64,000 nt of DNA, taken from positions 11,613 through 75,612 of the forward strand of contig CAXFAF010000002.1 in assembly GCA_964001285.1 (NCBI GenBank). Direction: 5' to 3'. Below, piece after piece: positions 1 to 64,000 of the stretch. The notes under the pieces were generated by a model. It saw nothing but the letters and a program-made list of their open reading frames with translations, made no database searches and had not been told where the DNA came from. The DNA is from an uncultured bacterium. Lineage in GTDB: Bacteria > Pseudomonadota > Alphaproteobacteria > MED-G09. Made by a program: the position numbers and the translations under genes. The stretch's first letter is position 1; the number at the start of each line of letters is the position of its first letter.

Positions 1-34
1 AATAGGAGTATTTATTTAGATTAGTATTTTTCAT
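1..34 (-). CDS. 5' fragment of a probable gene running off the window (MKNTNLNKYSY...)
   Basis: ATG at 34-32 lies 7 nt after the stop of the DASS gene and the frame stays open to the window edge; only 11 codons are visible. Confidence 0.35.
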   Translation of the reverse strand, partial: MKNTNLNKYSY

Positions 35-41
35 TTGTTTA

Positions 42-1484
42 TTACGAAATGACATATGGTAACAAGAAAACTGAAATTAATGCAATAATGATAATTCCAA
101 TAATATTTAAAACTACACCACTTATCATCATGGAGCGTATACTTATAAGACCTGATCCATAAACAATTAGATTTGGAGGAGTGGCTACAGGTAGCATAAA
201 TGCACAACTTGCTGCCAAAGTAATTGAAGCCCCAAACATAACTGGGTCTTCACCTAGCCCAATTGCTAAGGCTGCTATAACTGGAAGAAAAACACTTGTT
301 GTTGCAATGTTTGAAGTTAATTCAGTTAAGAAAACTATTAGTGTAACAGAAGCGAAAATAAGAGCCATAAGACCTAAAACACCGAATGGCTCAAGACCAT
401 TACCCAACCACGCAGCCAATCCTGTTGATGCAACCGCGTTTGCAAGACTTAAACCTCCTCCAAAAAGTATTAAAAGATTCCAAGGAACTTTCTGAGCTGT
501 CTCCCAATCCATCAATTTGCCATCTTTATCGCCGTCTGGAATTAAGAATAAAGTTATAGCAGAAATCATAGCGATAACATGATCGGTTAAATTAGCTAAG
601 AATGGTATCAATTGTAATAAATCCCTAAACATCCAAGATGCTGCAGTGATAGCAAATATTATTGCTACTCTTTTTTCGGCTATTGTCATTGGTCCTAACT
701 TTTCGTGCTGTGTTTGTAGGTGAAGAGATGTTTCTGTTCCTTTAGAAAAGCCTGTAGAATAAACAACTTTGGTCAATGCAAACCATGAAAGCGGAAGAAG
801 AAAAAGGACAACTGGTAAACCGACAGTCATCCATTCACGAAAACTAATCTCAACTCCGTAATTATTTTCTATAAAACTTGCAAAAATTGCATTAGGAGCT
901 GTCCCGACTAAAGTTGCCATACCCCCTATACTTGCCGCATGTGCAATTCCTAGAAGCAATGCTTTAGCAAAATCAGAGCTTTGCTCTTTTACTTCGTTTT
1001 GTTCGTTAATAATATGCGCTACTGATATACCAATTGGAAGTAACATTAGAGTGGTTGAAGTATTCATCATCCACATAGAAAGAAAAGCACTTACAAACAT
1101 AAAACCACCTATTAATGTTGGTCCAGTTTTGCCAGCAAATCTCAAAATATTTAGTGCTATCCTTTCATGAAGATTTGATTTTTGAATACTTAATGCAAGG
1201 ATAAACCCGCCAAGAAATAAAAAAATATTTTTATTTGCATAAGGAATGGCGGTTTCTGAAAAGCTAGAGATTCCTAGTAAAGGAAAAAAGACTAATGGAA
1301 ATAATGCTGTAACGAACAATGGTATGGCTTCAGTTGCCCATAAAACAGCAATCAAAACAGCAACAGCAGCAACATGCCAGGCTTCTATACTCAGGTCATA
1401 AGGTTTAGGGGATAAGAACAAAACTAAGAATAAAATAGAACCTACCAATAAACCGATATTTAGATTTGATAAAATTTTTTTCAT
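42..1484 (-). CDS. SLC13/DASS family Na+:anion (dicarboxylate/sulfate) symporter
   Basis: Polytopic membrane protein with SMWMMNTSTT, GTAPNAI, TELTSNIAT and FMLPVATPPN motifs typical of DASS. Confidence 0.9.
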   Translation of the reverse strand: MKKILSNLNIGLLVGSILFLVLFLSPKPYDLSIEAWHVAAVAVLIAVLWATEAIPLFVTALFPLVFFPLLGISSFSETAIPYANKNIFLFLGGFILALSIQKSNLHERIALNILRFAGKTGPTLIGGFMFVSAFLSMWMMNTSTTLMLLPIGISVAHIINEQNEVKEQSSDFAKALLLGIAHAASIGGMATLVGTAPNAIFASFIENNYGVEISFREWMTVGLPVVLFLLPLSWFALTKVVYSTGFSKGTETSLHLQTQHEKLGPMTIAEKRVAIIFAITAASWMFRDLLQLIPFLANLTDHVIAMISAITLFLIPDGDKDGKLMDWETAQKVPWNLLILFGGGLSLANAVASTGLAAWLGNGLEPFGVLGLMALIFASVTLIVFLTELTSNIATTSVFLPVIAALAIGLGEDPVMFGASITLAASCAFMLPVATPPNLIVYGSGLISIRSMMISGVVLNIIGIIIIALISVFLLPYVIS

Positions 1485-1603
1485 TGATCTTTATTAAAAT
1501 GTTAACAGTAATTTATTTATAAATTTTTAAATTTAAAAGGATAGAATTTAATAAATTTTTATGATTATGTTACTATAAATTATTTATAGCCAGGGGTAAT
1601 TCA

Positions 1604-2635
1604 ATGGGAAATCAAATAATTAACAGAATGTTAAAATTAAAAACTAGACCTATGATGGGTGAAGTTTCATCAGATAACTTTGAGCTAGTTGAGGAGGAAG
1701 TAAGAGATATTGAAGATGGCGAAATATTGGTTAAAAACCTTTATTTATCATTTGATCCAACACAAAGAGGTTGGTTAAATGATGTTCCATCTTATATTCC
1801 TCCAGTTGAAATTGGCGAGGTAATGAGAGCCGGTTCAGTTGGAAGAGTAATTGAGTCAAAAAATGAAAATTTTTCTCCAGAAGATATTGTTCAAGGATCT
1901 TTTGGTTGGCAGGAATATGCTATTTCTGGTGGAAGTTCAGGTTTTATGCCACCTCAAAAACTTCCTGAAGGAATTTCTCCAACATCTGCTTTAAGTATCT
2001 ATGGTATTACAGGATTAACTGCGTATTTTGGAATGCTTGATATAGGTAAACCTAAAAATAATGATACTGTTCTTGTTTCTGGAGCTGCCGGCGCTACAGG
2101 TTCTGTAGCCGGACAAATTGCAAGAATTAAGGGCGCTACTAATGTAATTGGTATTGCAGGAGGGCCAGAAAAGTGTAAATGGGTAGTTGATGAAGCTGGC
2201 TTTGATAGTTGTATAGATTATAAAAATGAAGATGTAGGTCAAAGAATTACTGAATTAGCTCCTAAAGGTTTGAATGTTTATTTTGATAATGTTGGCGGTT
2301 CAATTCTTGAGTTAGCACTCGGCAACATCACCCAAAAAGCAAGAGTTGTAATGTGCGGAGGAATCTCATCAGGATATACTATGGAAAGATTAGCACCGGG
2401 ACCTTCAACTATATTTAACCTGATTATTCAAAGAGCGAGAATGGAAGGTTTTATCGTAATTGATTATGCCGAACAATTTCCCAATGCAATAATGGAATTA
2501 GCAGGTTGGGTTGCTGAAGGAAAAATAACTTATAGGGAAGATATCGCGGAAGGTCTTGAAAACTGCCCTGGAACATTAGCTAATTTATTTAAGGGAAAGA
2601 ACTTTGGCAAACAACTGCTTAAGCTTTCTGACTAA
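1604..2635 (+). CDS. NADP-dependent alkenal/one (ene) reductase, MDR PTGR/CurA family
   Basis: LYLSFDPTQRGW, GLTAYFG, VSGAAGATGS, YFDNVGG, C-terminal GKNFGKQLL; SD AGGGG. Confidence 0.9.
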   Translation: MGNQIINRMLKLKTRPMMGEVSSDNFELVEEEVRDIEDGEILVKNLYLSFDPTQRGWLNDVPSYIPPVEIGEVMRAGSVGRVIESKNENFSPEDIVQGSFGWQEYAISGGSSGFMPPQKLPEGISPTSALSIYGITGLTAYFGMLDIGKPKNNDTVLVSGAAGATGSVAGQIARIKGATNVIGIAGGPEKCKWVVDEAGFDSCIDYKNEDVGQRITELAPKGLNVYFDNVGGSILELALGNITQKARVVMCGGISSGYTMERLAPGPSTIFNLIIQRARMEGFIVIDYAEQFPNAIMELAGWVAEGKITYREDIAEGLENCPGTLANLFKGKNFGKQLLKLSD

Positions 2636-2636
2636 A

Positions 2637-3575
2637 TTAGCTAGATAAATTCTTAAATAAATCTATTGTAGAATAGAATTCTTCAATTGTTTCATTAATT
2701 ATATCCTTAACGGATTTTTCTTTTTCTATTCTTCCTGCTACCTGACCAGTCAGTGCTATGGAAGCTTCCATATCCCCACCAAAATACAAATCGAGAGCAG
2801 TACCAAATTCCTGCATAGCATTAACATCATCGTTTTTTTCAAGAAGATTCGTTTTTTCAGTTCTAAGCGCTCGTAATGCGGGACTTGAGAATCTATTAAG
2901 TAAAACAGTTGATTGGTCGTCAGCTGAAAAGATAGCCCCCTTCCAGTTTTCATGAACTGGCGATTCTTTTGAAGAAACCATTCTTGTTCCCATCTGAATA
3001 CCTTCTGCTCCTAAAGAAAAAGCAGCAGCCATAGTTTTCCCATCAACGAAACCGCCTGCAGCTATAATTGGTACATTAACTTTTGAACAAACTAACGGTA
3101 AAAGAACCATCGATGCTACACCATTTGGACTTTTGAATCCTCCTCCTTCAAATCCTTCAACAACTAGACCATCAACACCCGCATCAATTGCCTTAAGTGC
3201 CGCCGAAAGAGAAGGAATAACATGAAAAACAGTTAAACCTGCATCTTTTAAATCAGCACAATATTTATTTGGATCTCCTGCAGAGGTAGTTACAAATTTA
3301 ACACCCTGATCAATAATAAAGCTCACTATATCTGGATCTCTTACAAAAGCTTGAGCGATATTCACACCGAAAGGTTTATTTGTTTTTTCTTTCATTAGCT
3401 TTATTTCTTCTCTGATTGCATCCAGCTCTCCTGATGATGTTTCAATTATTCCTAATCCTCCAGCCTCAGAAACAGCAGATGCTAATTGTGACCTTGCAAT
3501 CCAACCCATTGGCGCTTGAATAATTGGATAATCAATTCCTAGCATTTCTGTTAAACGATTTTTAATAGGTTTCAT
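2637..3575 (-). CDS. Nitronate monooxygenase/FabK-like FMN TIM-barrel oxidoreductase
   Basis: YPIIQAPMG, AVSEAGGLG, EGFEGGG, PIIAAGG, GIQMGTR. Confidence 0.85.
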   Translation of the reverse strand: MKPIKNRLTEMLGIDYPIIQAPMGWIARSQLASAVSEAGGLGIIETSSGELDAIREEIKLMKEKTNKPFGVNIAQAFVRDPDIVSFIIDQGVKFVTTSAGDPNKYCADLKDAGLTVFHVIPSLSAALKAIDAGVDGLVVEGFEGGGFKSPNGVASMVLLPLVCSKVNVPIIAAGGFVDGKTMAAAFSLGAEGIQMGTRMVSSKESPVHENWKGAIFSADDQSTVLLNRFSSPALRALRTEKTNLLEKNDDVNAMQEFGTALDLYFGGDMEASIALTGQVAGRIEKEKSVKDIINETIEEFYSTIDLFKNLSS

Positions 3576-3634
3576 TTTTCTGATTCCTTAGTAATATAAT
3601 ACATTACGATTTTTTATAGTTTATAATAGCAAAC

Positions 3635-4978
3635 ATGACATTCAACAAATTACTTAATTTTTTTAATGAAAAAATCATTTCTAAGGGTCGTAACAAAATA
3701 ATACAACGATTTGTTAGTGAAAATAACTTATTGGCTCAAAGAAAGAAAAAAGAAAAAAAACGTATTACAGAAAATAGGCTGCATGAAATTTACTATTTCC
3801 ATCAAGTTGATGATCCTTATTCACTTTTAATTTTATCAACTATAGAAGAATTAAAAAACAGATATAATATAAAGTTATCCTGTATACTAGTTGGCGAACC
3901 ACCTAAAGAAACGATTCATGAACCGAATATGTATGAATTACATTGTTTAAATGATGTAAGGAATATGGCCCATTGGTATGGAATTGATAATCAAATAAAG
4001 GATTACCCGCCAGAAAAAGTAATACAAGATGCTAATAAAATTCTATCCTCATGCGATGAGAAATCCTTTATTAACCTGGCAATTGGCGTTTCTAAAAGTA
4101 TTTGGTTGAAAGATTCTAATGCGCTTGAAAATTATTTATCGGATAACATGAAAAGTGACAGTGAGGTAAGAAATATTCTCCAAGATGGTGACCAGTTAAG
4201 AAAAGAGAGTGGTTATTATTTCGGTTCCGCTTTTCATTATGAAGGTGAAAATTATTGGGGGGTAGATAGACTTGATCATTTAGAGGATCGGTTAACTGAC
4301 TTAGGTCTAAAAAAGACTGATTCAGAAGGTTATATTTCTAGGAGAAAAGAAATACATCTTAATAAAGATAATATAGATAGAAAATTAATCCTTAACTTCT
4401 ATCCTTCTCTTAATAGTCCTTATACTTATATAAGTTTTCCAAGGGTAAAAAGTTTAGCTCAAAAATATTCATTAAGAATTGTTACAAAACCAGTTTTGCC
4501 GATGCTTATGCGTGGTATGAGTATACCAAGATATAAGGTTAAATATATTTTAAGTGATGCTGCCAGAGAAGGAAGAAAATATGGGACAATCATAAAAGAT
4601 GTTTATTCCCCTTTAGGAGAGCCTGCTGAAATGGCTTACTCTTTATTTCCTATAATTGATGAGTTAGGAAAAGGTTTTGATTATATACAGAGTTTAACTA
4701 AAGCCTCTTTTCATGATGGAGTAAATATAGGAGATAAAACTTTTTTAAAGGATTTAGTTAATCAACTAGATCTTTCTTGGGAAAATGTGAGTACAGAATT
4801 AAATTCTGATATTTGGCGAGCAATTTTAAAAGATAATTTAGAGGATATGTATTCTGGTAATTGTTGGGGTGTACCATCTTTCAAATTAACTGATGAAGAT
4901 GGTAAGAATTCCTTTTATCAGTGGGGGCAAGACAGATTGTGGCTTATAGAAAATGAGGTTATTAGAAGATTAAATTAA
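3635..4978 (+). CDS. Tandem DsbA/HCCA-isomerase (GST-kappa)-like protein
   Basis: Two repeats: FHQVDDPYS...YWGVDRL and FYPSLNSPYTY...WGVPSF...WGQDRL. Confidence 0.75.
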   Translation: MTFNKLLNFFNEKIISKGRNKIIQRFVSENNLLAQRKKKEKKRITENRLHEIYYFHQVDDPYSLLILSTIEELKNRYNIKLSCILVGEPPKETIHEPNMYELHCLNDVRNMAHWYGIDNQIKDYPPEKVIQDANKILSSCDEKSFINLAIGVSKSIWLKDSNALENYLSDNMKSDSEVRNILQDGDQLRKESGYYFGSAFHYEGENYWGVDRLDHLEDRLTDLGLKKTDSEGYISRRKEIHLNKDNIDRKLILNFYPSLNSPYTYISFPRVKSLAQKYSLRIVTKPVLPMLMRGMSIPRYKVKYILSDAAREGRKYGTIIKDVYSPLGEPAEMAYSLFPIIDELGKGFDYIQSLTKASFHDGVNIGDKTFLKDLVNQLDLSWENVSTELNSDIWRAILKDNLEDMYSGNCWGVPSFKLTDEDGKNSFYQWGQDRLWLIENEVIRRLN

Positions 4979-5991
4979 CCGCCAGTAACAGACATATGTC
5001 TTTCTATCTTAGGTAATTCTGATCGAGATTTAATAGAAAACTCATGTTTTTCAGGTTTTTTTCGCATAGCAAGATCAATAGCGTCATTTAATTTATTTCT
5101 ATCACCTGATCTTAAAATTTCCTTAAAATCAATTTTATCATCTTGACCTAGGCACATATACAATAATCCCGTGCAAGTTATTCGTATTCTGTTGCAACTA
5201 CTGCAAAAATTATTAGATAGGGGTGTGATGAATCCTATATTCTTGTTTGTTTCTAAAGCGGTATAATAATTTGAGGGTCCTGAAGTTTTGTAATTACTTT
5301 TCTTTAAAGTAAATTTATTTTCAATTATCTTTTTCATTTTATTAATTGAAAAATATTGATCAAAACGATTATCTTCGATCTCACCCATCGGCATCGTTTC
5401 AATCAAGCTAATGTCAAAATTATTTGAATGTGACCAAGAAATAATATCTGTAATTTCATCAACATTTATATTTTTAAGGACAACAGTATTAATTTTTATT
5501 TTAAAGCCAATTCTTTTAGCTTTATTTATACCTTTTAAAACTTTTTTTAGGTTGTTCCTACGAGTTATTTCTTGAAATCTCTTTTCAGACAGAGTGTCTA
5601 AAGAAATATTAATTCTTTTGACTCCTGATTTATATAATTCTTCGCCATACTCCTCTAGCAAAGTTCCATTTGTAGTCATAGTTATTTCATCAAGGGTATT
5701 ATTTTTTTTGTAGTAATTAATATTTGATATAAAATCTAAAATACCCTTTCTAACAAGAGGTTCTCCTCCAGTTAATCTAATTTTTTTAATTCCCCTTGAT
5801 ATGAATTGTTCACATAATTTCTCCAGCTCATTAAATGAAAGGATATCTTTCTTGGGAAGAAATTTCATTTTTTCTGGCATACAATATGTGCATCTCAAAT
5901 TGCATCGATCCGTTACAGAAATTCTTAAATAATCTATTTTACGGCCAAAGCTATCGGTAAGAACATTTGAATGTCTTGGGATTTTAAGCAT
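4975..5991 (-). CDS. moaA: GTP 3',8-cyclase (molybdenum cofactor biosynthesis)
   Basis: YLRISVTDRCNLRCTYCMP radical-SAM motif, RLTGGEP, FCSSCNRIR, C-terminal MSVTGG. Confidence 0.97.
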   Translation of the reverse strand: MLKIPRHSNVLTDSFGRKIDYLRISVTDRCNLRCTYCMPEKMKFLPKKDILSFNELEKLCEQFISRGIKKIRLTGGEPLVRKGILDFISNINYYKKNNTLDEITMTTNGTLLEEYGEELYKSGVKRINISLDTLSEKRFQEITRRNNLKKVLKGINKAKRIGFKIKINTVVLKNINVDEITDIISWSHSNNFDISLIETMPMGEIEDNRFDQYFSINKMKKIIENKFTLKKSNYKTSGPSNYYTALETNKNIGFITPLSNNFCSSCNRIRITCTGLLYMCLGQDDKIDFKEILRSGDRNKLNDAIDLAMRKKPEKHEFSIKSRSELPKIERHMSVTGG

Positions 5992-6076
5992 AATTTGTGA
6001 GTATAATATAAAAAGTAAAAATATTGTAATTTAAAAAACTTAAAAAACCCTATTTTGCTTGATAATATTGACTATA

Positions 6077-6092
6077 TGCAAAAAACATGCCA
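6077..6092 (-). promoter_or_regulatory. Sigma54 -24/-12 consensus site, inverted relative to rpoN (TGGCATGTTTTTTGCA)
   Basis: Reverse complement of 6077-6092 matches TGGCAY-N5-TTGCW with exact GG-N10-GC spacing, about 30 nt upstream of the rpoN ATG. Confidence 0.75.
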
Positions 6093-6121
6093 TTTAAATA
6101 TAATTAACCGATAAATTTATC

Positions 6122-7552
6122 ATGCCTAAGATTTCTTTAATACAAGATATAAAACAAAGTCAAAAAATGGCTTTGACACCTCAATTGCTCAAGGCAATCA
6201 AATTGCTTGAATTAAACAATATTGAATTAGACAATTATCTTGAAAAAGAAATCCTTGATAACCCTTTATTGGAGAAAGAAAATAATGATGAAGTTGATTT
6301 AAGAGATGATTCTTTATTAGATAGTGAAGATTTTAATGATGTGAAAGATAATGACTCAGATTTTTTTGAATATATTGGGGAGAGTGCACCTGTTTTCGAT
6401 ACAAGTAATTTATATGACAGTTCGAGTAGTAATAAAAAAATAAATAATGTTTTAGAGGAGACCTTGCCTTCAAAAAAAAGTCTATTCGAAAATATTTTAA
6501 ATCAAATAAATATAACTTTTGAAACTAAGATAGACCGACTTATTGCATCGGCAATATTAGAATTTATTGAACCTAATGGTTATTTGAAAGTATCTATAAA
6601 TGAGCTTTCGGCTGATTTGAATATTAGCCCACTAAAAATAGAAAAAATATTACTTACATTAAAGACTTTTGAGCCAGTAGGTATTTTTTCTCAGAATTTA
6701 GAGGAGTTTTTAGCAATCCAATTAAAAGAAATGGGTTATTTAGGTAAAACTACAAAAATTTTAATCAATAATCTATCTAAGTTAGCAACTGGTAATATTA
6801 ATTCTTTAGTAAAAGATTGTGGTGTTGAAAAAGATGTTGTTTTAAAAAAGTTGGATTATATAAAGAGATGTCAATCAGCTCCGATTGATATTAATGATTA
6901 TTTAAAAATTGAAACTTATCCGCCAGATATTATTGTTAAGAAAATAAAAAGTAATTGGATCGTAAGTTTAAATGAAGAGACGCTTCCAAAAGTAGTTGTT
7001 TTATTAGGATATTGGGAAGAATTATCAAAAAAGAAATTATCTAAGGATGATAAGAAATATCTTGCTTCAAATCTTATCTCTGGAAAGGGTATAGTTAAGG
7101 CTCTTGAGCAAAGAGCAGCCACAATCTTAAAGGTTTCAAATGCTATAATGAAAAGGCAGGTAAGGTTTTTAGAAGAAGGCATCATGTTTATAAAACCTTT
7201 AAAGTTAAAGGATATAGCAGAAGAATTGGATATTCATGAAAGTACTGTATCTCGTATTACAAATTCAAAAACAATATCAACACCACGTGGAACCTATGAG
7301 CTTAGATTCTTTTTCTCTACATCCTTAACTAGCTCAATGGATTTAGGCGGTTTATCTTCTAAAGTTGTGAAAGAAAAAATTTTACAACTTATAAATCATG
7401 AAGACATGAATGTTTTATCGGATAATAAATTATCGATTTTATTAAAAAGCCAAGGAATTAATGTTGCCAGGAGAACTGTCACGAAATATCGAGAAGAAAT
7501 GAATTTACCTCAATCACATAAGAGAAAAAGATTGAAACTATTAGCTGTTTAG
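6122..7552 (+). CDS. rpoN: RNA polymerase sigma-54 factor
   Basis: Region I QSQKMALTPQLLKAIKLL, HESTVSR HTH, RpoN box ARRTVTKYRE. Confidence 0.97.
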   Translation: MPKISLIQDIKQSQKMALTPQLLKAIKLLELNNIELDNYLEKEILDNPLLEKENNDEVDLRDDSLLDSEDFNDVKDNDSDFFEYIGESAPVFDTSNLYDSSSSNKKINNVLEETLPSKKSLFENILNQINITFETKIDRLIASAILEFIEPNGYLKVSINELSADLNISPLKIEKILLTLKTFEPVGIFSQNLEEFLAIQLKEMGYLGKTTKILINNLSKLATGNINSLVKDCGVEKDVVLKKLDYIKRCQSAPIDINDYLKIETYPPDIIVKKIKSNWIVSLNEETLPKVVVLLGYWEELSKKKLSKDDKKYLASNLISGKGIVKALEQRAATILKVSNAIMKRQVRFLEEGIMFIKPLKLKDIAEELDIHESTVSRITNSKTISTPRGTYELRFFFSTSLTSSMDLGGLSSKVVKEKILQLINHEDMNVLSDNKLSILLKSQGINVARRTVTKYREEMNLPQSHKRKRLKLLAV

Positions 7553-8754
7553 GTTTTGATCATTTTTCTTTTTTCTAACTCTTTAATTTCTTCTTCACTA
7601 TAGTTAAGTTCAGTTAAAATCTTTATTGTATGTTGGCCTATTTCTGGAGCAACTTTAGGATCTTTTTTGTTTTCCCCTTTCATATAAACTGGACTATCTA
7701 TTGTGTATAAATCTTCTCGATCAGTATAATTTTTAAATAAATCATTTTCCTTTATTTGAATATCATCAATGTGATCATTTGGTTCTGATATTGGTCCAAA
7801 AGTTACACCTGATTTTTGGAATAAGGATTGCCAGGCTTTCCAATCTTTCTTTATAAATTCTTTATCTAGTATCTCCATTAATTCTAGAGAATGCTTTGCT
7901 CTTTTTTCTCTTGAGTTAAATCTTTTATCTTCTTTTAGATCTTCTCTATGTAAACAATTTAATAATAAAGGCCATTCCCTCTCTTCGTTAAGCATTACCA
8001 GAATAAACCATCTATCATCTTTACATTTATATTTCTCTGCAAGAGCTCCTTTAGTTCCTCGACCATCGTTATTAATAAAATTAGCTCCGCACAAAGCTGC
8101 TTGAATAAAAATTCCATTTGACCATAATCCATTTGCCAAAAGAGATGATGAAACCTCAGAACCTTCACCTGTTATTTCTCTTTTATAAAGCGCCATCATT
8201 ATTGATCCAAAAAGAGCAGAAGCTGTCGGGTGGTCACCCATGCCTGGAGCAGGAGAATTAGGCATCGCGCTTGAATCACTTCTGATTGCATGCATAAGGC
8301 CTGACCTTGCCCACCAAGCTGTTGCATCATAACCAGTTCTGTCTTTTTCGGGACCTGATTCTCCATAAGGAGATAGTGATGCGTATATAAGTTTTTTATT
8401 TAGCGCCATCATTTCTTCAGGATTAATTTTTAATTTATCTCGAATAGGGAAGGGATAATTCGTAATAAATATATCCGCTTTAGAAACTAAGTTATGCAGA
8501 ATTTTTTGCGCTTCATCAAATTTAAGATCTATTGCTAAACTTTCCTTGTTTCTACTAGTTAATAACCATGGATAATTTTCATCACTCTCAGGAAGACCAG
8601 GTAACCTTAAAAGTCCTCGATAACTATCGCCAGCCTCAGGGGGTTCAATTTTTATAACCCTCGCTCCGAAATCTGATAAAATTGTCGCCGCTGCTGGACC
8701 CGCAATATAACTTGCGCAATCAATAACAAGAATTTTGTCTAATAAATGGTCCAT
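7549..8754 (-). CDS. Family III CoA-transferase (CaiB/BaiF)
   Basis: IAGPAAATILSDFGARVIKIEPP, RNKESLAIDLK, GYD, GMGD, APEIGQHT. Confidence 0.92.
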   Translation of the reverse strand: MDHLLDKILVIDCASYIAGPAAATILSDFGARVIKIEPPEAGDSYRGLLRLPGLPESDENYPWLLTSRNKESLAIDLKFDEAQKILHNLVSKADIFITNYPFPIRDKLKINPEEMMALNKKLIYASLSPYGESGPEKDRTGYDATAWWARSGLMHAIRSDSSAMPNSPAPGMGDHPTASALFGSIMMALYKREITGEGSEVSSSLLANGLWSNGIFIQAALCGANFINNDGRGTKGALAEKYKCKDDRWFILVMLNEEREWPLLLNCLHREDLKEDKRFNSREKRAKHSLELMEILDKEFIKKDWKAWQSLFQKSGVTFGPISEPNDHIDDIQIKENDLFKNYTDREDLYTIDSPVYMKGENKKDPKVAPEIGQHTIKILTELNYSEEEIKELEKRKMIKT

Positions 8755-8836
8755 TTTTTGATTAAATGATAATTTTTTTTTACTATTTATGCAATTAAAC
8801 CTTTATAAATAGCTGATATTATAATTTTAAAAAAAG

Positions 8837-10210
8837 ATGACAGATAAAATTAAACCAAATTCATATGCCGCCCTTGATGCCGCTCACCACTTCCACCCAT
8901 ACTCCAATGCGAGGAAAATAGAAGATCTAGGGCCAATGGTTATAGAAAAAGGTAAGGGTATTAAGGTCTGGGACGATCAAGGAAATGAGTATATTGAAGC
9001 CATGGCGGGCTTATGGTCTGTTGCTGTAGGATTTGGTGAAGATCGACTGGTGGAGGCAGCTAAAAAACAGCTTGAAACATTACCATATTACCATTCATTT
9101 ACCCATAAATCCCATCCATCTGTAGCTGAGTTATCCCAAAAACTGACTGATATGGTTGGTTTGGGGATGACACATGTTCATTATACAAATTCAGGTTCTG
9201 AGGCAAATGATTCAGCTATGAAAATGATTTGGTACTATAACAATGCTTTAAATAGACCTAAAAAGAAAAAGATAATCTCTAGGATGAAGGCATATCACGG
9301 GATAACAATAGCCTCAGGTAGCCTAACTGGTATACCTATGATGCATAACGATTTTGACCTTCCTATTGATGGCGTGCTTCATACAAGATGCCCACATTAT
9401 TGGAGAGAAGGTGAGGAAGGAGAGACTGAAGAGGAATTTGCAACTAGATGCGCTAATGAATTAGAAGACCTTATATTAAAAGAAGACCCAGAAACTGTAG
9501 CTGCATTCTTTGGTGAGCCCGTAATGGGGGCCGGAGGCCTTATAGTTCCTCCAAAAACATATTGGAAAAAAATACAAGAAATTTGCAAAAAATATGATGT
9601 TTTAATAGTCGCAGACGAAGTTATAAATGGCTTTGGGAGAACTGGTAAAAAATTTGCTTGTGATCTTTATGGAATAGAACCAGATTTTCTAATTTTATCC
9701 AAACAAATTACTTCAAATTATATACCTATGGGTGTTGTTTTGCTGACCAATAGAATTTATCAAGCGATTGCAGATAATACTGTTAAAAATAACCTCTACG
9801 GAAGTGGATTTACTTCATCAGGTCATCCTGTTGCATGTGCAGTGGCTTTAGCAAATATTAAAATATTGGAGGAAGATGGTTTGATGGATAGAGTTCCAAT
9901 TCTTGAGCCTATTTTTCAACAGAGGCTTAAGAATCTAGAAGAAAAGGAACTAGTTGGAGAGGCAAGAGGTGTAGGGTTAATGGGCGCTGTTGAATTAGTC
10001 AGTGATAAGAAAACGCTTTCTACATTTGATCCTATAGGCAGTGCTGGGCCTGTTCTAGCTGAAGTTGGACATAGCGAAGGCATAATTCTAAGGGCTATTG
10101 GTGATGTCTTAGCAGTATGTCCACCATTAATTATTACCGAAGATGAAATAAACGAATTATTTGATAGATTTGAGAGAACTCTTGATAAAGGTTTAGAGGC
10201 GATTATATAG
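8837..10210 (+). CDS. Class III PLP aminotransferase (omega-amino acid/GABA/putrescine:pyruvate type)
   Basis: MAGLWSV, NSGSEAND, AYHG, EPVMGAGG, ADEVINGFGRTG, PLP lysine in LSKQITS. Confidence 0.9.
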   Translation: MTDKIKPNSYAALDAAHHFHPYSNARKIEDLGPMVIEKGKGIKVWDDQGNEYIEAMAGLWSVAVGFGEDRLVEAAKKQLETLPYYHSFTHKSHPSVAELSQKLTDMVGLGMTHVHYTNSGSEANDSAMKMIWYYNNALNRPKKKKIISRMKAYHGITIASGSLTGIPMMHNDFDLPIDGVLHTRCPHYWREGEEGETEEEFATRCANELEDLILKEDPETVAAFFGEPVMGAGGLIVPPKTYWKKIQEICKKYDVLIVADEVINGFGRTGKKFACDLYGIEPDFLILSKQITSNYIPMGVVLLTNRIYQAIADNTVKNNLYGSGFTSSGHPVACAVALANIKILEEDGLMDRVPILEPIFQQRLKNLEEKELVGEARGVGLMGAVELVSDKKTLSTFDPIGSAGPVLAEVGHSEGIILRAIGDVLAVCPPLIITEDEINELFDRFERTLDKGLEAII

Positions 10211-11173
10211 TTAACAAATCTCAAGTATTATTTTGCCAATATTTTTATTATCAGACATTATTTCATGAGCCAAATCAACATCAGTTATATTCATAGATTT
10301 ATAAATTATTGGTTTAATTTTTTTTTCTTCAAAAAGCGGCCAGACATTTTTATACAATTGAGACATTACTTGGCCTTTAATTTCTATTGAACGAGCTCTA
10401 ATTGTAGATCCAATTATTTTCTGTCTTTTCATTAAAATATGACCAATATTTAATTTTGCATCTGTACCGCCAAGGATTCCTATAATTATCAATCTTCCGT
10501 CTATAGAAAGATTCTTAAGATTTTCATTAAAATAATTACCGCCAACTGGATCTAAGATTATATCTAAACCGTCGGGACAATATTTTTCAAAGGATGGAAA
10601 AGAGCTGTCTAATCTAACAAAACCTTCCTCACAACCCAAGTCTAAACAAAAATCAACTTTTTCTTTGTTGCCAGCTGTAACATAAGTAGTACAATCAAAT
10701 TCTCTGCAAAGTTGAATTCCAGCAGTTCCAATGCCGCTAGCTCCAGCATGAAATAAAACTTTTTCACCTTTTTTCAAATTACCTTCCATAAATAAATTAA
10801 GCCAACATGTAGCAAATACTTCTGGTATAGCTGCACATTCTGTGAGAGAGATATTTTTAGGAACTGGAAGGGCTTGGATTTCAGGGCAGCATACATATTC
10901 AGCATAACCACCACCAGCTAATAGAGCTGTTACTTCTTCGCCAATTTTTCTTTTTTTTACTTTTTTACCTATCTTTTCAATAACACCGCTACATTCTAGC
11001 CCAAGTATCTGACTTGCACCTGGCGGAGGGGGATAAAGACCTATCTTTTGAGCTAGGTCAGCTCTGTTAACTGCTGTTGCTTTAACTTTTATAAGAATTT
11101 CATGATCTTTACAATTAGGGATAGCGGTTTCTTCCCAAGACATTGTGCCATCATTTATTAAAATAGCTTTCAT
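10211..11173 (-). CDS. NAD(P)H:quinone oxidoreductase, PIG3-like MDR
   Basis: AVNRADLAQKIGLYPPPPGAS, GLECSG, HAGASGIGT, NIGKIIL. Confidence 0.9.
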   Translation of the reverse strand: MKAILINDGTMSWEETAIPNCKDHEILIKVKATAVNRADLAQKIGLYPPPPGASQILGLECSGVIEKIGKKVKKRKIGEEVTALLAGGGYAEYVCCPEIQALPVPKNISLTECAAIPEVFATCWLNLFMEGNLKKGEKVLFHAGASGIGTAGIQLCREFDCTTYVTAGNKEKVDFCLDLGCEEGFVRLDSSFPSFEKYCPDGLDIILDPVGGNYFNENLKNLSIDGRLIIIGILGGTDAKLNIGHILMKRQKIIGSTIRARSIEIKGQVMSQLYKNVWPLFEEKKIKPIIYKSMNITDVDLAHEIMSDNKNIGKIILEIC

Positions 11174-13116
11174 TAATTTTTGTTTTGTCGACTTTCAATT
11201 AACTCATCAACTACTGCTGGTTCTGCTAGCGTGGAGGTATCACCAAGATCTGAATAATCATTGGCAGCTATTTTTCTTAAAATCCTTCTCATTATTTTTC
11301 CAGATCTTGTTTTAGGTAAGTTTGGAGCAAATTGAATTAGGTCAGGACTCGCAATCGGACCTATTTCTTTTCTTACCCAAGCTACAAGACTCTTTCTTGT
11401 TTCATCATCCCCTTCTTCCCCCGAATTAAGCGTTACATAGGCATAAATACCTTGTCCTTTTATATCATGAGGATAACCAACTACAGCCGATTCAGAAACT
11501 TTTTCATGAGAGACAAGTGCGCTTTCTACTTCTGCTGTTCCCATTCTATGTCCAGAAACATTTATAACATCGTCGACTCTTCCTGTTATCCAGTAGTAAC
11601 CATCATCATCTCGTTTACATCCATCACCAGTGAAATAATAACCATTATATTGGCTAAAATAGGTTTCGATAAATCTTTTGTGGTCTCCATATACAGTTCT
11701 CATTTGTCCTGGCCAGCTGTCAGAGATACAAAGGTTTCCTTCATTCTTTCCTTTAAGTTCTTCACCTTCAGCATTAAGCAGAACCGGTTTTATTCCTGGT
11801 AAAGGCTTTGTTGCTGATCCCGGTTTAAGATCTGTAGCACCTGGAAGAGGGGATATTAAAGTTGCCCCTGTTTCCGTTTGCCACCATGTATCTACAATTG
11901 GACATTGACTCTCCCCAACAACATTATAATACCACATCCACGCTTCAGGATTTATAGGTTCACCAACTGTCCCTAGAAGTCTTAAGCTTGACCTTTTTGT
12001 TAATTTAACTGGTTCATCTCCTTCTTTCATAAGGGCTCTTATAGCTGTCGGAGCAGTATAAAAGATATTAACATTATGCTTGTCACAAACTTCCCAAAAT
12101 CTTGATGAAGTAGGATAGTTTGGGACTCCTTCAAACATTATAGTTGTTGCTCCATTAGATAATGGCCCATAGATTATATAAGAATGACCAGTAACCCAAC
12201 CTACATCAGCTGTGCACCAATAAATATCTCCATCGTGATAATCAAATATTATTTCATGAGTGTATGAAGAATAAACCATATATCCTCCAGTTGTATGAAG
12301 CACACCTTTTGGTTTACCTGTTGATCCGCTTGTATAAAGGATAAAAAGAGGGTCTTCAGCACTCATTTCTTCAGGGGGACAATTGTCATTTGTTGATTCT
12401 ATTGCTTCATGATACCAAACATCACGATCTTCTTTCATATTAATTTGTCCACCTGTTCTTTTAACTACAAAAACATTTTTAACTTTTGGACATTGTTCTA
12501 GGGCTTTATCTGAATTTTCTTTCAATGGAATTTTTTTTCCACCTCTAATTCCTTCGTCAGCAGTAATTAGGAAGTTTGATTCACAATCGAGAATTCTTCC
12601 AGCTAATGAATCAGGTGAAAATCCACCGAAAACAACTGAATGAACCGCTCCAATTCTTGAGCAAGCTAACATTGCATATGCCGCTTCGGGTATCATTGGC
12701 ATATAAATTGTTACTCTATCACCTTTTTGAACTCCATAATTTTTTAACATATTAGAGAATCTAGAGACTCTATGATGGAGTTCTTTATATGTTATTTTTA
12801 AAGAATCATTTGGATCATCGCCTTCCCATATAATAGCTATTTGATCTCCTTTATTTTCTAGATGTCTATCAATACAATTATAACTTGCATTAAGTGTTCC
12901 ATCGTAAAACCACTTAATATCAACATTTTTATTAGACCAAATGACATCTTTAATTTTAGTATAGGGTTTTATCCAATTAATTCTTTGGCCAATCTCTTTC
13001 CAGAATTCTTCAGGATTTTCTTCTGCAAACTTATAAGTTTCTTCATATGAATCTTTATTGATATGAGCTTTATCTTTAAAGTTTTTAAAAACAGGTATTT
13101 TTATTTCTTCGCTCAA
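11173..13116 (-). CDS. acs: Acetyl-CoA synthetase
   Basis: [43 protein letters not shown]; TTG start. Confidence 0.97.
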
Positions 13117-13130
13117 ATTCGTCTCAATAT

Positions 13131-14021
13131 CTATAATTCATTTTTTAGTAATTTTATTACACCAGAAAAATCTAGATTATCGTGCCCATTTTTTTCCATG
13201 TCCTCATATATAGATGTTGCTTTTTGTCCTAGGGGAGTTTGTGAATTGGAAAAAGAAGATGCTTCTTGCGATAATCTTAAGTCCTTCAACATCAGTGCCG
13301 CTGAGAAACCTGGTTTATAATCGTTATTTGCAGGACTTGTTGGAACCGGACCTGGTACAGGGCAATAACTAGTCATTGACCAACATTGACCTGATGCAGT
13401 TGAAGCTATATCGAAAAAAGTGGAGGCGTCTAAACCTAAATTTTCAGCCAAATTAAATGCTTCAGATGTTCCTATCATTGATATAGCTAAGAGCATATTA
13501 TTTGCAATCTTAGCAACTTGACCATTTCCTGGCTGACCTGCATGAATTACATTTCCACCCATAATATCTAGAAATTCTTTAGCTTTTTTAAAAGCTTCAG
13601 CGTCTCCACCAACCATGAATGTTAATGTTCCTGCTTCAGCGCCAGTTACACCTCCGGACACAGGCGCATCAAGCATATTTAGATTTCTTTCATTAGCTTC
13701 TTTTTCAACTTCTCTAGAACTTTCGACATCTATTGTTGAGGAATCAATTAAAAGCAAGTTATCCGGGGCATTATTTATAATACCATCATCTCCAAGGTAA
13801 ATTCCTTTAACATGTTTACCTGATGGAAGCATACTGATAACAATTTCAGATTTTTGTAAGGCGCTTGGAATATTTTCCTCTTCTTGTCCACCAGCTTCAA
13901 GAAATTGTTTCATTTGACTTTCCACAAGATCAAAACCAAAGACATTATGATTTGCTTTAAGTAGGTTTTTAGCCATAGGAAGGCCCATATTACCTAAACC
14001 GATAAATGTTATTTCTGCCAT
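13131..14021 (-). CDS. mmsB: 3-hydroxyisobutyrate dehydrogenase
   Basis: [47 protein letters not shown]. Confidence 0.95.
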
Positions 14022-14023
14022 AA

Positions 14024-15067
14024 TTACCCCTTATTAAAATTTAATTCTTTATCACCTAAATTATCGAAAAATTTTTCAACATCCTTATCTTTTATTTTGC
14101 TTATAGTGTTAGGCTTCCATTTTGGTTCGTTATCTTTTTCAATAATAAGCGCTCTTACACCTTCATAAAAATCGTGATCAGACATTACTCTTTCAACCAT
14201 ACGATATTCCATTCTCATACATTCCTCAAAGTCATTTTTTGCACCATCAGTTATTTGTTTGAATACGATTTTTAAGGATGTTGGTGATTTAGAATTGATG
14301 GTTTTAAAAAGTTTCTGAGCGAATTCAGATTCATCGTTTTCTAGTTTTTGAAAAATTTCTTCAAGATTATTACCTGAAAATAAATTTTCAATAATTAGTG
14401 AGTTAGTTTTAAAATTTGAGTCACCTGGACCTGTATTGTATTTTTCTAAAATATCTTCTGGTAGGAGCCCTTCTGATAATTTTATTATTAGTTCTTCGTA
14501 ATTTTTAGATTCTATATAGTATTCTGCAATTCCTAAATAAATTGCATCGGACGCGTTTAGTCTACTTCCTGTTAAAGCTAAATACATACCGGCATTTTTT
14601 TCTAATCTAGACAAAAAATAACTACCTCCAACATCTGGAAAGAGACCAATGCCAGTTTCTGGCATAGCAAAAGAATAATTTTCACCTGCAACTCTATGTG
14701 ATCCATGAACTGAAAGCCCAACACCACCGCCCATTACTATTCCATTAACAAATGAAATATAGGGTTTTGGGTATGATTTTATTAATTGATTAAGTTGATA
14801 TTCTTCATAATAAAAACCTGTAGCTCTATCATCCCCGCTTTTCCCCCATTCATATAATGCCCTGATATCGCCACCAGCACAAAAAGCTTTATCTCCAACA
14901 GCTGTGACAGCAATTGAAGTAATGTTTTGATCTTTTTTCCAGGCTTGTAATTGAGGGTAGATTTCCCTAACCATTCTTAGTGTTAAGGCATTTAAAGCTT
15001 CTGGTCTGTTCAGAGTTATAAGACCGAGAGAACCTCTTTTTTCAAGAAAGACCTCTTCACTACTCAT
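14024..15067 (-). CDS. 3-hydroxyisobutyryl-CoA hydrolase (crotonase family)
   Basis: LNRPEALNAL, FCAGGD, MGGGVG, AMPETGIGLFPDVG, DFYEGVRA; adjacent to mmsB. Confidence 0.9.
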   Translation of the reverse strand: MSSEEVFLEKRGSLGLITLNRPEALNALTLRMVREIYPQLQAWKKDQNITSIAVTAVGDKAFCAGGDIRALYEWGKSGDDRATGFYYEEYQLNQLIKSYPKPYISFVNGIVMGGGVGLSVHGSHRVAGENYSFAMPETGIGLFPDVGGSYFLSRLEKNAGMYLALTGSRLNASDAIYLGIAEYYIESKNYEELIIKLSEGLLPEDILEKYNTGPGDSNFKTNSLIIENLFSGNNLEEIFQKLENDESEFAQKLFKTINSKSPTSLKIVFKQITDGAKNDFEECMRMEYRMVERVMSDHDFYEGVRALIIEKDNEPKWKPNTISKIKDKDVEKFFDNLGDKELNFNKG

Positions 15068-16194
15068 TTATTTTCCTTAAGGATCTCTCGAGCTATTATT
15101 ACTCTCATGATTTCATTTGTCCCCTCTAATATTTGATGAACTCTTAAGTCTCTTAGGTTTCTTTCAAGAGGGTAATCCTTTAAATATCCATAACCGCCAT
15201 GAATTTGAAGGGCTTCATTTACAATATTAAAACTTGCATCAGTTACAAATCTTTTTGCCATCGCAGCAGCTTTTGTTTTGTCATGAGTATTTTCATCTAC
15301 TTTTCTAGCTGCATCTCTTAGTATTAATCTTGATGCCTCTAGGTCTGTAGCCATATCTGCTAATTTAAATTGAAGGGCTTGAAATTCTTGTATTTTTTTT
15401 CCAAATTGTTCTCTTTCACCAACATATTGGATAGCTCTATCATAAGCTGATTGCGCAGTTCCGAGAGAGCATGCTGCAATATTTAATCTACCACCATCCA
15501 AACCCATCATCGCAATCTTAAAACCATCACCTTCATTACCAATAAGATTTTCGACTGGAACTTTACAGTCTTCAAAAATCACCTGAGAGGTTGGTTGAGA
15601 ATTCCATCCCATTTTCTTTTCTTGGCTGCCAAAAGATAAGCCTTCTGCATCTTTTTCAATTACAAGTGTTGATATTGAATTTTCATCTGTTTTCACCATT
15701 GTTACATAAATATCCGAAAATCCTCCACCAGATATGAAGGATTTTGTCCCATTAATAATGTAATAATCGCCTGACTTCTCAGCTTTGGTTCTTAAACCCC
15801 CTGCATCAGATCCCGCGCCTGGTTCAGTAAGGCAATAGGAGCTAATTTTATTTAGAGAACATAAATCAGGAACAAAACGCTCTTTAACATTTTGATTGCC
15901 AAAATTATCAATCATCCATGTAGCCATATTATGAATTGATAAAAAGGCTGCCGTTGAAGTACAACCTTGACTTAAACCTTCAAAAATTAATGTTGAATCA
16001 AGCCTGGTCAATCCTGAGCCACCCATATCCGGAGTAACATAAATTCCTGCAAAGCCTAATTGAGCTAACTCTTTGAGCGTTTCAACTGGTAGGATTTTTT
16101 CTTCATCCCATTTTTCTGCATTGGGAGCCATTTTTTCTATAGCAAAATTTTTTGCTACATCATAAAAAGCTGTTTGTTCTTCAGATAGTTCCAT
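15064..16194 (-). CDS. Isobutyryl-CoA dehydrogenase (ACAD8-like)
   Basis: SYCLTEPGAGSDA, KMGWNSQPT, GLDGGRLNIAACS, RVHQILEGTNEIMR; valine operon context. Confidence 0.9.
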   Translation of the reverse strand: MELSEEQTAFYDVAKNFAIEKMAPNAEKWDEEKILPVETLKELAQLGFAGIYVTPDMGGSGLTRLDSTLIFEGLSQGCTSTAAFLSIHNMATWMIDNFGNQNVKERFVPDLCSLNKISSYCLTEPGAGSDAGGLRTKAEKSGDYYIINGTKSFISGGGFSDIYVTMVKTDENSISTLVIEKDAEGLSFGSQEKKMGWNSQPTSQVIFEDCKVPVENLIGNEGDGFKIAMMGLDGGRLNIAACSLGTAQSAYDRAIQYVGEREQFGKKIQEFQALQFKLADMATDLEASRLILRDAARKVDENTHDKTKAAAMAKRFVTDASFNIVNEALQIHGGYGYLKDYPLERNLRDLRVHQILEGTNEIMRVIIAREILKENK

Positions 16195-16227
16195 AAATTT
16201 TCTTCATTTGAAAAAGATTTAATTAGT

Positions 16228-17643
16228 TTATTTATTCATTACTTCACCAAAGAGTTCTTCGTCCGATATTAACTCTTTGGTTTTGTCTAATGGTTTTGAA
16301 ACCCATGTTTCATTAATTAAATCTCTCCAAGAAATATTATTATTAGTACCATTGCCTCCCCAAGACCCGCACCCTAAAGAGAATGTTTGTCTCATGCCGT
16401 TCCATAGATTTCCACTATTAGATGCTGCTTGTGGTTGATTTACCATTACTCGAGAAGTTTTAGTTATGTTGGCTAATTTCATAATATTATCATCGCTATT
16501 TGAATATATACCGCATGAGTGACCTTGTCCTTGGTAGGACTGGATATTATTTGTTAACTCGATAGCATGGTCAATGTTTTTTGCCTTATAAAGAGCCATA
16601 ACCACTGAAAGTTTTTCACCTGAGAATAAGTGATCAGGTCCCCAACCATCCTCTGGAACAATATAAAATTCGGTGTTTTCTGGGATGTTCATTTCAGCCA
16701 TTTCAGCAATTTTGCCAGCTGGTTGAGCAACAATTGCTGTATTTAAATGTCCTTCTTCATCCCACAATGTTTTAAGAAGCTTATCTTTTTCTTCTTCATT
16801 AACAAGATAACCCCCTCTTTCTTTTAGCTTATTAAGCATATTTTCATAAATTTCATCAACCAATATAACTGAATTATCTGCTGAACAAGATGCCGCTAAA
16901 TCTAATGTCTTAGAAATTTTTATTTTATCTGCCGCATCATCTAAGTCTGCGGTTTCATCAACAGTTATAACTGCGTTACCTACCCCAACACCTAATGCTG
17001 GTGTACCACTAGAATAAGCAGCATTAACCATAGCACCTCCGCCTGTAGCGAGAACTCTATCGCATTGGGCCATTAGTTCGTTAGTTGTTTCTAATGATGG
17101 AGTTTCAATGCCAATAACAAGATCAGCTGGAGCACCACATTTTACAATCGCTTCTCTCATAAGATCACAAATTTTCTTATTTGTTAGCTTTGCTCTAGGA
17201 TGAGGGGCAACTATTATTGAGTTTCTACCTTTTACGGCATGAATGCCTTTTATTACCGGTGTAGCTTCAGGATTTGTTGATGGAGCTAAAGCGCCTATAA
17301 CACCCATTGGTTTTGCTATTTTGACAATTTCTCTTTCTTTATCTTCTTCTAAAATTCCAACAGATTTATCATTAATAATATCCATTAATGTTGCTCTAGT
17401 TTTTCTTTGAATTTTTAGAAACTTTCCTTCATAATTTCCTAGTTGTGTTTCATCAACAGTAAATTGAGCTATTTCTTCAGCAATTCCAGGTTTGGCAACT
17501 GACCATACCATTGCACGAATAAGTTCATCTACTTGTTCTTGAGTATAATTTTCAATTTGCTTTTGTGCAGCTCTTGATCTTTCAACTAATTCCTGTATTT
17601 CTTCTTTAGGAGAAAGCTCTGTTTCACTAACTTGTTTATCCAT
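16228..17643 (-). CDS. CoA-acylating aldehyde dehydrogenase, SauS (sulfoacetaldehyde dehydrogenase)/SucD-like
   Basis: PSTNPEATP, ATGGGAMVNAAYSSGTPALGVGVGN, catalytic SCSADN, FSGEKLS, GHSCGI, SLGCGSWGGN; start moved to ATG 17643 with SD GGAG. Confidence 0.85.
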   Translation of the reverse strand: MDKQVSETELSPKEEIQELVERSRAAQKQIENYTQEQVDELIRAMVWSVAKPGIAEEIAQFTVDETQLGNYEGKFLKIQRKTRATLMDIINDKSVGILEEDKEREIVKIAKPMGVIGALAPSTNPEATPVIKGIHAVKGRNSIIVAPHPRAKLTNKKICDLMREAIVKCGAPADLVIGIETPSLETTNELMAQCDRVLATGGGAMVNAAYSSGTPALGVGVGNAVITVDETADLDDAADKIKISKTLDLAASCSADNSVILVDEIYENMLNKLKERGGYLVNEEEKDKLLKTLWDEEGHLNTAIVAQPAGKIAEMAEMNIPENTEFYIVPEDGWGPDHLFSGEKLSVVMALYKAKNIDHAIELTNNIQSYQGQGHSCGIYSNSDDNIMKLANITKTSRVMVNQPQAASNSGNLWNGMRQTFSLGCGSWGGNGTNNNISWRDLINETWVSKPLDKTKELISDEELFGEVMNK

Positions 17644-17736
17644 TAAAAATCTCCTTAAATTTAAGTATTTCAATAGAATGTTGAATATTACACAACATTA
17701 TATTTTTAGTCCATTATTGTTTAAATCTACCTATAT

Positions 17737-18738
17737 TTAGTCAGATATTCTTAAAAGTTGCTTACCTTGATTTTTTCCGTCAAAAAGTCGCTTTAATGTA
17801 TTGGGAATATTTTCAAAACCTTCTTGAATATCCTCTTTGCATTTTATTTTGCCGTCGCTTATCCATTCTTTTAGCTTCTTTCTCGCTGTATCGGCCTCTG
17901 ACATGAAATCAATAACAATAAATCCTTCCATGCTTGCTCTTTTAAAGATTAGATTAGCATAATTTTCTGGTCCAAAATTAGCATTATCTGTTTTATGACG
18001 AGATATTATTCCACATATCGCGATTCTTGCATTCATTGCTATGTGAGCTAAGCAGTCATTAAGAATTCTTCCACCAACATTATCATAAAGAACATTTATT
18101 CCTTCCGGGCAAAGCTCTTTTAAAGATTTATTTATATCTTCAGATTTATAATCAATTGCTGCATCAAACCCAAATTCATCTAGTAAAATTTTGCACTTTT
18201 CTTTACCCCCTGCAATTCCAATAACTTTGCATCCTGATATTTTAAATATTTGACCAGCTATTGAGCCTACACCTCCAGCAGCACCTGTGATAACTACTGT
18301 GTCTCCCGGCTTGGGTTTACTTATTTTGGTTACTCCAAAATAAGCTGTTAGTCCTGTCCCTCCTAAAGCTCCAAGATGTAGTGTTGCCGCACTTGGATCT
18401 TCTATTATTTCTAATTCAGAATCACTTAAAATTGGATGGGATTGCCAACAGGTTTGACCAGTTACAATATCACCGCTTTTGAAATTATTAGATTTACTTT
18501 CTAATACTCGAGCGATTCCATTGCATCGCATAACATCTCCAATTTCCAAAGGTGCAACATAATTGGAAATTTGTTCCATCCAACCCTTTTGTGCGGGTTG
18601 AAACTCGATAACTAGATTTTCTAAAAGAACTTCTCCTTCTTCAATCCCTCTCAATTCTTCTTCTTGATATTCAAAATCACCATCTTCAATTGGACGACCT
18701 ATTGGTCTTCCAGCTAGTAGAAATTTTTTGTTTATCAT
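17737..18738 (-). CDS. NADP-dependent ene-reductase, MDR PTGR/CurA family (second paralogue)
   Basis: FQPAQKGW, GLTAYFG, GAAGGVGS, YDNVGG, GKNQGKQLL. Confidence 0.88.
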   Translation of the reverse strand: MINKKFLLAGRPIGRPIEDGDFEYQEEELRGIEEGEVLLENLVIEFQPAQKGWMEQISNYVAPLEIGDVMRCNGIARVLESKSNNFKSGDIVTGQTCWQSHPILSDSELEIIEDPSAATLHLGALGGTGLTAYFGVTKISKPKPGDTVVITGAAGGVGSIAGQIFKISGCKVIGIAGGKEKCKILLDEFGFDAAIDYKSEDINKSLKELCPEGINVLYDNVGGRILNDCLAHIAMNARIAICGIISRHKTDNANFGPENYANLIFKRASMEGFIVIDFMSEADTARKKLKEWISDGKIKCKEDIQEGFENIPNTLKRLFDGKNQGKQLLRISD

Positions 18739-18756
18739 TGTAAAGCCTATCAGGTG

Positions 18757-19902
18757 TTAATTAGTAATGATGGTACAGGCTGATATTCCAGGTGCACCAT
18801 ATACATGCGTGTAAGCTGTTTTAGGATTATTTGGTACCTGTCTTTTTCCTGCAGCACCTCTTAATTGGACACAATTTTCGTAAACCTGTCTTAAACCTGA
18901 AGCTCCAACAGGTTCTCCATTAGCGATACAACCACCATCTGTATTAATTGGAAGCTTACCATCAATTTTAGTCTCACCATCTTGAAGCATTTTTTCTTGA
19001 TCACCATCTTTACAAAAACCATTTTCAGCCATGTGCATGATTTCTGCTCCAGACTCAGTATCTTGTAACTGAGCTATATCAATATCTTTGTGCTCTATTC
19101 CAGCCATTTCAAATGTGGCTTTAGCGGCTCCAACAGTTGGGCTTGGTCCTCTTTCAATTTCAAGAGAAGGGCTAAATACTTCAAAAGATCCTAGTGGCCT
19201 TGATCTAAAGGCTGCACCTTTTAGGAAAAGTGGATTACTCGTATATTTACTAGCCAAATCTGCTCTACAAAGAATTAAGGAGACAGCACCTTCGGCTGGA
19301 GAGCAAAACATAAATTTTGTCAAAGGATCTGAAACCATCATACCATTAAGAATATCTTCCTTAGATACTGGATCTCTTCTCCATGCGTTTGGATTTAATG
19401 ATCCATTATTAAAGGCTTTTTCAGCGACAAGAGCAAGAGAATCTGAGCTTATCCCATAGTCATGCATGTATCTTTGTATTTTCATTCCAAAAAATTGTGT
19501 TGTTAACATTAAGCCTGTTTCGCCGTACCATCTCTGTAAACCTGAAGCTTCAGGATCTGCATTAAAAGCACCTCTTGGATGTTTATCAAAACCAACTGCC
19601 ATACCAATATCAAATTGTCCTGATTTAATTGTTGTGTAGGCAGATAAAAGTGCTGAACCACCTGTTGCACAGCCATTCGAAACATTCATAAAAGGTATCC
19701 CAGTTAATCCTAATTCACTTACCATCGTATCAGCACTACCAGCAGCTGCTGAACCACCATAGGCAAACTCTATATCTTTCCATTCTAATTCAGCATCTGA
19801 AAGAGCTTCCTTAGCGGCATGTACTCCTTGTTGAAGTCCGGAGACACCTTCAGTTCTTCCAAAAGGATGTATACCTATTCCAATAATTGCTACATCAGCC
19901 AT
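18757..19902 (-). CDS. SCP2/lipid-transfer-type thiolase-fold protein (atypical active site)
   Basis: IGIGIHPFGR, NVSNGCATG, NPNAWRR, INTDGGCIANGEPVGASG; paired with a DUF35 gene. Confidence 0.85.
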   Translation of the reverse strand: MADVAIIGIGIHPFGRTEGVSGLQQGVHAAKEALSDAELEWKDIEFAYGGSAAAGSADTMVSELGLTGIPFMNVSNGCATGGSALLSAYTTIKSGQFDIGMAVGFDKHPRGAFNADPEASGLQRWYGETGLMLTTQFFGMKIQRYMHDYGISSDSLALVAEKAFNNGSLNPNAWRRDPVSKEDILNGMMVSDPLTKFMFCSPAEGAVSLILCRADLASKYTSNPLFLKGAAFRSRPLGSFEVFSPSLEIERGPSPTVGAAKATFEMAGIEHKDIDIAQLQDTESGAEIMHMAENGFCKDGDQEKMLQDGETKIDGKLPINTDGGCIANGEPVGASGLRQVYENCVQLRGAAGKRQVPNNPKTAYTHVYGAPGISACTIITN

Positions 19903-19911
19903 AATTCTCTC

Positions 19912-20325
19912 CTATGAATTTTCAGAAGGTTTAAATGCAAATATTAGCAATTCTTCGCCTTCCTCATTTTTTACGAATGGTTCTATAGTAAGCTCCATTT
20001 CCATACCAATTTCTAAATTTTCAGGTTCAATTCCAACCAATCTTGACTCTACCATAATTTCACCTGGAAGTTCAATATATCCTACTGCATAAGGCTTAAA
20101 GTCTTCGGGCGCAACTTGACCTATAAATGGAGTTTTTGGAAGAAAGCGTTGCACAGTCCAGGTCCAAAGCTTACCTTTTCTTGATAATTCTACTCTTTCA
20201 TGTGTATTAGAATTCTTTGCAGGGAAATAATATCGTCCTGTTTCAGTATCTTTGCTCCCAATTAATTTTGGAGAATCTGATGGCCAAGTAAAAAGATTAT
20301 CTGCTATCGGTTTTTGCGTAGACAT
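19912..20325 (-). CDS. DUF35/OB-fold acyl-CoA-binding partner of thiolase (no cysteines)
   Basis: LSRKGKLWTWTVQ...PYAVGYIEL...IGMEMEL OB-fold pattern; start moved to ATG 20325 with SD GGAGG. Confidence 0.85.
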   Translation of the reverse strand: MSTQKPIADNLFTWPSDSPKLIGSKDTETGRYYFPAKNSNTHERVELSRKGKLWTWTVQRFLPKTPFIGQVAPEDFKPYAVGYIELPGEIMVESRLVGIEPENLEIGMEMELTIEPFVKNEEGEELLIFAFKPSENS

Positions 20326-20339
20326 TTTTCCTCCAAATT

Positions 20340-21917
20340 TTAATTTACTGATCTTTCTAAACCTTCCCAATAAGGTTTTCTTAATTCTTTTTTTAGTATT
20401 TTACCAGAAGGATTTCTAGGTAATTCTTTTATAAAGTCTACCGATTTTGGGGTTTTAAAACCAGCAATTCTTTCTCTTGAAAAATTAATAATATCTTCTT
20501 CAGTAGATTCACAGTTTTCTTTTAAAACAACCAAAGCCTTTACGGCTTCACCCCATTTTTCATCTGGTACACCAATAACAGCCACATCAGCAACCATTTC
20601 ATGACTAAATATGGCATTTTCAACTTCTGCTGGATAAATATTTTCTCCTCCTGATACAATCATGTCTTTTACTCTATCATGAACATATACATAACCATCT
20701 TCATCCATATAACCTGCATCTCCAGTATATAACCATCCAGATTTAAGTGTCTTTGTTGTTTCCTCAGGAAGATTCCAATAACCTTCCATATTCGAAGTTG
20801 TTTTGACAATAATTTCACCAACCTCTCTTCTTGGCACTTCATTATCATTTCCATCTACGATTTTTATTTCACAATGCGGTAGTGCTTTTCCAGCAGATTT
20901 CATCCTTTCATTTCCTTCAACTGAATGATCTTCTGGAGGAAGGTAAGTTACTGAACCCGTTGTCTCTGTCATACCGTAAAGTTGAATGAAGCCACATTTA
21001 AAGACCTCTATTGCTTCTTTCAGTAAATCTAGAGGTATAGGTGATGCACCATATGATATATACCTGATGGTTGAATAATCTGTTTCTTTTGAAAGCGGAT
21101 GTTCTAATATCATTTTCATCATAGCAGGGACCATAAATATTTTTGTTATTCCATAATTATTTATAGCATTCAAAACTTCGGACGGCTCAAATTCCTTGAG
21201 AACGACATTTGTTGCTGAAGCATAAAGACCTCCAATACCTGAGCCGGCACCACCAATATGAAAAGTTGGAGCCATTATTAATTGAATTTCATCTTCTGAC
21301 CATTCGGCCCATTCCATACCCTCTTTTGGTTCAGGTGATCTAGATGAATAAAAATTATTATGTGTTAATTGAACACCTTTAGGGTTACCTGTTGTTCCAG
21401 AAGTGTACATTTGTATTGCTATATCTGTAAGTTTAGACTCTCTGTCACAAATCGAGTCTTTTTGGTTATCGCGCCAATTCATATAAGAGGGCCAATCAGA
21501 ATGATTTCCTGACATACAGATAACTTTTTTTATACTAGGGACATCTTTAAGGATTTTATCAACTAATCCAAAGAAATCTTCTCCAACAAATAATATTTGA
21601 GCGTTAGAATCATTAAGAATATAAGCAACCTCAGGAGGAGCTAGACGCCAATTTATTCCAACAATGACGGAGTTTGACTTTGCACACCCCATAACAAGCT
21701 CATAAAAGTGCTCAGAATTTTTATCCATATAAGCAACTCGGTCTTGTTCATTTATATCTTCTTCAACTAATCCATTAGCTACTCTTTCAGAATTAACATC
21801 AAATTCTTTGTAGGTTGTGACTCTATCTTCAAAAATAAATGCCTTTTTATCTGGGCACCTTTTTCCATGAAATCTAGCTATATCCGATAAATGGACTATT
21901 TCTTCGAAATGTGGCAA
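20340..21917 (-). CDS. Long-chain-fatty-acid--CoA ligase (FadD-like)
   Basis: YTSGTTGNPKG, YGMTETTG, GWLYTGD, DRVKDMIVSGGENIYP, PRNPSGKILK. Confidence 0.92.
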   Translation of the reverse strand: MPHFEEIVHLSDIARFHGKRCPDKKAFIFEDRVTTYKEFDVNSERVANGLVEEDINEQDRVAYMDKNSEHFYELVMGCAKSNSVIVGINWRLAPPEVAYILNDSNAQILFVGEDFFGLVDKILKDVPSIKKVICMSGNHSDWPSYMNWRDNQKDSICDRESKLTDIAIQMYTSGTTGNPKGVQLTHNNFYSSRSPEPKEGMEWAEWSEDEIQLIMAPTFHIGGAGSGIGGLYASATNVVLKEFEPSEVLNAINNYGITKIFMVPAMMKMILEHPLSKETDYSTIRYISYGASPIPLDLLKEAIEVFKCGFIQLYGMTETTGSVTYLPPEDHSVEGNERMKSAGKALPHCEIKIVDGNDNEVPRREVGEIIVKTTSNMEGYWNLPEETTKTLKSGWLYTGDAGYMDEDGYVYVHDRVKDMIVSGGENIYPAEVENAIFSHEMVADVAVIGVPDEKWGEAVKALVVLKENCESTEEDIINFSRERIAGFKTPKSVDFIKELPRNPSGKILKKELRKPYWEGLERSVN

Positions 21918-22022
21918 TTAATTCTCCAAATAAATATTTAACCTATTACAAATTAATATTACAAACTTATCAAGTATGTTTTATAATAAAAATTAGTTTT
22001 GTTTAGTTAATTGGAGATAAAG

Positions 22023-23225
22023 ATGGATTTAAGTTTTAAACCTGAACATGAAAGCTTTAGACAAGAAGTTAGAGAATTTCTTGATAATGAGTTAACTGAT
22101 GAGCTAAGAGAGGCCGGTAAACTTACTGCTAGTGTGTTCAGTGAAGTTGAATTCTCATCAAAGTGGCATAAAATTTTATATAAAAAAGGATGGATTGGAT
22201 CTCGGTGGCCTGAAGAATATGGTGGAACAGGCTGGGATGATATGCAGCGTTATATATTCAGTAGCGAATGTGCATCAGCTGGCGCTCCGTCTCCAACAGC
22301 TATGGGATTGCACATGGTAGGTCCGGTTTTAATGAAATATGGAACCCAAAAACAAAAAGATGAATTACTACCAAGAATTTTATCGGGCGAAGATTTTTGG
22401 TGCCAAGGCTATTCTGAACCTGGATCAGGATCAGATCTAGCATCACTTCAATGCAAAGCTGTCAGAGAGGGAGATCACTATATTATCAACGGAACAAAAA
22501 TTTGGACTACGCATGCTCAACATGCAAACAAAATATTCTGTCTTGTAAGAACTGATAACTCTGGAAAACCCCAACAAGGAATAACATTTATTTTAATAGA
22601 TATGGATACTCCTGGAATAGAAATTAAACCCATCATAACTATGGCTGGAGATCATGAAGTTAATCAGACATTCTTTGACGATGTTAAGGTTCCTGCAGAA
22701 AATGTTGTTGGTGAAGAGAATGATGGTTGGACGGTAGCTAAATATCTCCTAGAGTTTGAAAGGGGTGGAGCATATGCAGCTGGCCTTCAGGCTCAAATAA
22801 ATAAAATAAAAAAGATCGCTTCTATAGAAAAATCAGACTCAGGCGAAACCTTATTAGAAGACAAAAGTTTCTTAAGATCATTAAATGAAGCTGAAATTGA
22901 AGTTCAAGCTGTATTAATGACTGAGCACAGAATTATGTCTGACATTGCTGAAAGAGGTCATCCTGGACCTGCCTCATCAATTCTTAAATCAAGAGGATCT
23001 GAATTAAAGCAAAAGTTAGATAGTCTAACAATTTCTGCAGTGGGTTACTATACTAGTGCTCAACAAAATGAAGCAAGAAAACTTGGATCAAATTTAGATG
23101 TAATTGGTCCTGATTATGGTATTACCGCTTTTCCCTCTTATTTAAATAATAGAGCTTCAACTATTTATGGCGGCTCTAATGAGATACAAAGAAACATTAT
23201 GGCAAAATTTGTTCTTGGCCTTTAA
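22023..23225 (+). CDS. Acyl-CoA dehydrogenase (PimC/FadE-like)
   Basis: WCQGYSEPGSGSDLASL, NGTKIWTT, LLEFERG, TIYGGSNEIQRNI; start moved to ATG 22023 after GGAG. Confidence 0.9.
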   Translation: MDLSFKPEHESFRQEVREFLDNELTDELREAGKLTASVFSEVEFSSKWHKILYKKGWIGSRWPEEYGGTGWDDMQRYIFSSECASAGAPSPTAMGLHMVGPVLMKYGTQKQKDELLPRILSGEDFWCQGYSEPGSGSDLASLQCKAVREGDHYIINGTKIWTTHAQHANKIFCLVRTDNSGKPQQGITFILIDMDTPGIEIKPIITMAGDHEVNQTFFDDVKVPAENVVGEENDGWTVAKYLLEFERGGAYAAGLQAQINKIKKIASIEKSDSGETLLEDKSFLRSLNEAEIEVQAVLMTEHRIMSDIAERGHPGPASSILKSRGSELKQKLDSLTISAVGYYTSAQQNEARKLGSNLDVIGPDYGITAFPSYLNNRASTIYGGSNEIQRNIMAKFVLGL

Positions 23226-23233
23226 GGAACAAT

Positions 23234-24598
23234 ATGAATCTTGAAGAATTAAAGGATTTTTTTGGCGATAGATTAACAACCTCTAAATCAGTTAGACTTG
23301 AACATAGTCATGATGAGTCTTGGCATATTCCAAAAAATATTCCAGATGCTGTAGTTTTTCCTGAAACAACTGAAGAAGTATCTAGAATTATTAAATTTGC
23401 TTTTAAGAATAAAATTCCAGTAATTCCTTTTGGAACAGGCACTGCTCTTGAAGGTCATGTACATGCTGTTAATGGCGGGATAACAATCAATTCAGTTAAT
23501 ATGAATAGTATTATTGAAGTAAATAATGAAGATATGGACTGTAGAGTTCAAGCTGGAGTAACAAGGAAAAATTTAAATGAATATTTAAGGGATTCAGGGT
23601 TATTCTTTCCTGTAGACCCAGGCGCTAATGCATCCATAGGAGGTATGTGTGCTACAAGAGCTTCTGGAACAACTACAGTTAAGTACGGGACTATTCGAGA
23701 ACAAGTGATAGGGCTTGAAGTCGTTATGCCTGATGGAAGAGTAATTAATACTGGAACAAGGGCAAGAAAATCAGCTGCAGGTTACGACTTAACTCATTTA
23801 ATGCTTGGCTCAGAAGGAACTCTAGGTTTTATCACCGAAATAAGTCTTAGGCTGCACGGTAGACCAGAAGCGGTTTCAGCAGGTGTATGTAGTTTTTCTA
23901 ATTTAAAAGGTGCAGTTGATACTGTAATAGAGGCTATTCAAATTGGCCTTCCTTTATCAAGAATGGAATTACTAGATGAAGCACAAATCTCAGCTATTAA
24001 TAAATATAAAAAAACTAACCATGAAGAAGTACCAACATTATTTGTTGAGATACAGGGCACTCCTCTAGGAATAAAAGAACAGGCAGAAAAATTTAAGGGA
24101 ATAGCAGAATCTAATGAAGTTCTTAATTTTAATTGGTCAGATCGAAGTGAAGAAATTGAGAGGTTATGGAACGCTCGTCATGAAGCTTATTATGCTGTCC
24201 TTAATTTAGCTCCAGGAAAAAAAGCTTTCACAACTGATATTTGTGTTCCTATTTCTCGACTTACTGAATGTATTTTAGAGACAAAAAAAGACATTAAAGA
24301 ATCAAACATAATAGCTCCTATAGTAGGTCATGTGGGCGATGGTAACTTTCATTTAATTATGCTTCTAGATCCAGATAATAAAAATGAAGTCGAACAGGCA
24401 AAAATATTAAACGAGAAACTTCTAAAAAGAGCTATAGAGATGAAAGGAACTTCTACTGGAGAACATGGAATAGGGATTGGAAAGAAAGATTACTTAAAAA
24501 TCGAACAAGGTCTCTCAGTCGATGTAATGGCTCAAATAAAGAAAGCCATTGATCCAACTAATATTATGAATCCAGGAAAAATTTTCGAATTAAATTAA
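23234..24598 (+). CDS. FAD-linked oxidase, D-lactate dehydrogenase/GlcD family
   Basis: PFGTGTALEGH, FPVDPGANASIGG, GSEGTLG, GHVGDGNFH, TGEHGIG, MNPGK. Confidence 0.9.
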   Translation: MNLEELKDFFGDRLTTSKSVRLEHSHDESWHIPKNIPDAVVFPETTEEVSRIIKFAFKNKIPVIPFGTGTALEGHVHAVNGGITINSVNMNSIIEVNNEDMDCRVQAGVTRKNLNEYLRDSGLFFPVDPGANASIGGMCATRASGTTTVKYGTIREQVIGLEVVMPDGRVINTGTRARKSAAGYDLTHLMLGSEGTLGFITEISLRLHGRPEAVSAGVCSFSNLKGAVDTVIEAIQIGLPLSRMELLDEAQISAINKYKKTNHEEVPTLFVEIQGTPLGIKEQAEKFKGIAESNEVLNFNWSDRSEEIERLWNARHEAYYAVLNLAPGKKAFTTDICVPISRLTECILETKKDIKESNIIAPIVGHVGDGNFHLIMLLDPDNKNEVEQAKILNEKLLKRAIEMKGTSTGEHGIGIGKKDYLKIEQGLSVDVMAQIKKAIDPTNIMNPGKIFELN

Positions 24599-24678
24599 GT
24601 TTATTTAACTACATATCTTAACCAAGTTACACACCTCAAAACAAAAATACCCTAATTTTTTTGATTAAAAAATAAATT

Positions 24679-24694
24679 TGGCATCGAAATTGCT
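24679..24694 (+). promoter_or_regulatory. Sigma54 -24/-12 promoter of torF-amtB (TGGCATCGAAATTGCT)
   Basis: Exact TGGCAY-N5-TTGCW; predicted TSS near 24705, followed by SD AGGAGG and ATG 24730; upstream of an ammonium transporter. Confidence 0.88.
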
Positions 24695-24729
24695 TATTAC
24701 TAACATCATAAATTTAGGAGGTTAACATT

Positions 24730-25380
24730 ATGGTTATTTTAAAAAATATAAAAAATTATTCTGGAAAAATAGTTGTTGCTGTTTTTCTTGGTTTTGCAAC
24801 TGTTGGAACAACTTTTGCTGATTCATTAGAATGGAATATAGGAGCCACTAGTCAATATCTTTGGCGTGGTATGTCTCAAGGAAGCGGAGCAGCTGTACAA
24901 GGTGGTTTAGACTATTCTGCTGATAATGGATTTTCAATTGGCACTTGGGTATCCAATGTCGATTTTGGGGATGATACTACTTATGAATTAGATGGTTACT
25001 TTGGATATAGTATAGGTCCAGTTTCTTTAGGCTATATTTATTATGCTTATCCAGATGGTGATGATCTTGATTTTAGTGAAATTAGTATTAGTGCAGAAGT
25101 TGGCGCATTTACTTTTGGTGTTGCAGTTCTTGCAGATGCTGATTGGGAAGCCGATTTAGGTGATGATCCATATTTCTTTATTGATACTGGTTTTCCTATT
25201 AGAGAAGGTTTAGATCTTGGCCTTCATGTTGGGCATTATGATTATGAAGCTGGTGATGCTGAAACAGATTACGGACTTACCCTTAGCATTGGAGATTTTA
25301 GTTTTGGTATCATGGATAGTACCCGTGATGATAGTGATCCAAAATTTGTAATTTCTTACGGCGTTTCAGGAAGTTTGTAA
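24730..25380 (+). CDS. TorF-family putative outer-membrane porin (TIGR02001-like)
   Basis: Signal peptide, SQYLWRGMSQ, AVQGGLDY, GTWVSNVDF, ELDGYFGY; this family commonly precedes glnK-amtB. Confidence 0.85.
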   Translation: MVILKNIKNYSGKIVVAVFLGFATVGTTFADSLEWNIGATSQYLWRGMSQGSGAAVQGGLDYSADNGFSIGTWVSNVDFGDDTTYELDGYFGYSIGPVSLGYIYYAYPDGDDLDFSEISISAEVGAFTFGVAVLADADWEADLGDDPYFFIDTGFPIREGLDLGLHVGHYDYEAGDAETDYGLTLSIGDFSFGIMDSTRDDSDPKFVISYGVSGSL

Positions 25381-25410
25381 ATTTAATTAAATTTATAAAG
25401 GAATAAAAGG

Positions 25411-26697
25411 ATGAATATTTTAAAAAAACTACCCATATTTGGTTTAGTGTTAGCAATTTTAACTGGCAATGCATTTGCAGAAGTAAGTGAAGAATCTGCT
25501 TACATTTTCAATACTTTCTCATTTTTGGTGCATGGCTTTCTTGTTATGCTAATGGCTATGGGCTTCACATGTCTGGAAGCAGGTTTAGTTAGAAGTAAAA
25601 ATACTGCTGCAATTTGCCTTAAAAATGTAGGTTTATATAGTCTTGCTGGTATTATGTTTTATCTCGTTGGTTATGGTTTTATGTATAACGAGGTAAACGG
25701 ATTTATAGGACAGCCAACTTTATGGAATCCAGAAGCTGAAGTGAGTTCGGCAGATGGATATTCAAAAATGTCAGATTGGTTCTTTCAGATGGTTTTCTGT
25801 GCTACTGCAATGTCTATCGTTAGTGGAACTATTGCCGAAAGAATTAAGTTGGCGCCTTTCTTCATATTTGCTGTTATCTTAACTGGTATTATTTATCCTA
25901 TCCAAGGATCTTGGGTATGGGGCGGTGGTTTTCTAGCAGAAATGGGCTTCTCAGACTTTGCTGGATCTACACTTGTTCATTCAGTTGGTGGTTGGGCTGC
26001 ATTAATGGGCGCGATCATTATTGGCCCAAGGTTAGGTAAGTATTCATCAAGCGGTTCAGTTATAGCAATTCCTGGATCAAATTTACCACTTGCAACAATA
26101 GGTACATTTATACTCTGGTTTGGATGGTTCGGTTTCAACGGTGGATCACAATTAGCCCTTGGCAGTGCAGCAGACGCGGCAGCAATGGCAAATGTTTATG
26201 TTAACACTAATATGGCAGCATGCGGTGGACTAGTTGCAGCCATGACTTTAGCTTCAATTTTATACGGTAAAGTAGATCTAACTCTTGCCTTAAATGGAGC
26301 GCTTGCTGGGTTGGTCAGTATTACAGCAGGTCCAGATGTTGGAACTCCTCTACAAGCAATTTTAATTGGCGCAATAGGTGGAATATTATGTACTTTAGCT
26401 ATACCACTCCTTGATAAATTAAAAATAGATGATGTTGTTGGTGCCATTTCGGTTCATTTGGTGGCTGGTATATGGGGCACATTAGTTGTTGGAATACCAG
26501 GACTAAATGGTAGCGGTGACTTCATGACGCAATTATATGGTGTAGTTGCTATAGGTTTATTTGTTAGCATTGTTAGTGCTGTTGTTTGGTTTATTCTTAA
26601 AGCAACAGTAGGATTAAGACCTTCAGAAGAAGAAGAAATGATGGGATTAGATGTCTCTGAATTAGGTATGGAGGCTTATCCAGAATTTAGAAATTAG
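25411..26697 (+). CDS. amtB: Ammonium transporter
   Basis: FFQMVF, SIVSGTIAER, DFAGSTLVH, LWFGWFGFNGGS, NGALAGLVSITA, DDVVGAISVH (twin His). Confidence 0.96.
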   Translation: MNILKKLPIFGLVLAILTGNAFAEVSEESAYIFNTFSFLVHGFLVMLMAMGFTCLEAGLVRSKNTAAICLKNVGLYSLAGIMFYLVGYGFMYNEVNGFIGQPTLWNPEAEVSSADGYSKMSDWFFQMVFCATAMSIVSGTIAERIKLAPFFIFAVILTGIIYPIQGSWVWGGGFLAEMGFSDFAGSTLVHSVGGWAALMGAIIIGPRLGKYSSSGSVIAIPGSNLPLATIGTFILWFGWFGFNGGSQLALGSAADAAAMANVYVNTNMAACGGLVAAMTLASILYGKVDLTLALNGALAGLVSITAGPDVGTPLQAILIGAIGGILCTLAIPLLDKLKIDDVVGAISVHLVAGIWGTLVVGIPGLNGSGDFMTQLYGVVAIGLFVSIVSAVVWFILKATVGLRPSEEEEMMGLDVSELGMEAYPEFRN

Positions 26698-26765
26698 TCA
26701 TTCTGTTCTCCTCCCCATAATGATTTGACTAATTTACCACCGCGTTTTTTTAAGCGCGGTGGTTT
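26691..26765 (+). ncRNA. Candidate amtB 3'UTR-derived sRNA with anti-Shine-Dalgarno loop (cuckoo/alpha-r14/AbcR-like module)
   Basis: Perfect 10-bp inverted repeat AAATTAGTCA (26691-26700)/TGACTAATTT (26726-26735), inner stem TCATT/AATGA, apical loop TTCTCCTCCC, immediately followed by the terminator hairpin. Confidence 0.5.
26736..26765. terminator. Intrinsic terminator hairpin between convergent amtB and HCCA-isomerase-like genes, probably bidirectional
   Basis: ACCACCGCG (26736-26744)/CGCGGTGGT (26755-26763) GC-rich stem. Confidence 0.8.
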
Positions 26766-27350
26766 CTATTGTAGAGCTTCTTCAATAAAATCTAATCTAT
26801 CTTGACCAAAAAACATTTCTTCTCCAACAAAAATTGTTGGCGCTCCAAAAGCTCCTTTATTAACAGCTTCTTCTGTATTTTGAATTAAAAGATCCTTCAC
26901 TTTTTGATCAGAGACTCTATTCATAAAGTCTTCAGGATTAAATCCTCCATTAGTAAGGACTTCACCTATAATTTCTGGGTTATTCATATCTTTAGGGTTA
27001 ACCCACATAGCATCAAATATTGTATTTAAATAACCATTAAAATCACCTTCTAGCTGATATGAGATTGCTCCACGCATTAAGGCTAGAGTATTCACTGGAA
27101 AATAAGGATTATTTTGAAAAGGAACATCATATCTTTTGGCAAATCTAGGAAGATCTACACCATAATACGCTCCTTTTGCCGGAATAGCTGCAGGTGTTTG
27201 GTTACCAGTTGCTTTAAAAATACCACCCAATAGAACTGGTTTATATTCTAGTTCTGCAGAATTTCTTTCAGCAATTTTAGGAAGTTGTGTGGAAGCAAGA
27301 TATACTGTTGGACTTCCAAAATCAAAACAGAAGGTTATCTTTTTTGTCAT
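26766..27350 (-). CDS. 2-hydroxychromene-2-carboxylate isomerase-like (DsbA/GST-kappa family)
   Basis: FDFGSPTVY, PVLLGGIFK, GAFGAPT, FFGQDRL. Confidence 0.88.
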   Translation of the reverse strand: MTKKITFCFDFGSPTVYLASTQLPKIAERNSAELEYKPVLLGGIFKATGNQTPAAIPAKGAYYGVDLPRFAKRYDVPFQNNPYFPVNTLALMRGAISYQLEGDFNGYLNTIFDAMWVNPKDMNNPEIIGEVLTNGGFNPEDFMNRVSDQKVKDLLIQNTEEAVNKGAFGAPTIFVGEEMFFGQDRLDFIEEALQ

Positions 27351-27361
27351 ATTAATCTCCT

Positions 27362-28138
27362 TTAAAGGTCCCTTACTAAATGTCCGCCGTCTACGACAAG
27401 TGTTGAGCCAGTTATATATGACCCAGCTTCACTGGCTAGCAGAAGAATAGGGCCTTTTAATTCTTCTAAATTACCTGCTCGTCTCATTGGTACTCTTTTT
27501 ATCATAGGGGCACTCATATCTGAGTCTAAGAAATCACTATTAAGGTCAGTTCGAAAATAACCGGGAGCAATAGCATTAACTCTAACTCCGTACTTAGACC
27601 ATTCTAAAGCCATTTGTCGTGTCATATGAGATAAAGCCGCTTTAGATATAGCATAAATTCCATTACCTTTTTGAGCTGCTTCTCCCGTTATAGAAGAAAC
27701 ATTTATAATAATTCCCTCTTTTTGATTTTTTTCTAATCTCTTTTTTAGCCAAAATTTTGATAATGCCCATGGTCCTCTTAAATTAGTATTAATTACATCA
27801 TTCCATTCGTCTTCAACATGACTATCTAATGTACCAACAACAGTCATTCCTGCATTGTTGACTAATAAATCAATTGATTCAAATTTTTGATCAATATCAT
27901 TTAGACAATCTTCTATTGAAGATTCATTTGTTATATCTAAAGAAAAAATTTCAACTTCTGATTTTTTCTTATCAAGAATAGATTTGGTTTCTTCTAATTT
28001 CTCCTTTCGTCGTGCTGCAAGAGCTAGATTAGCTCCAGCTTCATATAAAGTTTTTGCTATTTCTTGGCCTAAACCACTCCCTGCACCTGTGATGAGAGCT
28101 GTTTTACCTTCTAAACTGAATAAATTATCTTTACTCAT
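27362..28138 (-). CDS. Classical SDR oxidoreductase
   Basis: TGAGSGLG, LVNNAG, YAISK, VNAIAPGYF; start moved to ATG 28138. Confidence 0.9.
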   Translation of the reverse strand: MSKDNLFSLEGKTALITGAGSGLGQEIAKTLYEAGANLALAARRKEKLEETKSILDKKKSEVEIFSLDITNESSIEDCLNDIDQKFESIDLLVNNAGMTVVGTLDSHVEDEWNDVINTNLRGPWALSKFWLKKRLEKNQKEGIIINVSSITGEAAQKGNGIYAISKAALSHMTRQMALEWSKYGVRVNAIAPGYFRTDLNSDFLDSDMSAPMIKRVPMRRAGNLEELKGPILLLASEAGSYITGSTLVVDGGHLVRDL

Positions 28139-29417
28139 TAAAAACCCCAATTGCCGCGGCTGTCATTGCAGCAACACCTGTTTTAAGAGTTGGAACAGGA
28201 TCCGGTGCAAACAGTGGAGAGTGATTAGTTGGTATAGTTATTTCACCTTTTTCAAATTTTTCCCAATCAGAAAGAGAAGGCCCGCCAATCCAAAAAAGAA
28301 ATGTTGGAATTTTTGGTTCAACTCTTCCAAATCTTCCAAAATCCTCACCACCCATTACCGGAGGTGCTTCAAAAACATTATTTTCACCAATAGCATTCTT
28401 AATATGTTTAACCACAATATCGACAAATTCAGGAGTATTATAAAGAGCAGGGGTGAATTCATCTCTTAATTTTAATGTTGGCATTCTATCTTCAGGCATA
28501 CCCATTGAAATTGCCTCTCCTTTAATAATTCTTTCAATTTTCGAAATGATGTCTTCTCTTACATCATCAGTATACGATCTTAATGTTAACTGAAGCTTAA
28601 CTTCTTCAGATATTATGTTGTGTTTGAATCCACCATGGATAGAGCCTACTGTAACAACCGCAGGATCTAATGGATTTAATTCTCTACTTACTATTGTTTG
28701 AAGGGCAGAAACTATTTTTGATGCAAGAACTATAGGATCTTTAGCTGTGTGTGGGTAGGCTCCATGACCCCCAACACCATAGATAGTTATATCAGCCATA
28801 TCAACATTAGCCATGGAATAACCTTTACTGTAGGCAACCGTTCCGGCGGGTAAAGAGCTTCCTACATGAAGGGCTAAATTGTAATCAGGGCGTGGAAATT
28901 TTTCAAACAAACCTTCTTCAAGCATTCTTGCTGATCCCTGTCCCCGTTCTTCAGCGGGTTGAAAAATAACCATCAAAGTTCCTGACCATTTTTTTTTATT
29001 TTTAATTAATTCCTTTGCTGTTCCAACAGCTACAGCCATATGAACATCATGCCCACATGCATGCATTACATAAACCTCAGTTTTATCTATATTAAGAGCT
29101 CTCACTTTTGATGCGTACTCTAATCCTGTTTTTTCTTTTACAGGAAGACCATCCATGTCTGCTCGTATCATCAGCACTGGTCCATTTCCATTTTTATAAA
29201 TTGAAACTACGCCTGTTTTTGCAAATCCTTTCGTAACTGAGAAACCTAACGCCTCCATTTTTTCAGCTAACAGATCTGAAGTCTTATATTCCTGCCAAGA
29301 TAATTCCGGATTTTCATGTAAGTGTTTATAAAGGTCTAATATTTCGTCAGCATAAGAAAAATTTCCGATAATGAGAAGGATTGAAAAAAAAGAGAATATT
29401 TTATTATAAATACGCAT
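28131..29417 (-). CDS. Exported M20D amidohydrolase (hippurate hydrolase-like)
   Basis: Signal peptide; HLHENPELS, RADMDGLP, MHACGHDVH, FQPAEE, GGHGAYPH, MGGEDF, NHSP. Confidence 0.9.
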   Translation of the reverse strand: MRIYNKIFSFFSILLIIGNFSYADEILDLYKHLHENPELSWQEYKTSDLLAEKMEALGFSVTKGFAKTGVVSIYKNGNGPVLMIRADMDGLPVKEKTGLEYASKVRALNIDKTEVYVMHACGHDVHMAVAVGTAKELIKNKKKWSGTLMVIFQPAEERGQGSARMLEEGLFEKFPRPDYNLALHVGSSLPAGTVAYSKGYSMANVDMADITIYGVGGHGAYPHTAKDPIVLASKIVSALQTIVSRELNPLDPAVVTVGSIHGGFKHNIISEEVKLQLTLRSYTDDVREDIISKIERIIKGEAISMGMPEDRMPTLKLRDEFTPALYNTPEFVDIVVKHIKNAIGENNVFEAPPVMGGEDFGRFGRVEPKIPTFLFWIGGPSLSDWEKFEKGEITIPTNHSPLFAPDPVPTLKTGVAAMTAAAIGVFNE

Positions 29418-29419
29418 GA

Positions 29420-29941
29420 CTAATAATTTTCGATCTTATCTTCAACGGCATGCCCTTCAAAAGGTATTAATATTTGTCTTTTAAAAGTACAAACAACTTT
29501 TCCATCTTGGTTTGTGCCGGTCGTTTTTATCGTTACTATCCCTTGACCTTCTCTAGTTTTGCTCTCTCTCTTTTCTAATACTTCTGATGAACCGTATATT
29601 GTATCCCCATGAAAAACCGGGGCGGTAAATTTAACCTCATCCATTCCGAGATTAGCTATCGCTTTTTGGCTGCAATCTGAAACGCTCATTCCGATTAAAA
29701 GCGATAAGGTATAAGGAGAAACAACAAGATTTTTACCAAATTCTGTAGCTTTGGCATATTCAGCATCAAAGTGAATTGGGTGTGTATTTAATGTCATAAG
29801 AGTAAATTGATGATTATCATATTCTGTAATCGTTTTACCAGGCCTATGGTCATAAACATCACCAACATTAAAATCTTCAAAATATCTTCCGAATTTTTCT
29901 ATATAATGATTAGGTGTAATTTCTTTTGAATTTTTAATCAT
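29420..29941 (-). CDS. MaoC-family (hot-dog) acyl-CoA hydratase/dehydratase
   Basis: GRYFEDF, DNHQFTLMTLNTHPIHFD, ANLG, PVFHGDT. Confidence 0.88.
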   Translation of the reverse strand: MIKNSKEITPNHYIEKFGRYFEDFNVGDVYDHRPGKTITEYDNHQFTLMTLNTHPIHFDAEYAKATEFGKNLVVSPYTLSLLIGMSVSDCSQKAIANLGMDEVKFTAPVFHGDTIYGSSEVLEKRESKTREGQGIVTIKTTGTNQDGKVVCTFKRQILIPFEGHAVEDKIENY

Positions 29942-29994
29942 TCGGTTTTATCCTGCTCTTTGTTAATTTATAAAGATATTATTTTGGAGAGATT

Positions 29995-31095
29995 ATGAAA
30001 ACAAGAACTTTGATCTTTTTTATAATGTTTTTTTTATCGGCCCCTCTTCTTTTTGCTGAATCTAATAATATCAATGATAGTTCTGATTTACCTTCGGGTG
30101 TATTGAGGACGCCTGACAGCCAGTTTGAAAACCTTGTAGATTATCCATTTGAACCCAATTACATGATTATTGACGGTTTAAGGGTTCATTATCTTGATGA
30201 AGGACCAAAAAATGCTGATCCAATTATTTTGTTTCATGGAGAACCGACTTGGAGTTATTTATATAGAAAAATGATTCCAGTTTTAACTGAAGCAGGACAC
30301 AGAGTAATTGTTCCCGATATGATTGGATTTGGAAAATCGGATAAATTTATTTCGAAACATGACTATAGTTACAAACATCACATTGATGTAATGAAGGAGC
30401 TTGTAATAAGACTAGATTTAAAAGAAGCCACCCATTTTGGTCAAGATTGGGGTGGATTAGTTGGCTTAAGGGTTGTGGCTGAACTGCCTGATCGTTTTGC
30501 AAGGGTTGTTGTATCTAATACAGGAATGGTAGCAAGAGACGGCTTTATCGGTTGGCTTTTTGAACGCTTTGTTAGAATTGTTGTTTGGTGGAATGGAGCT
30601 GTAACATTTGAAGAATTAAAAGCTGCGCAAGAAGAAGCCCTGACGATAGAAAATCCTACTCCCTTACAAGGGGCAAGAATGTTTTCCAAATGGATAGCTT
30701 ATTCTTATTATTCTGAAGATATGGATGTTGTTGGTATAATTGAAAACTTTGGAAGAATAGATCTTACAGATGAAGAGGAAAGAGCATATAAGGCTCCTTA
30801 TCCCACAGGAGAATATAAGGCGGGAGCTCATGTTTGGCCTTATTTAATACCAACCCAATTATCAGAGAATGAAGAGTATTGGATTAATGTATACGAAAAA
30901 TGGGATAAACCTTTTCTAGTAGCATTTGGAAGTGAAGAAAGAATCACCATTAGAATGAAAGATGATTTTGTAAACCGAATACCCAATCCGACTGTAATAA
31001 CAGTAGAGGGAGCTGGTCATTTTATTCAAGAAGAAGTAGGTCCTGAACTAGCCGTTATTATTAATGATTTTATTGATGGCAAACCTTTGAGATGA
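29995..31095 (+). CDS. Haloalkane dehalogenase-like alpha/beta hydrolase (HLD-I type) with signal peptide
   Basis: LRTPD, HYLDEGP, HGEPTWSYLYRKMI, GFGKSDK, QDWGG nucleophile, AGHFIQEE; N-terminal Sec signal. Confidence 0.85.
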   Translation: MKTRTLIFFIMFFLSAPLLFAESNNINDSSDLPSGVLRTPDSQFENLVDYPFEPNYMIIDGLRVHYLDEGPKNADPIILFHGEPTWSYLYRKMIPVLTEAGHRVIVPDMIGFGKSDKFISKHDYSYKHHIDVMKELVIRLDLKEATHFGQDWGGLVGLRVVAELPDRFARVVVSNTGMVARDGFIGWLFERFVRIVVWWNGAVTFEELKAAQEEALTIENPTPLQGARMFSKWIAYSYYSEDMDVVGIIENFGRIDLTDEEERAYKAPYPTGEYKAGAHVWPYLIPTQLSENEEYWINVYEKWDKPFLVAFGSEERITIRMKDDFVNRIPNPTVITVEGAGHFIQEEVGPELAVIINDFIDGKPLR

Positions 31096-31162
31096 TTTAG
31101 CCTTACAGGTTAAAACTATAGTATAATGTTGGTGATTCTTTTTGGTCACCCTAGTTTTGAAA

Positions 31163-32554
31163 ATGATAAATAAAAATCTTAAAATATTATTCATTTCTTT
31201 GTCTTTAATTATTACTGGTTGTGCATCAAATAAAAAAAAATATATAGAAAGATTACCTGATATACCTTCCAACTGGTCATCAATTTATGAAGGTCTAGAA
31301 AATTCAAATGGGTGGATCGATTCATTTGAAGATCAGAGACTTTATGCGCTTATAAATGAAGCTCTTGAAAATAATAAGGATTTGGGCATTGCTTATGAAA
31401 ATATAAAGATTGCTAGAGCTAGAGCAGGTGCATCATTAGCACCTCTTTTACCAACTGTTTCTGTTGGAGCGGCTAAAAGTCAAATTTCAACTACCTATCA
31501 AGACTCTGCTGGAGAAATCCAAAGGAATTACAATTATCGCGATAGTTTAACGACCCAACTAAACTGGGAAATTGATATTTGGGGAAGATTATCTACAAAA
31601 TCAAGAGCCTCTTATTTGAATGCTAAAGCAGTTTATTCTGATTATGAAGCGGCTAAATTATCAATTGTAGGCCTGACAGCGCAAGCTTGGTACTTATTTT
31701 GTGAGGCAAAACTTCAAACTGATTTAGCTCAAAGAAATTTAGAAACCAGATTAAGCACACTTAAAAGGGTGGAGAGTAGATATAATAAAGGAATTGTTCA
31801 AAGTAGAGACCTAAGGTTGGCAAGATCAGAAGTAGAATCAAGAAAAGCTGAGCTTCTAAATAGAGAAAAAGCAATGTCGGAAGCCGCGAGAAATCTCGAA
31901 ATAATAATTGGAAGATATCCGAGTGCAAATACTTCTCCAAAAGTATTACCAGAATTACCGCCCAAACCATCTATTGGTTCGCCTGAGGATGTATTAAAAA
32001 ATAGACCTGATATAATAAGTTCGGAAATACAACTTGAGCAAGCAGGATTAGAAGTTACAGCCGCAAGATTAGCCTTTTTGCCAAGTTTAAATATTACTGC
32101 CCAATGGTCGACATCCGAAAGAGATTGGTCAGATGCCTTTGACCCTGACAGGTTGGCAGGAAATATAATTGGGAGTTTGACTCAGTCTATATTCCAGGGT
32201 GGTACGAGAATTGCTCAAAGTAAAGTTACAGAATCGCAAATGCGAATTATATTAAATCAATACGCGAAAACTTTATTAGGAGCGGCAAGAGAAATTGAAG
32301 ATGCAATGTTTGCAGAAAATATACTTTTAGAAAGAGAAAATGCATTATCAAATGCTTTTAAAGAAGCCAAGGCAGCTGAAGATTTAACAATCGATCAATA
32401 TAATAAAGGTGTTGCAACTATTTTTGAACTCTTGGACGCGCAATCAAGAAGTTTAAATGCTGAAAGCTTATTAATTAACTCTCATTTATTGAGAATTACT
32501 AATCGAATTAAACTTCACTTAGCCATATCTTCGCCACTATTTGAGGAGATATAG
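31163..32554 (+). CDS. RND outer-membrane factor lipoprotein (NodT/OprM-like)
   Basis: Lipobox ITGC, ALENNKDL, WEIDIWGRL, NRPDI, AFLPSL; start moved to ATG 31163. Confidence 0.9.
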   Translation: MINKNLKILFISLSLIITGCASNKKKYIERLPDIPSNWSSIYEGLENSNGWIDSFEDQRLYALINEALENNKDLGIAYENIKIARARAGASLAPLLPTVSVGAAKSQISTTYQDSAGEIQRNYNYRDSLTTQLNWEIDIWGRLSTKSRASYLNAKAVYSDYEAAKLSIVGLTAQAWYLFCEAKLQTDLAQRNLETRLSTLKRVESRYNKGIVQSRDLRLARSEVESRKAELLNREKAMSEAARNLEIIIGRYPSANTSPKVLPELPPKPSIGSPEDVLKNRPDIISSEIQLEQAGLEVTAARLAFLPSLNITAQWSTSERDWSDAFDPDRLAGNIIGSLTQSIFQGGTRIAQSKVTESQMRIILNQYAKTLLGAAREIEDAMFAENILLERENALSNAFKEAKAAEDLTIDQYNKGVATIFELLDAQSRSLNAESLLINSHLLRITNRIKLHLAISSPLFEEI

Positions 32555-32558
32555 GTTA

Positions 32559-33737
32559 ATGATGAACCTTATCAGATTTATTCTTCGCTCAAGATATTTA
32601 CCAATAATAATTATTGCATTTGGAATTTTTATATCTTTTCTAATCTCCTCCTTTGATCCACAACCAAATAAAGGCATAGAAATACCAAAACCCACAGCTG
32701 TTTTTTATGAAAATCCAGTTAAAAGGGACATTTATTTAAAGGTTACTACAAATGGTGAGGTAAGATCGGTAACTGAAATAAATGTTATTCCGCAAGTTAG
32801 TGGAAGGATAGTCCAAGTTGCTAATGAATTTATTGATGGCGGAAATATAAAAAAAGATCAACCACTTATCTGGATAGACGATCGAGATTATAAATTAGCA
32901 GTAATTTCTGCAGAATCGAGAGTTGCGCAAGCAAGAAAGTTCTTGGAAAGGGAAATTGCAGAAAGTGAGTTAGCAAAAAAAGATTGGGAAGAGCTTGGAG
33001 AGGGTGAAGCTAGTCCACTTACATTAAGAATTCCACAATTAGAAGAAGCAAGAGCTAACTTGAATGCTGCAGAAGCGGATTTGGAAAAAGCTAAATTAAA
33101 TCTAGAAAGAACAACAATTTCCCTACCTTTTGATGGTCTGATTAAGAAAAAAAATGCTGGTATTGGACAATATGTAAATGCTGGTTCCTTATTGGGATCA
33201 GCTTTTTCAACAGAGAAAGTTCTGATACCTCTGCCATTAACGGATACAGAGTTATCATATTTGGGTTTGCCTTTAGGGTATGAATCAGAAGGTTTTTTTC
33301 AAGGCCCAAAGGTCATTTTTAGATCATTTATTTCAAGGAAAAATAGTGAATGGACTGGAAGGATAACTAGAACCTCAGGTTCCATAGATAGTTTAACTAG
33401 GCTTGTTTATGCTTACGCAGAAGTTTTAAATCCTTATGATGAAAGTCCTCCATTAGCCATAGGCACTTATGTTGATGCAGAGATACAAGGTAGTTTTATT
33501 GAGGGTGGTTTTATAATCCCAATTTCATCAATAAAAAATGAAAATAAAATTTATGTAATTGATCAAAATAATAAACTACAAATTAAAGAAATCGAAATCT
33601 TTGGAACCGATGAAGACAATGTTATTATCAGAGGCGATATTACTGAAGATGAAATGATTATTGTCTCTGCAATGAATTCAGGATTTGAGGGTATGGAGCT
33701 AACTCCTATGCTATTGGAAAAAAACACGGAGTTTTGA
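32559..33737 (+). CDS. RND periplasmic adaptor (membrane fusion protein)
   Basis: N-terminal TM, PQVSGRIV lipoyl half, coiled coil, LERTTISLPFDG; start moved to ATG 32559 after GAGGAG. Confidence 0.9.
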   Translation: MMNLIRFILRSRYLPIIIIAFGIFISFLISSFDPQPNKGIEIPKPTAVFYENPVKRDIYLKVTTNGEVRSVTEINVIPQVSGRIVQVANEFIDGGNIKKDQPLIWIDDRDYKLAVISAESRVAQARKFLEREIAESELAKKDWEELGEGEASPLTLRIPQLEEARANLNAAEADLEKAKLNLERTTISLPFDGLIKKKNAGIGQYVNAGSLLGSAFSTEKVLIPLPLTDTELSYLGLPLGYESEGFFQGPKVIFRSFISRKNSEWTGRITRTSGSIDSLTRLVYAYAEVLNPYDESPPLAIGTYVDAEIQGSFIEGGFIIPISSIKNENKIYVIDQNNKLQIKEIEIFGTDEDNVIIRGDITEDEMIIVSAMNSGFEGMELTPMLLEKNTEF

Positions 33738-33741
33738 TTTT

Positions 33742-36700
33742 ATGTACAAAATAATCTCATGGTGGGCAAGAAACCCTGTAGCTGCAAACCTCCTAATGGT
33801 AGGTATTATATTTCTAGGGATAGGAACTTTTTCAAGAATTGAACAGGAAGTATTTCCTAAAATTTCACCACCCGTTGTCTCAATTCATTATACTTGGCCA
33901 GGAGCTTCGCCAAAAGAAGTAGAAGACCAAATTCTGGTAAGGGTCGAAGAATCTTTAAACAGTCTTGAAGGTATTGATAAAATTAGAGGTTTTGCAACAG
34001 AAAGTTTTGGCGGTATTTATGTACAGGCTTTTTCAGGTGTAGATTTAAATAATTTAATCCAAGAAGTTAAGAGAGAAGTTGATGCAATAATTTCTATACC
34101 AAGAGATGTTTATCCTCCAGTTGTTGATGATGCATCTTTTCAATTTCCAATTATGGCAATTGCTTTAACTGGAGATGTTTCTGAGAAATTATTAACTAAG
34201 ACAACTCAATCTTTAAGGGATGAGTTGGCTCTTGAGCCACATGTTGAAGTTGTTAACCTGTTAGGAAGTAGACAAGAAGAAATTTCAATCGAATTATCAG
34301 AAACAGCTATGCGTAGATATGGTTTGAATTTTGATGATGTTGCTAATGCAATTAGAAAGAATTCGATTAATTTATCTTCAGGAAACATTAAGTCGGAAAC
34401 TGGCACATTACAATTAAGCACAAGGAATCTTGGGAATACATTTGAAGATTTTAGTGAAATAGTAATCTTACAAACACCAGACGGTGGAAAAATAAAAGTA
34501 TCTGATGTTGCAACTGTTGTAGATGGTTTTGAAGATAGAGATATTCATGATGTCTTTATTAATGTTGAAACTGGAAAAAGCACTCCTTTACAAGGCTTGA
34601 TGGTTATGTCCACGGATAATATGAATGTTGTGAAAACTTCAAAATCTGTAAATAACTGGGTTAAAGAAAAACAAAATGACTTACCTGAGGGCATTAGTAT
34701 TCAAGTTTGGACAGATCAATCGGAACTGTACAGCGGTAGAATGAGTTTAATATTAAATGCTGCTTATGGCGGATTAATTCTTGTTTTTATTATACTGATG
34801 CTTTTTTTACGCCCAGCGGTAGCCATATGGTGTTCAGTAGGAATAGGAACAGCTTTTACAGGAGCATTAATTTTTCTACCAGGTATGGACATTTCTTTAA
34901 ATGTCATTTCATTATTTGCTTTTCTTTTGGTTATAGGAATTATTGTTGATGATGCTGTAATAGTTGGAGAAAATATCCATCTAGAATATGAAAGAGGAAG
35001 AACAGGTACTGATGCGGCTATTACTGGAGCTTATTTAGTTTCAAAACCGGTTTTTTTTGCTGTTATTACAACGATGATAGCTTTTTTACCTTGGTTATTC
35101 TTAGATAGTTGGCAGGTTCAATTTGTAAGAAATATTTCTTTTATAGTGCTATTTGCTCTTGCTTTTTCACTTATAGAAGCTTTTTTTATCCTTCCCGCAC
35201 ATCTCTCTAATCTTAAACCATATGAGCCGAAATCTAGATTTTCAAAAATTCAAAGAAGGTTTGCTCAAGGAATTGTTAATTTTGGTAAAACAAAATATAT
35301 GCCTGTATTAGTTTCAGCATTGAGAAGGCGATACACAGCTGTAGCTTGTTTCGTTTCAATATTAATAATTGTGATGTCGATATCTTCATCTAATTGGCTT
35401 ACTAGAAGCTTTCTTCCTAATGTTGAAGATGATGAGATGACTATCGCGATTTCTATACCTTCCGGTTCACCTTTTTCTAGGACAATTGAGATTGGTAAGA
35501 AAGTTGAAGATGCAGGTTATAAGACAATAGAGTATTATGAAGGAAAAGATGAGGCAATTAAAGGTATCTTACTGATACTTAATGAAAATAAAATAAATGC
35601 TTATATTAACCTTCATGATCCCTCAATTCGTAAAGCTTCAGCAAAAGACATCGCTAATTTATATAGAGAATATATTGGAGATATTCCTGACGCAGAAAGT
35701 TTTTCTATAGGTACTCAAATCGGAAGAGATAGTTCTTCACCAGATATTGAGTTTAATATTACCTCTACCACTTCTAAAAAATTGTTTGAAGCATCTGAAG
35801 AGTTTATGGGTAAGTTGAGATCTTATGATTCCGTTTATGATGTTAGTACTAGTATTAATAGTGCTGCAACAGAATTACAAATTTCTCTAAAACCTAATGC
35901 AGAAAAAATCGGTTTAACACTTGGTGAAATTTCGCGTCAGGTTAGACAAGCTTATTATGGTGAAGAGGTACAAAGGCTACCTCGTGATGGTGAAGATGTA
36001 AGAGTCATGGTTCATTATCCAAAAAAACTTAGAAGATCAATCGATAGTCTTACTAAATTCAGGATTAGAACTCCTGATGGAAGAGAGGTCCCATTCATGT
36101 CTGTCGCAAATGTATCTCAATCTCCAGGTATTACGAAAATAGAAAGGATTGATGGAAAAACAAGCGCTACAATCAGCGCTTATGCTTTTGAAGGAGAGAA
36201 ATCTAGAGTGATGGCAGATTTCCGAGAGAGCTTTTTACCTCTTTTTGACGATAAATATCCTGAGGTAAGTTGGGATTTTTCAGGCGAAGCAGAAGGAGAG
36301 GATGAATTTTTTGCTCAAATTAGATTTTATGCTCTTGCAGCTATCCTTACAATGTTCGCATTACTTTCAATAGCTTTTAGATCGTATTTTTTACCAATAA
36401 TTATTTTGTCTGCACTACCTTTCGGTTTCTGCGGAGCAATCATTGGGCATGTAATTTTTGGAAAAGGTCTGTCAATGATCTCATATTGGGGGATAGGTGC
36501 TGCATGTGGAGTTGTTATTAATGATAATCTTGTTTTAGTTGATTATATAATTAGGGTTAGAAAGAGTGGAAAACACCTACTAGAGGCTGTGATCGAAGCC
36601 GGTGTTGTAAGATTTAGACCAATTGTCATTACTTCTATAACAACTTTTGTTGGTTTAACACCAATTATGTTAGAGCCATCAGTTCAAGCTAATTTTCTTA

Positions 36701-36858
36701 AACCTGCAGTAATTTCATTGACATGGGGAGTTGTTCTTTGTGCTCCAGTTACATTAATCTTGGCGCCTTGTTTAATGGTTATTGGAGCAGATATAGTTGA
36801 TTTATTTAGTAAAATTCCTTCTATTTTAAAGAAACAAGTATCACCTAAGGCAACTTAA
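33742..36858 (+). CDS. RND efflux transporter permease (AcrB-like)
   Basis: 1038 aa, WPGASPKEVE, IGIIVDDAVIVGENI, GVVINDNLVL, RFRPIVITSITT. Confidence 0.93.
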   Translation: MYKIISWWARNPVAANLLMVGIIFLGIGTFSRIEQEVFPKISPPVVSIHYTWPGASPKEVEDQILVRVEESLNSLEGIDKIRGFATESFGGIYVQAFSGVDLNNLIQEVKREVDAIISIPRDVYPPVVDDASFQFPIMAIALTGDVSEKLLTKTTQSLRDELALEPHVEVVNLLGSRQEEISIELSETAMRRYGLNFDDVANAIRKNSINLSSGNIKSETGTLQLSTRNLGNTFEDFSEIVILQTPDGGKIKVSDVATVVDGFEDRDIHDVFINVETGKSTPLQGLMVMSTDNMNVVKTSKSVNNWVKEKQNDLPEGISIQVWTDQSELYSGRMSLILNAAYGGLILVFIILMLFLRPAVAIWCSVGIGTAFTGALIFLPGMDISLNVISLFAFLLVIGIIVDDAVIVGENIHLEYERGRTGTDAAITGAYLVSKPVFFAVITTMIAFLPWLFLDSWQVQFVRNISFIVLFALAFSLIEAFFILPAHLSNLKPYEPKSRFSKIQRRFAQGIVNFGKTKYMPVLVSALRRRYTAVACFVSILIIVMSISSSNWLTRSFLPNVEDDEMTIAISIPSGSPFSRTIEIGKKVEDAGYKTIEYYEGKDEAIKGILLILNENKINAYINLHDPSIRKASAKDIANLYREYIGDIPDAESFSIGTQIGRDSSSPDIEFNITSTTSKKLFEASEEFMGKLRSYDSVYDVSTSINSAATELQISLKPNAEKIGLTLGEISRQVRQAYYGEEVQRLPRDGEDVRVMVHYPKKLRRSIDSLTKFRIRTPDGREVPFMSVANVSQSPGITKIERIDGKTSATISAYAFEGEKSRVMADFRESFLPLFDDKYPEVSWDFSGEAEGEDEFFAQIRFYALAAILTMFALLSIAFRSYFLPIIILSALPFGFCGAIIGHVIFGKGLSMISYWGIGAACGVVINDNLVLVDYIIRVRKSGKHLLEAVIEAGVVRFRPIVITSITTFVGLTPIMLEPSVQANFLKPAVISLTWGVVLCAPVTLILAPCLMVIGADIVDLFSKIPSILKKQVSPKAT

Positions 36859-36882
36859 AAGCTGTTTATCAACGATTCTAAT

Positions 36883-36912
36883 TTGACAACCGTTATAAAA
36901 TTTTGCCATAAT
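36883..36912 (+). promoter_or_regulatory. Sigma70-type promoter for the small ORF-P450-rhodanese operon
   Basis: TTGACA (36883-36888), 18 nt spacer, TGn-extended CATAAT (36907-36912). Confidence 0.6.
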
Positions 36913-36946
36913 TTTTTTAAGATTAATGAATAGGGGGTGGTAAATT

Positions 36947-37147
36947 TTGAATCCTTTAATTAGGACATACAAATATACAATTGATTGGATCAATTCAAAA
37001 GGTGAAATGGTTCAGAACATTGTTGATGCAACATCTATGCAGGAAGCCATGAAAAAGCTTCAAAGCTGGACAGGTGAAGCTTTTAGTAGTAGTGGTTCAG
37101 GGAAACCAAGATTTGTAAATATTATTGAATCAGATAACGGCAAATAA
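36947..37147 (+). CDS. Small hypothetical protein (66 aa)
   Basis: Fills the intergenic gap, TTG start after AGGGGGTGG, protein-like composition, ends 9 nt before the P450. Confidence 0.7.
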   Translation: MNPLIRTYKYTIDWINSKGEMVQNIVDATSMQEAMKKLQSWTGEAFSSSGSGKPRFVNIIESDNGK

Positions 37148-37156
37148 GATATCAAA

Positions 37157-38401
37157 ATGCATAAAGATGAATTTAAGAAGATAGCTTATCCCGAAACATA
37201 TACAGATGAAAAAAAACTTCATGAAATTTTTACTTTCATGAGAAAAGAGGACCCAATCTCTTGGGTAGAACCAGAAGAATATAGACCCTTTTGGGCGGTT
37301 ACTAAACATTCTGATATTGTTGAAATAGAAAAACAAAATGATTTTTTTATCAATGACCCAAGAACGACTTTAATGGATATTCCTACAGAAGAGGCTATCA
37401 AGCAATTTACTGGCGGAAGTCATATATTGGTAAGATCTCTAGTGCATATGGATAATCCAGATCATCTGAATTATAGATCTTTAACACAAAAATGGTTTGC
37501 TCCACCAAACCTTGTGTCTTTAAAAGAAAAAATTAGAAATATAGCCAAAGAATATGTAAAAAAAATGGTTGATAATGGTAATGAATGTGATTTTGTAAAA
37601 GATGTAGCTATATTTTATCCACTTAGAGTGATTATGTCGATATTAGGTGTGCCTAAAGAAGACGAAGGTCGAATGCTTAGGCTTACTCAAGAATTGTTTG
37701 GTGGCAAAGATGAAGAAATGATCAGGGATACCGAAGATCAAGATCCAGAATCGAATACCATTACTGATTTTTTTGAATACTTTAATGCCTTAACTGAAGA
37801 AAGAAGAAAAAATCCAACTGATGATGTAGCAAGTGTCATCGCAAATGCCAAAATTAATAATGAACCATTAGGTCATTTTGAAGCCATGTCTTATTATGTA
37901 ATAATTGCCACTGCTGGCCATGATACCACCTCATCTTCTGCTGCTGGTGGAGTTTTGGCTTTAATTGAAAATCCAGATGAGTTTGTGAAATTAAAAAATG
38001 ATCCATCACTGATGTCTACAGCTGTTGAAGAAACGATAAGATGGGTAACTCCCGTTAAAAGTTTTTTCAGAACAGCCACAGAAGATTATGAATTGAAGGG
38101 AAGACAATTAAAAAAAGATGATTCAATTCTTTTGTGTTATCCATCGGGCAACAGAGATGAAGAGGTGTTTGAGAATCCTTTTGATTTTAAAGTCGATAGA
38201 AACCCAAATAAACATTTAGCCTTTGGACATGGCGCACATTTATGCCTTGGAAAATATTTAGCAAAAATAGAAATGGAAATTTTCTATGAGGAATTATTTA
38301 GTAAGATTAAGAATATTGAGCTTAATGGGACTCCAGAATGGGTCAAGGCTAGTTTTGTTTCCGGATTAAAATCATTGCCAATTAGATACACTTTACAATA
38401 A
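37157..38401 (+). CDS. Cytochrome P450 (CYP108/P450terp-like)
   Basis: FWAVTKHSDI, I-helix ATAGHDTT, EETIR, heme motif FGHGAHLCLG. Confidence 0.93.
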   Translation: MHKDEFKKIAYPETYTDEKKLHEIFTFMRKEDPISWVEPEEYRPFWAVTKHSDIVEIEKQNDFFINDPRTTLMDIPTEEAIKQFTGGSHILVRSLVHMDNPDHLNYRSLTQKWFAPPNLVSLKEKIRNIAKEYVKKMVDNGNECDFVKDVAIFYPLRVIMSILGVPKEDEGRMLRLTQELFGGKDEEMIRDTEDQDPESNTITDFFEYFNALTEERRKNPTDDVASVIANAKINNEPLGHFEAMSYYVIIATAGHDTTSSSAAGGVLALIENPDEFVKLKNDPSLMSTAVEETIRWVTPVKSFFRTATEDYELKGRQLKKDDSILLCYPSGNRDEEVFENPFDFKVDRNPNKHLAFGHGAHLCLGKYLAKIEMEIFYEELFSKIKNIELNGTPEWVKASFVSGLKSLPIRYTLQ

Positions 38402-38411
38402 GGTATTAGAC

Positions 38412-38783
38412 ATGAGAACTTTTCAAGAAATTTTAAAAGAAGCTAATGACGCCGTCCCCTCAATTAGCCCTGAAGAAGCTAAATCTTTACAAGATGAAGG
38501 TGCATTAATTATAGACATAAGGGAATTAGAAGAAATTAAAGCAACAGGCAAAGCTCAAGGCGCATTTCATATTCCAAGAGGATTGTTAGAGTTCCAAACA
38601 AAATTGACTAATCCTAATGGGCTAGAGGGATTTACCCCTGAAAATAACATTATTCTTTATTGTGCTTCTGGTGGCAGAGCTGCTCTGGCAGGTAAATCAC
38701 TTAAAGATATGGGTTTTGAGAAAGTATTTAACCTTGGTGGTTTAAAAGATTGGGCAGAAGCAAATCTTCCAATAGAAAAATAA
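38412..38783 (+). CDS. Single-domain rhodanese-like protein
   Basis: IIDIRE, HIPRGLLE, active loop YCASGGR, LGGLKDW. Confidence 0.9.
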   Translation: MRTFQEILKEANDAVPSISPEEAKSLQDEGALIIDIRELEEIKATGKAQGAFHIPRGLLEFQTKLTNPNGLEGFTPENNIILYCASGGRAALAGKSLKDMGFEKVFNLGGLKDWAEANLPIEK

Positions 38784-38790
38784 ATCAATT

Positions 38791-39246
38791 CTAAAATCTC
38801 ATCATTCCATAATCATCAGCGGGTTCTGGAAGATTATTTGGGTCATGTGTTTTAGCATTTAAATCGGTATCTAGAAATTCATAAACATCGGTTATTATAG
38901 AATTTTGTATTTTAAATATTTGACAATAGGTGGCTTCAAATTTTTCACCTTTAATTGTTTCAGCTTCTCCTGTCATAAGGCCAACGACACTATTTTCATC
39001 AGCACACATTATTTTCCATTTTTCAGCAAAAACAACTGTTTCAGGTTTAAAGGATTTCATTATTGAGGGAACTAATACGCCATATACCTTATCTCTTCCC
39101 TCCCATCTTCCAGAGAAAGGTCCAGTACCGATTACATGAAAAATAACATCTTCACTCATAAGGCCGAGTACTGAATCGAAGTTACCACCGTTAATAGATG
39201 TATAATATGTTTCAGCAATTTTTCTATTGTTTTCAACTGTAGCCAT
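38791..39246 (-). CDS. SnoaL/NTF2-like (ketosteroid isomerase-like) protein
   Basis: ENNRKIAETYY, LMSEDVIFHVIG..PFSG.WEG, YEFLDT. Confidence 0.8.
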   Translation of the reverse strand: MATVENNRKIAETYYTSINGGNFDSVLGLMSEDVIFHVIGTGPFSGRWEGRDKVYGVLVPSIMKSFKPETVVFAEKWKIMCADENSVVGLMTGEAETIKGEKFEATYCQIFKIQNSIITDVYEFLDTDLNAKTHDPNNLPEPADDYGMMRF

Positions 39247-39329
39247 TTATTTTCCTTTTTTATTGTTTAGTTTAATTTTTATTTCTATAAGACTAATGAC
39301 ATGCAGTCAAAAAGAGAAGGAGTTATTTA

Positions 39330-40475
39330 ATGCCTACGCCATTTAATTTTCGCTTAACTGAATTTCCTGCTGAAGCAGAAATTTTACGTATGGAAGTTAG
39401 AGAATTTCTATCAAAGGCTCTTGTAAATGTGCCTAAAGAAACTCGAGCTGAAACATGGTATGGAGCGGATGAAGAATTTAGTAAAAAAGTAGGTAAGCAG
39501 GGGTGGATAGGGTTAAGTTGGCCCACCGAGTTTGGCGGAGCTGGAAGATCTGCAATGGAACGATATGTTGTTTTAGAAGAAATGTTAACGGCAGGTGCGC
39601 CAGTTGGAGCTCATTGGATAGCCGATCGTCAATCAGGTCCATTGATTATTAGATATGGAACTCCAGAACAACAAGAGAAAATCTTACCTGGAATATTAAA
39701 AGGTGAGACATATTTTTGTATTGGAATGTCTGAACCAGATTCAGGCTCTGATCTTGCAGCATTGAGGACTAAAGCAGAAAAAAAAGGTAATAAATATATT
39801 GTAAATGGTACGAAATTATGGACATCGGGAGCTCAGCGTTGCCAATATATGATTGCATTATTTAGGACCTCAAAAGAGGAAGACAGACATGGTGGATTGA
39901 GTCAATTTATTGTCGATCTCACAATTCCTGGAATTACAATTCGACCAATAATTGATTTAGCAGGAAGACATCACTTCAATGAAGTTATATTTGAAGATGC
40001 AGAAGTTCCTGAAGATATGCTTATAGGAGAAGAAGGTAATGGCTGGAACCAAGTTACTGCTGAATTAGCTTTGGAAAGATCAGGCCCTGAAAGATACTTA
40101 TCAAGTTATGCTTTGTTGCAAGAAATAATAAAAGAATTTTCAGAGAGAAACGATTATGAGGGTGTGACAGAAATTGGAAGACAAATGGCACATTTAACAA
40201 CATTACGCCAAATGTCCGTATCCGTAGCTGGAATGCTTAATGATGGAGATAATCCAGCTCTTGAGGCGTCAGTCGTTAAGGATTTAGGAGCTGTTTTTGA
40301 GCAGGACTTACCTAACATAGCCCATCGTTTATTGGACTTAGAGCCAGATAATCAAGGAAATGATTTTCAAAAATACCTAGCTATCCTTACTCAGATATCA
40401 CCTTCATTTTCCTTGCGAGGAGGAACTCGTGAAATCTTAAGAGGCATAATTGCTAGAGGACTGGGTTTAAGATAA
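39330..40475 (+). CDS. Acyl-CoA dehydrogenase, catalytic subunit of a heteromeric pair
   Basis: FCIGMSEPDSGSDLA, NGTKLWTS, ELALERSGPER, SLRGGTREILR. Confidence 0.88.
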   Translation: MPTPFNFRLTEFPAEAEILRMEVREFLSKALVNVPKETRAETWYGADEEFSKKVGKQGWIGLSWPTEFGGAGRSAMERYVVLEEMLTAGAPVGAHWIADRQSGPLIIRYGTPEQQEKILPGILKGETYFCIGMSEPDSGSDLAALRTKAEKKGNKYIVNGTKLWTSGAQRCQYMIALFRTSKEEDRHGGLSQFIVDLTIPGITIRPIIDLAGRHHFNEVIFEDAEVPEDMLIGEEGNGWNQVTAELALERSGPERYLSSYALLQEIIKEFSERNDYEGVTEIGRQMAHLTTLRQMSVSVAGMLNDGDNPALEASVVKDLGAVFEQDLPNIAHRLLDLEPDNQGNDFQKYLAILTQISPSFSLRGGTREILRGIIARGLGLR

Positions 40476-41521
40476 TGAATAACGAAACTTCTCAGTTATT
40501 ATCTGATACAGCAGAAAAGCTTTTTAGTGATCATGTGACCAAGAACTGCATTGAAGAAGCTGAAAAAGGAATATGGCCTGAAACACTCTGGAATGAAGTA
40601 ATTAACAATGGATTAAATCTAATTCTTGTTCCTGAAGATTTAGGAGGCGTTGGAGGGACATGGATGAACGCTGGAATTCTTTTTAAAGCAAGTGGCAGGT
40701 ATCAGGCTCCAATACCTTTAGCAGAAAATATAGTAGCTTCTTATGTTTTGAGTTTAGGCAATATTTCTATTCCTGAAAATGCTTTATTAACTATATTGGA
40801 AGGATCTTTTGATTCTCAAAAGGGTTTAATTTCTGGAACATCTGCTCGTACCCCATTTTCTTCAAATTCTACACATGGTGTAGTTTTATTTAATGATAAT
40901 AAAGATTTAAAAGTTGGTTTGGTTGATTTGAAAAAAGAAAATGTTGCCGAAAATGAGAATATTGCTCTTGAAAGTCGGGGTAAAGTTATTTTAAAAAATG
41001 TTCAGCCATTACAAAGTGAAGTCGTAGACTGCGGTTCTGATTTTATTTACAAAATTGGAGCGTTAATGCGTGCAAATCAAATGGCTGGAGCTTTAGAGTC
41101 AATTCTTGAACAATCTGTTCGGTATGCTAACGAAAGAATACAATTTGGAAGACCTATAGGAAAATTCCAAGCCATTCAGCAAGACCTTGCGGTGTTATCG
41201 ACGCATGTTGCGGCATCATCTGTTGCCGCAGATTATGCCTCTTTTTGTATGGATAAAGGCAATCCTGATTTTTCTATTGCTGTAGCAAAAAGCAGAATTG
41301 ATGATGCAATATCTATAGGCGCTGGAATAGCTCATCAAGTTCATGGTGCAATCGGTTTTACTTATGAACATGGCCTACATTTTGCGACAAGAAGATTGTG
41401 GTCTTGGAGGGCAGAATATGGATCTGGTAGTGAGTGGGCAAAAATCTTGGGAGAAAAGGCAATATCAAATGGTGCCGATAAATTCTGGCCTTCAATTACA
41501 TCTGGTAACTTAGATTTATGA
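40475..41521 (+). CDS. Acyl-CoA dehydrogenase, short partner subunit
   Basis: 348 aa, ERIQFGRPIGKFQAIQ, HQVHGAIGFTYEH, lacks the SEP..GSD motif; start overlaps the partner's stop (TAATG). Confidence 0.85.
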   Translation: MNNETSQLLSDTAEKLFSDHVTKNCIEEAEKGIWPETLWNEVINNGLNLILVPEDLGGVGGTWMNAGILFKASGRYQAPIPLAENIVASYVLSLGNISIPENALLTILEGSFDSQKGLISGTSARTPFSSNSTHGVVLFNDNKDLKVGLVDLKKENVAENENIALESRGKVILKNVQPLQSEVVDCGSDFIYKIGALMRANQMAGALESILEQSVRYANERIQFGRPIGKFQAIQQDLAVLSTHVAASSVAADYASFCMDKGNPDFSIAVAKSRIDDAISIGAGIAHQVHGAIGFTYEHGLHFATRRLWSWRAEYGSGSEWAKILGEKAISNGADKFWPSITSGNLDL

Positions 41522-41976
41522 ACGAGAGTTCTACACATTGGCGTTATTATGAGGATGTAGAGATTGGTGAAGAGAGAAGATCAAAATCGTTAATAATTTC
41601 AGAAAAAGATATACTAGAATTTGCTCAGAAATATGATCCTCAATGGTTTCATACAGATGTTGAAAAAGCAAAAGATTCAAGTTTTGAGGGATTAATAGCA
41701 AGTGGCATTCATGTTTTAGCTATCTGGAGGCTTCTTGATCATGATGCAAATGGGGATGTTAAATATGTTTGTGGTATAGGATGGGAAAATGTTCTATGGA
41801 AGAACCCATTAAAACCAGAATATGAGGTGTATGTATGGTCAAAATGTACATCAAAAAGCGAAACATCATCTAAAGAAAGAGGTTTAGCAACTTATGCACA
41901 TGGATTAAGAAGAGTTGATGGCTTGGATATTTTAACTTTTAATGGTACTTGCTTAATATATAAAAAAGGTTATTAG
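41518..41976 (+). CDS. MaoC-family dehydratase
   Basis: RYYEDV, ILEFAQKYDPQWFHTD, GLIASGIH. Confidence 0.85.
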   Translation: MNESSTHWRYYEDVEIGEERRSKSLIISEKDILEFAQKYDPQWFHTDVEKAKDSSFEGLIASGIHVLAIWRLLDHDANGDVKYVCGIGWENVLWKNPLKPEYEVYVWSKCTSKSETSSKERGLATYAHGLRRVDGLDILTFNGTCLIYKKGY

Positions 41977-41989
41977 TCTAAAATTAGAT

Positions 41990-43201
41990 ATGCTTGAAGA
42001 AGACACAAAAAAAGTACTTGAAGGTTTTGAGTATGAAAAAAACAGAGAGGCGCCGCCGGAAGGGTTTCCTGGTTTTCCAGTTATTCCTGGAGGCAGGTAT
42101 ACGGATCCAGACTTTCAAGATATTGAAAAGGAAGAAATGTGGAATAAAAGCTGGCTCTACGCTTGCCACCTTGATGAATTACCGGAAGTAGGAAGTTATT
42201 TGATTTGGGATAAACTTAAAGTCCCAATAATTATTGTTAGATCGGAAGAAGATACAATAAAGGCTTTTTACAACACATGCCGTCACAGAGGTGGACCGGT
42301 TGTCACGGAAAAAAAAGGGAAAACTAGATTGCTGGTATGTAATTATCATGGGTGGAGTTATGACCTTAACGGAAATCTTGTAAATTTAAGAGATCCGAGA
42401 GATTTTGTTGGGTTGGACAAGTCTTGTCAAAGCCTTATAGATATTTCATGCGATAGATTAGGAAATTGGATATTTGTTAATTTAGATAAAAAGGCAGAAC
42501 CTTTAACAGACTATTTGGGTAATATTAATGATCATATGCAACAGTTTCAACCTGAGAACCTCAGGCATGTGCATTCCAAATCTTACCCAGTTGAATGTAA
42601 TGTAAAAGTTTTGCTTGATGCTTTTCTTGAGGTTTATCATGTTCAATCGATTCATCAAAAAACTGTAAATCGGTTTATCGATCATGAGGGCACATATATT
42701 ACTCTGTGGCCTAAAGGGCATTCTAGAATGGTTACCCCTCATAGAAATCCTGATTGGGAAGATCCAGGAGCTAAAGGTTTAAAGGATATTGATACCGTTA
42801 CAGAGATTCCAAGACATCACAATGCATCATATAGTTTCTACCCGAATCTTGTTACTCCTCCATCAGCTACTGGTATTCCTTTCTTAACTTTTTGGCCAGT
42901 AGATAAACTTAATTGTGAAATTGATGTCCATTGGTTCTCACCAGATTGGGGTGAAGGCGACATACCAGAGATTTGGAAAGCGAGAATCCAAAATTTTGAA
43001 AATATTTTATTTGAAGATACTCAATTTGCACCACAGATACAAGAAAGTGTCTCTAGTCCTGCTTTTAAAGGAATTTTATTGAATTATCAGGAAAGAAGAA
43101 TTTATCATTGGCACGAAGAATTGGATAGACGTATTGGGCCTAGAAAAATGTCCCAAGAATATAGTGTTAAACAAGTATTAGATCCTTTTATTGAAAAGTA
43201 A
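41990..43201 (+). CDS. Rieske non-heme iron oxygenase, alpha subunit
   Basis: NTCRHRG and CNYHGWSY Rieske motif; EVYHVQSIH and ED mononuclear iron ligands. Confidence 0.92.
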   Translation: MLEEDTKKVLEGFEYEKNREAPPEGFPGFPVIPGGRYTDPDFQDIEKEEMWNKSWLYACHLDELPEVGSYLIWDKLKVPIIIVRSEEDTIKAFYNTCRHRGGPVVTEKKGKTRLLVCNYHGWSYDLNGNLVNLRDPRDFVGLDKSCQSLIDISCDRLGNWIFVNLDKKAEPLTDYLGNINDHMQQFQPENLRHVHSKSYPVECNVKVLLDAFLEVYHVQSIHQKTVNRFIDHEGTYITLWPKGHSRMVTPHRNPDWEDPGAKGLKDIDTVTEIPRHHNASYSFYPNLVTPPSATGIPFLTFWPVDKLNCEIDVHWFSPDWGEGDIPEIWKARIQNFENILFEDTQFAPQIQESVSSPAFKGILLNYQERRIYHWHEELDRRIGPRKMSQEYSVKQVLDPFIEK

Positions 43202-43214
43202 TTTATTAATTATT

Positions 43215-45068
43215 TCATTCTGATATTTCAAAATTTAATAAGACATTACCTCCAAGCCTACCACCATATTGGTAACCAGAATTAATAAATAGATTATTAT
43301 CTAATATGACAGGTCCATCCGATTCAATGGATCCACCATTTGATGGAATTTCGGTAAATGAGCTAAAATCAATTGCAGTATTATATTCCCAGATTAGTTC
43401 TCCCGTATCTTTGTTTAAAATGTATAGCCAACCGTCAAAACCGCCACCAATTACTAAATCATTTGTGGCTGTTAATGCAGCCGAGATTCCAACATCGCAA
43501 GCTGGCTTTGTATTTTCTGCACATCTATCAATTGGAGTAAATTTCCAATTAAGTTTTCCTGACAGTCCATCTAATGAGTATATTCCAGGAGTTGCAGGTC
43601 CAGGAAATTTATTGATAAAATTCGTATCTGCCACGGCTGCAAAAATACTTTTATTATCAGTGGTCATTCCCCAATGAACACCACCAGCAAAACCGCCTTT
43701 CCCAATTCTTTTAATCCATAATGGCTTCCCTTTATCGTCAGGGTCAAGAGCATACACATGTCCTGATTTTCTACCTGCAAATAAAACATTTTTATTATCT
43801 ATTTTTGCAAGAACAACTGATGCGCCAAAATCCCAATCTGGTCCATCTTGTTCAGGACAATTTGCATCTGCTTCAACGAAACATCCCATATTCCATGCAT
43901 CACCACTTTCTGCTTGATAAATCCACTCAATATTTCCATTTTCTTTATTTATAGCGATAACAGAATCGCTAGTATCAGCTGCAGGAGATGAATAAGCTTC
44001 ACCTGTACCGTAATAAATAAGATTTCTAGATAAATCAAAAGTTGGTGAATTCCAAACAGGAACTCCTGATGGTGCTAAAATTTCTATCCCCATATTGTTT
44101 AGTTTCCCAGTTGCTTTAGGGGGTAGGGGTATAGAATAGGATGTCCATAATTCACTTCCATCACTAACTTTTAAAGCCATAATCCCGCCTCTAAATGTAC
44201 AACATTGGTATTCTGGGTCTGCTCCATCTGCCCATTCACGAGATGAAAGTGGTACATAGATAATATCATTATCTACTCTTACCGAACCCGTAAGAATAAC
44301 TCTAGGATGATAGCGTAGGGATTTAACCCAAATTTTTTCCCCACTATATGGATCAATTTTGTAGAGATTACCTTCATAATCTCCTACAAAAATAAAATTA
44401 CCTTGATCAGAAAAATAAATTGCTGGAGCTGAACGTATCTCTCCATCAACTTTTGTTCTCCATCGAACACAGCCTGTTTCACGGTCTAAGGCATACATAT
44501 AAAGATTTTGTCCTCCAACAAAAATTGTATTACCGGAAATCGATGGTTGTGAACGTGCCCTAGTGGCTGAAGGATATGCAAATACCCATTTTAATTTAAG
44601 TTTTTTAACATTCTCAGATGTTAGATTTGATTTTGTGTACCTTGAGTTTTCTTTATCATACCCCCATTCCTGATAAGAATTTTCTTCAGTTAATTTTATA
44701 GGGTCATTATTTGATTTACAAAAATTGGGCTCAGGTAAGCTAGAAGAAACTTTTCCTCCAGTAATATATTCTGATATACCTATTTTTTCTTGATCACTAA
44801 GTCCTTCTGCTTGAGCTGACATTACTCCATTTAATGTGCTTAATATATAATCTGCAGACATAACTTGAAAAGTTGTTAAATGTGGAGCTCTGGGAACACC
44901 TCCACTATGACAGCTTGTACAATTATTGTTAAAAATTTCTGAATATATTGATTGAGTTTTATTACTCAATAATATTGATGAACTATCGTTTTCGCTGTTT
45001 GGTGCAGCAGATAAAACCATCGTAATAAATACGAAACTGAAAAGAAGAATAATTTTTTTAAATACCAT
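43215..45068 (-). CDS. Periplasmic PQQ-dependent quinohemoprotein dehydrogenase (polyvinyl-alcohol dehydrogenase type, N-terminal cytochrome c)
   Basis: Signal peptide, CTSCH, LKLKWVF, RSQP, CCTFRG, GPDWDFG, GGVHWG, W-docking propeller repeats. Confidence 0.88.
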   Translation of the reverse strand: MVFKKIILLFSFVFITMVLSAAPNSENDSSSILLSNKTQSIYSEIFNNNCTSCHSGGVPRAPHLTTFQVMSADYILSTLNGVMSAQAEGLSDQEKIGISEYITGGKVSSSLPEPNFCKSNNDPIKLTEENSYQEWGYDKENSRYTKSNLTSENVKKLKLKWVFAYPSATRARSQPSISGNTIFVGGQNLYMYALDRETGCVRWRTKVDGEIRSAPAIYFSDQGNFIFVGDYEGNLYKIDPYSGEKIWVKSLRYHPRVILTGSVRVDNDIIYVPLSSREWADGADPEYQCCTFRGGIMALKVSDGSELWTSYSIPLPPKATGKLNNMGIEILAPSGVPVWNSPTFDLSRNLIYYGTGEAYSSPAADTSDSVIAINKENGNIEWIYQAESGDAWNMGCFVEADANCPEQDGPDWDFGASVVLAKIDNKNVLFAGRKSGHVYALDPDDKGKPLWIKRIGKGGFAGGVHWGMTTDNKSIFAAVADTNFINKFPGPATPGIYSLDGLSGKLNWKFTPIDRCAENTKPACDVGISAALTATNDLVIGGGFDGWLYILNKDTGELIWEYNTAIDFSSFTEIPSNGGSIESDGPVILDNNLFINSGYQYGGRLGGNVLLNFEISE

Positions 45069-45091
45069 AATTATATTCTAGGGCTTCAATG

Positions 45092-45505
45092 TTACGCTTT
45101 TCTTAAAGCCAGCCACCAGTCCTGTATTATTGCTGCATGTGTTTCTCCATATTCTTTTGCAAGTTCAGAAGCGTCATCAGGAACTTTTTGCATTTCTGTG
45201 GGACCTAATTTTGAAGCACCATCAAGAGGATCAACCCATTCAAGATCAATATCTTCAATTATGTCTCCATAATTTCCAGCGGCAGCCTCATGATGTTCAC
45301 TGATTTGATGAGTTATTAAAAAATCTAAATATGTCGGATATGCTAGGAGAGTATAATAAGAGCCTTTTTCTCTACCCCTCCAATAGTCGTAATGAATCAC
45401 TGAATCTTCATTAGCGTGCGTTTTCTCAAATAGTTCTCTTGAAATGTTTTCAAACTTCTCTTCACATCCTTCAACTATTTTTATATGTGCTAATAATGTA
45501 GACAT
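45092..45505 (-). CDS. ABM-like dimeric alpha+beta barrel protein
   Basis: LAHIKIVEGCEEKFE...HYDYWRG...HQISEHHE pattern. Confidence 0.65.
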   Translation of the reverse strand: MSTLLAHIKIVEGCEEKFENISRELFEKTHANEDSVIHYDYWRGREKGSYYTLLAYPTYLDFLITHQISEHHEAAAGNYGDIIEDIDLEWVDPLDGASKLGPTEMQKVPDDASELAKEYGETHAAIIQDWWLALRKA

Positions 45506-45522
45506 TTTCTTCCCCTTTGTTC

Positions 45523-46035
45523 CTAATATAATTTTCTATATTTATCGTTATTTGTTCTAAGATCAACTCCTGAGAAAAGACCTTGTAAGGCTTCACTTAT
45601 CTCACCTGAGTGTGCAGGAAAATTTGCATCCAAGATATAAAGACGACGACTAATTTTCCAACCCTCTGAAGTTTTGGTAAATTCATCATGATACCTACCA
45701 CAATAAACATTCACGCTAGGAAGATGGTTATCGACAACATCTCCACCAACTGTTAACCCATAACTCTCCACTTCTGCCTTATCTCCATTAAGTTCTATAG
45801 CTACATTGCTAATTAGATGCCAACTATGACCAGTTTTTTCAACTTCCATAACAACAGGGATAAATCCTTTTGCATCACCAGCATAAAAACCATAATCAAT
45901 AAAACCATCATCAACAAAACATGTTTTCAAAAGCTCTTCATCAACCCAATCAAGAGCTCGACAATATCTTGTAAGACAATCATTTATTTCTTGATAGGCC
46001 TCTACTTTTTCTAGCCTATTTTCTAAATCAGACAT
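45523..46035 (-). CDS. SnoaL_4/NTF2-like protein (BaiE/LinA/scytalone dehydratase superfamily)
   Basis: INDCLTRYCRALD, HLISN, GRYHDEF...WKISRR. Confidence 0.82.
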   Translation of the reverse strand: MSDLENRLEKVEAYQEINDCLTRYCRALDWVDEELLKTCFVDDGFIDYGFYAGDAKGFIPVVMEVEKTGHSWHLISNVAIELNGDKAEVESYGLTVGGDVVDNHLPSVNVYCGRYHDEFTKTSEGWKISRRLYILDANFPAHSGEISEALQGLFSGVDLRTNNDKYRKLY

Positions 46036-46050
46036 AATTCCCCCTAAATT

Positions 46051-46482
46051 TTAAACTAATACAGTAAAGCTTAGTTTAAAAATCATCAATGCTAATATAA
46101 TCCAACTTAACATAAATAAGCCAAATCTTATCCAAACTAAATTAATGGTAGATTGAAAGATTGAATGAGTTAAGCGAATGAAAAAATAAATCCATGCACA
46201 ATATAGATAAAAGCTGTCAGTTGCATTGAGGGCCCAGATTATAAATGTTAGAGCATAGAAAACTGTAGGTTGTTCAAATAGATGATTATAATTATCAGCA
46301 ACTCTTTCAACTTTACTGGGGAAAGCACCCCCTAGTTTTGAAGGATGAGAGAGATCTTGAAGGTCTATTCCTTTTTCTTCAATCGCCTTTGAAGCTGGTA
46401 TTCTTGTTGCATACATCCAGATCATCATAAAAAAAGTAAGTATAACCATGCATATTGCTGGATTTAATATTAAATTATTCAT
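46051..46482 (-). CDS. MAPEG-family membrane protein
   Basis: MYATRIP, ADNYNHLFEQPTVFY, RLTHS; start moved to ATG 46482 after AGAGGG. Confidence 0.85.
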   Translation of the reverse strand: MNNLILNPAICMVILTFFMMIWMYATRIPASKAIEEKGIDLQDLSHPSKLGGAFPSKVERVADNYNHLFEQPTVFYALTFIIWALNATDSFYLYCAWIYFFIRLTHSIFQSTINLVWIRFGLFMLSWIILALMIFKLSFTVLV

Positions 46483-46562
46483 TATTGGCCCTCTATTTTT
46501 TTGTATATTTTTTAACTCTGTAGTAAAATTTATTTTAGTCAATAAATTTGGGGGTATTTATA

Positions 46563-47024
46563 ATGACAGTTAATGGTTTGCATCATGCGGCTATCTCAAC
46601 GCCTGATATAGAAAGACTAATGAATTGGTATCGTGAAAATTTTGGGTTTGAAGAAGTAGCTCGAACAGAATGGCCAAAGGGATCAAAAGAAATAGATGAT
46701 GTTGTTGGATTAAAAAATAGTTCTGCAAAACAAGGTTTCCTTAAGTGCGGAAATATAATGATTGAATTCTTTGAATATTCGTCACCTCCTTCTCAACCAA
46801 TGGAAAAAAATAGACCAGTTAATAATCATGGCCATACGCATGTATGTGTTGATGTTACTGATATTGAAGGGGAGTACGATAGACTTCTTAAAAATGGAGT
46901 TAAATTTCATGCTCCGCCACAAAATTTTGGACAAGTTAAAGCTACTTATGGAAGAGATTGTGATGGTAATGTTTTTGAACTTCAGGAAATTATCGATCCC
47001 GATCATCCAGCGAAGGTATTTTAG
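46563..47024 (+). CDS. VOC/glyoxalase-family protein
   Basis: GLHHAAIST, IEFFEY, GHTHVC, YGRDCDGNVFELQE; start moved to ATG 46563. Confidence 0.88.
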   Translation: MTVNGLHHAAISTPDIERLMNWYRENFGFEEVARTEWPKGSKEIDDVVGLKNSSAKQGFLKCGNIMIEFFEYSSPPSQPMEKNRPVNNHGHTHVCVDVTDIEGEYDRLLKNGVKFHAPPQNFGQVKATYGRDCDGNVFELQEIIDPDHPAKVF

Positions 47025-47419
47025 TGACTAAAGATAATTTTGAAGAACAATTATTTCACCTTTTACAAGATATATATTTTGACAATATAGATAATGCCAA
47101 AGCTGATGAAGCTGTTGAAGCAATCCATCCTCAAGTTAGGTGGGTCCATAATCAAGTATGGGAACATGATGCACATGAGACCAACATTAGAGATACTCTC
47201 AATGGACAAAAAGAAGTTAGAGATTTTTTGCGCAAAAGGATAGTAGAGATGCAGATTGAAGGCATTATTCATAAGGTAGAAAATGTTGTATCTGACGGAA
47301 AATTAGGTGCTTTTAAAGCCAATGTTATTGGGACAGATAAGTCTAAAAAGCCTTTTTTTGGTTTAGTAGAATTAAAGGACGATAAAATAATTTACTATAG
47401 AGTTTTGCCTCAGGAATAA
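47024..47419 (+). CDS. SnoaL/NTF2-like protein
   Basis: IHPQVRWVH, LNGQKEVRDF, VELKDDKIIY; GTG start overlaps the VOC stop. Confidence 0.6.
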   Translation: MTKDNFEEQLFHLLQDIYFDNIDNAKADEAVEAIHPQVRWVHNQVWEHDAHETNIRDTLNGQKEVRDFLRKRIVEMQIEGIIHKVENVVSDGKLGAFKANVIGTDKSKKPFFGLVELKDDKIIYYRVLPQE

Positions 47420-47422
47420 AAT

Positions 47423-49009
47423 TTAACCAAAAACCTTTTCACCTAAATCATAATCTTTGAGTTTAAATTTTTGGACTTTAGTTGATGACATTGGCCAATC
47501 ATCAATAAAAACAACATATCTAGGAATTTTGAAATTAGAAATTTTACCTTTTGCAGAGTTAATTAGTTCTTCGGCAGATATATTTGAGCCTTCTTTTCTT
47601 TCAACAAAAAGTGCAGCAACTTCTCCTAATCTTTCATCATCAATACCAACCACTTGGCTTAATAAAACTCCATCATGATTATTATAAAAAGATTCAATTT
47701 CTAAAGCCGCTACATTTTCTCCACCAACTTTAAGCATGTCTTTTAAACGTCCATGATAACTAATGAATCCATCTTCACTTAATGAACCAAAATCACCTGT
47801 TGAAAGCCATCCATCTTTTGATATGGTTTCTTTAGTTTTTTCAGGATCATTTAAATAACCTTTAAATACTGACGGACCACTAATTTCAATTAACCCTTTT
47901 TCTCCATTTACCTGCTCTTTTCCGGTTTCAGGATCAATAATCCTAGCTTCAACACCTGTGAACGGTCTTCCACATGTAGTAATCCTCTTTTCTAAAGGAT
48001 CATCTGGCGATCCATAAGAACAAACACCACTAGCCTCGGTAAGGCCATAAGCTGAAACTTGTTTGGCTTCGGGAAGGGCTTCTTGAAATGATCGAAGAGT
48101 GTCTACGGGAGCAACATTATTAATAATTCTTATGCTTGATAACTTTGAAGCATTAAAATCTGGATGGTTAACAAGCGCAAGCATTACTGCAGGAAATGCA
48201 GGAAAGGCTATAGTTACCTTAGATTCTTCAAGAACCTTTAAGGATTCATCAGGATTAAAGTGAACTGTTGAGATAAAGGGTGATTTTGCAACTAAGCAGG
48301 CCGAAAAAGGTAAAATTGATGACATATGAAACATGGGAAGAGGATCCCAAAATACATCTTCTTTAGATATACTCCATCTTTCCATCATCGCTTTTGTAGT
48401 ATGAGCCATATTATTGTGACTTAGGGGGCAACCTTTTGGGTTTGAAGTTGTTCCAGATGTATACATTATAAAAGCTGTATCATCCCCTTCACTTACAGCC
48501 TCTTTTATTTCTATATTGGATATATCTAGAGAAAGAAAATCATCAAAACTTTTTAACCTTTTATCAGATGATCCACCAATTACATAAGTATCATTGAGAG
48601 TATCAATTTTTTGATTATTTGAATCTAGAACGGAAAGAATTAGTTCGGAGAAATTTGTAACTTCATCTGACTCCGATGATATAAAAAGATATTTGCAACC
48701 ACTATCTTTTAATACATAATCAAGTTCATTTGTTTTATATCTTGCATTTATACAAACAGGAGCCAACCCAGCATACATGGCGCCATACATTATTTCTAAA
48801 TACTCAATAGAGTTAAAAAGCAATATTCCAATTCTTTCCCCTTTCTTTAATCCTAAAGCGAGGAATCTTTTTGCATGACTTATAATATTTTCCGAAAATT
48901 CTTTATTACTTCTTTGGTTGTTATCTACAATTAAGCATTTATTAGAAGCAATATTATCTTCAAAATGTACTGCATATGCAGCTATATTTTTAATTTTATC
49001 TAAATCCAA
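47423..49009 (-). CDS. AMP-forming acyl-CoA ligase
   Basis: YTSGTTSNPKG, AYGLTEASG, GWLSTGD, GRLKDMLKVGGENV. Confidence 0.9.
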   Translation of the reverse strand: MDLDKIKNIAAYAVHFEDNIASNKCLIVDNNQRSNKEFSENIISHAKRFLALGLKKGERIGILLFNSIEYLEIMYGAMYAGLAPVCINARYKTNELDYVLKDSGCKYLFISSESDEVTNFSELILSVLDSNNQKIDTLNDTYVIGGSSDKRLKSFDDFLSLDISNIEIKEAVSEGDDTAFIMYTSGTTSNPKGCPLSHNNMAHTTKAMMERWSISKEDVFWDPLPMFHMSSILPFSACLVAKSPFISTVHFNPDESLKVLEESKVTIAFPAFPAVMLALVNHPDFNASKLSSIRIINNVAPVDTLRSFQEALPEAKQVSAYGLTEASGVCSYGSPDDPLEKRITTCGRPFTGVEARIIDPETGKEQVNGEKGLIEISGPSVFKGYLNDPEKTKETISKDGWLSTGDFGSLSEDGFISYHGRLKDMLKVGGENVAALEIESFYNNHDGVLLSQVVGIDDERLGEVAALFVERKEGSNISAEELINSAKGKISNFKIPRYVVFIDDWPMSSTKVQKFKLKDYDLGEKVFG

Positions 49010-49098
49010 TATTACCTCCCATTATAAAATAATCATGTTGGAAATACTTTTCTAATATGCAAGTATTATGATGAAAAAATCAACATCATAGTTAAATA

Positions 49099-50661
49099 AT
49101 GATCAATATCGGACTGATAACAACGAAACAAGCAAGGCGACAACCTAATGCATGGGCTGTTTTTGATAATACTTCTCAAAGAAGAGTAACATTTAAAGAG
49201 TTAGATGATTTAGTAAAAAAAATAGCTAATGGATTACTTTCTCTTGGTTTGAAAAAGGGCGATCGCGTTTCCATTCTTTCACAGAATTCTATAGAATTTT
49301 TAGCACTATTTTTTGCATGTGGTCAGGCAGGATTGGTGGCGCATGCATTGAATTGGAGGCTTGCAAAAACAGAAATTGCAAAAATACTTGAAAATGGTGA
49401 ACCCAAAGTTTTCATTTGCGAAGGTCAATTTAAAAATATTAAATCTGAACTTGAAAAGGAAATTAATTTTATCGATCACTGGATGGAGTATGGTAATGAT
49501 AGCGATAACAGTTTTGAAAAGTTAATCGACTCATCGTCATCAGAAGAAGTGAAACAAGCATATGAAATAGGTGATGATGATTCATTTTTTATTCTTTACA
49601 CGGGAGGTACAACAGGAGAATCTAAGGGAGCTCTTCATACCCATAAATCAGCCTATTTTGGCATGTTAAACCAGACAGTGGCGGAAAGAATCGTACCGTC
49701 GGATGTTTATATGCTTACCGGACAAATGTTTCATATTCCCGTTTTATTAGCTATGAATTATACAGCACATGGCTGTCCAATTGTTTTAATGAATTTCGAT
49801 GCAAAGCTAGCTTTAGATCTAATTCAACAGGAAAAGGTTTCAGGGTTTTTAGGAATTACTACTATGTTGAATTGGATGATGGCTGTTGATGGTTTTGATA
49901 AATATGATCTTAATAGTCTTAGATGTGTTCAGTATGGCGGAGGGCCAATGCCATCAAGAGTAATAAGAGAAACTTTAGATAAATTACCGTGTCAGATTAT
50001 TCAAGGCTACGGTCAAACTGAAGGCACGACTATGACTTTCTTGTCGCAAGAAGATCATATAAAAGCAGTAATTGAAGGCATAAATGAAGAACGATTAAAG
50101 TCTTGCGGGAGAGAGGGCTTTGTTACTTCTGTTCGTGTTGTGGATCCTAAGGGTAACCCAGTGCCTAATGATGGAGAAACTCCTGGAGAAATTATTGTTC
50201 GTTCAGATGCAAATATGGTTGGATATTTTAGAAGACCAGATCTGACAGAGAAAACAATCCGAGATGGTTGGATGTGGACTGGGGATATAGCCACTTGGGA
50301 TCAAGATAATTATATTTTTATAAAAGATAGAGCAAAAGATATGATTATTTCTGGAGGAGAGAATATTTACTCTGTTCAGGTTGAAGAGGCAATTTGTAAG
50401 CATGAAGCCGTTCTTGAAACAGCTGTTATAGGCATTCCTGACGATGAATGGGGTGAATCTGTAAAAGCTTATGTAGTTTTAAAGCCTAATATGAATGCAA
50501 GTGAAGACGATATTATTAATACAGCTAAAAAACATTTGGCTTCTTATCAAAAACCAAAATCAGTAAAATTTATTGATGAATTACCTAAAGCGCCAACCGG
50601 AAAAATTCTCAAAAGAAACTTAAGAGATCCTTACTGGAAAGATTCAGAGAAAAAAGTCTAG
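49099..50661 (+). CDS. AMP-forming long-chain acyl-CoA ligase
   Basis: YTGGTTGESKG, GYGQTEG, GWMWTGD, DRAKDMIISGGENIY, PKAPTGKILK. Confidence 0.9.
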   Translation: MINIGLITTKQARRQPNAWAVFDNTSQRRVTFKELDDLVKKIANGLLSLGLKKGDRVSILSQNSIEFLALFFACGQAGLVAHALNWRLAKTEIAKILENGEPKVFICEGQFKNIKSELEKEINFIDHWMEYGNDSDNSFEKLIDSSSSEEVKQAYEIGDDDSFFILYTGGTTGESKGALHTHKSAYFGMLNQTVAERIVPSDVYMLTGQMFHIPVLLAMNYTAHGCPIVLMNFDAKLALDLIQQEKVSGFLGITTMLNWMMAVDGFDKYDLNSLRCVQYGGGPMPSRVIRETLDKLPCQIIQGYGQTEGTTMTFLSQEDHIKAVIEGINEERLKSCGREGFVTSVRVVDPKGNPVPNDGETPGEIIVRSDANMVGYFRRPDLTEKTIRDGWMWTGDIATWDQDNYIFIKDRAKDMIISGGENIYSVQVEEAICKHEAVLETAVIGIPDDEWGESVKAYVVLKPNMNASEDDIINTAKKHLASYQKPKSVKFIDELPKAPTGKILKRNLRDPYWKDSEKKV

Positions 50662-51902
50662 ATACTTTCGGCTTTTGAAACAATGTCGGAAAGGGTTTGA
50701 AGAAAACGTGCTCCAACAGCGCCATCAATACCTCTGTGATCACATGACATAGTTACTGATATTTTATCATCTTCAAGTTTACCAACAGCAAGTATTCCGC
50801 ATTGAGGTGGATTAATAACAGCAGTAAAGGATTTAATACCCAACATTCCTAAATTTGAAATAGAAAATGTACCCCCTTGATAATCTTCAGGCATTAACTT
50901 ATTAGAGTGGGCTAAATCTGATAGTCTTTTTACATCAGATGAAATTTCTTCTACACTCTTTTCATTAGCTTTTTTTACAATTGGTGTTATTAGCCCTGCG
51001 TCTGTTGCCACAGCAATAGAGATATCAGTATTCTTAAATTGTAAAATTCCATCATCGGACCAATTAATATTAACTTCAGGGTGCTTCGTAAGGGCAGTAG
51101 CAACACACTTAATGATTAGATCATTAACAGATACTTTTTCCTTTTTATCTTTTCCTTTATTTAACTTTTCTCTTTTTGCTGATAATTTTTTAGCATCTAA
51201 ATCAACATTAAGATAAAAATGAGGCGCAGTATTTTTAGAGGTCGTAGTTCTTTCTGCTATAACTTTTCGCATTCCACTGTGAGGAATTAATTCTGATGGA
51301 TTATCTGAAGGCTGAGTTGGACTTGCCTCACCTTCTTCACCTTTATAAGCTGCAAGTTTTGCAGGATCAGCAACTTGTTCAACATCTTGTACAGAGATTC
51401 TTCCTCTCCTTCCTGAAGGAGTTATTGTCGTTACATCAACTTCTAGTTCAAGAGCAACTTCCCAAGCTTTTGGAGAAATATTTACATTTTCAGGAGGAGA
51501 TGACGGCAAATCACCACTTGCTTTAGGCTTTTCTTTTTCTGCAGGAGCTGGTTTCTCTTCAGGTTTTTTTTCAGATATAGCGCTTTCAGGACTAAACGAA
51601 GAGTCAACAGGCACAAAATCGTTTATGAATTTATCCACATCATCGTCAGCAACATCTTCGTCTGCAAATACAGCAAGCAAAGCGCCTACAGGATAAGTTC
51701 CATCTACTTCAACGATTTTTTTTCTGCAGAGACCATCAAATTCAGCTTCAATCTCATTTGATATTTTGTCAGTTTCAACGACTAGGAGTGGATCACCTTT
51801 AGAAAATTTTGCTCCTTCTTCTACGAGCCATTCTATAAGTTTTCCTTCCTCCATTTCGATACCCCATTTGGGCATCGTAAGAGCTTCAATCTTCTTACTC
51901 AT
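50658..51902 (-). CDS. acoC: Dihydrolipoamide acyltransferase E2 of an acetoin/2-oxoacid dehydrogenase complex
   Basis: MPKWGIEM, lipoyl ETDKI, peripheral-subunit-binding domain (GRRGRISVQDV), GGTFSISNLG, DHRGIDG. Confidence 0.8.
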   Translation of the reverse strand: MSKKIEALTMPKWGIEMEEGKLIEWLVEEGAKFSKGDPLLVVETDKISNEIEAEFDGLCRKKIVEVDGTYPVGALLAVFADEDVADDDVDKFINDFVPVDSSFSPESAISEKKPEEKPAPAEKEKPKASGDLPSSPPENVNISPKAWEVALELEVDVTTITPSGRRGRISVQDVEQVADPAKLAAYKGEEGEASPTQPSDNPSELIPHSGMRKVIAERTTTSKNTAPHFYLNVDLDAKKLSAKREKLNKGKDKKEKVSVNDLIIKCVATALTKHPEVNINWSDDGILQFKNTDISIAVATDAGLITPIVKKANEKSVEEISSDVKRLSDLAHSNKLMPEDYQGGTFSISNLGMLGIKSFTAVINPPQCGILAVGKLEDDKISVTMSCDHRGIDGAVGARFLQTLSDIVSKAESI

Positions 51903-51911
51903 AATAAAACC

Positions 51912-52925
51912 CTATTTATAATTAACTACCTCAGATACCAAATCTTTAATTTTGTTTGGAGATGGAAGAAATGCCCCTTCCAATTCTTTTGCAAAAGGAA
52001 CTGGTGAATGAGGACCTGTTAATTGTTTAACCGGCGCTTTTAGCGAAGAAAATACTTCGCTTGCTGCTAGAGCAGCAATATCAGAAGCAAAAGAACATCT
52101 TGGAGGTGTTTCATCAACAACAACAAGTCTTCCGGTTTTTTCTACACTATCAAGGATAGCATCTTCATCTAATGGACTTGTGGTTCTTGGATCAATGATA
52201 TCACAAGTTATTCCATCATCTGCTAATGCTTGTGCAGCATTTTCACAGAAAGATATCATTCTACCAGTTGCCACGAGCGTGCAGTCATCTCCCTCTGAGA
52301 CTATTCTTGCTTTCCCGAAAGGCACAAGATGCTCTCCATCTGGAACATCACCAGAAAGAGCATACAATGTTTTATGCTCAAAAAATATAACTGGATCCTC
52401 ATCTCTGATAGCTGTTGATAAAAGCCCCTTAGCGTCTGCAGGTGTTGATGGCATTGCAACTTTTAATCCAGGAATTGCAGTAATCATAGGATGTAAAGAT
52501 TGACTATGTTGCGATGCAGCGTTCATTCCTGCACCATAACAAGTTCTTAAGACCATAGGGCAAGTGGCTTTTCCACCAAACATATAGCGGAATTTTGCAG
52601 CTTGATTCATTAACTGATCCAAACATAATCCCATAAAGTCACAAAACATAATTTCTGCTACCGGTCTTTTTCCTGCTAAAGCAGCTCCTGCAGCAGTACC
52701 TGCTATGCCAGCTTCAGATATAGGCATATCAATACATCTCTCAATACCAAATTCTTCGTATAATCCTGAAGTGACACCAAATACTCCACCAACAAAACCA
52801 GGCTCTGCGTGAGGGCTTCCAGTTCCACCAACAACATCTTCACCCATCACAATAACATTCTCATCACGACCCATTTCTAAAAAAAGAGCATCTGTTAAAG
52901 CTTCTCTATAAGTTTTCTCTGTCAT
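51912..52925 (-). CDS. acoB: Acetoin dehydrogenase-like E1 beta subunit
   Basis: MGEDVVGG, DMPISE, NQAAKFRYMFGGKA, QHSQ, FFEHK, IIDPRTTSPLD. Confidence 0.85.
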   Translation of the reverse strand: MTEKTYREALTDALFLEMGRDENVIVMGEDVVGGTGSPHAEPGFVGGVFGVTSGLYEEFGIERCIDMPISEAGIAGTAAGAALAGKRPVAEIMFCDFMGLCLDQLMNQAAKFRYMFGGKATCPMVLRTCYGAGMNAASQHSQSLHPMITAIPGLKVAMPSTPADAKGLLSTAIRDEDPVIFFEHKTLYALSGDVPDGEHLVPFGKARIVSEGDDCTLVATGRMISFCENAAQALADDGITCDIIDPRTTSPLDEDAILDSVEKTGRLVVVDETPPRCSFASDIAALAASEVFSSLKAPVKQLTGPHSPVPFAKELEGAFLPSPNKIKDLVSEVVNYK

Positions 52926-52937
52926 ATTTTTATCTCC

Positions 52938-53906
52938 TTAATAAGACACATAAACATCAGTTGTTACATCTTCAGGGCTAGGCAATGGTGATGCCTTGGC
53001 TTGCTCAACTGATTCTTCAATAAGTGAATTAACTTCATCGTCTAGTTTACCTATATCTTCTTCAGATAATAAACCTGCTTCTGTGACCTTAGTTGTAAAA
53101 ATTTTCAGACAATCATTATTTTCTCTATCATCTTCAAGTTCTCCTGGTGCACGGTAATCTTGGGGATCGCCTTCAAAATGACCATAAAATCTTGTTGTAT
53201 CAAACTCAACGGCACATGGTCCATTTCCTTCTCTTGCTTTAGAAATTATTTCATTCATAACCTCATGAACCTCAAAAAAATCTAAACCATTTGCTTTTAC
53301 GGTATGTATGCCAAAACCCTCTACACGACTTGCTATACTCTCAGAAGCAATCACATAAGAACAATGTGTATGTTCTGAATATCTGTTGTTTTCGTAAACA
53401 TATACACTTGGTAATTTCAAAATAGCCGCAATATTCATAGATTCGAATACTGGTCCTTGATTACAAGATCCGTCACCACTGAAAGAAACTGCAACTCCGC
53501 CTTTTCCATCTAGTTTAGCAGCAAGTGCTGCACCAGTAGCTAGAGGAGGTCCACCACCTACGATACCATTTGCACCTAGCATTCCTACATCCATATCAGC
53601 TACATGCATTGATCCGCCTTTACCTTTACATACACCATCTGCTTTACCATAAAGTTCTTTCATCATACCAATTACATCGACTCCTTTAGCGATACAATGG
53701 CCATGGCCTCTATGTGTAGATGTAATGTAATCTGCATCAGTTAAATTTTCACAAACACCAACCGCTACAGCTTCTTGACCAGCATAGAGATGTGTAAATC
53801 CTGGAATTGCTCCTGTCATTATTTCCCTATGTAGGTGTTCTTCAAACTCCCTTATAGTCTTCATTTGTTTATACGCCTGTTCAAGTTCTTCTCTAGCTAG
53901 TTGCAT
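52938..53906 (-). CDS. acoA: Acetoin dehydrogenase-like E1 alpha subunit (ThDP)
   Basis: GFTHLYAGQEA, STHRGHGHCIAKG, GKGGSMH, GDG...ENN ThDP motif, RFYGHFEGD. Confidence 0.85.
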   Translation of the reverse strand: MQLAREELEQAYKQMKTIREFEEHLHREIMTGAIPGFTHLYAGQEAVAVGVCENLTDADYITSTHRGHGHCIAKGVDVIGMMKELYGKADGVCKGKGGSMHVADMDVGMLGANGIVGGGPPLATGAALAAKLDGKGGVAVSFSGDGSCNQGPVFESMNIAAILKLPSVYVYENNRYSEHTHCSYVIASESIASRVEGFGIHTVKANGLDFFEVHEVMNEIISKAREGNGPCAVEFDTTRFYGHFEGDPQDYRAPGELEDDRENNDCLKIFTTKVTEAGLLSEEDIGKLDDEVNSLIEESVEQAKASPLPSPEDVTTDVYVSY

Positions 53907-54009
53907 TTTATCCCCTCCTAAATGTGTGGATGAACAAGATAGAATTAAAAGGTTTATCCTTTATATTCAATAAAAATCTTTTTAAATATTATACAAATTT
54001 TTCTATTAA

Positions 54010-54849
54010 TCAACTTGTCTCCTTAATTGACCACTCAATTGATTGTTTTATAAGTTTTCTAAAATTTTCATTTTTATATGATGAAGGTCCATCTCCAAAT
54101 TGTAGATACGCTATTGCGCTATTTTCATAACTTTTAGTCCAACCAACAATATTACTTCCTTCATTATGCTGCCAATTCTTATTTGAGTACATTTCTCCTT
54201 CAAGTGCTCTCGCTGCGGAATAAAAATTATTGTCCTTAAATTCATAGTCACTAGCTAAAATAGGATTTATAGAATCTTCAAATATTTGAGCCAAATACAA
54301 TTCATCAGTAATTTCAAAATTTTCAACACCTTTAGTAATTGGATGATCTCCGACTTTTGAAACAGTATATTTGACATCATGCCTATAACCGGAATCAGGT
54401 TGTTCGATCCCTTTAACATTACTTGGTTGATAAAGAAAACGTCCGCCTATTATATCTCCATATTCTTCCCACAGAGGCCAGCTTGCTATTGAATGATGAA
54501 TAAATACGCAACCAATTCCTTTTTTAAGAAGATTAATAAAACCTGATTTAAAATTTTGATTAGGTTCAAAAAATGTTGGTTTGGGTGGGGCTGTTTCAAA
54601 ATCAATTCCAGGCATGTCATAAAATAGAATAGCCTTATAATTTTTTATAGAATTAGATACTAGGTAATCTTGAGCCGCAGGATGCTCAACATGAGTCCAA
54701 CAATACCCTGTTGAATCTATCATTTCAAAAAAAGGATCTCTTTCGAACGGATGGCCGCGAGTTACCACTAATATATTTTCGACTCTTTCATCAATAAATG
54801 TCTGATTCCCCATTTGTCGAATGTTAGATTCAATATTTTCTTCACTCAT
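54010..54849 (-). CDS. ThuA-like (class I glutamine amidotransferase-like fold) protein
   Basis: ILVVTRGHPF, LFYDMPG, VFIHHS, HPITKGVENFEITDELY, YLQFGD. Confidence 0.8.
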   Translation of the reverse strand: MSEENIESNIRQMGNQTFIDERVENILVVTRGHPFERDPFFEMIDSTGYCWTHVEHPAAQDYLVSNSIKNYKAILFYDMPGIDFETAPPKPTFFEPNQNFKSGFINLLKKGIGCVFIHHSIASWPLWEEYGDIIGGRFLYQPSNVKGIEQPDSGYRHDVKYTVSKVGDHPITKGVENFEITDELYLAQIFEDSINPILASDYEFKDNNFYSAARALEGEMYSNKNWQHNEGSNIVGWTKSYENSAIAYLQFGDGPSSYKNENFRKLIKQSIEWSIKETS

Positions 54850-54868
54850 TACTATATATCAACCTTTT

Positions 54869-54890
54869 AATGTTATTGAAGAATAACATT
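54869..54890. promoter_or_regulatory. Palindromic operator candidate AATGTTATT-GAAG-AATAACATT
   Basis: Perfect 9-bp arms in the divergent promoter region; the ATGTT-N10-AACAT core recurs at 59171-59190. Confidence 0.55.
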
Positions 54891-55014
54891 TGTTTTTGGT
54901 CAATCTATAAATTGAAATTTATATATTTTTTATGCACTTAAAAGCCAATAATTTGATTTTACTGGACACATATAGTTGTGGCATAATAAAATACTGAAAA
55001 ATTGGGAGATCATT

Positions 55015-56457
55015 ATGGCTTTAATAAGATATGCACAACCTGGTTTACATGGCGATAAAGAGCCAGAACCTAATCTATCTTACGAATATATTCCTAAAGA
55101 AAGGTACACCTCGAAAGAGTTTATGCAACTTGAATGGGAGCATATATGGACAAAGACTTGGTTAAGAGGTGGACTATCACAAGATATTAAAGAGCCAAAT
55201 GATTATTTAACAACCGAAATCGGTAATTACTCTATCCTAATCACTCGTGGAGAGGATATGAAAGTTAGAGCATTCTACAATGTATGTAAGCACAGAGGAA
55301 ATACTCTTGCTCAACAAAAAATGGGTAAAATTGATAAAACTTTTAAATGTTCTTATCATAGGTGGCAGTATGATGCGGCTGGTCAACTTGTAGATACCCC
55401 TGATCCTCATACTTTCCCTCAAGGAGTATGCGATCCATCGCTTCATCTTACCCAACTTCCATGTGAAGAGTGGAATGGATGGGTAATGTATTCTTTAAAT
55501 CCTGAAGTTAGGCCTTTAGATGAATGGTTGGGCCCTGTTAAAGCACATCTTGAATCATATAACTTTGATAAGATGGATCTGGTTATGGACATGACTGTTG
55601 AATGGAATTGTAACTGGAAAGCATCAGTGGATGCTTTCAATGAAACTTATCATGTTTGGGGTACTCATCCTCAATTAATGGATTGGTTGGATGATCAAAA
55701 TGTTCAAATAGACCTTTATGATATTCATAATCGTTATCTAGTACCATTTGGTGTTCCAAGTCCAAGACCACATATTGATCAAGAAGAAATTGGTCCAAAT
55801 CTTGAAGTGTATATGGAGCAAAACGGCGTGGACCCTAAATCCTTTAAAGGTAATGCACAAGAAGCCAGAAGAGCAATTCAGATTGCGCAAAGAGAGAGAG
55901 GCGATGAAATGGGTTGGGATTTTTCAAAGTTAAATGATGATCAAATGTCCGACGATTATCACTACTGTGTATTTCCAAATGTCACTTTGAATACACACGC
56001 TACTAATTATATGATGTTTACTCAAAGACCACACGCTGAAGATCCAAATAAGTGTTTATATGATCTACAGATGTTTACATTACCAAGTGATACTAACAAT
56101 AAAAGAGCTAAACAGGCTCAAGAAGTAAAAGATTCTAATAATGCTCCTTCTTACATGACAGTTGAAGGTGATGAAGCGCCAAGAGTTAATCCTGGAATGG
56201 ATGAGGCTGTACAAGGAGAAGCCGATGAACTTGGTCGTCCAGAGCATATATATGTTAAAGATGGAGAAGAGCATACTCTTGGAGAAGTTTTGGACCAAGA
56301 TGCACACAATCTTCCTTTTGTTCAAAAGGGAATGAACAGTCCAGCTTACAGGGGCCTTTGGTGCGGCGAACAAGAGAGAAGAATTATTCATTTCCATCAA
56401 GTCATTGATAGACTCATTATGGAAGGTGGCGGTCAGGTTCCTAACTATAAAGAGTAA
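55015..56457 (+). CDS. Rieske non-heme iron oxygenase, alpha subunit
   Basis: NVCKHRG and CSYHRWQY, CNWKASVDAFNETYHVWGTH, LDQD; start moved to ATG 55015 after GGGAG. Confidence 0.92.
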   Translation: MALIRYAQPGLHGDKEPEPNLSYEYIPKERYTSKEFMQLEWEHIWTKTWLRGGLSQDIKEPNDYLTTEIGNYSILITRGEDMKVRAFYNVCKHRGNTLAQQKMGKIDKTFKCSYHRWQYDAAGQLVDTPDPHTFPQGVCDPSLHLTQLPCEEWNGWVMYSLNPEVRPLDEWLGPVKAHLESYNFDKMDLVMDMTVEWNCNWKASVDAFNETYHVWGTHPQLMDWLDDQNVQIDLYDIHNRYLVPFGVPSPRPHIDQEEIGPNLEVYMEQNGVDPKSFKGNAQEARRAIQIAQRERGDEMGWDFSKLNDDQMSDDYHYCVFPNVTLNTHATNYMMFTQRPHAEDPNKCLYDLQMFTLPSDTNNKRAKQAQEVKDSNNAPSYMTVEGDEAPRVNPGMDEAVQGEADELGRPEHIYVKDGEEHTLGEVLDQDAHNLPFVQKGMNSPAYRGLWCGEQERRIIHFHQVIDRLIMEGGGQVPNYKE

Positions 56458-56480
56458 CCACTAAATTTTTGGTTTAAATC

Positions 56481-56861
56481 ATGAGTGAACAAGATACCTA
56501 TGTATTTTTGTGTGATTCTGAAAAAGTTGAAGCAGGATCGGAAGGAGTATTTGAAGTAAATAATAGAGAAATACTTGTTGTTCGATCCAATGAAGGAGAA
56601 TTATTTGCGGTTGAAGATAATTGTCCTCATGCAAATGAATGTCTTTCAGGGGGTCGATTTAGAAATGGATTTTATGCATGCCCTCATCATGGAGCACGTT
56701 TTGAGTTATCCACAGGCAAATCTATGACAAATCTATCCACAAAGCCTTTAATATGCTTTGATATCAGAGAAATTGATGGGAAAATAGAGATTATTGTCCC
56801 TGAAAAAGAGAAAAAGAAATTTATTCCTGGGGGTGCCCCTCCAGGATTTGGACCAATGTAG
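56481..56861 (+). CDS. Rieske [2Fe-2S] ferredoxin
   Basis: EDNCPH...ACPHHGARFELSTG. Confidence 0.9.
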   Translation: MSEQDTYVFLCDSEKVEAGSEGVFEVNNREILVVRSNEGELFAVEDNCPHANECLSGGRFRNGFYACPHHGARFELSTGKSMTNLSTKPLICFDIREIDGKIEIIVPEKEKKKFIPGGAPPGFGPM

Positions 56862-56880
56862 TTTTTTAAAGGAGGAAGCA

Positions 56881-57636
56881 ATGGATCTAGGATTAAAAGG
56901 AAAGAAAGCAATTGTTACAGGAGGAAGTAAAGGTATCGGAAGAGCAACTGCTGAGCTATTAGCTGACGAAGGTGCTGATGTAGCAATTTGTGCGCGTAAT
57001 GCGGATGAAGTTGCGGCTGCAGTTGAAGCTCTTAAATCAAAAGGAGTTAATGCTATTGGTGACTCGGTTGATGTAGGTGATGGAGATGCTTATAAAGCCT
57101 GGATTACTTCAGCAATAGAACAGTTAGGTGGTCTTGATGTTTTAGTGCCAAATGTAAGTGCTGGTGGTGGAAACCCAAGTGAGGATGGATGGAAAGCTAA
57201 TTTTGAGGTTGATATAATGGGTACTGTACGAGCAGTTGAAACATCTTTACCGGCATTAGAGGCAAGTAAAGGCAGTATTGTTATCATCTCTACAACAACA
57301 GCTATTGAAGAAGGACCTGGAAGTGGACCGTACGGTGCAGTTAAAGCAGGTCTAATAAATTATTCAAATCATATCGCTATATCAAATGGTGGAAAAGGTG
57401 TTAGATGTAATGTTGTTTCACCTGGACCGATATATATTGAAGGTGGCGCATGGAATTTCATCAAAGATAATATGGAAGATTTTTATAAGGCAACTGAAAA
57501 GGCTATTCCTCTTGGATATGGTGCTGCTGAAGATGTTGCTAACACTGTAGTCTTCCTAGCGAGTTCTGCAGGTGGTCATATTACTGGAACAAATGTTGTA
57601 GTGGATGGTGGTTTTACTAAAAGAGTTCAATTCTAA
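56881..57636 (+). CDS. Classical SDR oxidoreductase
   Basis: MDLGLKGKKAIVTGGSKGIG, YGAVK, NVVSPGPI; start moved to ATG 56881 after GGAGG. Confidence 0.9.
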   Translation: MDLGLKGKKAIVTGGSKGIGRATAELLADEGADVAICARNADEVAAAVEALKSKGVNAIGDSVDVGDGDAYKAWITSAIEQLGGLDVLVPNVSAGGGNPSEDGWKANFEVDIMGTVRAVETSLPALEASKGSIVIISTTTAIEEGPGSGPYGAVKAGLINYSNHIAISNGGKGVRCNVVSPGPIYIEGGAWNFIKDNMEDFYKATEKAIPLGYGAAEDVANTVVFLASSAGGHITGTNVVVDGGFTKRVQF

Positions 57637-57653
57637 TTTAACGAGAATAAATT

Positions 57654-58424
57654 ATGTCTGATGATATCAAAAAAAAATTAGATGTAGTTCTTGTGGCGGG
57701 TGGAAAATATCATGATATAGACTTTGCCCGCTTAGAACTTTTAAAATTATTGTCCGAGGATGAAAGAATTAGAACAAGAGTTTTTGAGGACTATTCCAAT
57801 CTACATGCAATATCTAATGCTGACTTTCTAATTACCTATACTTGCGATGTAAGGCCTACTTTAGAACAACAAAAAGTTTTAAGAGACTATGTAGCGAAAG
57901 GTAATCGCTGGCTTGCTTTACATGGAACTAATTCTATTCTTCAATTCCTTTCTGATGGTAGAGTTGATTGTCCAAGGGTTGCTCCTATATTTATGGAAAC
58001 TTTAGGATCACAATTTGTTTCACATCCACCTATTGAGCCTTATACAGTAACCGTTGCCGATGATAAACATCATCTTGTTGAGGGTGTAGAGCCTTTTGAA
58101 ACAAACGATGAATTGTATTTAATGGAAACTCATGGTGAACTGCATGTTCTTTTAGAAACAGAATTTGAAGGAAAAACACCAGGTTTTGTTGAGGAAGATT
58201 GGGATAAAACAAAGGTGCCTGTATTCTATCTTCATCCAGTAGATAAAGGTGAAGTTTTATACTTAACACTCGGTCATTGTCGAGGTCATTATGATATGTA
58301 TGATCTACCAGAGCCAATGGAATATTATCCAGAAGTAGAAAGGTGCGCATGGGATTTACCTGTTTTCTATGATCTATTGAGAAGAGGCATTGGCTGGGCA
58401 AAGGAACTATCTCTTAAAGGATAA
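57654..58424 (+). CDS. ThuA-like protein (second subtype)
   Basis: VAGGKYHDIDFARLELL, WLALHGTNS, LGSQFVSHPP, FETNDELY, YLTLGHCRGHYD. Confidence 0.8.
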   Translation: MSDDIKKKLDVVLVAGGKYHDIDFARLELLKLLSEDERIRTRVFEDYSNLHAISNADFLITYTCDVRPTLEQQKVLRDYVAKGNRWLALHGTNSILQFLSDGRVDCPRVAPIFMETLGSQFVSHPPIEPYTVTVADDKHHLVEGVEPFETNDELYLMETHGELHVLLETEFEGKTPGFVEEDWDKTKVPVFYLHPVDKGEVLYLTLGHCRGHYDMYDLPEPMEYYPEVERCAWDLPVFYDLLRRGIGWAKELSLKG

Positions 58425-59128
58425 TGATGTCAGATAAAGTCGCTCTTATTACTGGAGTTGGTCCAGGTACTGGAGCTTCGTTAGCGAGAAGATTCAGTAA
58501 AAGTGGATTTAAGGTTGCTATGTTTGCTCGTAATAAATCGAGATTAGAGAACCTTGAAAAGGAACTTCCACATTCAAAAGGATATTCTTGTGAGCTTAGA
58601 GATCCGGATCAGCTTAATGAAACCATAGATAAGGCTCTAAAAGAATTTGGTTATCCTGATGTTTTTATTCATAATGCGGTAAGAGGAACTCGAGGTAATT
58701 TTTTGGAGTTCTCTCCTGAAGAATTACAATCAAATTTTGATACAAATGTAATCTCGCTTCTTAGAATTGTACAAAAGATTTCCCCTAACATGATAGATAA
58801 TGGTAATGGAGCAATAATTGTAACAGGAAATACATCGGCCCATAGAGGAAAAGCTAATTTTGGTGGAACGGCATCTACTAAGGCAGCGCAAAAAATACTG
58901 ACTGAATCAATAGCAAGGTATCTAAATCCAAAAGGCATACATGTAGCTTATATAACTATTGATGCAGCTATTGATCTAGAGTGGACCAGAAAAGCATGGC
59001 CAGAAAAACCTGATGATTTTTTTATTAAGCCCGATGATATAGCGGATGAAGTATGGCATATTGTTCATCAATCTAAATCTGCTTGGACTTTTGATCATTG
59101 GCTAAGACCTTTTGGTGAAAACTGGTAA
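58424..59128 (+). CDS. Atypical SDR oxidoreductase
   Basis: TGVGPGTG, IHNA, TGNTSAHRG, TASTKAAQ (no catalytic Tyr), RPFGENW. Confidence 0.85.
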   Translation: MMSDKVALITGVGPGTGASLARRFSKSGFKVAMFARNKSRLENLEKELPHSKGYSCELRDPDQLNETIDKALKEFGYPDVFIHNAVRGTRGNFLEFSPEELQSNFDTNVISLLRIVQKISPNMIDNGNGAIIVTGNTSAHRGKANFGGTASTKAAQKILTESIARYLNPKGIHVAYITIDAAIDLEWTRKAWPEKPDDFFIKPDDIADEVWHIVHQSKSAWTFDHWLRPFGENW

Positions 59129-59169
59129 ATTATTTAATTATTTAGCTAAAAAAAACAAATACTTGTATT

Positions 59170-59191
59170 TATGTTGTATTTATACAACATA
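59170..59191. promoter_or_regulatory. Palindromic operator candidate TATGTTGTAT-TT-ATACAACATA
   Basis: Perfect 10-bp arms about 100 nt upstream of the TBDR start; shares the ATGTT-N10-AACAT core with 54870-54889. Confidence 0.6.
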
Positions 59192-59289
59192 TTTATCTAA
59201 TTTTGTAATATATTTATATTATAAGTTTGGTTTTTTCTCAAAAAGCATGTATTACAGACTTTCAAAATAAACCTGGGGGGGTATTTTTA

Positions 59290-61536
59290 ATGAAAATTTT
59301 AAAATATTTTGTATTATTCGCTTTGATATTTTCAGTTTCTTTTATTGATGATGTTAAAGCTCAAGATAATTCTTCTTCATATACAATTGAAGAAATTATC
59401 GTAACAGCTCGTAAAAGAGCTGAGTCAATCCAAGATGTTCCTGTTGCTGTTTCTGCTTTAAGTGTAGAACAAATAGAAAGAGGAAATATTCAAAGAGTTC
59501 AAGATTTAGAAAAACTTGTTCCAAATGTTGAATTATCTGATATGGCTTTTGCCGGTGGCGCAATGAGTGCTGCTATTCGTGGCTTGACTTTTGATGATTT
59601 AGAAAAAACTTTTGAAACTACAGTTGGTGTAGTTATTGATGGAGTCTTTGCGGCTTCCAACTCAGGGGTTGATTTAGATCTTTTTGACCTTGAAGCAGTT
59701 GAAATTCTTCGTGGTCCTCAAGGAACATTATTCGGAAGAAATACAATTGGTGGTGTTATAAATATCACTCGAACTAAGCCGACACGAGAACTTGGTGTAA
59801 AAATTAAAGTTGATATTGAAGAAGACAATACAAACGATACAAAAATAGTTCTTAACGCTCCTTTAGGTGACAATGGTGGGGTAAAGGTTGCTTTAAGAAA
59901 ACTTGAAAGTGATAGCTTTATGTTTAATGTTACTCAAAATCAAAGAGAAAAACTAAGAGATGTTCAATCAGCGTCTGTAGTAGTTGATTTTGATCCAGTA
60001 GAAAATGTAAATGTGAATTTTACCTTTGATAATTATAATGATAATTCACAACACAATCTCCTTAATATAACAGAATTTTACATTAATAAAATTGGAGCTC
60101 CTCAAGGTGTTTTTGCTCTTTTAGGTCAAGGCGCTGCAACTTCAGGTGATTTATCTGCAGCTAATGATTATGAGACAGTATATTCTGCTTATCCATTTTT
60201 AAGTGGTATTCAAGGTAATAACATGATTTTAAGGTTGGAATGGGAGTTAGATAATCATACTTTGAAACTAATTTCTGGCAACAACGACTTTGCTGAAGTT
60301 ATGGATATTTGTTCTTGGGGTTCAGCTGGTGCAGTAGTTACACCTAATTGTGTTTTCCCAGTTGTAAGAGATCAAAATTATGAACAAACATCTCATGAGA
60401 TTCAACTTATTTCAAATTTAGATGGTCCATTAAATTATACTTTAGGTATTTTCACTATTGAAACTGAAGCCAATATGGATTCTGGACCTGTTCAAAACTT
60501 TAGATCTGTTCAAGAAGCTGAAGCTTCTGCTTTTTTTGCTGACCTAACTTATGATGTTAGTGATGATTGGACATTAGGTTTAGGAGTTAGGTATACAGAT
60601 GAAGAAAAAGATTTTAGTATTCAAACTTATGCATCTGTAGATAATAAAGTAGCGAGAACACCAACAATTCTAGATTTATCTAGAGGTTTTAAAGATGATA
60701 ACCTTCAACACAAAGTTGTTATACAAAGAAACACAGACTTTGGTATGGTTTATCTTTCACATTCAACTGGTTTCCGTTCAGGTGGTTTCAATGCTAGAGG
60801 TACAACACTCCAATCTGTTGGCCCTTATAATTCAGAAGAAGTAGAAACAATAGAATTAGGTCTACGTAGTGAATTATTTGACAATAGAGTAGTATTAAAT
60901 TTAACAGCTTTCACTAATGATTATACTGATAAGCAGGAAGTTATCGTGACACCAGGTGATGGTACAATTGTTGTTGATGGCGTACCGCAAACTTGTGGAG
61001 CGACATGTACATTTGTTCGTAATGCTGGTGAAGTATCAATTGATGGCTTTGAAATTGAAGGAACTTTTAGGGCTACTGAAGCTTTAACTTTTAGGACTGC
61101 GATAGGTTTCCTTGATTCAGGTTATGATAAGTTTGAATATGATGGTCAAGATGTTGCTGCTGCTGCTCAATTGAATTTTGCTCCTGATTATACAGCTAGT
61201 TTAAGTTGGGATTATGTAACTAATTGGCAAGGCGGTGAATTAATTTTTGCAGGAACCTTTTCTGCAAAAGATGAATTTTATGGAAGATTTGATCCAGCCG
61301 TTTATAACTATGAGTTAGGCGCTGATATGTCTGTTGAGAAAGCTGAAAAATTAGATTTATCTCTAACTTATAACAGAGAATTAGCAAATGGTGGAGCTAT
61401 GAGCCTTACAATCTTTGGTAATGATATTCTTGAAGAAGGAGCATATATCGTTCGTCCATTTGATGCTGGTGCATTCGCTTTTGCTACAATCCAAAAACGT
61501 CAACATTTCGGAATTTCTTTAGGTTTTGAATTTTAA
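59290..61536 (+). CDS. TonB-dependent receptor
   Basis: Signal peptide, TonB box IEEIIVTARKR, VEILRGPQGTLFGRNTIGG, GFRSGGFN, C-terminal FEF; start moved to ATG 59290. Confidence 0.95.
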   Translation: MKILKYFVLFALIFSVSFIDDVKAQDNSSSYTIEEIIVTARKRAESIQDVPVAVSALSVEQIERGNIQRVQDLEKLVPNVELSDMAFAGGAMSAAIRGLTFDDLEKTFETTVGVVIDGVFAASNSGVDLDLFDLEAVEILRGPQGTLFGRNTIGGVINITRTKPTRELGVKIKVDIEEDNTNDTKIVLNAPLGDNGGVKVALRKLESDSFMFNVTQNQREKLRDVQSASVVVDFDPVENVNVNFTFDNYNDNSQHNLLNITEFYINKIGAPQGVFALLGQGAATSGDLSAANDYETVYSAYPFLSGIQGNNMILRLEWELDNHTLKLISGNNDFAEVMDICSWGSAGAVVTPNCVFPVVRDQNYEQTSHEIQLISNLDGPLNYTLGIFTIETEANMDSGPVQNFRSVQEAEASAFFADLTYDVSDDWTLGLGVRYTDEEKDFSIQTYASVDNKVARTPTILDLSRGFKDDNLQHKVVIQRNTDFGMVYLSHSTGFRSGGFNARGTTLQSVGPYNSEEVETIELGLRSELFDNRVVLNLTAFTNDYTDKQEVIVTPGDGTIVVDGVPQTCGATCTFVRNAGEVSIDGFEIEGTFRATEALTFRTAIGFLDSGYDKFEYDGQDVAAAAQLNFAPDYTASLSWDYVTNWQGGELIFAGTFSAKDEFYGRFDPAVYNYELGADMSVEKAEKLDLSLTYNRELANGGAMSLTIFGNDILEEGAYIVRPFDAGAFAFATIQKRQHFGISLGFEF

Positions 61537-61559
61537 TTTTAAAGATTTTTAATTAATTG

Positions 61560-61588
61560 AAAGGGCGCTTTTTGCGCCCTTTTTTTTT
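61560..61588 (+). terminator. Rho-independent terminator
   Basis: AAAGGGCGC-TTTTT-GCGCCCTTT followed by a T tract. Confidence 0.92.
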
Positions 61589-61678
61589 AACTATATTGAG
61601 TCCACATCAAAAGAGAATCATCTTATTAATTAGCAATTATTTTTAATATTAATAACCATCTTTGTGGGGAGGATAAAT

Positions 61679-63898
61679 ATGAAATATATCAAATTCTTAC
61701 TAATTCTATTGTTAATGCCTAGTGTACAATCTTTTGCTCAAGCAGATGAAGGTACACAATTTTCTGGTTTAGAAGAAATAATTGTTACAGCTAGAAAAAG
61801 AGAGGAGCCGCTTCAAGAGACACCTGTTGCTGTTACAGCTTTAACTGAAGCTAAGCTTGATAAAATGTTTGCTACGGATCTACAAGATCTCGATATGCAA
61901 GTGCCAAATACTATAATAAGCAGGATTAGCTCTTTTAATAATTCTGTTTCGGTTTTTATGCGAGGAATAGGTAATACAGATATTGATTCAACCATTGATC
62001 CACCTGTAGCTATTTTTGTAGACGGAATTTATATTCCACGACCAAATAATAGTGCCATAGATATGTTCGATATTGAGCAAGTAGAAGTTATGCGTGGTCC
62101 TCAAGGAACTCTTTTTGGTCGAAACACTACAGCTGGTGCAATTCAATTTAGAACGAAAAGACCTACTGGCGAATTCGGAACTTCTGGTAGGATAACATTA
62201 GGTGAATACGGAAGACGTGATGTGCGTTTATCCGTTGAGTCTCCTTTAACAGATAACATCAGCGCCAAAATCTCTGTGCTCCAACAAAAATTTGATGGTT
62301 ATTATCAAATGAAAATAAAAAATCATCCTAGTTACGATGTAGGAGCTAGACATCCTTATGATGACAGAGGTCAGTTAAGAGACGCTGGTGGCGAAGATGT
62401 ATATGCTGTGAGACCTATTATTAAATTCAATCCAACGGAAAATTTTGAATTAACAATAATTGGTGAATACATAAAAGAAAGAAGTGATACAAGGCCACAG
62501 ATTAATACTTCTATACCTAGCCAAGTTTTAGCTAGAGTATACGGATTTCCCGGAGCTCCGTTTGGTGCAGAAAGAAGATATCTAGAAACAAATGTTTATT
62601 CTTTTATTAATGTTGATACCAAAGGTTTAACAGTTGAAGCAGTTTGGGAATTGGACAGTGGTACATTAACTTCAGTTAGTAACTGGCGTGAAACAGAGTA
62701 CCTGATGAGAGGTGAAGTTGACTGGACCACCGCACCAATGTTTGAAATTGTCCGTGATGAACCCCATGAGCAACAATCCACTGAATTAAGATATCAAACA
62801 AGTATTAATGATAGAACAGAGTTAGTCGCTGGTATCTATTATTTTGAACAAGATTACTTTCTCAGAAGAGATACTTACATTAATACATCCGGTGCTTTCA
62901 CTGCGCACATTATTGGCCTTACAAGTCAAAGCCATCAAAATATGGCGGTATTTGCTCAGGTTGACTATCAAATTAATGACAAGCTCGGGTTGACTGTTGG
63001 TGGTAGATATACAGAGGAAGAGAAAGATTTCATGCAAGCTCCTTTTGGCGTCACACCTGGTGCAAAGATCTACACAGATGATGAGTGGTCTAATTTTGGC
63101 CCCAAGGTAGGTCTTGACTATCAAATCAATGATGATGCTATGGTGTATGTGTCCTTATCAAGAGGTTTCAAAAGTGGAGGGTTTAATGGAAGAGGTGGAA
63201 CGCCTACAACATTAGGGCCTTTCGATGAAGAAACCGTTGATGCTTTAGAAATTGGCTTAAAAGCAGACTGGTGGGATAACAAACTAAGGACAAATGCAGT
63301 TATATTCCTTAATAGATATGAGGATCTTCAAAGAACTATCATTCGAAACTTGGTTAATTGTGGATGCCCAAATCCTCAGGAAACAGTTACTGATAACGCA
63401 GCTGAAGCTGAGATAAGTGGATTTGAATTGGAAATTGATTATGTGCCAAACGAGAATCTTAATTTAGGTCTAGCTCTAGCGTATACAGATGCAGGATATG
63501 AAGAGTTCTTCGCTGATTTAAATGGCTCTGGTACAGCTGTAGATAATTCAGGCTTACCTTTACAAAGAGCTCCTGAATGGCATGCGTTATTCCGATTTGA
63601 TTATACTGTCGATATGGATAGTGGCGCTGCTGTTACCTTAGGTGGTAATTATATGTACAGAAGTGAGCTTAATAACCATACAGCAGGGAATCCTTTGGCG
63701 AATGTCGGAGAAATTGACATTATAAATCTTCATCTCGACTATGTGCCGCCTTCCGGTAATTATAGAGTATCTTTATATGGTAAAAATGTAACTGATGAAA
63801 TTTATCAAACAAGTGCAACTCTTGTTGGAGCTCTTTTACATTTGAACGGCATTAGTGATCCAGCAAGATTTGGTATAGAAATCGGCTGGGACTTCTAA
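61679..63898 (+). CDS. TonB-dependent receptor
   Basis: Signal peptide, LEEIIVTARKREE, VEVMRGPQGTLFGRNTTAG, GFKSGGFN, C-terminal WDF; start moved to ATG 61679 after GGGGAGG. Confidence 0.95.
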   Translation: MKYIKFLLILLLMPSVQSFAQADEGTQFSGLEEIIVTARKREEPLQETPVAVTALTEAKLDKMFATDLQDLDMQVPNTIISRISSFNNSVSVFMRGIGNTDIDSTIDPPVAIFVDGIYIPRPNNSAIDMFDIEQVEVMRGPQGTLFGRNTTAGAIQFRTKRPTGEFGTSGRITLGEYGRRDVRLSVESPLTDNISAKISVLQQKFDGYYQMKIKNHPSYDVGARHPYDDRGQLRDAGGEDVYAVRPIIKFNPTENFELTIIGEYIKERSDTRPQINTSIPSQVLARVYGFPGAPFGAERRYLETNVYSFINVDTKGLTVEAVWELDSGTLTSVSNWRETEYLMRGEVDWTTAPMFEIVRDEPHEQQSTELRYQTSINDRTELVAGIYYFEQDYFLRRDTYINTSGAFTAHIIGLTSQSHQNMAVFAQVDYQINDKLGLTVGGRYTEEEKDFMQAPFGVTPGAKIYTDDEWSNFGPKVGLDYQINDDAMVYVSLSRGFKSGGFNGRGGTPTTLGPFDEETVDALEIGLKADWWDNKLRTNAVIFLNRYEDLQRTIIRNLVNCGCPNPQETVTDNAAEAEISGFELEIDYVPNENLNLGLALAYTDAGYEEFFADLNGSGTAVDNSGLPLQRAPEWHALFRFDYTVDMDSGAAVTLGGNYMYRSELNNHTAGNPLANVGEIDIINLHLDYVPPSGNYRVSLYGKNVTDEIYQTSATLVGALLHLNGISDPARFGIEIGWDF

Positions 63899-63915
63899 AA
63901 ACTAAATTCTTTAAA

Positions 63916-63947
63916 AAAGCGGTCAATTTATTGACCGCTTTACTTTT
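63916..63947 (+). terminator. Rho-independent terminator
   Basis: AAAGCGGTCAAT-TT-ATTGACCGCTTT followed by ACTTTT. Confidence 0.85.
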
Positions 63948-64000
63948 AAATCTTACAGTGATTATCTTATGACTTAAACTTTGGAGGGGTTGTGTCTATG

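Follow-up and report, generated by a model that had tools for sequence, protein, structure and literature searches.

The window (the whole stretch of DNA analysed, about 64 kb) carries a torF-amtB operon on its plus strand. The first gene of the operon, at positions 24730–25380 (+), encodes a torF-like outer-membrane protein of 216 amino acids (Pfam Gcw_chp, 1.4e-15). It is followed at positions 25411–26697 (+) by amtB, which encodes an ammonium transporter of 428 amino acids (Pfam Ammonium_transp, E-value = 8e-110). The torF-amtB mRNA ends in a compact module: a hairpin (termed hairpin 1) that includes the amtB stop codon and is stacked on an intrinsic terminator. The apical loop of hairpin 1 displays a C-rich sequence that resembles an anti-Shine-Dalgarno (anti-SD) sequence.

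Plausible nitrogen-regulatory setting of the operon

The consensus used for sigma54-type sites is the −24/−12 pattern. A promoter-like site that matches it, TGGCAT-N5-TTGCT, is present at positions 24679–24694 (+), 51 nt 5′ of the torF start. In 15 of 19 genomes a site of this type occupies the corresponding position, and one of the four misses is due to a contig end. The pairing of torF with amtB is retained in 18 of 19 regions; the remaining region ends at a contig edge. Genome-wide, the promoter pattern shows 16 matches. Four of them are intergenic and upstream of a gene; these four include the torF site and a match 46 nt before a PII gene.

The genome encodes rpoN (at about positions 7055–7531 of the window), one strong sigma54 activator, Hfq and two PII proteins. 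Because of the promoter motif, the presence of rpoN, activator and PII genes, and the like promoter before a PII gene, torF-amtB plausibly belongs to an NtrC/sigma54 nitrogen regulon. An earlier note on this DNA had proposed that sigma54 drives the torF-amtB transcript, and the −24/−12 site together with rpoN and the sigma54 activator supports this in silico. The two PII genes rule out a host of the PII-less SAR11 type. It should be noted that the host genome also shows a serC-leader match and encodes many TonB-dependent receptors.

A consensus scan of positions 26300–26900 gave no sigma70-like promoter, where 1.8 are expected in shuffled sequences. With no such promoter in the last 400 nt of amtB, any short RNA from this region would probably come by processing. 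Seventeen RNA runs were listed, as contigs throughout, and they share at most 0.23 of the sequence words. Short assembled contigs of four metatranscriptome runs cover parts of torF, amtB and a dsbA-like gene; none spans positions 26640–26790, and contigs cannot show transcript ends.

A conserved hairpin and terminator at the amtB 3′ end

Hairpin 1 encompasses positions 26691–26735 (+). The sequence AAATTAGTCA (positions 26691–26700) pairs perfectly with TGACTAATTT (positions 26726–26735), forming a 10-bp stem that closes an apical loop of 25 nt. The first base of the hairpin is 4 nt ahead of the amtB stop, and the 5′ arm includes the last amtB codons and the TAG stop codon (positions 26695–26697). 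The loop contains UUCUCCUCCCCA, with CCTCCCCA at positions 26710–26717. The anti-SD-like motif is CUCCUCCCCA at positions 26708–26717 (+); it has the core CCUCC, is conserved, and is predicted to be single-stranded from its unpaired probability.

The intrinsic terminator is at positions 26736–26771 (+) and consists of a stem (positions 26736–26763) and a T-rich tail, TTCTATTG. The stem has 12 pairs, seven of them GC, and the terminator scan calls it on the plus strand only. The terminator loop is U-rich or GNRA-like among the homologues, and the gap between hairpin 1 and the terminator is 0–3 nt. The customary Hfq-binding module is single-stranded, and a hairpin that abuts the terminator departs from that arrangement.

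The perfect 10-bp stem rising from the last amtB codons, and the terminator that begins at the base right after the hairpin, had both been described in the earlier note and are borne out. RNA folding likewise finds the stable hairpin that was anticipated there: positions 26685–26775 fold as RNA with −29.5 kcal/mol (z = −7.5), and none of 200 dinucleotide shuffles is equally stable. Two further claims did not stand. The inner stem that had been drawn above the base helix shares TCA with the outer stem, retains only two pairs in the minimum free energy structure, and is unconserved among congeners. The C-run had been called unusual, but CTCCTCCC occurs once in the 64-kb window versus 0.74 expected, and at least once in 53 of 100 shuffles. 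Thus the element stands above chance because it is conserved, and not because of base composition.

Hairpin 1 and its open loop are retained in folds of 176 and 276 nt, i.e. with 100 or 200 nt of extra coding sequence. The amtB coding end also contains a GGAGG, at positions 26672–26676. This sequence is unused as a loop partner in the longer folds and is unconserved in genera 2 and 3, and local pairing of the loop with it is thus rejected.

When 60 relatives were searched at the DNA level, the amtB 3′ region was found in 19 of 24 same-family genomes. A covariance model of hairpin 1 and the terminator, built on 14 sequences, matches 20 of the 25 genomes of the family once each, a count in which the own genome is included; the order comprises the same 25 genomes. 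The matches come from all three genera, and each of them is at the 3′ end of amtB. In the other five genomes of the family the only Amt gene is a paralogue with 34% identity; the element is therefore found wherever the orthologous torF-amtB operon is found. In 149 other genomes sampled from the class there are two marginal model matches (E-values = 0.004 and 0.006), neither of them next to amtB. Among 80 metagenome loci listed with a loose pattern, three are true by the model, and all three follow a coding end of the form ...AYPEF(R/K)N*. A search of genome contigs with the AmtB protein yielded, among the at least 80 matches listed, distant Amt genes of many phyla and no orthologue.

The gene 3′ of the element varies among genomes, and the element therefore travels with amtB. 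The idea of an amtB-derived RNA had been made to depend on conservation of stem and loop downstream of orthologous amtB genes. This conservation is seen in all 20 genomes and in the three metagenome instances.

Pairing was counted on a model-guided alignment of 20 distinct sequences. (A MAFFT alignment misplaced hairpin 1, and RNAalifold applied to it recovered the terminator alone.) In the model-guided alignment 96.7% of the cells pair, as against 26%–50% when the partners are slid. All ten modelled terminator pairs form (100% paired) and six of the ten display compensatory changes. The GC-rich stem, the T-tract and the covariation of the stem are those of a Rho-independent terminator. Pairing in the base helix of hairpin 1 reaches 94.9%, and the helix is nearly invariant in sequence. 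One of its eight modelled pairs shows a compensatory change, A-U to G-C, in three genus-3 genomes that represent one lineage. Covariation, which the earlier note had looked to as a check, is thus evident in the terminator, but there is little of it in hairpin 1.

Several U-A to U.G changes are also present in the base helix of hairpin 1. On the minus strand these would be C.A mismatches, and the wobbles therefore indicate an RNA read from the plus strand. Above the base helix there are extra pairs that are genus-specific (UUUAC/GUAAA; GGUUU/AAACC; UUUU/AAAA). Regardless of genus, the C-rich motif is in the apical loop, with a predicted unpaired probability of 0.67–1.00 in all 20 homologues. 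Structure, strand, conservation, the exclusive link to amtB and the predicted accessibility of the loop are established computationally, as is the promoter motif of the operon.

The core CCUCC is found in 19 of the 20 aligned homologues; the remaining one (G012) has CUUCCCC. The loop variants are UCUCCUCCC in the own genome, ACCUCCCCCC in genus 2 and GCCUCCAC in genus 3. The elements of genera 1 and 3 have one C-rich hairpin loop each, and those of genus 2 have two. Counted from the start of the element, 26 nt that span the 5′ arm and the loop as far as CCCCA are identical at 26 of 26 positions in six congeners and at 23–25 of 26 in three more, and the 3′ half of the loop varies among homologues. 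Fourfold degenerate sites of amtB display 34%–48% identity between the own genome and 18 relatives (39%–43% for the six congeners) and are therefore saturated. The seed is more constrained than its surroundings, as is characteristic of 3′UTR-derived sRNAs. From these comparisons, the sequence of the loop, and not merely its shape, is under selection.

The constraint on the loop bears on an explanation in which the element acts only in cis. A 3′-end module of this kind would secure termination and shield the torF-amtB mRNA from 3′ exonucleases. Its C-rich loop would be the docking site of an RNA chaperone or a protein of the KH type, through which the stability of the mRNA would be set or be tied to translation termination at the stop codon inside the hairpin. 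The location of the amtB stop codon inside hairpin 1 in 19 of the 20 aligned homologues fits such a role, as do the stacking of the hairpin on a canonical terminator and the presence of a single copy that is strictly tied to amtB. However, a stabiliser requires shape alone, and here the loop is frozen while neutral sites are saturated and the inner stems vary by genus. In addition, in one homologue (G017) the stop codon is shifted upstream and yet the hairpin and its loop are retained, and a C-loop-binding protein is not known for the lineage. An exclusively cis-acting module is therefore considered rather unlikely, although it keeps more weight than pairing with the operon's own leaders or a DNA-level or minus-strand feature. 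The element is in either case a real, conserved and sequence-constrained RNA element.

Complementarity of the loop to ribosome-binding sites

The 16S rRNA 3′ end of two relatives is the usual ...GGAUCACCUCCUUU, and the core of the loop therefore mimics the anti-SD sequence. The loop sequence CCUCCCCA is complementary, base for base, to a UGGGGAGG motif present at the ribosome-binding sites (RBSs) of TonB-dependent receptor genes. The gene starts of the own genome (1218, set by a crude start rule) were ranked by their complementarity to the loop. At least three of the high-ranked non-receptor "leaders" are internal ATGs and not starts.

The best predicted target in trans is UGUGGGGAGGA at positions 61663–61673 (+), at the RBS of a TonB-dependent receptor gene (Pfam Plug and TonB_dep_Rec_b-barrel). 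The ATG is at position 61679, 5 nt away, and the duplex ranks 2 of 1218. By duplex energy, receptors occupy ranks 1, 2, 6, 12, 16, 20, 22, 25 and 33 of 1218 (the rank-1 gene was missed by the custom HMM and is a receptor by Pfam). A GGGGAG in SD position is found in eight genes, six of which are TonB-dependent receptors (six by the custom HMM, four also by Pfam). A run of 8 nt or more complementary to the loop, with G.U allowed, is present in 6 of 22 receptors versus 12 of 1196 other genes (Fisher p = 2.7e-7), a p-value that, like the other enrichment values for this category, is post hoc, since the receptors first stood out in the ranking and the test followed. With the 16S anti-SD, receptors are not preferred in this way: a run of 6 nt or more occurs in 1 of 22 receptors versus 126 of 1196 other genes. 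Complementarity and enrichment are observations made by computation. They display in silico two features of the sX13-like class of RNAs, i.e. an unpaired apical C-run and G-rich RBS motifs in a subset of mRNAs.

GGGGAG(G) recurs among 76 receptor leaders of relatives, in all three genera. Three congeners each have one receptor leader with a perfect 10–11-nt match to the loop of that same congener. Genomes that lack torF-amtB, e.g. G014 (96% completeness), also have G-rich receptor leaders, and the leader motif is therefore independent of the amtB element. When loops and the 76 receptor leaders were compared within and across genera, no clean co-variation was found. The genus-3 loop fits the receptors of its own genus worst: its mean duplex energy is −11.2 kcal/mol, and the other loops reach −13.7 to −14.5 kcal/mol.

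At least one further conserved hairpin has a similar C-rich loop; a second C-loop RNA of this kind is placed at about positions 26430–26520 of C16 in genome G000. That other hairpin could be the actual regulator of the receptor leaders.

A loop of this type may also have its partner on the same mRNA. In the icaR mRNA of Staphylococcus aureus, as described in PMC3868564, a C-rich anti-SD motif in the 3′UTR pairs with the mRNA's own 5′UTR. The amtB element shares with icaR the C-rich anti-SD motif in a bacterial 3′UTR. By this precedent the loop would pair with the SD of torF (or of amtB), either within its own mRNA or on a sister mRNA, and limit translation of its own operon. The torF SD is strong and conserved (UAGGAGGU in genus 1), it is complementary to the CCUCC core, and the torF leader duplex ranks 69 of 1218. 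Unlike the pairing in icaR (PMC3868564), however, complementarity to the leaders of the own operon is by the SD core alone. These 5–6 nt are common to about 6% of genes and are not extended into the flanks in any genus, i.e. the extended complementarity to the own RBS region that marks the icaR type is absent. The amtB leader ranks 539 of 1218, and the conserved CCCCA/ACA flank of the loop fits receptor leaders and not torF. Autoregulation of this type is thus improbable.

A feature of the DNA or of the minus strand (a protein-bound inverted repeat, a terminator that works in both directions and serves the convergent dsbA-like gene as well, or an SD with a four-codon mini-ORF, GGGGAGGAGAA-N5-ATG ACT AAT TTC TAA) is very improbable: the minus strand does fold stably (−23.6 kcal/mol, z = −4.1) and its loop resembles an SD followed by ATG, but this fold is weaker than that of the plus strand, the U.G wobbles would become mismatches, the terminator has no T-tract on the minus strand, genera 2 and 3 do not retain the mini-ORF, and the downstream gene varies while the element remains at amtB.

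Relation to known RNAs and possible role

A search of the 64-kb window against Rfam gave no match at the gathering score. At E-values up to 10, positions 26500–26900 show eight weak matches, none of them to cuckoo, alpha-r14 or alpha-r15, and the best has 20.4 bits versus a gathering score of 90. The element is a new, well-defined and conserved RNA motif that is missing from Rfam, and this is so even if it acts in cis alone.

AbcR1/2 and NfeR1 of the Rhizobiales are sRNAs with anti-SD-type loops that silence nutrient-uptake mRNAs, and NfeR1 is nitrogen-responsive. These are independent sRNA genes, in contrast to the amtB element, which is part of a 3′UTR and has no Rfam match.

Pairing of C-rich loops with G-rich RBSs is an established class of mechanism (PMC3771888, PMC4615179). 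Cuckoo RNAs, as described in PMC4615179, have two to four adjacent hairpins, each displaying CCUCCUCCC in its loop, and this alphaproteobacterial family includes CcsR (RSs0680; see also PMC8034643). The amtB element resembles the cuckoo RNAs described there in its anti-SD-like hairpin loop, which in the own genome agrees with CCUCCUCCC in 8 of 9 letters, and in its alphaproteobacterial host. It differs in that the motif is on one hairpin (genera 1 and 3), is lost in genera 2 and 3, and stands in the context of an amtB 3′ end (compared with PMC4615179). The kinship with cuckoo, alpha-r14 and alpha-r15 RNAs that had been suggested for this hairpin is thus not upheld: there is no Rfam match, and one motif hairpin instead of two to four.

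A closer parallel to the seed is sX13 of Xanthomonas, in which, according to PMC3771888, C-rich apical loops pair with G-rich (4G) motifs at or near the RBSs of a set of mRNAs. The apical unpaired C-run of the amtB element is likewise complementary to G-rich RBS motifs, and these are present in a minority of genes. In contrast, sX13 as described there has a gene of its own and three C-rich loops; the amtB element has one loop (two in genus 2) inside a 3′UTR, and its predicted targets are mostly receptors (PMC3771888).

The parallel in origin is GlnZ, an sRNA of the glnA 3′UTR in Enterobacteriaceae (PMC9731577; bioRxiv 10.1101/2022.04.01.486790). GlnZ is described as NtrC-controlled, as using the terminator of its mRNA, and as tying nitrogen status to carbon metabolism (PMC9731577). 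The amtB element occupies a comparable position. It is located in the 3′UTR of a nitrogen-assimilation mRNA and shares the terminator of its parent, as do 3′UTR-derived sRNAs. It differs from GlnZ as described in its amtB parent, its marine alphaproteobacterial lineage and its C-rich seed in a hairpin loop; there is no sequence or Rfam kinship between the two, and the amtB element is a candidate known from sequence. A search of the literature covered here found no amtB 3′UTR RNA. In the main text of Meyer 2009 (PMC2704228), the Pelagibacter amtB entry is an upstream region only. By analogy with the RNAs described in these sources, the element would be a new candidate, GlnZ-like in origin and sX13-like in its seed logic.

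The reading that is tentatively preferred here, with a confidence a little short of even, is that the element is a base-pairing riboregulator, located on the amtB mRNA or cut from it, that occludes G-rich RBSs, chiefly those of receptors. Nitrogen limitation would induce transcription of torF-amtB, probably by sigma54 and NtrC, and the module would be made each time. It may act as the tail of the mRNA, or as a fragment of about 75–80 nt that may be cleaved off near the stop codon. The unpaired CCUCC(C/A) loop would then pair in vivo with G-rich RBSs and keep translation from starting there, although the direction of regulation may be otherwise. The top predicted targets encode TonB-dependent outer-membrane receptors, and (U)GGGGAG(G) is found in the leaders of these mRNAs. 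Several points weigh against this reading: genomes without torF-amtB also have G-rich receptor leaders, loops and leaders do not co-vary cleanly, another hairpin has a similar loop, covariation in hairpin 1 is scarce, and the hairpin abuts the terminator.

A more specific proposal is that the amtB mRNA tail is a dedicated riboregulator which shuts down or retunes the receptor set by means of the CCUCCCCA loop acting on UGGGGAGG RBSs. This proposal is doubtful, though not far-fetched, and if true it would have several consequences. The receptor leaders show odd G-runs that give no better pairing with the 16S anti-SD; these would be explained as existing for addressing by C-loop RNAs. The element would be the first regulatory RNA to derive from amtB, and this gene would join the short list of nitrogen genes with regulatory mRNA tails (glnA/GlnZ). 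Ammonium scavenging would be coupled post-transcriptionally to the uptake of carbon-rich substrates in abundant, streamlined marine alphaproteobacteria. An RNA of about 75 nt on an existing operon would thus link nitrogen status to the outer-membrane uptake repertoire, a very economical form of carbon/nitrogen cross-talk.

Variants of the amtB element in related genera

The amtB element, consisting of a hairpin with a C-rich loop (window positions 26691–26735) followed by an intrinsic terminator (26736–26763), takes a different form in genus 2 and in one genome of genus 3. In the genus 2 homologues (L122–L125, L129 and L131) the loop of the terminator is also C-rich (CUCUCCCCCAGAG, UAUCCCCUG), thus the genus 2 element displays two adjacent C-rich loops. 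G017, a genus 3 genome, shows an amtB reading frame (locus L128) that stops about 25 nt earlier, which places the stop codon outside of the hairpin. The hairpin, its loop and the terminator are retained despite this earlier end of the frame.

The minus strand of the loop region (window positions 26701–26724) displays a Shine-Dalgarno (SD)-like run, GGGGAGGAGAA, followed by a mini open reading frame of four codons, ATG ACT AAT TTC TAA. The run and mini open reading frame are not kept in the homologues of genera 2 and 3. This reading is probably a mere mirror image of the plus-strand amtB element.

Sigma54-type sites and torF leaders

The rpoN gene is found in the same window as the amtB element, at positions ~7055–7531. 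A second sigma54-type promoter-like site, TGGCAT-N5-TTGCT, is present on contig C4 of the organism's own genome (position 7317), 46 nt upstream of a PII gene. In the torF leaders of genus 2 (L182–L185, L189 and L191), a small hairpin (UGCGAUUUCGCA / UGCGAAUUACGCA) is conserved downstream of the sigma54-type promoter and ahead of the torF SD sequence; this hairpin is absent from the genus 1 torF leaders.

A second candidate small RNA and other hairpins

A second candidate small RNA, possibly encoded on the minus strand of contig C16 (positions ~26430–26520; locus L192:200–330, minus), adjoins the 16S gene in divergent orientation. The first of its two hairpins shows covariation; the second, GGUUUAUAAGU[loop]AAUGUAAACC, resembles a terminator and is followed by a U-run. 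The loop of the second hairpin (CUCCCCAUAAAG) has 10 letters in common with the amtB loop. An alignment of the region covers 16 of the 25 family genomes, counting the organism's own (E-value = 2.4e-5 or less), and an Rfam search with the candidate RNA gave no match. Alternatively, this sequence may be a portion of the rRNA leader rather than a small RNA.

Strong hairpins with C-rich loops are also seen on the minus strand in apparently non-coding DNA of contigs C29 (~12190–12240, loop GAGGCCUCCCCAAAUU) and C20 (~26060–26130, loop CUUCCCCACUCCCAAACCC); C29 also bears three receptor genes. A serC leader (RF00517; 63.5 bits, E-value = 3.5e-13) is located ahead of the next gene on contig C31 (~483–534; locus L195:184–235), and in it an SD-like GAGGAG is paired with a C-rich strand of the leader.

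Ribosome-binding sites of the receptor genes

The G-rich ribosome-binding sites of TonB-dependent receptor genes give no gain in pairing with the 16S anti-SD sequence. Examples are at window positions 61663–61673 and 59290 onward, and at C3:70676, C20:19913, C6:37408 and C12:25589–28120, among others. These unusually G-rich sites, (U)GGGGAG(G) or G6–8, are found in all three genera of the family.
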